64,000 nt of DNA, taken from Setoptus koraiensis. Its lineage: Eukaryota > Animalia > Arthropoda. The notes under the pieces are model-generated. The model had not been told where the DNA came from. It searched no databases and worked only from the letters and a program-made list of their open reading frames with translations. The stretch lies in assembly GCA_048013815.1 (NCBI GenBank), contig CM106585.1, positions 12,214,001 to 12,278,000 of the forward strand, written 5' to 3'. The position numbers were made by a program, and so were the translations under genes. Shown piece after piece: positions 1 through 64,000 of this stretch. The stretch's first letter is position 1. Each line of letters starts with the position of its first letter.

Positions 1-251
1 ACAGCAACGGCAACAACAACAACAAGAGGTAGGTTTACGCAGATAGACTGTATTCAATGCAGGGAGAGGGAGAGAGAGAGAGCGAGCGAGCGACAGAGAA
101 AGAGAGAAGGGAAAGGGAGAAAGAGAGAAGGGGAAAGGAGCAATACGCTGCTTGGATGTGATTGGCAGCGCATGCAACATTTACTGCGCGATATCAACAT
201 TTTGACTGAATGAATGCCTTCGACTTTGCCTGATGTCCGTTTAAGTTTGCC

Positions 252-288
252 TGTGTGTGCATGTGTGTGTGTGTGTGTGTGTGTGTGA

Positions 289-353
<65 letters not shown>

Positions 354-400
354 GCTAGCATATAGTGCACACAAGTGAGTGAGTGTGTGTGTGTGTGTGT
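252..400. repeat. (GT)n/(CA)n microsatellite, with a (GA)n-rich tract at about 61-130
   Basis: Directly visible dinucleotide runs; these account for the HTHT/VCVC ORFs in the track. Confidence 0.95.
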
Positions 401-1015
401 GTATATTAAATGAAGATAATGCAATAATTATTATGATGATAAAAAAAAATTGATTCGTGTCCTCGATTTGTTCCTTCATTATTAGTTCGTTACGTTCTAT
501 ATCTATAGATCCACAACAAAACACACACAAATAGACAAACGGACACACATTTATTGAAAGCACACACACACACACAGACAAACATTTATTGTATACACAT
601 TTAGTGGTGTAGATTCGTAGTAGTAGTAGTGGTAGTAGAGTATTTATTGTACAACCTTACATACATTAATAATATACATATACATTGAGAGTTAGACAGA
701 CGGGCAGCCAGCCAGCCAACAGGCGGACAGACTCACCGAGCAAGCAATTGGATGAAAGGAAGGAACCTACTACCTAAACGATACCAAATACAGACCAATC
801 AATTGTTCGATACACACCAATATTCACGCAAAACGTCGCCGCCATCGTCGCATTCGACGCTGTCGAATTGGACCCATCCCCCACTTACGAGCCCAATAGA
901 ACGGAACCCAACCGAAACCACAAATCACTCAATTGAACCCATAGGACTGAACCCAATTAAAATATAAATTCATATATATACATCATTGTTACTATTAAGG
1001 TATTTTTATGCTACT

Positions 1016-2611
1016 ATGTTGTCAGCAGCTACCTCTCCTTTGACGCCATCGCCACGCTCATCTACATTAATTAAAAATTACGATGAAAACAAGACTTACA
1101 TATTGGTCAGATTGAGCGAATCATTCTCAAACACTATTCAGGAATATCATCAACACAACAACAATAATCATAGTAATAATAATAATAATTTAAGGAACCA
1201 CCATCATCATCATAACAATCACAATAATATTAGCAACAACAATCATAGTCACAACAACAACAACCATCATCATAATAATAATAACAATCATCACTCATCC
1301 TCTTCCTCCTCGTCCTCATCATCGTCATCCTCATCATCAAGCTCCTCTCTTACAACATCAAAACAATTAACTAATAATAACAACACAACTAACACATCAT
1401 CGCCAACTATTCAATTTAATGGATCCAAAGGGTCAATTATATTCCCCAATGGCAAAAGTTACGAGTTTAGTCTCGATTCTGATGGAACACTGGATATTGA
1501 ATGCATTAAACAAACACATAACTCGTGGGAGACTATAGGAAAGATGGCCTGCTGTTTGCAGGTCAAAGGAAAAGATGATGTCTATAATATAACTAGACAA
1601 AAGATGGCCGTTGCTGAAAAGGAGAGACGAAAATATTGTACTAAGTTCATTGGTGATAATGAGAGTCCTGATGGTGGTAGTAGGGCTGTTAAACGTGCAA
1701 AAATTGACACTTCTAGCAATGCAACAACAGCCCCTGCCCTAACACCAACAAACAATCATATTAATATGATAACTACGGCTACCGCTACTACTAATAATAA
1801 TAACAACAACAACAACAACAACAACAACAATCATACTAGTAGTAAGAAAAAGATCACCCATCATGCCAACAATTCAAGCAACACAGCCAGCATCAATAAC
1901 CATCATAATCACCACCACAGCCACCAACATAACAACAGCAATCACAACCATCACAATCATCATGCCATTAGCAACAACAACAATCAAAATCATAATAATA
2001 ATCACGCCGGCAGTAGTAGCCCCACTTCATTGGCACAGGCCTCTAAATTTAACAACAATCAACAGCAAACAACACACAGCAACAAAAGCCTGAATCATAA
2101 TAGTAACAATAATAATAACAACAACATCAACGGAATCAATAGTAGTAATAATAATAGTAATAACAGCAATCAAAGTACCAACCATCACCACCATCATCAT
2201 CATCATCATCATCATACAGCTCCTAAAAATACAGCCACAAGTACTAGTGTCCACAATGGTTTAAGTGAATATTCAGATATTAATGATTATGAACAACTAA
2301 GGAGGTATAAAAGTGATTTTGATAGCGAATATGATGAATATATTACGTTGCATGATTATCTGCATAAGATTGAGGAAAAGTTCACAAGCCTTAAAGAATC
2401 GTTAGCAAAGACTATTGAAGGATCTTCACAATGGGAATTCGCTAAAGATGAAATATTCCGCGAATACGAAAAAGTAAAAAGTGATATAGAATTCCATAGA
2501 GCTCGGGGTAGATATGCCCAACTACATAAGAAGCTCGCCCTTATCAAGGATAAGATTTTCCAATTTAAAAAGGGCCATAATAATACTAAAGCAAAATTCA
2601 AAGCTAAATAA
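1016..2611 (+). CDS. ELL: RNA polymerase II elongation factor ELL, single exon
   Basis: First in-frame ATG at 1016. ELL N-terminal motifs are present (YILVRLSES, PTIQF, IGKMACCLQVKGKDDVYNITRQKMAVAEKERR), as is the C-terminal occludin/ELL domain (YSDINDYEQLRRYKSDFDSEYDEY...LHKKLALIKDKI). N/H/S low-complexity tracts lie between them. Confidence 0.88.
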   Translation: MLSAATSPLTPSPRSSTLIKNYDENKTYILVRLSESFSNTIQEYHQHNNNNHSNNNNNLRNHHHHHNNHNNISNNNHSHNNNNHHHNNNNNHHSSSSSSSSSSSSSSSSSSLTTSKQLTNNNNTTNTSSPTIQFNGSKGSIIFPNGKSYEFSLDSDGTLDIECIKQTHNSWETIGKMACCLQVKGKDDVYNITRQKMAVAEKERRKYCTKFIGDNESPDGGSRAVKRAKIDTSSNATTAPALTPTNNHINMITTATATTNNNNNNNNNNNNNHTSSKKKITHHANNSSNTASINNHHNHHHSHQHNNSNHNHHNHHAISNNNNQNHNNNHAGSSSPTSLAQASKFNNNQQQTTHSNKSLNHNSNNNNNNNINGINSSNNNSNNSNQSTNHHHHHHHHHHHTAPKNTATSTSVHNGLSEYSDINDYEQLRRYKSDFDSEYDEYITLHDYLHKIEEKFTSLKESLAKTIEGSSQWEFAKDEIFREYEKVKSDIEFHRARGRYAQLHKKLALIKDKIFQFKKGHNNTKAKFKAK

Positions 2612-2637
2612 ATACACACATCTTAAATGATTCTTTT

Positions 2638-5600
2638 TTAGTACAACATCATGGAACTTGGCCTTACAGACGACTGCTGACCTTGTTCAGGAGTAGATAT
2701 TGTTGTGGAGGATGTTGTGGGTGGATATTGAAAATAATGACTTCCCGTTGAGTTGGAAGCCTCCAACCAAACAGAAGGCGAAGCTGTCTTGAATGTCTGC
2801 CGTTTGCGTTGCTTATACAATATAATCAACAATATAATTACTATAATTAACAAACTAATTGATGTTCCCACCATCGTGTAAGCGAAGCTGCTGATAATTA
2901 CTTGTTGTTCTTTCATGCGATTCTGTTCCAATCGACTATGTGATGGATTTGAGCTCATCTGCGACATTTGCCTAGTCAGGGGCCTATCGACGTCATCAAA
3001 GAACGAACTAGCTCCATGTGATATAGAAGACAAATTAGCATGATGATCGGATTGGTTAGGAATAATAATTGGATCATCTGAAGCCAATTTACCATGTGTA
3101 GAGCCGTAAACGCCAGGATCTACTACATCAAAAGGCCTTATAAAGGAATTAAAAGTCTCGATTTCTCCAACATTCTGATTTTTTACTGTCGTAGCAATAG
3201 AAGGCTGCTGACTATAAGTACTAATTCTGAGAGCATCATCACCTGTTGATAAAGGAATAGTTCTCTTAGTTTTCACCTCATACAAGTCATATAGATAACG
3301 AGACCAAAAATTTGCCTCGGCTTGTTGGAAGCCGCGATCTGGTAGTAAATTTAAGCCGATTTTCAAGTAAGACAATGAACTGGGGTCATAATTTGGCCAT
3401 TGAGGGTATTCATAGTTTTCGTGAGCCGGTGCTCTTCTGTATCGCATAATAATCAAGCACATCACACACAATCACAAGACATGTGAAGAAGGTATAGAGA
3501 GTAAATATATTATTATTATTGGATTGTATATAAATTTGAAGATGCAAATGTAACTGTTATTTAAATTATTTCGATAGTATACAGACCCGTATTTGGCAAA
3601 ATCAGTCCATAAGCGTGCCAAACGTTGGCTAATACGGTGATCATATGTAGACAACGATTTGACATCATCCGAATTCAATGAAAATAAATAAAATAGTTCA
3701 TCTCCATGACAAACGCCCGTATTGAATAAACGTGGTGAGTTGTTAGTTATCAGATTCACCATTGAATTCTGACCCAAATAGTCGAACAAGTACATATAGG
3801 TGGACATTTGACCTGACTCATACCTAGAATATAATTTTAATGTTTCGTCTATGCAAGACCCGTACAGGGCATCCGAGCTCATCTGATTGATACACAAAAG
3901 GTCCCGTTATCAGTCTGATCAGCATAGTATACCTATAGTGAATATTTTTCTTTTTAGAGTAAACTTACGTTGATGAATTTGATTGCTATCTGAGAGAGGT
4001 TCCGGTGGTCTATTGAGTTGAAATAAGAATATTTAACTGTTTCTTTGATATGATTCCGGGCGTCATTGAAAGTTTGGATTGTTAGTCCATCAATGGGGCC
4101 AGTTCGGCGTATATTGTTTGACATTATGAGATTGACTGGGTGCAATTTCTTGAAATCTGTCGTTGATTCTAAAAGTTTATCAACTAAACTATCTTCAAAG
4201 TTATTCAAATTCTTGACTGCTGAAACGGCCAACTGTTGCTCATTATAAGCATTAACTATAGCTGGATAGAAGAAAGCCCCCTCGTTCCTGTTAAGACCCA
4301 TGATGAGTGGTACGTGATTGAAGTTCCCCGAGGTCAAAGTTTTTCTCGGCTCCTCAACGACTATTGCATCACTCACACTGCTCAACTCAATAACAGGTGC
4401 ATTTCTCTGGGGAAATTGGCTCAATATCTGAGTGAAGGTATAAGCGCAATTCACTATTGTTAGTAACATTCAACAGAAAGAGTATAGCAGATTGTTGTGA
4501 TGGCAGACAGGTCAGACTCAAATTCTTACCTTGGTACGTGTCTGAGCTTGGAGCAATTGATCCAGTGGGGTCATTCTTAGACAGTCTGCAAGATATACTT
4601 TGAGCATGGTATCGAGTTTCTGGCGATTGTTTAGGTCATTGGTGGAGGTCACCGTTGATGTATTACGCAATAGCTCAAAATAATCCATAAGGTGGTTTGT
4701 GCTTCGCTCGTAGATCAAGTTAGACCAAAATGAATTCAATTGGGCCAGATTCAAAGGTGATGGTGGCAAGCAACCAACTAATTGACCAATATATTGCATA
4801 TATTGAAATGGATCTCTTTCGAGTGCCCATGGACACAATGCAGAGCCGCTCTGGGCTATGGCACGCTGAAAAAGACGGCTTGATGTGCTCTTTGGTGACA
4901 AAATCTGATACATGACACTGGCTGCACCAGAGCCCTGACCAAAGATGGTGATCTTGTTTGAATCACCCATAAATTTATTGATGTTTTTCTGTATCCATTC
5001 CAGTGCCATATATTGATCTTTCAAACCCATATTGCCACTTAGTATTTCATCGCCTGAGCTTAAAAAGCCCAGAATACCTATTCGATAATTAAACGTTATC
5101 AATATGACTTCCGAATCAATTAGTCTTTCAGGCCCATAAATAGCACTGTCGCCATTCTCGAAACTTTCACCTTGTATGAATACCATTACAGGATACTTTT
5201 GTTCTCGTTGCTGTTTGGTATTTATTGAACCCGGTATGTAGATATTCAAATAGAGACAATCCTCTTGGCCAAGGAGATTACCTCGGGCATCATACTGTGG
5301 GCAAGCATTTCTGAAAGAGTTGCATTCTAATACTTGATCGGTCCACCCTGGGTGAGGTTTCGGTGACTTGACAGCGATCAAACAATTAAAGACAATCAGT
5401 TGATAAGACAGCTGCGAGGAACAGGTTTTTTAAACGAAAATCTATCAAGTATGTGGTTACCTTGAATCGAAGCGTGCCAACCGGAGGGGCGGCATACGGA
5501 ATACCCAAGAAGGCAAGAAATGACTTATCAAGCTTATCGGATCTTATCCAAGTTCCTCGAACGATACCTTGTTGCACTTTGATTTCAGGCTTTAAGAATG

Positions 5601-5784
5601 GGCTTTGTTGTTGTTGTTGTAATATATCGGCTGTTGTGGATGGAAGTGGCAAAACTTGTTGATTATCGAACTGATTTCCCGTTAATTGATAGGAATATTG
5701 ATGATTTGCCGCTTGATTAGAGACACTATTCAACATTATAACTGTAAATATCATAACAAGATAATAGGTCGCTGAAGTTTCCAT
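2638..5784 (-). CDS. Type-B carboxylesterase-fold, type I membrane protein, probably non-catalytic (neuroligin/CLAM-like); 5 exons
   Basis: Exons 5784-5461, 5366-4530, 4427-3969, 3882-3587, 3436-2638, all GT-AG and phase-compatible. Motifs: signal peptide, FLGIPYAAPPVGTLRF, EDCLYLNIY, FNYRIGILGF, GLKDQ, FGQGSGA at the nucleophile elbow, RNEG, CHGDEL, WTDFAKYG, WPNY. TM helix FAYTMVGTSISLLIIVIILLIILY followed by KQRKR. Confidence 0.9.
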
Positions 5785-7443
5785 GTCTGCTCGATGGAAG
5801 AACTACTACATCTTCTTATTGATTCAAGTTTAACACAGATTGTAATCAATTAACAACTGCAATTTGCTGGAGATGCAAATAACAGGATTGCTTGCAATCC
5901 AAATAACAATGTAATACCGTCTTAATTTACTAGAAAGTAAGCACTGTGAAGTTTATTGACATTACCATCTTGTTAATTGAACACACTTTGTCAACATTCA
6001 GATAGCATCTATGCTATTTGATTGTCGTTGTGTGAGTACATGTGGATAGTAAAACTAGAAATATTTCCGAAAGTTGCCAGACCACAATTGCGGTGTGTTT
6101 GTAAGTTATTCTAGATAATACAATAGATTTTTATGGAGAGTGAGAGAGACATAAAGGTATACGCAACAACAATTCGATAGGTTAGCCCTTATTTTAAACA
6201 GATCAATATTAACAGTTTGGTTCCAAAACTAAAACCTGTTTGATCATCTCTTTATTTGTGAGTTGAACTAACCAAAGGAAACGTATTAATTTACATTGTG
6301 GTTTTATTGTTATTTAGCACAATATACTATTGATAGTACAACTGACTCACAAAAGCTTTGCATAAAAAATTTAGCTTCTACAATCGAAATCAAACGTTCA
6401 TTTGCCATAGGTAGAGAGGTCTGTTTGTGATATCGTTAGTAACATGGTTCGTCTGCTGTGTAGATGCAGCCATTTCCGGCCATAAACAAATCTGTTTTGA
6501 TACAGCAACAACTGTCCGGTCATTAGCATTTCAAACAAACAGTTGCTAGATCATCGTCATCACAGCTTATTGATCATGATGTATTAATAATATTTATTTA
6601 TTGAAACACTCGATTTTCGTTGACTCATCAATTATTAATACTTTTACCATGATCGCTATGATATCTTTCAAAGTTGGGGCCAAGCATTCTATCACAATTG
6701 AATACTTGGCTGAAACTTTCGGATCTGTAGAGATCTGTCAGGCTATTAATTGATGTGAGAGAATCTATAAGAAAACGAGGAAAATCATCATCTTAGAAAT
6801 CCACAACAGTAGAGGTAACGGTCGTCGGGGCATATATCAGCTAGACCTTAGGCAGACAGTAGAGACAGTATACACAATAGAGAAAGCTGATAGCGTGAAT
6901 GTGATTAAGTACATATCTCGAATAAATGACACAATCATTTGTCTCAGCAATCAACCATGTTTCATGCAATGAGCACTTGCCGCCGTGTTCAATTATATAT
7001 TCTTTCTTTTCACAGTATCATTTGCTAATTTTGATACTTGACATCTGTATAATGTGTTTCACACGCCAGAATTTCACAGATAATTCACGCAGATCTTCTT
7101 CACAGCCAATTTTGAAAACGTTCTTCGTTGCTGAACAAAATATGGTGGCTGAGGTTTGTTGCTCTGATTATGTAATTTGTAATTTGAGCAATGTACAGAC
7201 AAATTATCATGGATCTGTCTCATTAATTTTAAATTTGCACCAAAATTCTGTCTTGTCAACGTCATTTCAGTATTATGATCATCATTGTCACGCGTCTCAT
7301 AATACTTCTGGTAATACTTCTGATGCATATGATTAGTTATGAAAGTATGTATAGAAATTTATATATTTGTTTTACTCTGCTGTATATAGGAAGCGAAGTA
7401 TTGGTGCTTTACTGTAAGAACTAACCCACATCCTGTTAACATA

Positions 7444-9405
7444 ATGATTGGTTCAGTATATGTATCATTGTTAATTGTGATTTGTGTCACTCCACAGTCA
7501 TGGACTGCCGAGCTGCCTCTGTCAGATATCATTTCTCTTGGCAGCGAGGATATAAATAGTGAAGATTTCGGCCAATTTGGCTCATCATTTGCGCCACCAG
7601 TAAGTCTACACATTTGAGACGCTCAAATATAGCCTGTTGCATCTATCGAATACTCGGCTCTTCGAAATTAATATTACATGCAATTTGATTGATTCATCTT
7701 TATCTTTTCAATATGTATATGAAATTTCTCTCGTCAATCATCTCATAGGAGATCTTGCTGAATTCGGCTGGTTTCAGCTACCAGCTGTTCCATCCTTTCA
7801 CAGAGGACGGATATAAGCTTGAGTTACTGCACATAATCAACCCATTTGTTGAACGATCAAAACTGAAAAAGTACCCCGTCTTATTAAGTCATGGTTTCAC
7901 TTTGGCGGGCTACAATTTCGTGATGCAATCAAGTAATGAATCAAAGGCACTGCCTTGGCCAAGGAAATCGTCCGATAAATGGAAAAGATCTAGTGATAGA
8001 AATCTGGCGATACTATTGGCCAACAATGGTTACGACGTCTGGTTGACGACTAGTCGGGCCAGTTTATGCTCAACAAAACCGGATGTAAAACTGCACACCA
8101 GATACTCTGTGCATGATCCGAAATTTTGGCATTTCACTTTAGATGAACAGGCCAAATACGATATACCTTGTGAGGTGGACACAGTGTTGCAACACACAGG
8201 AGCTAAGAAGGTTATATTTGCTGGTTATTCGCAATCAACATTTACAATGCTCGCCCAGTTGTCATTGAATCGTGAATTTGCTCAAAAGATACACACATTT
8301 TTGGTGATAGCTCCCATAACTAGCATGAAACAAGCCACTGGAATGCTGCGTCCAGTTGGCAGACTTATCGGAAGAATCCTGCCTGAAAATCTTAGAGATT
8401 TTGCATTCTTGCCAGTGCCAGTTGGTCGAATATTGACAAAGGTTTTGCTAACATTGTATTCTGTGGCGCCTAAGTCAACCTTGGCAATATTTATTTTCAT
8501 ATTGAATTTAATCTTTGGTAACAACGGAAACAAAGGCTATGAAGTATGTAACGCACTGAAATGGGGCCAATTGTCTCCCGTTATCTAGTATTTTCTAAAC
8601 AATCTGCATGCGCACTATCTATTAATCAACCTAAATTTACAAACCTATTTTTGCGAGTCTAGGCCAATCTGTTGCTCGGTCGTCTCTTCAGGTACCCATC
8701 CAGCATGAGGGGCTTTCTCCACTTTATGCAGCTTTTAGATACGAAATACATGAGCCACTACAACTATGGACCTCGTAAAAATTTGCTTTTCTACGGAACA
8801 GTGAGTAGCATCAAACGAACACCCAAAGAAGAATCTTCCTGCAAATGAATGTTTTGAATCCAATGATCTTCATTCATCTCTTTGCCCTCGTGACCTCTTT
8901 ACCTAGACCACTCCACCAGTGTACAATTTATCCAACATTGAGCTTAATGGTATGGCTATCTACGTTGGTGAAAACGATATCCTGTCGAAGCCCGCAGACA
9001 ACAAGAGATGGGTGAACCAGCTAAAATGTAGAGTATCACAGCAACAAATGAAGAGATCCTCTTCTCATCCAAATTATATCTCTACGTTTCGTTTTGGCAA
9101 TTTTTCCAAAATTTGTTAACATCCCGATAATTCTTTGATCAGTCCCACCTATTGAGTACAAAGTGATACCGGACTGGAACCACTTAGACTATATGATAGG
9201 CGAAGACATTGATATTTTGATGAACAAGCCCATACTTCGTCTGTTAGACAGACGCCTTGGATACCTTAAGATCAGAAAAGAAGAGAGAATTGCTAGCTTG
9301 AAACCGGTGAAGAAATTGGCACCAAAAAAGCATAAAATTCCTACTAAATCCAAGCATAAAAAGATACCCGTCCTGTCAGCTGAAACGGAAGCTGAAGCCG
9401 ACTAG
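7444..9405 (+). CDS. Secreted acid lipase family protein (lysosomal/gastric lipase-like, abhydrolase-lipase); 5 exons
   Basis: Exons 7444-7599, 7749-8543, 8663-8800, 8907-9027, 9143-9405, all GT-AG and phase-compatible. Motifs: signal peptide MIGSVYVSLLIVICV, TEDGYKL, PVLLSHG, GYDVWL, FWHFTLDEQAKYD, GYSQS nucleophile motif, YNYGPRKNLLFYG, PPVYNL, ENDIL (Asp), WNHLDY (His). Confidence 0.88.
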
Positions 9406-10204
9406 TAATGGCCATCAGTAAGGGTAATAACGTCGCAAAGATGACTATTATGACTTGCCGGTAAGACGTTGTTTTCTCACGCGAGATGTTTATGAAATTT
9501 ATTAAAGCTTATTCAAATTGTTCGTAGAAGTTTTAGTAATGATTTTTTTTTCACTTCCGCCACTTTCTAATTTCACATGTTTTCAACTGGCCTTGCTTGC
9601 CGGCTTGCGATCTCTCACAACTTCGTTTGTCCAAAATTGAAATTATGCCTCATTGCGTGTAATTGCTGAGTTTCGTTACGAAACGACGGATTTGGTATAA
9701 GATTCTGACAAGTCGAAATTTTCCAGTTCGAAGAGCGTCATTTTTATTTCTTTGCGGTCGAAGCGCTCCCTGGTGGACGTTCTCAAAGGTATGATTTATG
9801 CATGTTCGGCGAACACTCGTTACGAAGCAAACGAAGAGCTGAAGCCAGTGGAGCGAGATTGAGATTGTGACATTTCATTAGTAAAATTGCAATAATAATA
9901 TTGATAATATCAGAGAGAACAAACAATAAAATTGTTACTACGACCGCCCAGGAACAATGGTCTTTTATCGGCCTCCCACATTCTAGAAATTTGCGTACCA
10001 ATCTCATTAGCTCAACAATCGAAAATAAATATATTTATATATACATATATCTATATATATATTGTGCCTGACAACCATTGTTTACATTCGAGAGATATTT
10101 GGAAAGATACTATTTATTAGACAGATTATCGGCAAAGAGATATCGACCGAATTGTTTAGATATCGTTAGATATTATAAGATATAATTCATTTAAAGCCAT
10201 CAGG

Positions 10205-11211
10205 ATGGCCAGACAAGATATAATGTCAGACAATCAAAGCAATACTAGAGAAGAATCACGAGAGTCCACGCCACCATCAGATAGCCAGATCACAGTAACT
10301 GATGATAATATCATGTCGTCACAAAATATTCAAGTCTATCACGAACGCCAATCTAGACAATTATGTGCCCTTCATGCCTTGAACAATTTATTTCAAAATT
10401 CTAGAGCGTTTGACAAGCATGACCTAGATCTTATATGCAAAACATTGGCGCCCGAATCTAGAATACTCAATCCTCATCGCTCGGCGTTAGGAATAGGTAA
10501 TTACTGTACACTCATTTTGGAACCCCAACGAATCTCATAACTCTGTCTGATCATATTTTTTCTTCATTTTTCGCTTTCACCGATTTATCAATCCAGGATG
10601 TTATGATATCAACGTTATAATTACTGCATTGGCAAAAAAAGGGTTTGAAGTTGTTTGGTTCGACAAACGAAAGTGAGTTTGATATAACTTGAATGTGTCT
10701 CCGACATTCCGAACCTCTACTCTTTGATGACAGTAACTGATATTTACAATTACCGATAATCATCCACAGGGACCCATCTTGTCTCAACCTCAAAGATATT
10801 TTTGGTTTCATACTGAATGTTCCAAACCCGTCTAACGGAATTTTTTCGATATCCTTGAGCTACATTCCCCTACCAACTAATATTTGGTCTTCACGTAAGC
10901 ATTGGATAGCCATCAAAAAAGTTGGCCAGAGCTACTACGATCTTGATTCTAAACTAGTCTTACCTTTCCTGATCGGTGATGTGAGTATATATCGAATTAA
11001 TTATCTATATAATCTCAATATAGCAGCTCGAAAATAATGATTTTCAGCGATATAACAAAATACGTTTACCTTTCTTCCAATCAACCTTCATGAACTATAG
11101 GAAAAAGCCGTGATAGAGTATCTTCGGCTAAAAAATTCTTCGGACCAAGTAGAAACTCTTATTATTGTAAAGAAAGCAATTGCTGATTCTCAGACTTGGC
11201 AGAAAACTTGA
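10205..11211 (+). CDS. JosD: Josephin-domain deubiquitinase (JOSD1/2-like); 4 exons
   Basis: Exons 10205-10496, 10597-10672, 10770-10980, 11101-11211. Motifs: YHERQSRQLCALHALNNLFQ (catalytic Cys), GCYDINVIITAL, WFDKR, GFILN, RKHWIAIK (His), YYDLDSKL (Asp). Confidence 0.93.
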
Positions 11212-11506
11212 TTTTTCTAGTGAATATTTAATGACTGATTCACATCCTCTGAGCACATGGAAAATGTTCTTCAAAGTTTAGAAGCCGATAGTTTAATTAG
11301 CTAATCTTGGTCGAAATTCTTCGGAACCAACATGTATATTTTAAAAAAAAAATCCACATTCTGATAACACACAATTGTATGCAAACGAAGTGGTCTCCAT
11401 TAGAATTCTCAGATACCAGCTTCAGTCTCTGCAGAATAGGGTCAAGTTTTGGGCTTCACAATCACAAATTGGAATTAATTCGCTACGGTTCTTTATGATC
11501 ATTTGT

Positions 11507-13129
11507 TTATTCAGAGGAAGAATCTGAAGATGAGCTCGACTCATCAGAAGGTTTCGGGTAGTAGACACAACTAAGATCTTGATAATCTCCATAGTGATCA
11601 TTGGAAAGGTATTTCACAAATCTAGCAGTCTCCGAATCTCTATATATCAAACTTAAACAGTTAGACTTTGGTTCAACAGTCAACAACTCCTCATCCTCGC
11701 CTTTCGCAATATAAGAAATGAACCCACCATGCTCGTGATCTACCTCAAAATCGTGATTGAAGTGTAATATACAATCAAGAGCATTGGCTTCATTGTTTTC
11801 CTCACTGTGATCATGTATTAAAGTATAGAAACCACTTTGCCAAGATCTGAATTCCATTTTACAGTCTGGTAGCTGTTCGCAACGATCACTATCTGATTCT
11901 ATACTGTCGTTCTCCAGGTTTAGTCCAGTTATTTTGGCCAACATGAGAAAGAAGAGATTGCTTCTGAAAATTCTGATCAGTTCTTGACAAATCTTCGGCA
12001 GTTGTAAAATTTCTGCTCTTTTATAATTCCTCAAGTTTAAAGGTCCAACGAGGCTCCAATTTTGTTTCTTTTTAACTGATTTGGTAAGAGCATCACACAG
12101 TTTATCGTATTTATCCTTAGCCAGGAACTCTGTCAGACTGATTTCGCTAGTTTCGGAAAATGTTTTGCTCACTCTCTTCCATGTTTTCTCCATCATATAA
12201 TCATGATTAATCCAACTTAAAAACACCTTATCCATTCCTTCATCGTCTTGCAATGGAATCATTCTTGGTATGGGATCGACTTCAATCCATTTATCATTCA
12301 CTGCTGTTTTTTTCCGAGAACCGTGAAACCAACCATTTATGCTAAGACGACAGCCATCTCGATTTTTAACTTCCTCAACTGCATGCCAAGACCTTTCTGT
12401 TGTTTTAAAGTATACTAAGCTGTTTGCTCTGGGATAAAGACAACTTTTGACAGTGGTAGGATAAAGTCTGCAATCGCGTTCATGTTGAGAATCTGATGAC
12501 AGAATTTGCAGGGCGCCGCCATCCTCAGGCCGCCAGTCTCTATCCACCAGGTAATAGATGAAAGCTACGAGCCTCCCTTTGTTTTTCATTCTCTTTATGT
12601 CGTCGTTGTGACATAGAAGATAGTCTCCACAATCGTATCGAGAGACAGTCATATCAATGTGGGAAGGGTCTAGATCCAGACCAATATCCTTTTCTATGGT
12701 CGGCCTAACAACCTGTTTGATAAATTTGATGAATTTATCTATCGCTTTAGATTTGCCACCCTTGATTTCCACAACGATATCTTTACTTTGTGCAAATTTG
12801 TACAGGTCGTTGTTCTTTTCATGTAGAGCAATCTGTTCCAATATATCGTTGCGTAGTTGATGCACCAGAGTTTCCTCTTTTAACAGGTCACTCATCAATG
12901 AAACTTCGTATGGTTCTTTGGTAACCACGGAACTGTTGATTTTCGAATCAGCACCGTATTTCGGTAGAGTACGTTCAACCGATTTGACTGGTTTTCTATG
13001 GTCAAGCTTAATCGGTTTGGTTTTTTTCTTTTTCTCCGTAAGCTTACTCTCTTTAGTGAGTTTGCTTTTTCTGTTGATCTTCAGGCCAGCGTCCAAGGTT
13101 CGGACCTTCTTCTTTTTGCCCTGATTCAT
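11507..13129 (-). CDS. OGFOD1: Prolyl 3-hydroxylase OGFOD1 (Tpa1/sudestada1 family), single exon
   Basis: Motifs: NDLYKFAQS, DYLLCHNDD (HxD), VAFIYYLV, DGGAL, SWHAVEEV, RLSINGWFH, and a second C-terminal double-stranded beta-helix domain (GFYTLIHD, EDEELLTVEP, LSLIYRD, FVKY). Lys-rich N-terminus. Confidence 0.92.
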   Translation of the reverse strand: MNQGKKKKVRTLDAGLKINRKSKLTKESKLTEKKKKTKPIKLDHRKPVKSVERTLPKYGADSKINSSVVTKEPYEVSLMSDLLKEETLVHQLRNDILEQIALHEKNNDLYKFAQSKDIVVEIKGGKSKAIDKFIKFIKQVVRPTIEKDIGLDLDPSHIDMTVSRYDCGDYLLCHNDDIKRMKNKGRLVAFIYYLVDRDWRPEDGGALQILSSDSQHERDCRLYPTTVKSCLYPRANSLVYFKTTERSWHAVEEVKNRDGCRLSINGWFHGSRKKTAVNDKWIEVDPIPRMIPLQDDEGMDKVFLSWINHDYMMEKTWKRVSKTFSETSEISLTEFLAKDKYDKLCDALTKSVKKKQNWSLVGPLNLRNYKRAEILQLPKICQELIRIFRSNLFFLMLAKITGLNLENDSIESDSDRCEQLPDCKMEFRSWQSGFYTLIHDHSEENNEANALDCILHFNHDFEVDHEHGGFISYIAKGEDEELLTVEPKSNCLSLIYRDSETARFVKYLSNDHYGDYQDLSCVYYPKPSDESSSSSDSSSE

Positions 13130-13783
13130 TCTATCCTAATAGTTGTAAAATATTGTATCTATACTGTTGTATTATTATTATTATTATATATATAATTAGT
13201 CTAATAGATTAAATGTATAATATCCGAGACAATGATGTTCACGCACTGTTATCATCTCATCCCCAGTTGAATGTTTACAATCTTCACGACCACGTGATTA
13301 CGGCGCGTGAAAATCCCTGAATCTGGCCACCGAATGAGCTTTTTAAGGAAGGGAATGTTAATACCCCAGAAGAAGGAGTATTTATTTTGTTCTCTGACAA
13401 TAGAAAGCCATGGGTGCGAGGGAGGCACAAGTGCATTTCCCTTGCGCACAAGTGAGCGCGTAATTAAAATTCCTATGGACTTCTTCACAATCAGAAACTT
13501 TGTTGCGCATTTGGGGAAAAAAACTTGATCTATAAGACAGGTACAAAAGTTCTCAATTTTGGCTAGACCTAGCGCTCATCCAGTTGAGAGCACAACAGGC
13601 CGCTAAGGGGTCACTTGTTCTTTGTTAAATTCTGACATGTTAATCACATATATTATCGACTGACTAATTGATGTGTATTCAAGCAGGCTATAATTAGCTA
13701 CGTCCAGTCAACTAGTCGGCAACCTTCGTGCCTCGGAAGAAAAAGAGGATCCCTAATTTAAACAACACCCCCTACCTCAGACC

Positions 13784-15880
13784 ATGTTATCCTTATGGAC
13801 GCTTTTGTACAATGTGGCTTATTGTGGTCTGGTGGCCTTCAATGTCGCAAACACAATCTTTCCAATCATAATGATATTGGCAATGTTTCTTAGACAATCG
13901 AGAGTCTTTTATTCATTCTTCAACAAGGTGAACATCTTAAACCATTGACCACTCCCACTCACTAATGGCCAGACAATTATATACTTATACCTGTTCATTT
14001 CTTTTATATCACCACATCAACAACAGGCTGACAAAACCTCTCCCATTAACGGAGGAGAATTAGTGGCTAAAGTGCTCAAATCCCACGGAATTGTTAACAT
14101 ATTCGCTCTACCTGGTGGACACGTGACGCCAATAAGTGTGGCTGCCGATAAGCTTGACATACGCGTAGTTGAAGTTCGTCACGAAGCAACTGCCGTTTTT
14201 GCGGCCGATGCTAGTGCCAGATTATCTGGTATTCCCGGAGTGGCTCTAGTGACGGCCGGACCTGGACTCACTAATACAGTGACCGCTGTTAAGAATGCGC
14301 AAATGGCTGAATCACCAGTAGTTATTATAGCGGGCGCGGCGGCAACTCTACTCAAGGGTCGTGGTTCACTTCAGGACATAGATCAAATGGCATTGTTGAA
14401 ATCCACAACTAAAAAATGCTTCTCAGTCACCACTACGAGGGATATAGTGACGAAATTAAGAGATGCTTTTAAGGTATCCCAGACTGGAGTTCCTGGTCCC
14501 GTTTTTATTGAATTTCCCGCAGACGTTCTGTATCCATATTCGGTAATTGCGAAACAACTTATGGAAATGTCTCCCACAAGAAAGAAATTTGGGACCAATA
14601 CACCAGCGACGAAGCCATCGCTTAAGTCACGTTTGGTTGATGCCTATCTTCAGTTCTTGTTGAACAATATATTTGCGGGGCTCGATCATAAATGGGAGAC
14701 GTCACCACATCCGATAAGTTTGAAATATCCGAAGAAATACCAAATCGACAAGACAATAGATCTTTTGCTCAAGGCCCAACGACCCGTTATTATATTAGGA
14801 TCGCAAGCAATATTGCGTCCGTTTGGTCCGAATATGGTCGCCGAATGCATCGAGAGGCTTGGAGTACCTGTTTACTTAGATGGATCTGCCCGTGGTTTGT
14901 TGGGCATTTGGAACGATATGCAATTCAGGCATGCTCACAAGGAAGCAGTCAGAGAGGCGGATGTCGTTCTTGTGTTGGGTGCTATCTGTGACTTTAGACT
15001 GGGCTATGGTTCGATATTCAGTCCTTCAAGCAAGATTGTTTGTGTCAACAGATCAAAATCTCTAGCATCGCTCAATTCTGGAATAATGTGGAACCCTGAT
15101 CAGATTGTAGAGTGTGATGTGGGCAAGTTTATAGTTGAAATAACGACAGCTCTCAATAATATATTTCCAACTAATGATGTCAACAACAATCCTGATGGAC
15201 TATTGTCAAGACAGATTGACAGGAACTGGTGTGAGAAATTGAAGCGACATGAACAAAATAAGAACGACTCAATTGATAAAATGTCACGTGAAAGCCCCGA
15301 AAAGTACTTAAACCCATTGAAAGTGATCAAGACTCTTGACAAAGTGTTTGAGAATGACGATAAAATTCTAGTTGCAGATGGTGGCGATTTCGTCGCCAGT
15401 GCCCCTTACATTCTCAAACCAAATGGACCCTGCCGTTGGCTTGACTCAGGACCGTTCGGGACTTTGGGATGTGGTGCGGGATTTGCCCTGGCCGCCAAGT
15501 TACTTTATCCAGACAGGAAAGTTGTCGCCGTAATGGGAGATGGAGCGTTCGGTTATGCCATTCCAGAATTGGATACTTTTGTCAGACAAAACCTCCCTGT
15601 TTACATGCTCATTGGCAACGATGCCTGCCGGACACAGATAGCAAGCAAACAACTTCCTGTCTTGGGGTCCACTGTTAGTTGTGAGTTGGACAATACAAAC
15701 TATCACGCGGTTGCTGACGGATTCGGGGCAAAAGGATTTTGGGTGAACTCGGATGAGCATCTCGACGAGAAAAAAGTTCTTGCAATGGCTCGCAAATGTA
15801 TGATAGACGATGAGAAAACTGTTGTTGTCAATGCTCTTATTGGTAAAACCAAGTTCAGAGATGGTAGTTTGTGTGTATGA
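13784..15880 (+). CDS. ILVBL: Acetolactate synthase-like protein / 2-hydroxyacyl-CoA lyase 2 (ThDP enzyme); 2 exons
   Basis: Exon 13784-13927 encodes a hydrophobic N-terminal anchor; exon 14027-15880 follows. Motifs: [70 protein letters not shown], and the ThDP motif GDGA...GND. Confidence 0.92.
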
Positions 15881-16155
15881 ACTTGGGGTCTCTCTTCGAA
15901 GATCAATGTTGAAGGACGTATTCTCAGCGTATTTCAACCAGGGAAACACCCGAGGAAATAATTATGGTCTGCAATTCGTGCTACACTTGTTCGGTTCGAT
16001 CAACCAGAGCGACAACATGAGAATATAAACCATTACGCAATACCGAGGGGCCGGTCACTAAGCGCGATATCGGGCAGTAGGCGTATCTAGCACGGTATGA
16101 AATTCTTACCGCAGATTGTATAAAATAAAGGCGTAGAGTTTGCATTTCGAGCAGT

Positions 16156-16272
16156 GATAAGCACTTAAATCCATTAAAAGCGATCAAAACGTTGGACAAA
16201 TTATTCGTTGATGATGATATTATACTAGTGACAGATGGTGGTTTTGTCGCTAGTGCCTCCAACATTCTCAAT
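16156..16272 (+). pseudogene. Relic fragment of an ILVBL duplicate
   Basis: Reads DKHLNPLKAIKTLDKLFVDDDIILVTDGG-FVASASNILN versus [40 protein letters not shown] at 15299-15418 of ILVBL. No start codon and no flanking homology seen. Confidence 0.85.
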
Positions 16273-17020
16273 GTTTAATTGCAGCCTAATTATAGGGAGC
16301 GCGCATCGAGTTAGAGATATGTTAGATTTGGCAAGCTTGTCAACTAAACGCTGCTGCAACTATTCTAATAATAATAAAAGACACAGTTGTGGAGTTGTCT
16401 AATCTGCATATATATCAAAGCCCATAATGATTGTTCATTGTTTGTCTGCTTGTCCAAGGCCATGTTGCCTATGTTTATGAATGCTGGCTCAATCATATCA
16501 TGAATAATAATAATAATGCTTATAGCAATCAAGAAATCTTATAATTGCCCAACTTATAGTTGAATCAACGTTTCGGTTGTTCTTAGCCTCTTTCACAAGT
16601 CGAGATTCTCCCACTCTCTTTAAAGCTGCAATGAAGTTACATCAACTGGATGATTGTATCACAACCGATCACACGTGTTGCAAATATTACTACCGTAGTT
16701 TCTCATGATATCCCGTGGAAATGAAAATAGTATATCGATCCACCATTACAGCGCACTTATTTGTGGCTTGTCTGTTATCTTATATATCACGTAATGGCGA
16801 GCGTTTACGGTTCAATTCAAAGTGCGCCTAATAGAGATTGCATCAACAAAATGAGTAAATAGATCATCACCAAGTATAGGCAAAAAAATAACATAGGAGC
16901 AAAATATTCAACAAATTCAACCATCGCCAAAATAACTCTATTAATTCAAGTATCTGGTTTTGGATTAAAGTCCACCAGTTCATCAAGCAACAGTTTACAC
17001 ACTCAAACATCTTTGAGTTT

Positions 17021-17131
17021 CCTTATCATTCTACTGTTCAGAGTTACAACCTTACACGTAGGATACAATTTTTACTATCTTACTGGAAAGTTTTTCTTTA
17101 TAATGAATCTGGACGGAGAACTGATAAGGCC
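17021..17131 (+). ncRNA. mir-184: microRNA mir-184 precursor (mature 3p at 17110-17131)
   Basis: TGGACGGAGAACTGATAAGGCC matches the first 20 nt of conserved miR-184-3p (UGGACGGAGAACUGAUAAGGGC). The complementary arm CCTTATCATTCTACTGTTCAGA at 17021-17042 resembles known miR-184-5p (CCUUAUCAUUCU...). Confidence 0.9.
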
Positions 17132-17947
17132 ATAATAAGATGACAGACGCCAATGATTAAAAGATCTAAAATAGTTTTAGGGGTTTATTGAATGACACGA
17201 TCGTTTTTACTCAATCATGCATAGTAGAACAGAATCTATTAGTAATTCTTCAAGATAATAAGCACACAAATTGTTTGTTTATCTTCTTTATACTTCAATT
17301 CAACAATTGAATTCAACTGGGTCATTCAACAACAAGTAATGTCGTATTGGATATGGACAATAAGGAAACATTGGACTCAAGTGCTAATCTGCACTTGGAC
17401 TCTTCTAACATATGTCTGCAACATCTTCAATCTCTTCCTCACAGTTGAGGTCATAATCATACGTTTTTTTTTTCATTTGTACCTAGAAGTTGACTGAATA
17501 GTTTATAAATTGGTAATCCATTGGTTTAAGCTAAATAATGTAGAGGGATAACTCGTTCTAAATGAATTTATGGCACCACCGTTCAGAAGAAACGACGACA
17601 TTAACGTTGTAATGATGACAAATAAATGAAGATGATTCAATTGGTTGGCGTTATGGTGGGTAAATGCTTCTATACTATTAGTCATATCTTTTCTGATAAC
17701 TGATTCAATTCATGCTACATACAGCTTTCACGTTTACTCCTTGAATTGCATAGTATCCTTCAATTTTATCACACTAAACTTGCAATCAAGTTAACATCTT
17801 CGACGAAGCGATATTTTGTTATTTTTACTGAAATGATCTAATCTGGCATCAGTTATCATTTGATATACATCAAATTAGTCAAAATTGTGTTCAAGTAGTT
17901 TTCTTTCTTGTAAGTATATCTGGGGAAATTTTGTAGGAAAAAATCAT

Positions 17948-19769
17948 TCAACTTGCAACTTCGTAGGCCTCTTCCATTCCAGTCATTTGCACTAATTTAG
18001 GATCGAGAACTTTTTCATGCACATAGTGACGTAAGGCCAGAAGACATATGGTCTTAAGAGATGGTATTTTCAGCCAAATGCTTGTCAACTTGTTGTTACG
18101 TGAATCTCCGCTTTGATTATCGACACCACCGAATATAGTCAATTGCCCTTGTAACCCGATGCTAGCAGCGTGGAAGTAAACAGGATAGGGCATTTTTGGT
18201 GCAATCAGTGTCCATTTCAGTGTGTCTAAATCAATGTGCCATATATCTGGACAAATCTGCTGACCATCTGTTCCTCCGCAAACATAACAATCTTTGTTCA
18301 ATACGGCAAGTGAATGGCACTTTCTAGGATTAGGAAAAGAATTTGATAGATTTCTTCCGCTGGAGTTTGTACGCCAAAACGACCAATCACAAGTCTCGAG
18401 ATCAAATACGGGCAACTGTATTTTAGTTTTTGGTATGATTTGGATTGGAATAACAAAAATATCAATTAGTAACATGACTCTTTATAAATGCTGGGATGAA
18501 TTTAGGGTGTCGAAAGATTATACATTGGCCTAAACTTACGGTATCTAGTGAGTAACATTTGTTATTTGTTCCACCTCCAAATAGATATAGCTTATTATTG
18601 TAGAAAGCAATCTCATGCCTATACCTGTTACCAGGTTCATGCTCAAATTCTGTTGTTTTAAATAAAGGTGTCCATTTCTTGTTATATAAATTAATCTTGT
18701 GTACATCTAAACTATAACGAAAGCCATTAGTTCCTCCGATAATATAGATATCACCTCGGCTTTCATCTATGGCCATGGCCTGACCGTACATTTCTTGAGG
18801 GGTAAAGGATGGATCTGACAAAGGTTTGACAGTTTCCCAACGATTTCTTTTAATATGATAGATTGTTAGTTTGTTAGATGAATTTTCGCCAAATGGTAGG
18901 CCAGTGCCGCCATAAATGATGAGTCTATCACTGAGGAAGCCCATACAATGTGAGACTAGTTTTTCTGGAACATCCCCTTCAGTGTATAATTTCTCCCATT
19001 GTGTGGTGCGCCAGTTATATTTCCAAAGCTCTCTAAATAGAGGATTGTAACGAGACCAAAATGGATCCTCCGAGAGTTCAGTGTCGTCTCTGGCTACTTT
19101 AACATTGAATCCTCCGAAGGAATATAGGTCGCCTTTATCGTCGGCCACCATTCTATGGCCCGATCTCGCTTTAGGATTTTTGTCAGATCTAGGGTGTATT
19201 TCTGTGAATTCGAGCACTTGAAATTTGTACATGATGGCCTCGTCACCATTTTGTTGATCCTTGAATTTGCTGTTGCTAGAGCTATTGCTGCAACTGTTGT
19301 TGCAGTCAATAATATTGAATAGTCTAGAGTTTTTGTTAATATTGAATAATGATTTATTAGCTTCATCAACTGGATGCCTGAGAGCGTTTCTGTTGTTTGT
19401 TGTTCTGTTATTACTATTGTTTGAGCCTACGCCGCCGCTGCTGCTGGCGCTGTTATCTATGCTGCTGTTACAGCTGCCAAATATCCGTAGATTGTCCATG
19501 AATAATCTAGTCCTGGATCTTATGTTGAGAATAACGTTACCGTTGTATCCGAGACTGTTGTTGTCGTTGTTGTTGTGGTCTCTGTGGTAGTTGACTGTGT
19601 TGCCTGTGCTGCTGCTGTTGTTGTTGTTGTTGGGACTGGCGTTGTTTGTGTTGTTTGTGTTGTCGTCGATATTGTTGTTGTCGTTATCATTGGTTGGTGT
19701 GCGTTGGTTGCTGTTTCCTCCACCCATCCATGCTTTTCTGTATACTTTGACAAATCTAGTTGTTGGCAT
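17948..19769 (-). CDS. KLHDC10: Kelch domain-containing protein 10 (slim-like); 2 exons, start codon uncertain
   Basis: Exons (19769 or 19232 or 20651)-18540 and 18415-17948, with a GT-AG phase-0 intron. Motifs: PKARSGHR, LYSFGGFN, LFRELWKYN, IYGGTGLPFG, YGQAM, IIGGTNGFRYSLDVH, RYRHE, LFGGG, PVYFHAA, IFGG, PSLKTICL. Confidence 0.9.
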
Positions 19770-20648
19770 AATAGTGAGGCGATGAATAGCGTCGAGTATA
19801 AAATTGTTTGCCAAGCATTGGTAAATAGTGACGATTGTGTTGAAAAGCAGTTGCGTTAATGATGTAGTGGCCGTCGGTCTGGTGGGCTGGCGCTGCGTCG
19901 GGTTCGCGGGTGCGCGGTCGAGGCGTGTCGCGGGCGGTGCGGCGCTGTCGCGGGCTACGGCAGGGTTGGCAGTGAGGGCTACGGCTGTCGGTGCGTCGTT
20001 GGGCCTGGATTTGTTGGCGGCGGATACGCGGCGGCGGGTGCGGCGACGGCGACGACTACGGCGATGCGGCTGGCCGGGGCGGCGACTGTCCACTGGCGAG
20101 GGGCGGTGGCCGGTGGCGGCGATATCTGTCGAGCTAGCTGGCGGACAGTCGTTGAGAGTTTCTCCGGCGACGCTCGTGACTGAGCAAGTGTGATAATAAC
20201 AACGCCAGTAACGACGATAATGCTGATAATAGCGAATAGTGAAGTCGCAGCGGCGCGAGAGGGCGTCCGCGAGCTTGCTGGCGAGCGAGGCTGGCGTCAG
20301 GTGGGTCCGAATGGCTGCTGCGCCCGCGACCACAATGCCCGAGCACAGTGATGCAATTACAATTGCAGCGGCGATATTTGTGGCTGGCGAATCGGTTTCG
20401 CTATCGGTGGCGTTTGTTGTGGCCTGTGCAATGTTGTTGTTGTTGTTGTTGTTGCTGGTGGCGAGATAAATTGTGTTGTTGGCGTGATTGTTGAGAGGGG
20501 CGCTAATGTTCGAATGACGACGATATTTAAATGACGATCTGGCGAGACGACGGTTCGCGTAGCTGCTGCAGTGAGTGCGATCTGCTGCTGCTGCCGCTGG
20601 TAGCCACAGTGCAAGAAACAACAACAACAAAACAAGCAAACAGCAATG

Positions 20649-20650
<2 letters not shown>

Positions 20651-20699
<49 letters not shown>

Positions 20700-20706
20700 G
20701 TGTGTG
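20651..20706. repeat. (GT)n microsatellite
   Basis: Directly visible. Confidence 0.95.
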
Positions 20707-23700
20707 AGCAGAGCGGACGAGTGGCCAAGTGAGCGCACAAAGCGAGCGCTCGCAGTGAGTAATACACACACGCTCGCTCACACAGGCAGCTACGCTCTTG
20801 AAAACGCAAATTGTGGCAACCCGTTAACGATGATGTAATGCTCGCACTTGATCCGTGCCCGCCCGCGCCCCTGACGTCCGGTCGGCGCAACGCTGCACTG
20901 GCGGACTGTTTCGCCGATTGGGCCGATTATCAAAAAAGGGCGCCCGTCTGATTATCTAATTATCTGTTTGAGTCTGTTTGTATCTTTTTGTTGTTTGTGT
21001 CTGTTGTTTGCACAGTGTGTGCGCTGCCGACACGCTGCTACCCACCCGATGCGGCCCGACTCCACGCCCCGTGCGGCACTGCTCGCTGGGCACCCGCGCT
21101 CGGCTGCCGTTTCACTGCCAATGCCGACGCTGCTGCCGCTGCCGCTGATCCAGTTACCACAAAATGGGCGATCAATGGCCGATGTGCGGTATGTGTGTAT
21201 TCGCAAACTGTGCCACCGGGACGCTGTGACGCAAAACTGTGCCACCGAGACGCAATGCTATTGAGAGCGCGATGCGATCTTGCAATTTATAATGGCGCAC
21301 ACGCTACGACGCAATTGTGCGCACCCTGCCGCCAGCGAGCTCAACTTGAACTGTTCAAGTGTGTGTGTGTATGTGTGCGCGCCTAGTCGCACTAACGCAA
21401 TGCCACCAACAGCAGCGCTGACTAGCGAGCACAATGGCTTGTCATTGACAATGAACTGGTGACTAGCGCCAGCAGCACGTGAACTCGCAACTGCCGTTGG
21501 GCCGCCTTTACAAGTTCGCTGGGCCGCCTTTACGGGTTTGCTGGGCCGCCCAAACAGATTCGCTGGGCCGCCTAAACGCAGGCGCTGCAACACAATGGAC
21601 GGATGCCACTGGCGAGACGACGCACTTTCCGCCGCTTCGTACACTCGGCCCAAACTCGCCTAACCAACTGGCTCCGCCGCTGGCTCGCTCTGGGCTTGGC
21701 GCCGTCTGCTGTCGGTCGTGTAGGTAGCGCTGTTGTCGCTGTTGTTGCTGCTGTCGTAGCTGTTGTTGTCGGTGTTGTTGTTGTCGGTGTTGTTGCGCGA
21801 TGAAAATTGATTGATTGCAACCAACGACGCACTCTTCTCGCCTGTATTCAAACTGACGGCAACTGGCTAGACGGCGTGCCCTCAGTTAGTTTTGCGTATT
21901 GTTTCGCGCTGTTGAGAGTGTGCGCGCTCGAACTTGGCCGCTCGAAACGATTATGACTCGCTGTCGCTGGCTCAATTTGAATGGATCGATTTGAACTTGC
22001 CGTTTCTCTTACAATGTTAACGCGCTGGCTGCCAGAGTGACTTGCGTGACCTCTCGACCAGCTTGAACCTGTTGTTTTGCTGTCACTGTTGCTGCTGCTC
22101 ACAATGTTCAACGGTCAAATTTGTTCGCCACTCTAATTTTGGGTTTGTTGTTCACAACAAGTGAAAACACTGATAGCAAAACGTTTCTCTACTGCGCACT
22201 GTCAGTCTTGATAGTCACCCGATGATCACTTCCGGTCGTCGGTCTGGTTGCGTCAGATTGGATCAGTTGATATGGCGAATGTGATTGGGTGGTTAGCACT
22301 TTGGGTTATTAACATGTGACTGTATGGCTAGTGTGTGAGTTGCTGCCGAGTTGCCGGTGTCAATTTCAACTGATTCTCACCGAGAATTTCTTGGCAATTC
22401 CAAGAGAGTGAGAGGCTGGCACACAACGATGCATACGGTTCACGCAAGCAGCGCTGCTGACTCGAGATTTCGTCACGAGTCAGCCCAATATTTTTGGCTG
22501 AGATAACTATTATATTGATATTGAGACACTATTATATCCGAGACACTCATTGAGCAGGCCACCGCCTCGTTTGCTCGATGCTGCTGCCGGCGCCGCCAGA
22601 GCCTCTGATTGCCGGAGCCGCGGAGCTGGCTGGTTGTTGCTGAGTCGCTTGTGAGTGGCAGTATTGACAATCGTTGTTGTTAGTTGTGGCAAGCTAGCTT
22701 GAGTTGCGATCAGCAGGCAACATCTTCGCACGCAATCTTGACGTAGACGCTATCGTGATATCACAACACACACTTACACAGACCATAATGCAATTTCATC
22801 ATGTCTTATTTACAGGCATCTTGTCTTGGTTTCGGTGTCGTCGGCGATACTGACACGACTTATACAAAGTTTACATTTCCAATGAGCTCGGCAGCGCCAA
22901 ATTGACTGTTGTTGTTCGGTTATATTTCTCAGCTCAACTCACTGATGAATTATCGCTATCTACTCCTCGCTTATTGTTATTGTATTTGTACACGCAGTGT
23001 TGCGGTGATGCAGCCCCATTGACACGCCGCTGGATTCGTTTGGCCGTGAATACTTTGTGACGTATTGCCGATAAAACGTTGTACATGTACTCATGGTGGT
23101 AGTCGAAATAAATGAGACAGAGACAGCGAAAAACTGCAGTCATTCATCGGCAAACGGCACCGCTATCAAACACTAATTAATAAGGCGCACGTAACAAACT
23201 GTGGCGGCGTATAATGCGGCGCGGTTTTCCATTGCGAATCGCGCAAACCGAATCGCTTATCGCGCCTCCACCAAAACAGGTATTTATCCGGCAACGTTTT
23301 CTCTAGCGCTCCTAATGCGACCTACACAGCGAGAGCCGGTCGACTTTATCGGGCTGCCGGAGATAAAGTCGTGATAAGCAGCGTTGCCAACAGCACGTGG
23401 CGCTTACGCTGCTGATATAACTAAGTTAACTAAACTGAGCCTAACTGGCTAGGCAACTCGGTCGTAACTTGCAGTCAGCCAGCCACATTTCTTGTCGCGG
23501 CTCTGGCTCGTTGCAACGCTTTCGAGCTGTGTCTTGCTGTGTCGCTGCTTCGTTTCCGAAACTTTTCAGACACTTTCGTTTCAATTGCCCTTAGCTAACA
23601 GTGATTAGCAGCCGCTTGTTTGCAGCCACGTAACTTGCTCTACAGACACGCCGTAATTCTCCATTCATGATCACATTCCTCCAGCGCCGCCAGTCTGAGT

Positions 23701-24508
23701 GCCGAATGGGAAATTGCAAAAAGCAATCAACCATTCACCAGTCAGTGTGTTAATTTTAGCACCAACCGTGAACTGAAACCAACATCCGACAACTGTCAGC
23801 TCCCGGCTTTCTCACAAACAAAACAAACTAAAATTGTTGTCTAGCGAGTTGTTACGTTACGAGAGACTTCTTGAGACAACCGGCTGTGAGCCGATCACTC
23901 AGCCGATCAGAGCGATAAGCTGAGGCTGTCCGATAACTACCGGCGTCTCTCGTTGGCTCAACAACATCAACATCACAGCCAGTTGTAACAGCTAGTTGTT
24001 GATTTATACAATGTATGCAAATAGTATTTTTGTTTTGTCACGAGCGCAAATTTTTCACTCAGTGTTTTCTCTCGCGGCCGCCAGAGCGCCTGGCCGATGT
24101 GTGCTCTACGGGCTGCGCTGTGCATTAGACGCAAGCAGTGCAGTTCGCGGTCACGCGTCTAGGCGTCGCTGTCGCGACGTCTCGACATGCCCAATCGAGA
24201 AATTGTGCATGTCGCAAGCCCAAAAACGGCCTCTATGGAGCCTCACATTGGGGAGATTCACGGCCTACAAAATCGGATAAAATCAAATAAATAAAATCAA
24301 CGAGGCTGACGATAAAATCAGCTGGGCTAGCGATGTGACCCGGTGAGCGGCGACTGTCAACAGGTTGCCGCAAGACCCCGACGTGAGAATAATCAGACAA
24401 TTGTGACAGGGAAAAAGTTGGAGTCTATTTATTGAAAAACTGGCGCACAACCCGATAAGAGTCCGGCGATGAGGCTGTGACGGGCACGCGTGGGGCGCCG
24501 ACCCAAGC

Positions 24509-26164
24509 TCATCGGCGAACGGGAATCACCTTGAGGTCTCTGTGTGAATTGAGGAACACGGACAGATTGGGCTTGGGCGGCCAGACGCTGCCGGGCGCCG
24601 GCTTGAAGCGGTAGCGGACAAGCAAACTGGCCAGGCCCAGTTTGGCCTCGGTCAAACTGAACCGGTAGCCTATGCAGTGGCGCGGACCAAGACCGAATGG
24701 ACAATATGAGCCGGAAACAATGTTTTGCCTGTTTTCTGGCGCGAATCGTTCGGGATCGAATTTGTGCGGCTCGGGCCAATAATCCGGATCGTTCATGATG
24801 GCGTAATAGGACAGATTGAGTATGGTGCCCTTGGGTATGGTCAAATCGTATTCCTCGAGATAATAGTCTTGGCTACAGCAGCGATCCATGAATAATACGG
24901 GCGACATAAAGCGCAACGTTTCACTGATGACCGCGTCCAAATAACTGGCCGATGTGACCGCCTCATAGTCAAACGAGCGACCGTCCGCGCCCGCAATGCC
25001 CCTCAGCTCCTCGTAAAGTCTCTCCTGTATGTCGGGATGATGGGCCTGAATGTACAGAAAGTGGGCCATCAAGGTGGCCGTTGTTTCGTAGCCAACAATG
25101 AACAAAAACATCACGTTTGATATGAGCTCCAGATCGGTGAGTTCCAGTTTGAGCTGTTTGTTGTCGGGTTGCTGCTGCTGCTGTTGCACTTCCGCCTCCA
25201 TGGCGGCCTGATCCTGCAGCATGGACTGGGCTGTGAGGCCCGCGTGGTGGTTCTCTTTGTCGTCCATGTCGGTCAGTTCGAGCTTGGCGCCAAATTTGGC
25301 GTCCAACAGCAACTGCAGATAGTCTTGGTGATCGTGACGCTTACTGGCGCGCCTCCTCTCTATTACGTCGCTCGCCTTCCGGTACAAATTGTCAAAATAT
25401 ATCTGCGGCGTACTCGTGAAGCCCACCGCCTTCAGCCAGCTCTCCGGAAACAAAAGCGGGGGCAGCATTTTAGTGAGTCGGGCCTTGGCGATGTTTTGCG
25501 CCAGCTCGACGAAGGCGCTTCGGTCATTGGATTTGTCGCCATTTTTGCTGCTGTCGGGGCGCTCCAACTTGAGCGCGTAACAACAGGTTGTTATGACGTC
25601 CATCGCGTACAAGCTAACCAGCTCCTTGGTGTCCACAACACGGTTGTTGTTGTTGTCCATCATGTCCACCAGTTCGCCGCTGCACAAGCTCATCAGTTTG
25701 AACATCCGCTTCATTTTGCCACTGGTGAAGGTGGGCGACATGAGCGCTCTGACGCGTTTCCAGCGCACGTCCAGCAATTGCACCAGAAAGTTCAATTGGT
25801 ATTTGTTGCGGAAGGCATCGAAATGGTGATTGGGAAAATACTGAAAGTCCTTGATGCAGATCTTGCGCAATATAGCCGCATCGGCTATCACTAAACGGGG
25901 CATTGTGCCAATGTAATATCCGTACACCTTGCCATATTTGTTGCGCCAGTCTATGTCAAGGTTGCGCTTTGCTCGCATCACCAAACTGATGCCGTTGCCC
26001 ACGATGGGCCACGGCGTGGGCGTCTTGATGCCGCGCGACGACCAGAACGTCAGCTTCTTGTATTGGTACAGGAGCACCAGAGTTGTTATTGTCACCAGGA
26101 GGGACGAAAATTGTTGACTTTGCCACACGAGGGCGATTGCGTCGTTCAGGTAGGACCAGAACAT
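24509..26164 (-). CDS. Cytochrome P450, clan 3 (CYP3A/CYP6/CYP9-like), intronless
   Basis: N-terminal anchor, PTPWPIVGN, WKRVRALMSPTFTSGKMK, I-helix FIVGYETT, ETLR (ExxR), PERF, and heme motif FGLGPRHCIG. Confidence 0.96.
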   Translation of the reverse strand: MFWSYLNDAIALVWQSQQFSSLLVTITTLVLLYQYKKLTFWSSRGIKTPTPWPIVGNGISLVMRAKRNLDIDWRNKYGKVYGYYIGTMPRLVIADAAILRKICIKDFQYFPNHHFDAFRNKYQLNFLVQLLDVRWKRVRALMSPTFTSGKMKRMFKLMSLCSGELVDMMDNNNNRVVDTKELVSLYAMDVITTCCYALKLERPDSSKNGDKSNDRSAFVELAQNIAKARLTKMLPPLLFPESWLKAVGFTSTPQIYFDNLYRKASDVIERRRASKRHDHQDYLQLLLDAKFGAKLELTDMDDKENHHAGLTAQSMLQDQAAMEAEVQQQQQQPDNKQLKLELTDLELISNVMFLFIVGYETTATLMAHFLYIQAHHPDIQERLYEELRGIAGADGRSFDYEAVTSASYLDAVISETLRFMSPVLFMDRCCSQDYYLEEYDLTIPKGTILNLSYYAIMNDPDYWPEPHKFDPERFAPENRQNIVSGSYCPFGLGPRHCIGYRFSLTEAKLGLASLLVRYRFKPAPGSVWPPKPNLSVFLNSHRDLKVIPVRR

Positions 26165-26220
26165 TGCGTTGACTGTTGAGCTCGAACTGAATGCTTAGAA
26201 CTGAATATTGAGCAAAAATC

Positions 26221-26361
26221 CCGACAAAAACCTAACGAAATCCTGACGAGCTACTGACAAACTGCCGACAAAATACTGACAAAATACTGACAAAATACTG
26301 ACAAAATACTGACAAAATACTGACAAAATACTGACAAACTGCTGATAAAATACTGACAAAA
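26221..26361. repeat. 11-bp minisatellite (AAAATACTGAC)n immediately 5' of the P450 ATG
   Basis: Six perfect copies at 26270-26335, with degenerate copies on both sides. Confidence 0.95.
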
Positions 26362-26912
26362 TGGCGAGCGATTCAGAGCAGATATTCCGAGACAATCAAC
26401 ACTGACAAAATTGTTTACGGCAACAGCAAAACGACTTGTGCACCCAGGCTGCACCTATAGATTATGGATACATAGATTGCAGTCGCTCGCGGGTCGAGAT
26501 AGAGATAGTGATAAAGATAATGCCCGACGGTTTGCTCGCTCGCTTGTCGGCGCGATACGATCGGCCACCAATTTAGGCAACAACAATTGTGAGCCGATAG
26601 TTTGACGACGATAGCACGAAACGACGACAACAACAACAGACGAGATAAAGAGTTGTCGTATGAGAGAGCTGGCATGGATTAGCCGGCCGGATGATGGTGT
26701 GTTTGCTGGAATATGGTGTCATAACTATTGTGTTTGTATTGTAACTTGTGTGATCTACAGTCTAGTCGACATAGTTATTTACATGTGAATATTATTGTGT
26801 AGTGCGGTACAGAAGTAGTATTATGGTACAAACTGAACATATATCACCAGAAAACAATTATCAATTATCCTATTACTATCCTAAGTTGCCATCCTGTGTG
26901 TGTGTGTCACGA

Positions 26913-29900
26913 TCACCTGTGATAGATCCAGTTGAAGCGCTTGTTTGAGTTTGATGCTATGTTGTCTTGGTCGCTAAGCAACGAAGTCTGGTGTTTGGAC
27001 CTCTTGTTTGTGGCGGTGGCGGCGGCGGTCTGATTGCGCAATTCGTCCATTGTGCCCATTGTGCCCATTGTGCAATTGCCACCGATTTGGCCACTGGCTG
27101 CCATGCAATCATTCTCCTTTCGCTCGGGCTCCCCGGTTGGTCTATTTCTATTCCATCTTGGGACACAGCTTACGTCATAAATATCCTCGTCCTGTTGCCC
27201 GTTGCCCGTTGGGTGCGGCTGCTCGCTCACCAGGTGACCCCCGGCGCCACTATGTAAGCGCTGTTTCGTCAATGTGGTCACTGTCGTGTCCGTGGCGCCC
27301 TCTCCGTTGCCAGTTCGTCTCACTTTGCGATTAGTTGTTATCTGCTGCTGCTGCTCGCCGTTCACAAATTTCGTCTGCCCATTTCCGGTTGCGCCAACGC
27401 TCGCAACGGCCACCGACGACGACGAGCTCGACGAGGCCTGAGACGATCTGCTAGCGGTCGGACTGGAGCCAGTGGAACAATTGTCCGCTGTCAATTGTTT
27501 ACTTTTTGCCGTTGTTGCTGTCGATTCATCGCTGTCATTTATTAGTGGTGATAATAATTTACGTAGACTAAATTTTAAATTTGTATGTTGAGCCAAGTTG
27601 GCGGCGCCAGTTTGTCGCTGCTTTTTTGCCTGTTTTTGTTCCAACGGCAGTTGTTGTTGTTGTTGTTGCTGTTGTCGTTGTTGAGTATCGTTGTTGTCGT
27701 TGTCATCGTCAATGTTCACCTGAGGTTGTTGTTTGTGGTTGCCATGGTTAGCTTGATTAGCGTTGTTGTTGTGACCGGTCGTGGCGCCATCTGCCGACAG
27801 ACGGTGCTGTCTAGGCGTACTGCGCTTGCTCTGTTGCGGACAAACCTTTGAACTGACTTTTGGCGCCAAATTTTTCTTGTCAAAAGTTGTTGACTTTTGG
27901 CTTTGGTCTAGACACTCGCTAGACAAACACTTCCTGTCTGTTGTTGTTGACTTTTTACTCATTTTGCTAACAATTTTTCCAGTGTCCCGAGGCCCATTTT
28001 GGTCATTGGGGTGCTCGTCGTCGTCGCTACTGAGACTAACCTGCGCGGCTGTTCGCTCCAAGGTGGCGCTAGCCGGACACTTGTTGGCCGGTTTGGGCGA
28101 CAGGGAGGCCGCCGAATAATCCGCCAGAGAGTCGCCCCCGTTCGACATGGACGACGACGACGACGACGACGAAACAGACGACGATGTCACATCGGACGAA
28201 TTCAGCGAGCCCGAGCTTATCTTTCGGTCTTGTTTTCCGCTGTTCAACTTGCTGTTTGTTGTCTTTTTGCTTGCATCGACACAATTGTTTGGTGTCGCAT
28301 GAATGCTCACCGATTTGTTTTTTCCGTTTGTGTTGGCCGGTTTCCGTTGTTGCTCGCATTGGCCAGTGTTGGTCGCTAATTTATCACTTGACGAATAGTA
28401 ATCATCTGTGCAACCCGACGAATCGCTAACAGCGGCCTGCAATTGATTTGAGTGGCCGGCCGCTTTCGGCAGATGCTGCTGAGATGTTTTCTTTTTGGGG
28501 CCGCTGGCAGTGTCCGGCTTGATGGCATTGGTCAGCTTGGTCTTGTTGCCGGTTGCGTCGCTGTCGGGCGTCGCCGACAGGTTTGGTCCGTGGCTCGTTT
28601 GCCCTTGGGGCACCATTAGCTGCGGACAGCACTGATGGCAACAGTCGCAGCAGCCCACCGAGCCCGGCGAGGCCTGTTCCGGACACAAATGGGGCGCGAC
28701 GTCGTCCAGGCAACACTGGCAACAGCAGTAGTCGGTGACGTAATTGTCTCGGTGACATGTGAGGCACGAGGTTGTTGTTTGGGGGGGCGGCGTGCAATCG
28801 TGGTCGTCGTTGTACTGAGTGTCGTCGTTGTACTGAGTGTTGTCGTTGTATTGGGTGTCGTCGGGGTCGTTGTTTGCTTGTTTGAGGTGCGATTGTTGTT
28901 GTTGTTGTTGCTGTTCTAGTTGTTGCTGTTGCCGCTCTAGTTGTTGTTGTTGTTGTCGTCGCCGCTCCATTGTGCTGCTACCTAGCGGCTGTTGGGCGAG
29001 CTTGTCGGTACCCAAAGTGGACTGGTTGTCGCTGGAGCCCGAATGCGACGACGACGACGACGACGAAAACAAATTCAAATAGTTGGCCTCGTCGTCGTCA
29101 TAGTGCATCATCAGGTACGATTTGGAGCTGGCCGCCAGGCTGGACGTTGTGGACAGTGGTTGCTTGTTGCGGTTGTTGAACAATTGCAACGGCTGCTGCT
29201 GGTGCTGTTGCTGTTGTTGTTGTTGGTGGTTGTGCGCCGACGACCACTGCAACTGGTAGTTGTTGTATCTGGACTGACTGCTGGCGTACCGCTGCAGATC
29301 CATCGACGACATACTGAGGCGCGAATTGAGTCTGCTCAGATTTTGTTTGCTTCCGTTGGCCGTGGGCGTCAGCGTGGCCCTCTTGTTGTAGCTGTCCAGT
29401 TGGTCTGGCTGTTGGGGGCCCGCCAGTGCGCTCGACGCCAGCCACCTGGTGGAGGCGCACGATCGCATTAATTGTTTGTTTGTGGTTGTTGGTGTTGTCG
29501 CTGTTGTTGAGTTAAACAATTGTTTGCTGCTGTACTGCTGATATGAGTATCGGCTGCTGCTGTTGCTGCTGCTGTTATAACCATTGTTGTCGCGAGAGTT
29601 GCACAACTGCTGCTGTTGCGCAATAGATCTAGACAACGACGAGCTGCCCAAGCGCACGCTAGAGGCGCGACTGGTCAGCGACAGCGGTGTGATTGTGGCG
29701 TCGTCTTTGGTTCGCGAGCGATACCTGTTTTGCTTGAATAGGCTCGCTGTTGTGTTGTTCGTATCCGTTGCGGCGGGGTATTCCGCTGCTGTTTGCTGGT
29801 GCGGCAATTCGTCGGGCGGCCGGTTAGCGGCGGCGGCGCCGCCGGTCAGCATGAGCGACCCGTCGAGCCGGTTGGTCGGCTGAGGGGCGCTCTTGAGCAT

Positions 29901-30683
29901 GTCGATGGCCACTATGTTTATGATCATCAGCCAGCAGGGATTGTCCAGTAGATGGGCCCTGTTTTCGACAAAACTTATGGTGCTGATGCACTGAAATTGG
30001 AGCCTCTGCCTAATGGCAACCTGTTGCTGTTGACTGTTGGCCTGGAGCCATTGCCGGTAGCGCCGTTGGGCCTGGGCCTGAAATTTGCGCATATCAAACA
30101 ACTTGTAGGATCGTTCCAATTCCAACTGGAGCGCACCGTTGCATTTGCGCTGCCTGCTCAATGCCTGCTGCTGCTGCTGTTGCGGGTCCCCGCTTAGTTG
30201 CAACTGGTGCCGCCTGAGGTCGTCGGGGGCGCCCAGGTCGCTGTGTCGGTCGCTGTCGGCCGCCGACTGCAACACAGCGATAGTGTTGCAGTTGTGGGGC
30301 CCGGCGGCGTCGCCCGGGCCGGCCGCTTGGTTGCAAATGGGGCCGGCGTTGGCGGGCCACTGGATGAAGTCGCGAATGTAAACGGGCGACCGGGAGAATC
30401 GTTTCACTATTATGTTGCCGTGTTTGTCTATTTTGAGCTTTACGCCGGGCCCGATGCGCTTCTTCGCCTCGATGGTGTCCACCTGGCGGTCCCTGTTGTC
30501 GAAGCCGTTCAGTCCGATGCGGATCCCGTCGAAGCCGTCCGGCGACCCGTTGATGGTGAGCACTTGCGCGCTGGCGTAGGCCTTCGCCACGCGCTTGTTG
30601 CGCTCGAAACAGATCAGCTTGCCCCAGATTTCGTCGTTGATCTCCAAGTGGTCCCACTTGGCGTACACCTCCTGCAGGTGATC
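26913..30683 (-). CDS. exp: expansion/rebuf-family MH2-only protein, coding exon 2 (MH2 domain plus long low-complexity tail)
   Basis: Acceptor AG at 30685-30684, then DHLQEVYAKW...DEIWGKLICFERNKRVAKAY...LTINGSPDGFDGIRIGLNGFDN...GVKLKIDKHGNIIVKR, and later KLFDMRKFQ...QCISTISFV...CWLMIINIVAIDMLKS. These match Drosophila Exp/Reb motifs as recalled. Open to TGA at 26913. Confidence 0.9.
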   Translation of the reverse strand, partial: DHLQEVYAKWDHLEINDEIWGKLICFERNKRVAKAYASAQVLTINGSPDGFDGIRIGLNGFDNRDRQVDTIEAKKRIGPGVKLKIDKHGNIIVKRFSRSPVYIRDFIQWPANAGPICNQAAGPGDAAGPHNCNTIAVLQSAADSDRHSDLGAPDDLRRHQLQLSGDPQQQQQQALSRQRKCNGALQLELERSYKLFDMRKFQAQAQRRYRQWLQANSQQQQVAIRQRLQFQCISTISFVENRAHLLDNPCWLMIINIVAIDMLKSAPQPTNRLDGSLMLTGGAAAANRPPDELPHQQTAAEYPAATDTNNTTASLFKQNRYRSRTKDDATITPLSLTSRASSVRLGSSSLSRSIAQQQQLCNSRDNNGYNSSSNSSSRYSYQQYSSKQLFNSTTATTPTTTNKQLMRSCASTRWLASSALAGPQQPDQLDSYNKRATLTPTANGSKQNLSRLNSRLSMSSMDLQRYASSQSRYNNYQLQWSSAHNHQQQQQQQHQQQPLQLFNNRNKQPLSTTSSLAASSKSYLMMHYDDDEANYLNLFSSSSSSSHSGSSDNQSTLGTDKLAQQPLGSSTMERRRQQQQQLERQQQQLEQQQQQQQSHLKQANNDPDDTQYNDNTQYNDDTQYNDDHDCTPPPQTTTSCLTCHRDNYVTDYCCCQCCLDDVAPHLCPEQASPGSVGCCDCCHQCCPQLMVPQGQTSHGPNLSATPDSDATGNKTKLTNAIKPDTASGPKKKTSQQHLPKAAGHSNQLQAAVSDSSGCTDDYYSSSDKLATNTGQCEQQRKPANTNGKNKSVSIHATPNNCVDASKKTTNSKLNSGKQDRKISSGSLNSSDVTSSSVSSSSSSSSMSNGGDSLADYSAASLSPKPANKCPASATLERTAAQVSLSSDDDEHPNDQNGPRDTGKIVSKMSKKSTTTDRKCLSSECLDQSQKSTTFDKKNLAPKVSSKVCPQQSKRSTPRQHRLSADGATTGHNNNANQANHGNHKQQPQVNIDDDNDNNDTQQRQQQQQQQQLPLEQKQAKKQRQTGAANLAQHTNLKFSLRKLLSPLINDSDESTATTAKSKQLTADNCSTGSSPTASRSSQASSSSSSSVAVASVGATGNGQTKFVNGEQQQQITTNRKVRRTGNGEGATDTTVTTLTKQRLHSGAGGHLVSEQPHPTGNGQQDEDIYDVSCVPRWNRNRPTGEPERKENDCMAASGQIGGNCTMGTMGTMDELRNQTAAATATNKRSKHQTSLLSDQDNIASNSNKRFNWIYHR

Positions 30684-30747
30684 CTGTTTGTGCGTTTGTT
30701 TTGGCGATAATTATCCGTCGCGCCGCCCGGGACACAGTGCGGGCAAT

Positions 30748-30867
30748 ATGGGAGATCGCAACACGGGCGAGCGCATTATGGGAGATCGCAACACGGGCGA
30801 GCGCATTATGGGAGAGCGCATTATGGGCGCGCGCAATATGGGAGAGCGCATTATGGGAGATATGCAG
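30748..30867. repeat. 30/15-bp minisatellite (ATGGGAGATCGCAACACGGGCGAGCGCATT and derivatives) next to the exp 3' splice site
   Basis: Two full 30-mers followed by 15-bp half units. Confidence 0.85.
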
Positions 30868-33800
30868 CGGATAGAGGAGAACACAATCGGTTAGTGCGTG
30901 GGCGCCACAGGTAATTTAGTTGTTGGTGTCAGTTGGCGGCCGGATCACGTTTATCATGTGGCATGATTTATTTATTTATTGAGCCGCGCATATCGAGTCT
31001 ATTTACAGTTGCGCTGCATTGGTGTCGACGGCCGGCCATCGCCAGCGAGACGGCGAGCCATTGCCGGCGAGACGGCGAGCGAGATAATCATCAACGGCGC
31101 CAATTGTTGTTTGGACAGCGCTAATTATCTTTCGGTGTGATCATTGTAACAACTTGCCGGCCACAGTGGCAAGTTGCAAACAATGATACACTCGCCCGAA
31201 ACAATGCCACTGACTCGATCTAGGCCGGCCGCACTAACGAGCTTGTAGCAAGGCGAGCAAACTGAGCAAGGCGAGCTGGACGCTGGTCACCAGAGGCGAT
31301 TTGCCGTGCCGTGTGACCCGCGAGCTGGCCGGCATAAATCATTGGCCGGCGTTATTTTTGGGCTCGCGGTTGCTCGAGTCTGTCGTCGCTTGCCGCTGTT
31401 GTTGCCGCTGTTGTTGTTGCTGCTGTTGCCGGTGGTTGCCGGTGGTGGCCGGTGGTGGCCGCTGTTGTTGCCGCTGCTGTTGTCAGCGACAATACAGTGG
31501 GCGCCATGATGAATGATACCGTCATCGAGCGTGCTCACTCCTACGCGCGTTCTTTGCGTGCAAACGCACGAATTGCAATTCTCATAAGGTTAACACAGGT
31601 ATAAACACAGGCCAGTCTGACACAAATTGCCAGCCGATTCCAGCCAATCGGCCAACACGATCCCGATTGAACAACGTGAACTCGCTGGCTATCTCGTGAT
31701 CTGATCGGCGGTGATCGTGTCATTCAGATCGGACAGCGTCGGCTCATGCGGGCTCGCCGACTCCGACAACCGCGCCGATACTCGACTCACCTGTCTCACC
31801 GGGCCGGTCGGCGGCGATCGGGTCAGCGGTAGCGATAACAACATAGCATGACGCTATTTGTAGCGGTAGCAGCGATGATTTCGGCTAGTTGGTCGCCGCT
31901 GTCAGCCAACACTGTCTGTCCACTCGACCATATTGAGCAATATGCCACAACTGGCACAACAACCACAACTACATTGTGGCACATTGTGGCACATTGTGGC
32001 GACAGCGAGCGTCTTGATTACATAATTATCATTATTGCGCGACAATCGAGCGCGTCAGTCAAAAATTTACACTCGCTACGAGTGACTCTCACAATGTCGA
32101 CAGCCCAATAACGTCACTTGGTTGGCCAACACGAACACTATCTCGTCCGTCTAATTGCTCATTATTGTGCACAATTGTCCACGGCCAATAACAAGCAATT
32201 AGTTAGTGTTTAGATAGCCACAATTAGGCGCAATAATTATAATAATGCGACACACACACAAGTAGCGTTGCAATATTTGGCAATGTCGACACCTCATCAC
32301 ACAATTGGCCTGACAAGCGCAAGTGTTAGAGCTGTTCTGTTGTTGGCGTCCGATCAAAATGAGTCAATGAGACCAGCGGTCAACAATTGGGCCGGCGGTC
32401 TATTTAAACGACACAAGCCAATTATGATCATGATTGCGATTACGCAATCATCGACTTTTGTCATGACTCATGAGCGACTTATGTCAACTTGCGTGCCCAT
32501 TTTTCCCAGCCACAGCCAGATGAAACTGACCAGTTTTGCGGTCAGTTTTGTGCGAACAGTCCGCCAACTAGTTGGCCAGTTGGCCACAATGCCAACCTGG
32601 CCACTGGAACCGTTAAAATGGCTACATCATCGGTTACGTCATTCGGTCGGCCGGCCGATTGGCCGATTGGTCGGCATTGCGTCACATGGTTGATCAGTTG
32701 ATATATTGGCGAGAGGAGAGTGCAGTTAACAGAATAAAGTGACCACTGTCACTGTGTTCTGCGAGCATAAATCACATGCTCTCAATTGCGTTGCGCTTGT
32801 GTTGCAAGTTGCAACGCAAAAAATGATAAAATGGGCCGAAAATGATAAAATGAGTTGCATGAATGGACCTGACAACACGACACACACACACACACACGCA
32901 CAACCGAGACCTTGACCGACGCGCCGAGCCACTGAGAGTGTTGCGACACTATTCACCTGTCGTCTAAGCTGCCGCTAATTCGGTGCCAACAATGTCAGAC
33001 ACTTCGTTCGGCTTCGTCTGGCTTCGGCTGGCTTCGGCTGGTGGCGGCCAATCCGACGGTGGCCGCTTGAAAGGTTTGCGCGCCAGCTCGCAACAGGTAG
33101 CGCCCAAAGTGGGCAACAATTACTTCTGGCACGATCGGCCGGCTAACAAGTGTAACGAGCGCGAGTCTAATCCATTTATTTGTTGTTATTTTGGCGCCCT
33201 CTCTCCAAAGACAGGGCTTGCCAAAGACAAGGCTCGCCAAATACAAGGCTCTCCAGAGGCTGTGTGTGTCTCCAAAGACACACAGTTTTGTCCGACAGGG
33301 CACCGCGGGTGTCGCCACGGGCCCGTCATAACACACGCCCGGCTCGCCTACAAACTGATTATCTAACATTGAATATCATCAGCGATCGATCATAATTCGC
33401 GAATTTATATATACATTCGAGTTAAATATACACACTATATTGAATTATATTGAATCTTGTTGAATTATGCTGATATATGTTGAATTACGTTGAACTGCGT
33501 TGAATTACGTTGAATTGTGTTGAATTGTGTTGAATTGCATTGAATGGCGTCTCAGTGGGCGCCCAACGGCAAAGTGCCGTTACAAGGCGCTTATTTGCAT
33601 GACTCGCAAGCGGCCAGCGAGAGTTTTGTGCCAAAAGCCAAAAGCCCAGCGAGCCAATTGCCAATTGCGCCAGTCGACAGGTCGTGTCAAGTCGGCCTTG
33701 CCAGCGAATTATCGCTGTCGCTGTTTGACAGCGACGTGTTGGCATGCGTTCGCCTCGTTGTCGGCCAGCCTCGTTGTCGGCTGTCAGTGCGCTCAAATAT

Positions 33801-35229
33801 GTATATTTATACACATATTTTGTATTTTGTATTTTTGTTGTTGTATTACGCAATTCCCATTTGATTGGAGCTCGCAAACAGAGCGACGAGCGCGCTCGCT
33901 CGATTTGCCCATTTGTGAGCCACAACAAGCGAGCCACAAATTGTTAGCCACAACAAGTGTTACGCAACAGCGCCCGCTGCCGATGGCTCGAAACTGATAA
34001 CTAAACTAGCAAATTATAATTAGAGCATAATGAGCACCTTTGGCTCGATATGCGTTACGGCCGCTGACTCTGGCCACTGTATGCACACCACCAAGCGACC
34101 ATATAACTTGCATAATTGTGTGACTGGCTGTCGCTGGCCAGTGGCGAGTCGTGATGCAAATCGAGAGCACGTTACTGGTGGCAAAGTCGGCGGCAATGGC
34201 ACTGGTTTGATAGCTTGGTGATAGCGGCCGTCGGGCCGCCAACCGCCCGCCAACCACCGAGTCAACGACAGCCACAGCGACAGCAACCACAGCAGCAACA
34301 ACAGCCGAGCAACGGCAACAACGGCCGAGCAACCACAACAACGGCCGTCGTTGTGAACAAGTGGGGCAGATGCGCCGGGATGCGGCCATGCGAGCGGTCG
34401 TGATCAATAGTCAATTTTAAGTAGCTCGAGCGATTGCGCAACGCTCAAACTGGCCAAATTGGCCTGATATTTATAAATGGAAATATATTTATATTTACAT
34501 TCATGAATTGGCCTGTGCAGAGCCGAGCAGGCGCAACGAGCCAAATATGCGAATATTGTTTGCATATTGGGCCGCATAACGGTCGCCATGATAACGGTCG
34601 CGATGATAACGGTCGGCGACGGGTCGCGCATAATGCGAGCTCAAATCACTGCGAGTCAAATGGTGTGGGCGCCGCATCCAATCAGCGATGCATGCTCGCC
34701 GATACGTCCGATCGATTACGGCTGTCATTGGCTCGCTTGCCAGCCGTTTGAATTGGACGGCGCCACTCGATCCGCATGCAAACTGTGGATTGCAGAGCGA
34801 GCCGACGCCGACAAGCTCGCTTTGGGCTTGACCCCTCCATTCACTCCAATTCTCGATTCTAATTCTCTGGCTCTCGGCTCTGGCTCTCGATTGCGACTCG
34901 ATCGCGACTCTCGGCTCTGATAATCAGAGTCTGATTGCGAGCCGAAGGCCCGAATCGGAGCGAGCGCGCGAAACAGCGAGAGCGCGATAATGAGCGCCGC
35001 TCTCACTGACTAAAACTCGCTTGCCAGAGTGAAACGAGCCAAACTGAATTTGAATGCGCTCATTGATTCATTGCGCATTCGTGAATTCATTCGTGAATAT
35101 CGTCGGCGGCGCCAGTCATGAGTCACGGTGAAAACTTGTCGCTCGCCCGGTTAGCGGGCATCAAGGTCGTGACGCGATCGCCCGTTCGCCCGCCCGAACG
35201 GCCACTGCTGACTTTCGAGCGGCGAGCTC

Positions 35230-35300
35230 CGATTGAGAGGCTTCGATTGAGAGGCTTCGATTGAGAGGCTTCGATTGAGAGGCTTCGATTGAGAGGCTTC
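35230..35300. repeat. 14-bp minisatellite (CGATTGAGAGGCTT) x5
   Basis: Directly visible perfect copies. Confidence 0.95.
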
Positions 35301-38300
35301 GAGCGGCTCGCGACTCGCTCATTTAGACTCATTATTTGTCTCGCACAACGATCGCCGGATGCCGCTGCCGGCGAGCTTGTTGCGCCAATCGCGAGAGAGA
35401 GAGAGAGACAAAAGACGAAACGGGATGAATAATAATGATAAAAACACAAAATGATGCTGGCGCAAACACAAAGACTGTCTTTGTGGCGGCGTCACGAGCC
35501 GGCCCAGATCGAAGCTGTTGGCGCCAATATTCTCGAAACGAACAAACACATCGCTGCTGAATTAATTCGCTGAATTCGGCCCGTTAAGTAGCTCGCTGCC
35601 AGCGAATTGGCAGCGAGCGGCTCGTTGGCTGGTGGGCATTCATTCATTCATGGCAGCGCTGTTGTCATGTTAACAATGATGAATGATCAGATGAATGACT
35701 GGACAAGATGATTGCGTCAATGCCAGCCAGCCAGCATCTCGGCCGCCATTCATGCCAATTGGCCATACCAGTGGCAGCCGGCAGCTACTGGCCGGCTATT
35801 CACCTGACATGGCCGCAATTTGCCGCCTCGTTTGGCCGCTCAACTCACCTGAGCTCACCACTGACTGGACAGTGGCCACAGTGCGATGACGTAATCATTA
35901 GCGCCATATCGATTGCACACAGCAAACGGGCCAGCACTCATTGGCCATAACTCAAACTCAATGGCATCATCACTTGCCACCGACCAATCACCACAACATG
36001 ACACACAACAACATGAGACCACGACAGCACAGTTACGTCACTGGCTGGCCCAACCAGTGGCGCAACACTGACCAGTGACGCAACATGCTGTCTTGTTAAG
36101 TTGTCATATTTGTTGTTGGCCAATTCAATGTCCACTTGCGCTGATGCCTACACATCAAGTGGTCAGTTTTGACTTTTGACTGGCGCTCAACTTTGGCCAC
36201 TGTCGCTGCCGTTGTTGTTGCTCGGGTTGTTGCCGCTGCTGTTGCTCGGGTTGTTGCCGTTGTTGTTGCTCGGGTTGTTGTTGCCGGCCAATGAAAGCGA
36301 CTGTCGACGGTGATCAATGACCCGCCTGGCGGCGGCCGCCGGTTGCAATTTTTGCCATGCAAGCCGGCCACAGACCAGCCAAAGCGACGCAAGGCAAAGT
36401 GATCGCATCATTGCGATCGTTTGAATCACGTCACCTGTTGTTGTCGCTGTTGCTGCCGTGGCCGCTGTTGTCGCTGTTGTTGCCGTTGTTGTTGTCGGCG
36501 TTATTGTTGGCCAACAACAACAACAGCATTCTGTTTGTCTAATTACAATGTTGGGCAATGTTTGTCTGTTTGCTGCGTCGGCTCTCTGTCCATCAGCGCT
36601 GTCCATTTGCGCTGTCCATTTGCGCTGTCCATTTGCGCTGTCCATTAGCACTGTCCGGTGGTGGCCAACTGCACAACAACGGGTACAGTCTACAACAGGT
36701 TCATGATCGATCGGTGTCGGTGTCGTTCAGCGGCACACACACACCATTACCGTTACTACATAATATATGATATATGTATTATGCAATAATATTATCGTCA
36801 CAATACATCATGAGCAGCGTAGGCACAGTCCGTCATCATCATTGTTATTATTATTATTGTTATTACAACAACTATAGTGATAATAACGGTGCACGAACAA
36901 CGGGCCCGCAGCACCCATGCCAACCTGGCGCGGGCTCCTCTGCAAGCCACTGTCTATTCACATTTTGCACATTTTGTGCACTTTGCACATTTCGCGCACT
37001 TTGCACATTTTGTGCACTTTGCACAACTCAACATTGTTACGCAACAATCGCAATGCGATTATCGCATCGAGTCGGCCAGTGATAGTCAGCGCTAGTCTGT
37101 GACTCATGCACTGTGAGTGATGGTAGTCGACTCTGACGACACTATTGGCCAGTCAGCTGGCAACTCACCTGTTGCCAGGTGAGGGCCAGTCACTGCGAGC
37201 GCTGTGATGAATGGCCGTGCCAGACAAAGAGGAGCTCGGCCTATTGATTTGGCACTTTGTGTCGAGCTCGCCAGGCAGGCCGTCGAGCTTTTGAGCTCGA
37301 TCTTTATAACGATATCTTTATAACGCTCAGCTAACGGATAAGCGGCGGCGGCGGCGGATAACTAACGGATCTGACTAAACTGGAGGAAGGCAAAAAATTT
37401 GATTAGATAATCATTATTATTAGCACTGCTATTGGCACTGGCATTGGCAGTGGCGGGCAACCTTCGCCACAGACCGAGTAGTAAAGATATCAAGCCGATA
37501 TCCACTCATGCGCTTGGCTTGCCCGCGCTGATGTGTGCCAGATATATTGCCAGATATATTGCCAGATATATTGGCAGATATATTGCCAGATATATCTGGC
37601 AATTGTGGATATTCACGGACACTCACTCGCAATGAGAGTGTATCAAATTACAAATAGCTGGCTGCCATTGGACATATTGGCCCGCTCATGTGTTTTGCGT
37701 ATTGATCCAATTGATTGTCGCTGGGCCACTAATGGCAATTAGTGTCCACCGCTGTCGCCGCGCAACAACAACAGCAGCAGCAACAGCAACAACCACAGCA
37801 AGTGTATCAATGTGACAAGTGTATCAAGAGTCGATATTATCGAGAGAGAGAGTTGTCATAACAGTGACACAGCAGTTGACACAACAGCTGACACAACAGC
37901 TGACACAACAGCTGACACAACAGCTGACGCAGTTGATACAGTCGCGAGTCGCGAGTCGCGACAAACAATCTCGGCCTAGCCAACGGGCTCGCCAATTGGC
38001 TGGCGTCTGGATTGTGAGTTTGTGTGGATGTAGTTTGTTGGACAGTTTGTATGTATTCTAGTTAATTTAAGCGTATGTTAAGTGGTTATTAGGCCGTAAA
38101 TATAGTCGCAAATTGGCAGTTTATTTACGTTGGATGTCGAGCAACTTGTTGGGCAACAGCAACAACCTGTTGCCCGCCTGCACATTGGCGCCGATATACG
38201 CTCATTTGATTTGGCGTGCCAACAGTGTTGGCGACATGCGACCCTTTCGCTTGTATCGGCTGCTCGTTTTATGCCCTGTGTATCGGCTTGCCAATCGGCG

Positions 38301-41300
38301 ATCGCCAATGACAAACTCGCCCCCGTCTGACACACCGTACCGTTGTTGTGTCGTCAGCGGCTAGCTTGCCATAGTTAGCTTGCCAAAGTTAGCTCGCCAT
38401 AGCTGGCTTGCCAGAGCTTGTCAGTCCAGTTATCGAGTCGTTGGTTGGCTCGCTCGCTCGCTCGACCACTCACGGCGGATAATTGCTCGTGTTGTCGCGC
38501 TCTCTCGCACATCTCGTCGTGTTATCGTCCGCGATCTGCAATTTAAAACTGCCAGCCACCGCCGGCCGACTGAACCGAAAATAGCTGCAAGTTTAATAGT
38601 GTCGAGATAAGCGCCACAGCCGAAATGAGCCCAATATCTGGCGATTTTGGTATCATTGATCGCTTCATTTGCCTATGCGCCCGATAATGTAGCCGTAGTC
38701 GTGTCGTAGTTGGCTGTGACGCGCTCACTTATTATCGCCCTCCGTTTCGAGTCGCTTATTAGGCGCCCGTTAAGTTTATTGGCAGCAACAACTTTGGTGC
38801 AATTTAAATTGGAATTATCCACATTTGAATAAATTCACATTTCGCCCTTAATGAGCGCGTCTCATCCGATTCGCCACGCCGTCCGTCCGCCGCTCATACC
38901 CCAACCAAACGGTTGCCCCTGCCAAACGTGTACCCCTGGCAAAGCTGCCGAACGCTGTCGCAAACTCTGTCGGCGAACCGCTCGTAGCACGTCTTGCCGG
39001 GCGCCCAAACGCACGGGCTTTCCGCACGGCGAGCCGAGCGCTCATGCCCCGGGGTCACACACACACACTCAAACTAAAACTGGCCATTTAGCCAATTTAA
39101 ACAAGAGGATATAAAATTATCCATTCCATGCCAGTGAGCAGGCTTCTTCAGATGCGCTCGCTGGTCGGGCCGGCTCAGCTCGACGGCTCACAACGCTGTC
39201 AGCGGCTCGGGCCGGTGTCGGGCCGACGCACAATGGCCACAACGGTCGTCAACAATTTTAGATAATAAATATAGCAATAAACATGGCCCGATATGCTTGC
39301 CATGGCAACGCCAGTAGCCCGGGGCGCTACCATTTAAAACATTTGCAACACATAAACAGCATTCACAATATATGCACTGTTGCCGTTTGTGAGAGCATTG
39401 AGCGCATTAGGACCCAATTTGCAGTTTGTAATGGGCCATTTAGGCGCAACCAATCCACTGAATCAGTGGCACCGATTTGGCACTGGCAGCGAGGGCGCCA
39501 CTGTGCCCGAGCGGCCACTGATCGGCACCGATCGCGAGTCGCACTTTGGGAGTCGCAATTTGCGAGTCGCAATTCAGGAGTCGCAATTTGGGACCGATCT
39601 AACAAAATGTTGTAAATGGCTAAATGATGTTTAATAGATGGCGCGCAGCGTGAATATCGGCCAGCATTGTGCTATCAGCACGTGCTGGCACGTAGTGTTG
39701 GGGCCTGCCAGTGGGCACGTGAACCGGGGCGCCACCTATGCGAGCTTGCAGCGTCGACGGCTGGTGGGTTGTTTGCGCTGGCGAGACATGTGCAAGTGGC
39801 TAATCGCGCGATAAGTTCAGTCGTTTACGGCTAGGCGGTGCGACAGTGAATTGTGATTAATGGATCACAGGCACACCATTAGTCGGCTGGCGGGAATTTG
39901 TTTATTTATGTCGGTTTGTTGTCGGCCGGCTGGCCCTGACTTTGTATATATATTTATATGAATAGTGTGTGTGTCGGCACGAGAGCTTGGAATTTCAATC
40001 ATCAGTTAAATTGTTAATTACATATTATTTATTTAACAATTTACTCTCGATGGCATCGCCGTGATAACGCTGCCGTATGATAACACTGCCACCAACGATA
40101 ATAATGGCGTCTATTTCAATCAACATTGTTGATTCATTCAACAATGTGTTTGCGTCTCGCCACACGAGCAACAACAACAACAACAATTACGACAGCGCTC
40201 TCAGCTGATCAACCGTCAGCTGATTAACCATTAGCCTGGCAACAATGCCTGCCGACTCTGTCTCGACATTGGCGAGCTTGCCAGATTGGCGAGCTCGCCG
40301 AGCCGGCAGCCAGTGTGTCGCTGTTGTTGGCCAACGCGCGGCCACAACACGGCTATCACACGGCCATCATACGCTTGTCGTACGGTTACACGATTAGCCA
40401 ACGAGCGCACGATGAAATCGGACGACCGGCTAACAGAGCGAGTGATGGATGGTGTGCCAGCGACTCGTTGGCGGCGGCGGGCTGCCCGTCGCCGCCGGCC
40501 CGCCGCACCGGTAAGCCACTCGCGACGGGCAACCCGTCGCTACCGGTGAGCCGCTGTCGGTGAGCCGCTGTCGGTGAGCCGCTGCCGGTGAGCAGCAGGT
40601 TGCTGTCGGGCCGGCCGCCGACATCGGCACGGGCGCTGTGTTTGGCGCAGTGCGCGCTGTTATCAGAGACGCCTGTTATCAGTGGATTCCGATGGTTGGA
40701 GCGGTCGCCGTCGGAGCGGTCGCCGTCGGAACGGGCGTCGTCCTATCACCCCGCTTCAGGCCGGAACAATGGGCGGCGGCAAATTGTGGCGGGCCGGAAC
40801 AATGGCGCCGGCGCGGCCGGCCGAAACAATCGAGCCGGCGCACGGCGCCATAGGTCCGAATGCGTGGCCATGTGCGGGCCGGCCCAGTGGCCGTGTGCGG
40901 GCCGGCCCAGTGGCCGTGTGCGGGCCGGCCCGGCGGGCCACCATCGGTTTGTGTCGTGCTGCACAAGCCGATAAAAAGCCCTGATCGATTGTATGCGCAT
41001 TATCCCGTGCTCGCCATCACAATCGGCGATACCGATACGCCGAGCGAGCGATACGCAATCCGCCGAATCAGCGCCATCGGACGCCGCTTGGCCATTGTGT
41101 GCGATTGGTTATTTTTGCTGGCATCGGCAAAGGCAAAAAATAACCAGCCAACTGTTGCCATTGTTGCCTTGGCCGGCCCGCCAACCCGTACTCAGTTGCG
41201 TATCTCGCTCACCTTTGCATCGCTTGATCAGCGCCCGATCGGGCCCGGCCCAGCCCAGCCGGCAAGCCAAGCGAGCCGAGCCGAGCTCGTTTGCGAGCGC

Positions 41301-44300
41301 GACCTTGATCTATCTGGCGGCCGCAGTCTGGCTGCTGGTGAAACTCAAAATAATGACTAATTTACACACGTACACGCACACACACACGCACACACACACA
41401 CACTCGTACAATCACTGCAATCGTACAATCGCCACAATCGCATGCAAATATTTGCGTATCAGCAACAAGTGGGCCGATAATGGCAGCCGGCTCGACAGCG
41501 AGCGCAAAGGCCGCCAGCTGATGCGGCCCGCTCGCCGCTGCGGGTTGGCCGTGGGCCGGCCCGACGGCCCGCAACAGTGACAGGCCCGGCTGGGCTAACT
41601 CGAAGAGCCGATGCGGTCGCTGCCCGAATGGCCGCCGCTCGGCGCTCGCGGAAACATTTCGCCACTCGTCGCCATCGTCAGCCTGATCGACCGTTCGGGC
41701 GCCTGACTGTTCGAGCGTCAACCGGTCGGACGGCCGGGCGTTCGCACATCCGGACGGGCAGGCGGGCGCAATGCGAGGGCGCCACCTTGTCGGCGATGCA
41801 AATCATTTGCAGCAAATGCAAACGAGATTCGGATAAATTCATTAGGGTTCATCAGCAATGTTCGTGTATCAGCGCTGGCAGCCAACTAATTTGCCACTCG
41901 TCTAATCACTTTGCCTGTTGGACTGTGCCAGTCGGACTGTCGGCCGACGGTCGCAGTCACGGCTAACTCTCGTGCAATAAGCTCGCACATAAGCGGCTTA
42001 TTGGCGCCGAGCGGACAGCGGGCCGGACAAGCGGTCGCGTCAAGTTGCTCGCGACTCGCGAGCGCCGTCAACCGGCCTGGCTGGCCATGCCACTTCCGGT
42101 CAGAATATGAGCATGAGCCAATTGAGAGATGCGGCAACAACAGCAACAACAACAACAACAACACACACGACATTGTTCGACAGTCAATGGGCACACTTTG
42201 GACAAATTGCAACAGCGCCAAGCATTGACCAGTGGTCAGCTCGATATGACAGTGGTCACGTTTGTGCATTCACCTGTGCTCACCTGGACGACGGGCAAGA
42301 ATGGGCAAATGAGCAAACAGGCAAATAAGCAAACAGTCCATTCAAATATCACACAACCATGCATGCCGTTGCTAACGATCTGTCTCGCCAGTACCACCTG
42401 TAGATCGGGGCGCACACTCGCTGGACAGTCGGTCAGTTGTGGTTGCTGTTGTTGGCCGTGGCTGCTGCTGCTGTTGGCCGTGGCTGCTGCTGTTGGCTGT
42501 GGTCGCTGTTGTTGGTTGTGGTTGCTGTTGTTGGTGTTGTTGTTGGCGTGGTGGTGGTGACTGTTGCCGGCCGGGCAAATTATTATTATTGTTATTTGAT
42601 TGTTGTTCGCGTTTGACGTCCAAACGCGACGTTTGCTTTCTCTAACTCGTTGTGATTGGTTTATATTCAATTATTATTAATATTAATATTTGTTGTATGT
42701 CCATTCCATTATTCACTTTGTTGTTATTGCTCTACTTTTCTCGCCCTCGCTCGCTCGCTCACTCTTCGCTCGAGTCCAGCAACCGAACACAAACGAATAA
42801 GACACTGTGATGGACTACTTATCGTTATTATCCATTATTTAGTCTGTCCAGTCTGGCCATTTCTGCAAACCTCTTTGCATTATGCCATTCCTGAAAACTG
42901 CTTTGCATTATGCCATTCCTGCCAACTTTTTTGCATTGTGCCATTGTGCACTGCGCGCGCTGTGTGCGCTTTTTACAATGCTCTGGTCGTGGTTCGGTCA
43001 GGCGCCGCAAGAGAGCACCCCAACAATAGCAAGTGGCTGCACGCAGTTCAGTTCGGCGAGACGCTCACACCGTTTTAGCGTCCATTGAGATCTCGGAGGT
43101 TGGGCCGCTGCGAGCGCCTCTCGCGGGCCCTCCCAAAACTAGACGCGCGAGCACGAAATACAAGCAACACAGCGCGCGCGCTATACAATCACTCACTCGA
43201 TATGTCCATTGTGGATATCAGGTGAATTCACAGCAAAACTATCCAGCGATTGTGATTATTTTTTATTATGCAGATTCATGCAGTTTGCAGTTGGCAGAGA
43301 ATGGCATCTGAAGGGTTAAATTGAGTTAAGTGAGAAGCGCTGGAATCAAGAGCAAAGCAAGGCAAATCGTCAATGACTCGCGATGAGCCAAGGTCGCCCG
43401 CTCGTCCGATCCGTCGGCCGGCAGCAACAACAGCGACAGCGACAACGGCAACAGCGACAACAACGCCAACAACGCCAACAACGGCGGCCAAGCATCTGGC
43501 AAGACCGGCCAGTGCCCGTGTGCAGGCCAGCAAATGGCCTACATCCAGCCGAGAGAGATAGTCGTGACTTTCGCTTGAAGCGCGACGCCAGGTTCAATGC
43601 ACTTGGCTCGCTTCTGGCCGGACTTTGGTCGGCTCGACGAGGAAATTTGCATTTTTGGCCGGTCGTGCCCACGGTGGCCAATCAATTCGTTGCTCGGCTC
43701 GCCAACCGGCGTGCCCCTCGTGGGTAAACAAACAAGCTCGTGCCACTTTTGTGTGTTGGCACGCACCGCAACAGACGGATTACAATGCGATTTTGCTTAT
43801 TTTGGGCCAAAACTTTTCGCGAGCGCCAGTTGACATGAGGCCAGCGACTGTGACTCACTCACAGTCGCTGTGAGAACGTTCCAAGAAGCGCACCTTTGCA
43901 AATTGGAAAATTGAAATTTGAGCCATGCGCGTGCCCCGTATGTCGCGAGCTGCAGCTTGTTGTGGGGCCCCAACGGCGCTCAATGCGAGATTACGCGTTG
44001 CGGGACGAGATTATCGCGCCTTGTGACACTGTTGACAGTTGTCAGTCGGAAGCGCCCCTCAAAAGGGGGCCACTCGACGACAAATTAATGGGCTCCGTTT
44101 GGCGAGCCGTGTCTTTTTGGGCCGCTTGAAATCGCTTTTGGGAAATGCTAGAAGCGCGGCAACTGCTGCGGCACTGTCCGCCGGCCACTTGGGTCCGATC
44201 GAATTACCTCGGCCGTGTCAGCTGAACCGGTCCGACCGTGTCGTGTCGCGCGGACCCGCCACTGGCCCGGGTGCACCCCGACTCTCCGCGGGCCGGCTCG

Positions 44301-45548
44301 AATTGTGTGGCCCGGATTGGGCTCGGTTTGTCGCGGATTGTGCACTGAGGCGGGCATTTCGGAATGGTTGCGATTCGCCAAAACACACGACACAATGGGT
44401 GAGCCTTTGCATGGCTCATGCAGCTTTTATTTGGGCGCGAATTAGGCGCACGCGGCCATAACGAGGGGCCCGCCGAGGCGCAATAGAGAGAGAGAGAGAG
44501 AGAGAGTCAATAGAGCGCAATCAGGCCAGCGCTGCGAGCCCGTTATTTAACGGCGCCATTGAAGCGATTGCGAGGCCGCACTTGGCCCGACAAACCACCG
44601 CTCGGGCCGCCATATGGCCAGCTTGCGGGGCCGAGCCGAGGCGCATAAACAGGGCAGCGCAGTTTGACCTAACAACTGATTGCGTAAGGCGCCGTTGGTT
44701 GCCTGCAGCGCTCGTTGGCTGTTTGTTGTCGCAATGATGATGCAACAATAAACACACACACGACAATGGCCCAGTTAATTAGAGCAATCTGTTTTTGCGA
44801 GCGGTGCTTCGGGCCGCCGCCAGTCGACAGTCGACAGTTATACTGACCACTACACTGACAAGTGAGTTTGACAAGCGAACGGTGTTTGCCTAACGCACAA
44901 CAGCAACAACGGCGACAGCAACAACGGCCACAGCAACAACGGCCACGGCAACAACGACAGTGTCTGGTCAGCTGTGACCATGACACATAAGCGCGACGTG
45001 TCGCCTCGCGCCGACACTGATCATTAGCCAGTGGCCGTCACGAGCAAAGTGTCCACTACAAGATGACATTGATCAGCTGATGACGCGACGCTCATTGAGT
45101 TTCGGCTGGCCGAAAAGGCTGACTAAGTAATTAACGTTATGTTAATTCACGCGCAAACGAGCTCGCCGGCTCGAGCGAACGGCCATCTGGGGCGATTGGC
45201 GGCGGCGGCGTCGGCGGCGTTATTAGTGCCTCACTAGCCAGACTCTGGCGGCCAGAGTCAAATGGCAAGTAAGTGCCAAAAATAGGCTTGCGTAATGGGC
45301 AGCGGTCATTGGCACGACAATATTGCGACATGATATATTAATGATAATCAATTTATCGATGTTGCGCAACATTTTTGGCGACACGAGTCGGCCTATTGCA
45401 TGAATAGACTGTTGGTGTGCGTGTGTGTGTGTGTGTCGCAAGCGGCTCACGACGTGTATCAATGATGACATGACTCGATGACACACAATACACAAAATCA
45501 TCGCCGGCTAGTGTCCAACTGACACGCTAGCTCACCTGAGCTGGCGTG

Positions 45549-46270
45549 GGTCCCTATCGTTTCACCTAAACGTATACTTCTTCTAACAACCACTTCCACT
45601 AAAAACGCACTACACCAAAACACACATTTCATCTAACATGCACCTCATCTAACGCTATTTCATCTAAATCCACCAAATCTAACATACACTTCAGCTAAGT
45701 CTATTACATCTAACATACACTTCATCGAAAGTTACTACATCTAACATACACTACATCTACGCTCATCGATACCTGTTACCATGTTGGCCGATGAAAGTGT
45801 CGGGAGGGTACCATGGTCGGGTGGACGGCCGAAGCAGGCTTCGGCCGCCACCCCAGGCCAAGCCTGCCGTCCTAGCCTCGGCCTTCGGCCTCGGCCAGGA
45901 CGACTGACGGCTTGGTCGGGCGGCCTACGGCCGCCCTCTCCTACCAAAAAATGATTCTTAACGAGGGCTGGGAGTCGAGTGGGCGGGGCCCGCGATCGGG
46001 CCGGGTGTGCGGTGGGTAGGGTTGAGATAGGCCTCGAGGTAGTGAGCTTTTAGATGAAGTAAGCATCGATGTAGTGTGAGTTAGATGAAGTAGAGATAGA
46101 TATAGTGTATGTTAGATGAAGTAGAGATATATGTGGTGAATGTTAGATGCGGTGTTTGTTAGATAAAACGTGCTTTGGAAAAATGTGAGTTAGGTGAAGT
46201 GAGCTTCGATAAAAATTGTCGATGAAGTGTACGTTTAGGTGTGGGGACATACGATAAAATGGCAGTGAAC
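45549..46270. mobile_element. Non-autonomous foldback/MITE-like element with inverted subterminal repeat arrays and a GC-rich hairpin core
   Basis: CACCTAAACGTA(T/C)ACTTC occurs at 45563 and inverted ending at 46241. Arrays of CATCTAAC-like units lie on the left and GTTAGATG units on the right. An 11-bp direct repeat GAGCTGGCGTG flanks it at 45538-45548 and 46271-46281. Confidence 0.7.
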
Positions 46271-46465
46271 GAGCTGGCGTGTGTGTCTATTTACGTATGT
46301 GTGTGCTGCTAACAACTGGCAGCTATTGCGTAATGCACGTTATTACTTGTGTGTGTGTGTGTGTGTTATGTAAGCTGCTGGCGGGCTTACGTAACATCTC
46401 TGGCGCGTTATGGGCGCCCATCAACAAACAAAAGACGGGCCAAATGTCAACTCATTTGATGACCC

Positions 46466-46467
<2 letters not shown>

Positions 46468-46512
<45 letters not shown>

Positions 46513-46569
46513 CACACACACACACGCACACACGCACACACACACACACACACACGCACACACACACAC

Positions 46570-46606
<37 letters not shown>
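46468..46606. repeat. (CA)n microsatellite, about 140 bp
   Basis: Directly visible. Confidence 0.97.
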
Positions 46607-46607
<1 letters not shown>

Positions 46608-46847
46608 CGCGTAATGCAATGGGAGGTCGTCAACCAGCCGCCAAGCAGAAGCGGCGAGCCCAGCTATCAAATAGCGTGCATGCTCACCTGTCCGCCAGGG
46701 GGCCAACTTGAGCGCGTGCACTCATCATTTGGCAGCTTGTATGTTACACACATATACATGTTTTACTATACAGCACGCAGCGTATATGTTGCGCGGCCAT
46801 ATATCACACACGTACACATTTAATAAATAGATATATGTATATAAATA

Positions 46848-48166
46848 AGGTGTGGTGCGTATAAACGTAGACAACATTTCAAATGAATATTTGTCAATAA
46901 ATATTGAGCGTATTGTGTCAGCTGAGCTATGTGCGTGATCTATGACACGTGGTCTACGTGTTTCTTGGGTTTTTTTGAAATTATTTTGTGATATTTTAAT
47001 TATGGATGATCTCAACCAGCAGAGTCGTCGTGACCTAGTCACTGCTTATTTTAAAACCAATTCAGATGTCTCGGCATCTGATGCTTTCAAACATCTGAAA
47101 CATTTTGGATTCAGTCGGTCTGTGATTTACAAGTATTATAAGAGGTTCAAGGAGGGTTTGGCATTGGATCGAAAGCCAGGATCAGGCAGAAAACCATACA
47201 AAATGACAAAGAAGAAAGTTGAGAAGCTCAGACAGCTTGTTGATGGTGCCACACACATTTCTCAGAGGAAACTGGCTTTGAAGTTCAAAACCCATCACTC
47301 AACTATCAATAGGAGCCTGAAGAAGAATAATATAAATTATTATAAGCGAAAGGATGCTCCAAAAACAACACCAGAGCAAGAGAAACGTCAACTGGATCGC
47401 CTTAAAACTCTCTCTGAAGGAGTGCTCAAACCGGATGGCCGCCTGCACATTGTAATGGATGATGAATCTTATTTCACTCTGAGAGGTGATCACCACCCAT
47501 CATCAAAGGGATATTATTCATCCGACAAGGAGCAGGTGGATCCTTCTGTTAAATACAAACCCAGAGCCAAGTTCCAGACTCGCCTGCTCATGTGGATTGC
47601 CATCAGTCCCAGAGGCCATTCGAAGCCATATTTTGCCCCTTTGAGGTCATCAATGAACCAATTAGATTATGGAAATGATTGTATAATTGACAGGTTGGTT
47701 CCATTCATCAAGGAAAAATATGACAACAAGCGATACATCTTCTGGCCTGATGGTGCAACTGCACATTACGCTAAGCGGACCAAAGAGATTTTCAACCAGT
47801 TTGGTATCCGGTATATAGACCGGGATGAAAATCCTCCAAATGTGCCACAAATCCGCCCCATTGAGCGTTTCTGGGCTCACTTAAAGAACCAAGTTTACGA
47901 CAATGGTTGGCAAACAGATGATTTTGAACATCTTAAGTCAAGAATCAAGACAAAGTTGAAAAAATTTAGTGAAGAATATTTCTCGAATCTCTTCAAAGGG
48001 ACTCGAGAAAAAGTCCAACTCGCTGCAATGAACGGACCACTTAGTATCATCAAGTGATAGATGATACCCAGTCTTCTTTCTAGTGAAATATTTGATTGAA
48101 TAAAAAGCTCACCGTTGAATTTTATATTCGTTTGAAATGTTGTCTACGTTTATACGCACCACACCT
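46848..48166 (+). mobile_element. Complete IS630-Tc1-mariner DNA transposon, DD37E type, 1319 bp
   Basis: 36-bp perfect TIRs AGGTGTGGTGCGTATAAACGTAGACAACATTTCAAA (about 43 bp with 1 mismatch), TA at 46846-46847 and 48167-48168, and an intact transposase ORF inside. Confidence 0.95.
47002..48057 (+). CDS. DD37E transposase, 351 aa
   Basis: N-terminal HTH region (RKPGSGRKP), MDDESYF (D1), FWPDGATAHY (D2), NPPNVPQIRPIERFW (E); 37 residues counted between D2 and E. Confidence 0.95.
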   Translation: MDDLNQQSRRDLVTAYFKTNSDVSASDAFKHLKHFGFSRSVIYKYYKRFKEGLALDRKPGSGRKPYKMTKKKVEKLRQLVDGATHISQRKLALKFKTHHSTINRSLKKNNINYYKRKDAPKTTPEQEKRQLDRLKTLSEGVLKPDGRLHIVMDDESYFTLRGDHHPSSKGYYSSDKEQVDPSVKYKPRAKFQTRLLMWIAISPRGHSKPYFAPLRSSMNQLDYGNDCIIDRLVPFIKEKYDNKRYIFWPDGATAHYAKRTKEIFNQFGIRYIDRDENPPNVPQIRPIERFWAHLKNQVYDNGWQTDDFEHLKSRIKTKLKKFSEEYFSNLFKGTREKVQLAAMNGPLSIIK

Positions 48167-48827
48167 TATATGGATATACAGGTGCATCGTATATCCATAT
48201 ACCGCGCAACCGTTACGCCGTGCCCCATACGCGACGCGTCTGTGTATAAATGTACAGCGAGCCGCCCAAAAGGAAACATCTCGGCGCGCAATAGACGCGC
48301 ATCTTATAAATAGTTATTGTGTCACTAAATATTTATAAAAGTTCATGTTTACATTTATGAGATTACGGGCCGCTATATTTAGCCGGGCAGCGGCCAGCTT
48401 GTGGGGCCCGCTTGTGGGGCCCGCAACTTGAGTTGTGGCAGCGTGCTGCTGGCTTACTGAGCTATTGATTTCAATAATATCCGCCAGGCGCGCCAGTTAC
48501 GTAAGCGCTGGCTGGCTGGCGAGCTTGTTATGCACACACTCACAAATGTTGTCAAATATAGAATTATCGGCACACAAACACGACAGTCAGTGTCTATTAA
48601 TATCCCGCGAGGAGCAACCCATTTGGCCGCTTATTTTATTTGCTCGTCCTTGCGGCCTGTTCGGCGCTCTTCGATCGCCGCTTTTCGCCCCCCCCCCCCC
48701 GCCGGGTATTGGTGGGCGCTCTCGCGGTGCGGAATGCGCCGTGCGGAGACCCGACACGACACAATGACAACAGCTGCCGCGAGCAAGCGCTTGTTATTGT
48801 GCCCTGAAACACCGCCACGGGTCGACC

Positions 48828-48947
48828 GGCTCCCTTTAGGCTCGCTTTTAGGCTCGCTTTTAGGCTCCCTTTTAGCCTCCTTTTTAGGCTCCCTTTTAGG
48901 CTCCCTTTTAGGCTCCTTTTTAGGCTCCCTTCTAGGCTCCCTTTTAG
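48828..48947. repeat. 12-bp minisatellite (GGCTCCCTTTTA-like) about x10
   Basis: Directly visible; each unit junction contains TTAGGC. Confidence 0.92.
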
Positions 48948-50501
48948 TGGGCCACCCGGCTGCCCATTGAAAAAGCCCGCGATTGTTGACAATGACCGAG
49001 TCGAAACGCACCGAGCGGCCGGGCCAAGCCGGACGCGCTTCGAGAGGGCGCTCGCCGTAGTTAAGTTGTCGTAATTGACTCCGCGCGCAACCTTAAAAGA
49101 TAGCCGCTCGTGTCTGTTACGTAATACGCCCAACGCCACGTAATATATGTAATATGGGCCCCTATTCGAGTGAGCGGCTCGCCGGGGGAAGCCAACAACG
49201 TGTGCCGTCATGTGACTGGCTGGCTGCAGCCAACCAATGAGCACATTGTATAAGCTCACCATTTATATTCGCATAATGATGCCATCTCATCATCAAAATG
49301 ACGCAATGATTGAAATGATGCCCTCCCCCCCCCCCAATTCATGGCGGCCGCATCAGTGGACGCCACATAAAATAATTTGCCGCTAGATGCAGGCAAAGGG
49401 CAGGTGACTGGCGAACGGGCTCAACGGGCCCGCATCCGGTCGGGCTTCCGGCCCGGAAATTTGATGCCGCGTTGTTGTCGTCGCGGTCGTTGCTGGCTCG
49501 ACTCGAGCCGCTCGAGCGCTTTATTTGAATTTCTGACGAGTAATACTTGGCAAGCAGTATTGCGACATCTCATGACAATGGCTCGTCTCGACAATATCCT
49601 TGAGGGACGAGCGGTAACGGCGGGCGCGGTCGCCGACCCGCACGCAGCTCACCGTGCTGAGCTCATACCGCGCATACGAGCTCGTATGCGCGTATAAAGT
49701 CTCGGTACGTATGTGACCGGCGGTATACCGCCGTCACATACCGTACCGATATACGTATATGTTGTTGTTGTTGTACATGGTACAGCGAATGTGTTTTTCG
49801 GGTGGTGGCCGCCAGGCGGCAAGGCGCGCGCGCGCGCCGATCAAATCGCTGTTGATAACAATACCAATGTCGATATAACCATAACAACCATTAGCGCCCC
49901 AGCAGCTGGCCCCGGCGCGCTGTCATGCAATAGTCACTACTAAACTCGGTGTGCGTGTGTGTGATGTGCTCGGGTACATAGGAGCGTTTGGCGACTCACT
50001 CAGACACTGCGAGTGGGGGGCGCCCCACTCGCAGCAGTTGTCAGCAAACGGCAGCAACACGGCAGAAGCGAGAGGGGGAGCCAGTGTCTAGTGGCACACA
50101 CTCAGTAGCTGCCAGGCCCGTGTGTGTTTGTTTGTTGCGTAATATAGCTAACCAGATAGCTGCAGATAGAGCAAACACACACAACACACACACGATATAA
50201 ATGACAACAACAACAGCGAGTGCATGTATAGCCCCAATAGAGCTGCATGTTAACGAGGCCGCCGTTGGGGCCCCATATTGGCCGACTGGGCTGTTTCGAC
50301 TGGCTAGGAGTGGCTGTGAGGACAATGCACTGAATTGTGATCACACTTTATTTGTTGTTGTTTAGGGCGCCCCCCCCCCACACACACACAAACTAGCTAC
50401 TAGCTAATGCCGCTATCGCTGATAAATTATCCGCCGCTATCGGCCAATTGTTCATCACATCATCGATGCAACAGCAGCAACGACAGCAACAGCAGCAGCA
50501 A

Positions 50502-50548
<47 letters not shown>

Positions 50549-50836
50549 CATATTAACAACATACACACACGTATTACATCAGAGTGCCTCAAACAGACCT
50601 CGTGCAGACAGTTATCGGTGACAGCGGCAGCTGCAGTAACTTTGGCCTCACCTTTGTAACCATTAGCACACACACACACACACACACACACGGTTAAGAG
50701 GCGCGCTCATAAAATAATATCAATTACGCAATAGCAATTGAGTGAGCTCAACGCGCGCACACACACTCACAACGGTTTACGACGGTGGACAACAAATAAA
50801 CCGGAAATAGAGACAAGCAAGAGACGCAACAGCGAA

Positions 50837-53800
50837 ATGTCGTCGTCGTTTCCAGCGGCCCGTCGAAACAGCAGCAACAACAACAACAGCGGCAGCAACA
50901 ACAGCAGCAACAGCAACAACAACAACAGCAGCAACAGCAACAACAACGGCGGCAACAATAACAATAACAACAACAACAACAACAAGACCAGTCAGCACGG
51001 CACAACAACCAGTGAAAACACAATGAGCACCGAGGAAAAAAAAGCCACATCGGTAACAACCACAACAACCACGACAACAACCACGACAAGCACCACCAAA
51101 CAGCACCACCAGCACCACCACCATCATCACCACCATCACAACCATCAGCAACAACCACCCAGCACCAGCGCCCGTTCAGGATCATTACGCCATATGCACA
51201 TGCTTGTGATTAAACAGGGCCCGACGGCTCCAACAGGCCGTGCATAATGACATTTCATGACATTGGCTGAATGTATTTTCAATTTAGTTCGTTCTGTGAG
51301 ATAGACCAGGTAAAATTGTTGATGATAACGTTTACTTTTATACATGTCAATTTCATCGTCAGGAGGTGCGCGAAGCGACCGCTGGCCGACGACTTACCAT
51401 TTCCCAGCATGGACCAAATGGCCGACGCAATAGTGGACATTTGCGTCCAAATGCGCGTCAGGTGAGTCCGCGACACTTTGCGGTGTTTCGCGACACTTCA
51501 TTGTGGCATTCCGAGGCATTTCGAGGCATTTCGAGGCGTTTCGCGACAGTTCGCGGCACTTTCGCCCGTCACTCACATTGAGCCGCTCTCTGACTTCCGC
51601 TTGATTTTCGCTCGTTTCATTTTTTGCACGCAGGTCCTTCATCGGAATGGGCGTGGGCGCGGGCGCCTACATCCTGAGCCTGTGCGCTCTCAACCGGCCC
51701 GACCTGGTGGACGGTCTGTTCCTGATAAACCCGCTGGCGAACAGCTGCTCGTGGACGGAGTGGATCTACTCCAAAATGACAGCGCTCACCTCAAAGGCCC
51801 TGTATCACAAACAACCGTCGGCCGCCATTCCACACACAACAAGCTCAACAACAACAACAACAACCACAAACCAATTGACGCCGCCTAGCCACCAGCACCA
51901 GCAACAGTCGGAACCGGAAGTGCAGCAGGACACCCATCAGCACCATGGCAGCAGTAAAAAGATGACACCCACGGCAAGGCTGCGCCAATTAATAGTGTCA
52001 AACTTGCATTTACAGCATCACAACTCGAGTCACCAGCAAACAACAACAAATCACAACAGCGGCAAATGGGACGCGTCGCACATTGACAATGACTCGCCAT
52101 CGGCCCATTCGGACAAATCGCAACCCGACGAGGGCGCCCCCACCGGCGCCGCATCCGGTCACGAGTCGCCCGCCAGCCAGGCGCGCCTGCCCATAGAATA
52201 CCTCATGTACCATCATTTCGGGCCGGCTTCAGTGGGCCGCTGCCGGCGACTGTCCGACACCGGCTCGACGGTGCCCGCTTTCTCTGAACACCAGACGTCA
52301 TCGCCGGCAGCAGCGGCACCGTCGGCGGCAGACACCCAATCGCCCGCACACGGCACAGCACACGGCACAGCATACGGCACAGCAAAGGCCGACGGAACGC
52401 CGCCCGGTCGCGGCGCCCACGACGGCACCGGAAGTAACGCCAGCGACAGCCTAAAGTCGTTTTCGCAACACAATGCCGACACAACGGGCTCCTATTCGAG
52501 CGGCAGCCCGACCAGCTCGGTGAGCCGGCCGACGGCCAACATTGGAACAATACTGGCGGGTATCACCACCGATAAGCAGCGCCACGCGCAAATTTACAGT
52601 ATTTACAAGGGATATTTCAAGCGTATCAATAGGCACAATTTGATTTTATTCATACAATCATTCTTGAAGCGCCAAAGTTTGAACTTGCGCAAGGACTGCG
52701 GAGCCGCCGCTCATGCGGCCGCCGCGGCGGCCGCGCTGGGCGCCTCCATCTGTACCCCGTTCGGGGCGCCGCCGGGCGCGGCAGCCATTTCGAGTGTGCC
52801 CGGCGCGGCCAAGTCGTCGAGCTTGAGCCAGGGCCATCGGGCCACTAACGCCGCCAGCGACCCGACAATACAGGCCAGCCAGTCGAAAGAGGAGTCGGCG
52901 GCCGTTGTGGCGAAGCGCTTGACCGAGTCGCCGCCGTCGTCGTCGTCGGGCAGCGGCGCGGCGTCCGTCTCCGAAACAAAGAAGCCGGCGGGTTTGTTGC
53001 GCAACAGCTGCCACCGGCAGAGCAGCGCCAGTACGTGTAGCGGCGCTAGCGGGTCATTGAAGCGCTTCAGCAGTGGCGGCCCGGCCGGCATCGGCGCCAA
53101 AACGGGTAGCGGCGGCAATCTGAGCGGATCCGCCAGCGGTGTGCCCATGGCTGCCCGGCCGCACATACTCAAGCATCACTCAGTGGGCAGCGGAAGTAGC
53201 GAGCTGAGCATGCAAAGCGGCGGCTCGGCCAACAGCAACGCGCAATCGTTTTCGAGCGGCCTATCCACCATAGACGGTCCGACGCGACCGCTGGACGGGC
53301 AAGATGGGCCCGAGAGTTTGAGGAGCGAGCAATATGGCGAGCCCGATGAGGACGCCGATGACGCACCGGAACCGGTGGACTCAGTCGACAGCAAGGACGG
53401 GGCAGCCGACGAGCCGGCCCGGCCATCAAGCGGCGCCGCCAAGGATACAGTACCGACGAAGGGTCAAAAGTCGCAAGCGGCCAAACCGTTGACGGGTGTG
53501 TCCGCGCGGCTCAATCAGCAACAGCAACAGCGAGCGGGTACTTACAACAAGACGGCGGGTATTTTGCGCAACAGAAGCGTTACGTCGTCGGGCACTGCGG
53601 CGTCCGGCGCGGGTACCGCAATGCAAAGCTCGACGCCCGTTCTAGTGGCGGGCACCAAAGTCAAGAAAACATTTACCTGTCAGACGCTCATTATGTGCTC
53701 GTCGGTGTCCACTCATTGCGACCACGCGCTCAGCTTAATGTCAAAATTGAACCCGTTGCAATCGACCTGGATTAAGACGGACAGTCTGTTGGTTTTGGAG

Positions 53801-54082
53801 GAACGGCCCGACAAGGTTTGCCAGGCGCTGCGCCTCTTCTTGCAGGGCATCGGTTATTCCATGTCCAGCTACGAGAAGCGGCTCAGGTTGTCGCGGGGCG
53901 GCCCGTCGTCGTCGCCGCCGGCGCAAGCGCCGCCGAAAAAGGGCGGCACGGGCGGCTCGGGACAGCGGGCGGGCGGCGCGAGTGCGGCGCAGCCGGACCC
54001 GGTCGGTCAGTCGGGAGCGCAGCAGAGTCAGCACCCGTTCGGCGGACACACGCGGCGCCGGCAGTCGTCGGTGCCCTCGTGA
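50837..54082 (+). CDS. NDRG: NDRG-family alpha/beta-hydrolase-fold protein (MESK2/NDRG3-like), nested antisense in the exp intron; 5' exon is frame-disrupted as assembled
   Basis: Exon (50837 or 51023)-51461, intron 51462-51633 (GT-AG, phase 2), exon 51634-54082. Motifs: [104 protein letters not shown]. Confidence 0.88.
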
Positions 54083-55798
54083 GTGAATTTTTCGTGGAGG
54101 CATTTTTCGTGGGGCATTTTTGGCCGGCGGCTATTGGACAGTGTCGTGACGGGAACTGGCGGAGCGCAACGGCCCGGCCGACCGGACAAGCCCGTAACCG
54201 CAAACAACAGGTTTGTTGGTATTGATAAACGGCCGCTCAAACACACGCACACACACACACACACTCGGGCCGGGCGACTCAGGTGAGCGGCGGAGGCAAG
54301 TGCGCGACGGCACGCACTCATGAATTGTAATAATTGAGGCTGTTACAATGGGTAACACAATTATAATTATGTTATTAAATACATGTAATAATATCACAAA
54401 TAAACACACCAGCGCACGCATAAAATAGATATAGCGGGCACGGCACCAAAAATAAGCGAACCGGGCCGGTCGATTGCGCAACAGCGCCGACGTGTAATCG
54501 GCCGAGCGGCCGTCGCGCTGACCACCGGCTAACCTAGACCCCATTGGCTCGCCACTGGAACCTGTCGCGGCTCACGCAACAACTGTACACGTATGTACAT
54601 GTACTAATGAGCTCGCAAGGTATTTGATTGTCGGATATATTTCGACCGTCGGTGTGTATTTTTGGCGGTGCCGAAAATACACACCCGACGGGCGCCCACC
54701 AAAAATGCGTATTGTGTCACACAATTTGTGTGCCATGTGAAACGCCTGTGTGTCTGAATTGCGTTCAATTTGCGACGAGCAGCCACTGCGCCACACTGGC
54801 CCCATTAGCCACAGTTGGCGAGGGGCACAGGTAGCAGACGGGTGGCGGACAAGCGGCGGCGGGCAAGGGGCGGCGGACAAGCGGCGGCGGGTGAGCGGCT
54901 ACGGGCAAGAGGCGACAGGCTGCTGCAAGTGCGCGCAGTGGACACTCTCGACCGACCGTATTTGACGGCCCGTTAGTAACGGGCGCCCGCTGTGGCCGGC
55001 CCGCAGCCGATCGGGCGGCGCCGGTGCGTCGAGTGTGTCACCAAATCATTAGGGTGCGTGAGAACAATTGCACCTGTCGCTCATGTCAGGCGACCGAAAC
55101 GGCAACAGCGGCGGCCAGGGCAACACATGACAAGCTTGATTGTGCGGCTGGCTCGGTAATTATTATCCATCATGGTTGGCACGGTTGCGCAACGCGCACG
55201 TAGACGAGCACCAACAACAACCACGGCAACAACAACAACAGCAACGACGACGACGACGACAACAGCGACAGGTGAGCCGACCCTGAACTGGCGCGCTCGA
55301 ATTTCGGCCAGACGGCGCCCAATGCAAACATTGTGTGTGCGAGTGGCAGTGTGAGAGTTAATTTAAAACTAACGACTTGTCAGAGAGTTTGACTGTGTGC
55401 GCACACATTACGTAACACACAGCGTGTGTAATGTGTATCATGTAATACGTTTGATATGTGTGCGAGCTTGTGAGGATGTCGACAGGATGATCATTAATCA
55501 GCCATTGGCGACAACTCACTGTCAGTCGCACTGTTCACAATGTCAGTCGCAATGGCAGCGCGGCTCGCAATTTGAATTGACTGTCAGGTGAATCGTTTGT
55601 TGGGCCAACGAGCCAGCCAACGGCAACAGGTGAAGCCGACCGAAGCTACCTGTGCGCTCGATTTGCCCAACTGCCAGTAGGTAACTCGACACAGCAGCGA
55701 TTGATTGTTTTGTTTGCGATTGTTGGCGCCGGCAAGCTGCGCAGCGCGCACTGTCAACCCGGCCAACAAATCACTATCAGCTGACTGTCACCTGACTC

Positions 55799-55894
55799 AC
55801 TGACAGTCAAATCAATATCAGCTGACTGGCAGTCAAATCAGTATCGGCCGACTGACAGTCAAATCAGTATCGGCCGACCGACAGTGAAATCATA
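55799..55894. repeat. 26-bp minisatellite (ACTGACAGTCAAATCAGTATCGGCCG), about 3.5 copies
   Basis: Directly visible, diverged copies. Confidence 0.85.
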
Positions 55895-58800
55895 CATGCA
55901 ATCTTGCAAGCTTGCTGCTGCTGCTGCTGCTACAACAAACAAACAATCTTATTAATATTAATAACAACAACAACTAACTAACTAACAGCATTGTAAACTA
56001 ACCAACAATGCGCACTAACTCGCCCAACGATCAGCCGAGCAATCAGCTGAGCAAACAGGTGAATCGCCACGAAACAATTAACTTACAGTTAGTTGGTAGT
56101 TATTAGTCAGTGAGTGTGCTGTACCAATAATGTCAATCAGTGTGTTGCGAGTTGCCAAGCCAAGCAGTTACGCAACTCGCAACCAGCGTTAGCCAGCGAC
56201 GGCGGCGTTGTCGACGATGGCGCTAATAACCTGTGATGGCTTCTTCTTTCACTGTGCTCTTGTTTTGTTGTCGTTTGAGCACAATCCGTTATTTGGCTCG
56301 TTTATTGCATTAGACAGCTCTGCGTGTGAGCTGCTGTGATTTAGCTCCATGTTGAGCTTGAGCTAAATCGGCCGACAGGCTAAATACGGCTAATGGAGCC
56401 GCGCCATTGCAGCCATTGAGTCACGGCGAGCGACAATTCAACTTGAACCGTTAGCCGCTCAATTGTTCTTCGGGCGCGCTTGTCATTCGGGCAAACTTGT
56501 CACTGACGGCCCGGCTGGCGGCGCCAACAGTGTGCGCGTTTCGCGGCCATCCCCGGGCCGACAGCTCCGCTGATTTCGAACCGGCAACCCCTGCCCTGGC
56601 GGAGTTTGCCGGAGTTCGGCGGAGTTCGGCGGAGTTTGCCAGAGTTTGCCAGAGCCGAAACGGCTCGAAATAGCTCGCCAGGGCGAGCCCGCCGTCGGGC
56701 CGATGCGCCGCTGACTGGCGTGCAAATCGGACGCGCGTCGGGCCCGCTGACGGGCCGGCAGCGGCGCCCGCGCCGCAAGTCGCCGCCGCGACAAGCGAAG
56801 AGTCGCCGTACTTGGCAGTCCGAAGCTCGCAGTCCGAGGAGCCGCATTTCGGCGCGCCGAGATGCGTCGTCGCGGCCGAAATAACGATAATAACGCGCCT
56901 GTCATAGTGACAGTGGCGCCGATACACATAGGCAGCAATTCATCACTCGACGAGAGGAAAAGACTCGCCATTAGCGGCCGACTTTGCGCTTGTTGTCTCA
57001 GTGTGTCCGATTATTTGCCGCCGACAAACAATCAATCAAACAACAATAATTGTTGCTGATGAATTGCATAATGAGCACGTCAGCTGCCCAGCGGCTCGCT
57101 GTCTCTGGAGGTTCGGCGGCTCGGCGGCTCGGCGGCGAGAGATTGCTCAGGTAGCTCGGGCGGCTCGGGCAGCCGGGTCAGCCGGGCCGCGGGACAGGCG
57201 GTGATTATGTTGTTGAGATGGGTTGCGTTGCAAAATAGACTGTGTGCACAAAGTGGTTCAGTTGCGCAACAATCGCGCTGCTTAGATCGCTGACCAGTTC
57301 AGATCAATCTTGCGCAATTGTGACAGCATCGGCGCTGGCCAATGCCACTGTTGTTGCATCATGCAAAACAGTGGCATTTGTTACGACACACAGCCGGCCA
57401 GCGGTCAGCTGGTTGGCTGCCCATTGTCGGTGTCATGGCATGAGAGTCATGCCGGCACCGGATGTTGCCACTTGCCAGAAACGTTGTCTCACAACTTGTT
57501 GTGACTCACAACTTGTGAGTCACAAGCAGCAGCAGCAGCCAACACAAGCTGTCAGTTGGCCAGCACGTCAGCTGATTGGCTATCAGCTGACGCGCTGGCC
57601 AACTGACATGCCAACAGCTGATGCGAGCCGATGGCAGGCACAACGCTAGTGAGCCGCACTCACTGACCGTTACAGTTACAAACTGACAGCACACAGTTAC
57701 GTAACACACTGTAACTGTTGTCTCCGATGCAAACATGACTCCGAATGCAAATTGACTTGGCTGGCGAGCCACGGTGCACATTCATGAATATCCATGCATC
57801 ACAATGCATCATCGCCCATGATTCATCGGGTATCCGAGCGCGAAACGGATACAGTTAGCGGATACACAAATAACACACATAATAAATATGCGTGTACGTT
57901 CAATGGAGACGCAAAAATGAACTGACTGAATCATGCAAACAATGCGCCAATCAGGCCAATTGACCAATGAAGTTGAGGGCGCAAATTACCGTTATTTGCT
58001 GCCGGCGCGCCGCCCTCTGCCAAGACCGATTCCGGATGACGCCAAATTACTGGCGGTTTGCACGCAGCCAAACGAGAATTCGAACTGGAATCGCCGGGCT
58101 AAGTGCAGCGCGACTGGCCGCCGGACAACGGACTCGCCAACGACCGGCCGACTGTGACTTTCATCCGCTGGCCGACACTGGCTGGCAAACGCTCGCCTGG
58201 ATGGGCGACGGGAGAGAGCGACAGGAGAGAGCGATAAAAGAGAGAGAGAGAGCGACAATTTGCCCGACGATCGCTGAGAAAATTTCGCCAGTTCCTCATT
58301 GGCCGTCGCTGTTCGATGGCATGCGTCTCGATGCGACCCAGGGATGCATTTATGCGGCTGTGATGTTCGTTGCGACGTTCTCACAATTGTCGGCTGGGCG
58401 GCATCGCGCGCCGATAATCGGCGCACATGCGATGAGACTCACACGGCACCGTAAGCGGGCAAACTTTTGGCAACTTTGCCGAATTTGGCCAAATTTTGCC
58501 GAATTTCGCCACTTTTCGTCAATTTTCGCCAGTTTTTGCCCGTTTTCGCCAGTTTTCGCCAGTTTTCGCCAAATCTCAGGCAAATTAAAATGCGATAATC
58601 ATGCGATCAGCGCGCAGCAACATGCTCTTATCAGCATACCAGCTGCTTATCTGCATATCGGCCATGCGCGATTCACGGTGCCAACGAGACGATCCGACCA
58701 TATGCGCCGGTTACACACACACACACACACAACCCTTTGCCGACGATCGGCGCAAGATTGGCCACGGATTTTCCCACGAAGCGCCCACCGGAAGTGGCCG

Positions 58801-60350
58801 CTGAGCGCGGCGCCGGCGCCGAGCCAGCGGTCGCCGGGCGCCACAGCGACTCTCGCTGGCGAGAGTCGCTCTCGGCGAGTCGCGCTCGATGAGCGCCGTT
58901 AACGGGACGACGACGGGACGACGACGGGACGAAATTGTGAGAGATCGGCCAGGTATCGAGTGCGCTATCGGATCGGCGCCATCAAGTGTCTCAAAGGGCG
59001 ACCATCGCACGCCATTTGCGCACACATACTGACCGATCAGTCGGAGATGTTCCCACTGACGGTGTGCGGGTTACGCAATGTGCGAAATGTGGCCAAATTG
59101 ACCGTTGCAACTCGCAACGGTTGAGCAACAGCAGTCAGCTGTGACTGCTGTGACAACACCAACGACAAGTGTTGCATCATGCCCAGTGACAGCCAGTTGA
59201 CAGTTGACAGCCAGCTGGCGGCCATTGTTTTCAGCCGGCGGCGGCCACCCTCGGCTCGCTCACAAGCTGTGGCCGGCGAGACAGCCGACGACAGGTGCAG
59301 TCAGGGGCACGCTCTCGCTTGTTTATATCGGCTCGTTTATGCCGGCTCGTTTATATCGGCTTGTTTATATCGGCTTGTTTACGCCGGCCGGCTCATTATT
59401 ATTGGCCGGCCAGCGTGCCTGCGATACACGCCAAACCAGTTGGCGAGCCGCTGGCCAGATTTGCATGAGATCTGCATAGAGTGGGCAAATTATGATTACG
59501 ATGGGCGCTCTCAGCGCAAACAAACAATTCAGCGCAATTGATTTCAATTGGCCGACAGTCGCTGTCAGTGCGACCGCTGTTGTCGTCGTCGTCGTCGTCT
59601 GTTTGGCCCATTAATCGTGACCACTGCATGACGCAACTACCTGTCGCACTCGCTCGTACAACACAAGTTGCCTGGGCCTGTTTGTGCGGCCCGACGGGCC
59701 GCAATCGTCAGCTTCGAGCGGCTCTAGACAACGAGGCCGAGCCGCCGAGCCGCCGATATTGTTGCCGCAAGCGCGAGCGCACCCAAGGCCGAGAAACCCT
59801 CGCCACGGCGGATATGCGCGATGATGCCCGGATATGCGCGGACATGCCCGGACATGCTCGGACAAGCGCGATTATGCGGCGACGGCGGCGCTGACGGCGG
59901 CGGCACCTTGCCGGCTCGACGCCGGCGATGCAATTCCACGCGACGGTCGTGTTTTTGTCGCTGCCGAGTGCGCCCAATGTGACGCAACACGCCGGCGACG
60001 CAACACGCCGGCGACGCAACACGCCGGCGACGCAACATGGCGAGGCGAGCAAAAAATGCCAACCGGCCAAAAGTGGCTTCCGCCCATGGCCGGCATCTCC
60101 AACGATTTGCAAATTGTTTGCGCAATTGGCTCATCAGTTGCGTCATCGTTGCAAGCCCAAACGGCCGCGCATCAAATGCGGCCGGCCCACACCGAGCCAT
60201 GGGAGAGAGTGGCGACAGGGGCAAATTATTTACAGGTGAATCCCTCGGTCTGAATAGTGCGCCATTATTTATTTATTTGTTATTTATTTCTCTAAAATTG
60301 CTCTCCTTTTTTGCGTCTGCGCTCGCCAGCTCGTCGTTGCGTCTGCCCTC

Positions 60351-60498
60351 GCCAGCTCGTCGTTGCGTCTCTCTTTGCTGGCTCGTCATTGCGTAACCAC
60401 CGATGGCTCGCCGTTGCGTCTGTCGCCAGCTCGTCGTTGCGCCAGCCATCGGTGGTTACGCAACGACGAGCCAGCGATAGACGCAACGACGAGCTGGC
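60351..60498. other. 148-nt inverted repeat (long hairpin)
   Basis: 60351-60370 is the exact reverse complement of 60479-60498. The inner arms 60378-60408 and 60444-60474 pair over about 31 bp with one mismatch. Confidence 0.85.
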
Positions 60499-62678
60499 CA
60501 ATTGGCGGCGAGCCAGCCGATCGACATGACGACATGATCGCATTAGCGAGACGATACACACACACACTCTTGCATAATCATATCATCGTAAGCGTGTCAC
60601 GGTGGCCGTCATCGCCGTCGCACAATTGCCGGCGTCGTGGTCTTGGCAACACTTCCTAGACAGACGAACTGCATGCACTTGCATCACTGGCAATTGTCAA
60701 AATTGTGTAGATAAAATTTGTCTGGATATGATTTGTTGGTTTGTTTGTTGGCCTGCTTGTTCGCTTATTTGCTCGCCCTATCGTCTGCCGCTTGTTTGTT
60801 TGTTTACCTGGTTTACCTGTGTGTGTGCGAGTCACAGTGTGACAGCCACACAGGTAAACCAGCCAAACTACAGTGTGTATATAGTGTGTGTATCCATGAC
60901 AACAATGCCAACAGAGCGGCAACAGTTTGCCGAGGGCCCAATCACAGGTAGGCGCACAGGTAAGGTTAAACGACCACTGACAGCGCAAGATTAAATGTCA
61001 ATTGTCGGCGCTGTCGCCCTACAAGCGTCATTCCTACGCTCAATTGCTGCTGCTGCCGCCATTTGAGCGCTCACAATTGTCGCACAATTGCGTCATCATG
61101 CAATTGCATGCGACAGGATGCCAATGGATGATGCAATTGCAACAGCGGTGTGCATCCAGCGACAACCAACAGCCGGCCTGACGAGAGCCGGCTCAATTGT
61201 GCAAAGCAAACACGAATCGAAATGTGGATCGAAACGCGAATCGAAATAGGAATCTAGATAGGAATTGACACAGGAATCGAAATAGGAATAGGAATTGACG
61301 CAGGCAATAGGTATCGAAATTTGAATTGCAACTCGCATCAATTGGATCATCAGCATTTGAATAGGGCGAGCGGCGCTTGTTGTGCGCTCGTCTGCGGCCC
61401 GCTCACCTGGTCGGCATGACAACGGTTGACAAATATGACAATCCGTCCGACTGTGACAGTCGATCGTCTACACACACACACATGATAATGATACACAAAT
61501 AACGGGCTCGGCTCAACAAAAAGCGATCGTTTACTTTCGCTTAAGCGGGGTCACCTTGCCGCTTTGTTGACAATTGTTGTCGTCGTCGCCGTCGTCGCCG
61601 TTGTCGCCGTTGTCGCTGTTGTCGCTGTTGTCGCTGTTGCCAATGTTGTTGCCGTTGTCGCTGTTGTCAATGTTGTCGCTGTTGCCGCCGTTGTCGCTGT
61701 CGGCGCCGTTGAGCTTGCTGCGGCTACCCCAGTTATTGAATGACAATGTGCAATGACAATCGCCGAAAACGAGCTCTGCGACATCTCAGCCAATTGCGAC
61801 ACACTCTCAACGGGTCACCTGGCGCCGATCAGCTGACTGCTGCCAATGCCGGCCGATCATGCAAACAATTGCCCATTTCCGGCTGATGGGCTCACGACAG
61901 CTCACAAGTTGTGAGTCACAACCCATGCACGCAGTTACCGTAGCCGGCTGGCTGGCTCGATGATGCAACTTGCATCATGCAAGTGAGTCGGCAAACAGCC
62001 AGCTATCGCACTGCTGACAGATGATCGCAGGGTCGCACAGCTGATTGCTGTCAGATGGTCGCACAGCTGACTGCTGTCAGATCACTGGCGACGATGGCAG
62101 CTAGTGATGCGGAACACAAATTTAATTTAAATCTAATCAGTTGTATCATCAGCTGACTCGAGAGCCAGCCAGCCAGCCCGTTTGTTGTTGTTGTTGTTGT
62201 TTGTGTTGTGTGTTCGTGACAAGATTAAATGGCGGCCACCATTAGCATTGGCCATATTACCATACTTGTGGACAGCGGCAAGCTCATGAGCGCTTATTGA
62301 ATCAAGTGTCGATCGATTACCTAATGTTTGGCCAATTGAGCAGGCACAATTATCGGCCGGCCGGCCGGCCGGCCAGCCTTCAGTTGGCACAACTGCTAAC
62401 TAACAGGGCTAATTACGGCCAGGTAACAGTGGCATGCGTAATATGACGTAATATGCTCCTAGTCGAGCTGCCCATCTGACCGAGTGCGCATGCAAACAGT
62501 AGGCAAATTGTCTATCTCTATCGATTGGATAATTTGTATTTTTTGTTGTTGTTGCTGTCGGATAATTTATATTTAAACTGCTACCGCTAAATATCTAAGC
62601 ATATCTAACATTGTAAGTAAATGGTGTGTGTGTGTCAGCGACACAACGAAACTCGCTCGCTAGCTCGCCCAGACTCAC

Positions 62679-63674
62679 CTTGAACAGCTGATCGCGCGAA
62701 TACCAAATTTCGTCCTGGGGCAATATATCGGCGCTGTTATTTTCCTGTTGTTGCAGTAGTTGTTGTTGTTGCTGTAGTTGCTGTTGCTGCTGTAGTTGCT
62801 GTTGCTGCTGTAGTTGCTGTTGTTGCTGCTGGTGCTGCTGGTGCAAATGAAAGTTTCTGGTCGACTGCTGAAACGACTGTCTCGACAAACTGTTGCTATT
62901 GGTCTGCTGGCCGGCGCTTGCCGCCATCGGCTGCCCGTCCAATCGATGGCCCATTATCACTTCCGGTCGCGAATCTGCACCTGCCGCCGCCGTCACTGGT
63001 GTTGGGGGTGGTGGTGCTGTTGTTGTTGTTGTTGTTGTTGTTGCTGTTGGCGAGGCGCTTCTGTGCGGGCCCGATGAGTGATTCGCTTGTTTGCGTTTGT
63101 GATGATGGTGGTGGTGGTGGTGGTGCGCCTGGTCATGATGATGATGATTGTTGTTGCTGGTTGCTTGGCTGGCTTTGATTCGGGTTGCTTGCTTGCCGTC
63201 GTGCTGACGATGATGATTGGACGCCAGTTCATTGATACTGAGGCCAGCGGATATTGTTGGCTCACTAGATCGCTTCATAACCATTGTGTCGCTGTTGCCC
63301 GCCGGCCCGTCTACAAAGTCGCCCGCACTAGAATCGTCGTCCTCAATTAGGCCCGTCAAATTGACATTGGACGAGTGGTGGTGCCGCTGCTGCTGTTGCT
63401 GCTGATGATGATTAAGATGATTAAGATGATTTAGATGATTAAGATGATGCGGTCTGAGCGGTGCGGCGGACATTAGCGATGACCGACGCGCCGTTGTTCT
63501 GTTGAACTCGGTCAATCTATTATTGGGCAATAATGTGGACGCCGATGATGGCGTGACTGGCAACACTGTCGCCTGACTGACATCGTCAACAAGCAAGTCA
63601 TCGGCGTAATTGGTGGCTGTTGAGCCGCTGAGTTGGTCGCCCGTCTGCGACAAGATCCTCTTCCTAGAGATCAT
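62679..63674 (-). CDS. exp: expansion/rebuf-family protein, coding exon 1
   Basis: Starts MISRKRILSQ and ends DEIWYSRDQLFK at a strong donor (AAG/GTGAGT). This matches the Exp/Reb N-terminus as recalled (MVSRRKILSRS...VWYQKDKLFK). A phase-0 join to DHLQEVYAKW at 30683 gives a protein of about 1588 aa. Confidence 0.85.
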
Positions 63675-64000
63675 GCTGATGATTAAATATTAAATGATTA
63701 ATTCGCTAATTAATTTATTCATTCATTGGTTGCTTGGATATATTAATTAATGCTGATTAATAATTAGCGCCAAATTGATGCACGCCAGACAAGAGACAAA
63801 ATGACAAATTGTGTGTTGTGTCGCGTCGCGTCGTGTCGTGTCGTGTCGTGTTAATTAGTTGATTGGCCTTCGCAACTAAATGTGTCTTGTGTGAAAAGTT
63901 CACTCGATAACCTGTTGTCGTGGCTGTCCGATAGCCGCTGTCGCAACGATTAATGGACGAACGGCGATGATCCTCGGTCTGTCAATGTCCAGCGACAACC

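Follow-up and report, generated by a model that had tools for sequence, protein, structure and literature searches.

The first coding exon of an NDRG gene in the mite Setoptus koraiensis cannot be translated as it is written in the genome assembly, which raises the question whether letters missing from the genome are restored in the mRNA, whether a decayed allele was assembled, or whether the letters were lost on the way from reads to consensus. The locus lies in a window of 64,000 nucleotides (contig CM106585.1, positions 12,214,001 to 12,278,000 of the forward strand), and all positions given here are counted from the first letter of this window. An earlier note, written from these letters by a reader who made no database searches, had observed that the exon reads correctly once Gs are inserted at about seven places and had put forward G-insertion editing or slippage as a candidate explanation, with unpolished long-read errors and 5' decay followed by re-initiation as the more mundane alternatives.

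A long-form NDRG gene and its first exon as written

Judged by its sequence, the locus is an ordinary gene of a mite-specific long NDRG subfamily (Table 1). The Pfam profile PF03096 (Ndr) matched 51271-51462 with 24 bits (profile positions 40-98) and the downstream 811-codon open reading frame (ORF), which starts at ATG 51647 in exon 2, with 95 bits, both values exceeding the gathering score of 23.3 bits. A tblastn search with the NDRG3 protein of the eriophyoid mite Fragariocoptes setiger (P0013) covered 51154-51462. The 811-aa product matched 16 long NDRG proteins, with collinear full-length similarity that includes the N-terminal motifs; only one of these relatives, P0013, bears a name ('Protein NDRG3, partial'), and no protein of the same species was among the matches. 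All 16 relatives possess an intact N-terminal exon, with the successive motifs (Y/F)(K/R)IITQYGDMLV(I/V)KQG, RP.IMTFHD(L/I)GLNSELQF, HVNFIGQE and YPS(V/M)(E/D)QMAE.IVD(I/V)C.Q(L/M)R(V/I)RSFI.

Table 1. Features of the NDRG locus, in window coordinates.
Feature	Position	Strand	Basis or remark
Low-complexity N-terminal ORF, ATGs at 50837 and 51024	50837-51155	+	Phase differs from that of the IIT exon
NDRG-homologous part of coding exon 1, FRIIT... to ...VQMRV, ending AG/GTGAGT	about 51172-51461	+	Pfam, tblastn, N-termini of relatives
Patch of disagreement between window and run X1	51191-51395	+	13 listed places: 7 missing, 3 extra and 3 substituted letters
In-frame stop TAA, homology phase	51211-51213	+	From letters missing at 51196/51197 and 51216
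In-frame stop TGA, homology phase	51268-51270	+	From missing C after 51266
Phase-2 GT..AG intron, 172 bases	51462-51633	+	Sequence; V-R-S-F-I reading across the junction as in relatives
Coding exon 2, intact, rest of the Ndr domain	51634-54082	+	ORF, Pfam, relatives

Within exon 2, a low-complexity insert several hundred residues long splits the Ndr domain in this mite lineage into two Pfam-matched stretches, and conserved blocks are located at the start and at the end of the exon. This split-domain layout is common to all 16 relatives, which range from 511 to 1182 aa, and conserved islands occur within the insert. Elsewhere in the genome, two other NDRG paralogues were identified at G000:C1:23266575-23267015 (L001) and G000:C1:9959299-9959694 (L004). 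They are open over 385 and 409 aa without stops and show 43% and 29% identity, respectively, to the N-terminal region of P0013.

Most of the NDRG homology of exon 1 is carried by the codons at 51142+3k, referred to here as the homology phase. As the earlier note had stated, the exon is frame-broken in the window: the homology phase contains two stops, the segment HMLVIKQG sits in another phase, and the conserved motifs are spread over several frames. The same note was also right in describing the block at 51179-51366 as more AT-rich than the downstream exon (GC content of 0.40 vs 0.63) and the latter, 2.4 kb long, as frame-intact; the exon 2 ORF is whole and near-identical between sequencing runs. 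By homology alone, a frameshift-aware alignment with conservative penalties gave strong support only for a change near 51217-22, and the shifted segments LN and QE are too short for proof in this manner. A splice acceptor at 51179 (ttcag/G) was rejected, as the upstream residues F-R align with the conserved Y-K/R of the relatives.

Since the shifts of frame are paired and lead back to the main phase, one may think of a rescue of the exon as it stands by tiny introns, by read-through of the stops or by programmed ribosomal frameshifting. This explanation is scarcely credible, because no precedent is known for six or more shifts together with two stops in 190 bases, neither slippery heptamers nor GT..AG pairs are found beside the segments, and an intact genomic version of the exon occurs in the public run X1 described below.

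Exon 1 in public sequencing runs

At least part of the stretch is contained in 8 of the 14 public runs listed, which include no run recorded as RNA. The runs X1, X6, X3 and X4, all in the form of Logan contigs, were compared with the window over 51050-54150. The patch is covered by run X1 only, with two contigs; X6, which originates from the same sample as X1, as well as X3 and X4 have no contig there, a gap that is no evidence either way. Contig 1 of X1 spans 51156-51196, and contig 2 (356 nt, depth 112.3, with a flanking depth of 75-148) spans 51198-51529 and thus includes intron sequence. As the intron is read through at similar depth and no splice joints were found in any of the four runs over 51050-54150, the X1 contigs represent genomic DNA and not cDNA.

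Comparison of these contigs with the window revealed a dense cluster of differences. Letters present in X1 and absent from the window are two Gs (after 51196 and 51197), a G after 51216, a C after 51266, an A after 51272 and Gs after 51274 and 51357. The window carries extra letters at 51365, 51367 and 51395, and substitutions were found at 51191, 51326 (T>A) and 51373 (A>C). Where the two contigs end (51196/51198), X1 reads ...ATC ATT ACG CAA TAT GGC GAC ATG CTT..., and the window reads ...ACG CCA TAT GCA CAT GCT, two Gs short and with the substitution at 51191. At the site of the TGA (51268-70), X1 reads GGC CTG AAT AGT GAT. For contig 2, the alignment pairs 336 letters with 332 of the window and has 10 gap letters, which corresponds to 7 inserted and 3 deleted letters; 5 of the insertions are placed, and 2 further ones are counted from length arithmetic only. 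The position of these two is most likely at about 51368-51395, since the conserved downstream residues must be in frame.

Application of the listed X1 differences by a script removed both stops and yielded one open frame, IITQYGDMLVIKQG...TFHDIGLNSDFQF...HVNFIGQE. The corrected reading agrees more closely with the mite orthologues than that of the assembly, as seen in IITQYGDMLV.KQG, GLNSELQF and HVNFIGQE, and the N-terminal NDRG motifs at this locus are whole in the X1 version only. Scores of the frameshift-aware alignment against three relatives increased upon correction from 206 to 249, from 154 to 191 and from 137 to 193, which bears out the earlier proposal that small insertions restore a reading like that of relatives. 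Past the restored stretch, the frame is off by two without the two unplaced insertions; from the length arithmetic and the conserved downstream frame we infer that X1 is intact at about 51368-51395 as well. The intact version of exon 1 is present in the genomic DNA of this species at full depth, taking all of the depth per site in X1 (112.3 of 112.3).

The insertion sites proposed earlier can now be compared with genomic letters. Single Gs had been placed at 51217-19 and at 51358, and both recur in X1. The two Gs at 51196 were correct in number and letter and misplaced, X1 having GGC GAC and not GGG CAC. For the sites at 51265-66 (one G) and 51273 (two Gs) the number of letters agrees with X1 and their kind does not, C being found at the former and A together with G at the latter, and of the two Gs at 51365-66 only the effect on the frame survives, the underlying changes being the three deletions and the two unplaced insertions. 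A single G at 51179-80 is contradicted by the X1 contig, which is gap-free over 51156-51196. The view that only Gs are missing does not hold in the presence of +C, +A, three deletions and three substitutions in X1, nor is every restored codon a glycine codon, as GGC GAC (Gly-Asp) and AGT GAT (Ser-Asp) demonstrate.

Over 51396-54150, the runs differ from the window only by a small number of polymorphisms, for the most part indels of a multiple of three: -6 at 51890 and +CAG at 52033, along with some SNPs and with changes past the stop codon. The first two, located in coding microsatellites, are found in X1, X6 and X3 and are absent from X4 and the window. Past the stop codon, X3 shows a 15-base insertion at 54098, and a 1-base deletion occurs at 54117. 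X4 is identical to the window, with 0 differences, over 51456-53703 and has no contig on 51050-51455. The intron contains a tandem 10-base unit (TTCGAGGCAT-like) at 51495-51545, the copy number of which varies between runs, as indicated by 10 extra letters in X6 contig 24. In one X4 contig, the sequence up to 51485 is joined to an exact reverse-complement copy of 51090-51115; an inverted fold-back junction of this kind is typical of a whole-genome-amplification or library chimera. The depth of X4 is highly uneven and falls from 108 to 0 within 2.5 kb.

Upstream of the patch, all four runs lack coverage (depth 0) over 51050-51153. In the IIT phase, no ATG follows the TGA at 51013-15, and the ATG-bearing ORF lies in another phase; for this reason one more missing letter is to be expected between 51016 and 51155, the A8 run at 51036-43 being one candidate site. 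One further letter would be expected to join the ORF of ATG 50837 or ATG 51024 to the IIT phase.

Origin of the disagreement

The break in exon 1 is very probably due to consensus errors of the assembly, clustered in some 200 bases (51191-51395), and not a biological feature. The window disagrees with the independent contigs mainly by indels and does so in one short stretch, as long-read error patches do: the disagreement amounts to about 7% within 51191-51395 (13-15 differences) vs about 0.2% over the next 2.7 kb, and among the 13-15 differences there are at least 10 indels whose length is not a multiple of three. Clustered indels of such lengths are a signature of noisy-read consensus and not of natural divergence. 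The patch adjoins about 750 bases of CAA/CAG/ACC low complexity (50400-51160), which are uncovered in all four runs, and the gap of X4 directly beside its exact match to the window fits a stretch that was left unpolished by short reads. As general background, published chromosome-scale assemblies of eriophyoid mites were obtained from PacBio CLR or ONT reads and polished with short reads (PMC11920263, PMC11879100).

Accordingly worded as a mechanism, the assembly consensus would have dropped letters in 51191-51395, mostly through deletions and with G favoured, and polishing with short reads probably failed at the edge of the long low-complexity repeat. The real genomic exon 1 would be intact and would encode the normal N-terminal part of the mite long-form NDRG protein, and neither editing nor slippage nor recoding would be involved. 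A second copy of exon 1 that might have acted as tract donor was not found in the species' own genome (48.76 Mb, two pieces), where distant paralogues only were detected. Likewise, tblastn of five relatives revealed no other copy of exon 1 within the window. A word search of the protein collection for intact fragments from the same species, made with a 64-aa piece of exon 1, returned no candidates.

Some points count against consensus errors as the cause. The whole case rests on one run (X1) with two contigs, X1 is polymorphic relative to the window elsewhere and may therefore represent another haplotype or population, and the G bias comes without a demonstrated technical cause. The second point leads to the possibility of a real allele, in which the assembled haplotype would carry a decayed 5' exon, being null or truncated with re-initiation at ATG 51271, and haplotypes of the X1 type would be intact. 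At least two haplotypes do exist, given that X1, X6 and X3 share the -6 at 51890 and the +CAG at 52033 and X4 equals the window; this window-like run has no contig on the patch, and the two other NDRG paralogues could buffer a loss. However, at least 10 indels not divisible by three would have accumulated in 205 bases with the rest of the 2.4-kb ORF left untouched and near-identical between runs. Decay would not be so confined, so dominated by indels or arranged in frame-restoring pairs, and the intact form accounts for the full depth per site in X1. A real allele of this kind is thus unlikely, and re-initiation at ATG 51271, which the earlier note had considered, is unneeded given the intact genomic exon in X1. 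Even less probable is that the window version truly occurs in the assembled animals as a segregating haplotype with an indel-laden 5' exon, the animals either tolerating a null or truncated NDRG or repairing the message in the RNA. We infer that the window version stems from assembly or polishing rather than from a rare real allele.

RNA editing by G insertion, or transcriptional slippage, would require a genome that lacks the letters and an mRNA that gains Gs. The exon as written is indeed unreadable without additions, and G makes up 5 of the 7 listed missing letters compared to 22% G in the block (post hoc binomial P of about 0.007). Nevertheless, the probability of this explanation is close to nil. 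The letters are already present in genomic X1 contigs that include the intron, which is the very observation that the earlier note had named as speaking against its proposal of a cryptogene. The added C and A, the three deletions and the three substitutions go beyond G-stuttering, two of the Gs have no neighbouring G on the side that stuttering requires, and the runs listed include none recorded as RNA. If true, G-insertion editing would be the first known case in an animal nuclear gene, and the evidence says no. Of the explanations offered earlier, it is the local, G-biased error of unpolished long reads that the comparison with X1 favours.

For users of this assembly, the consequence of the error patch is that at least one dense cluster of small indels creates false stops in a conserved gene. 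Frame breaks elsewhere in the genome should for this reason be checked against reads before recoding, editing or pseudogenes are called, and gene models at the NDRG locus should use the corrected exon.

Comparison with known systems

The P gene of paramyxoviruses, in which Gs are inserted by polymerase stuttering, resembles the NDRG patch in that several of the letters missing here are G. Stuttering, however, is limited to G, to RNA and to one slippery A(n)G(n) site, whereas the NDRG letters are found in genomic DNA, at many sites, and include C and A in addition to deletions and substitutions. A cryptogene is characterised by genomic DNA that lacks the letters and by the insertion of a single kind of nucleotide at defined sites, either slippery or specified by guides; at this locus, contigs with intron sequence hold the letters, and the changes comprise five times +G, one +C, one +A, deletions and substitutions.

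With the long NDRG proteins of acariform mites, represented by P0013, the gene shares the N-terminal motifs, a long disordered insert that interrupts the domain, and the conserved block at the C-terminus. It differs from them in the sequence of the insert and in the low-complexity N-terminal tail, which are species-specific, and in the broken exon 1, a difference confined to the assembly rendering. Apart from an apparent bias towards dropped Gs, the patch itself corresponds to the clusters of indel errors in polished long-read assemblies (PacBio CLR or ONT): mostly 1-base indels relative to contigs derived from short reads, strongly local, situated beside low complexity, and giving spurious frameshifts and stops to a gene that is intact elsewhere.
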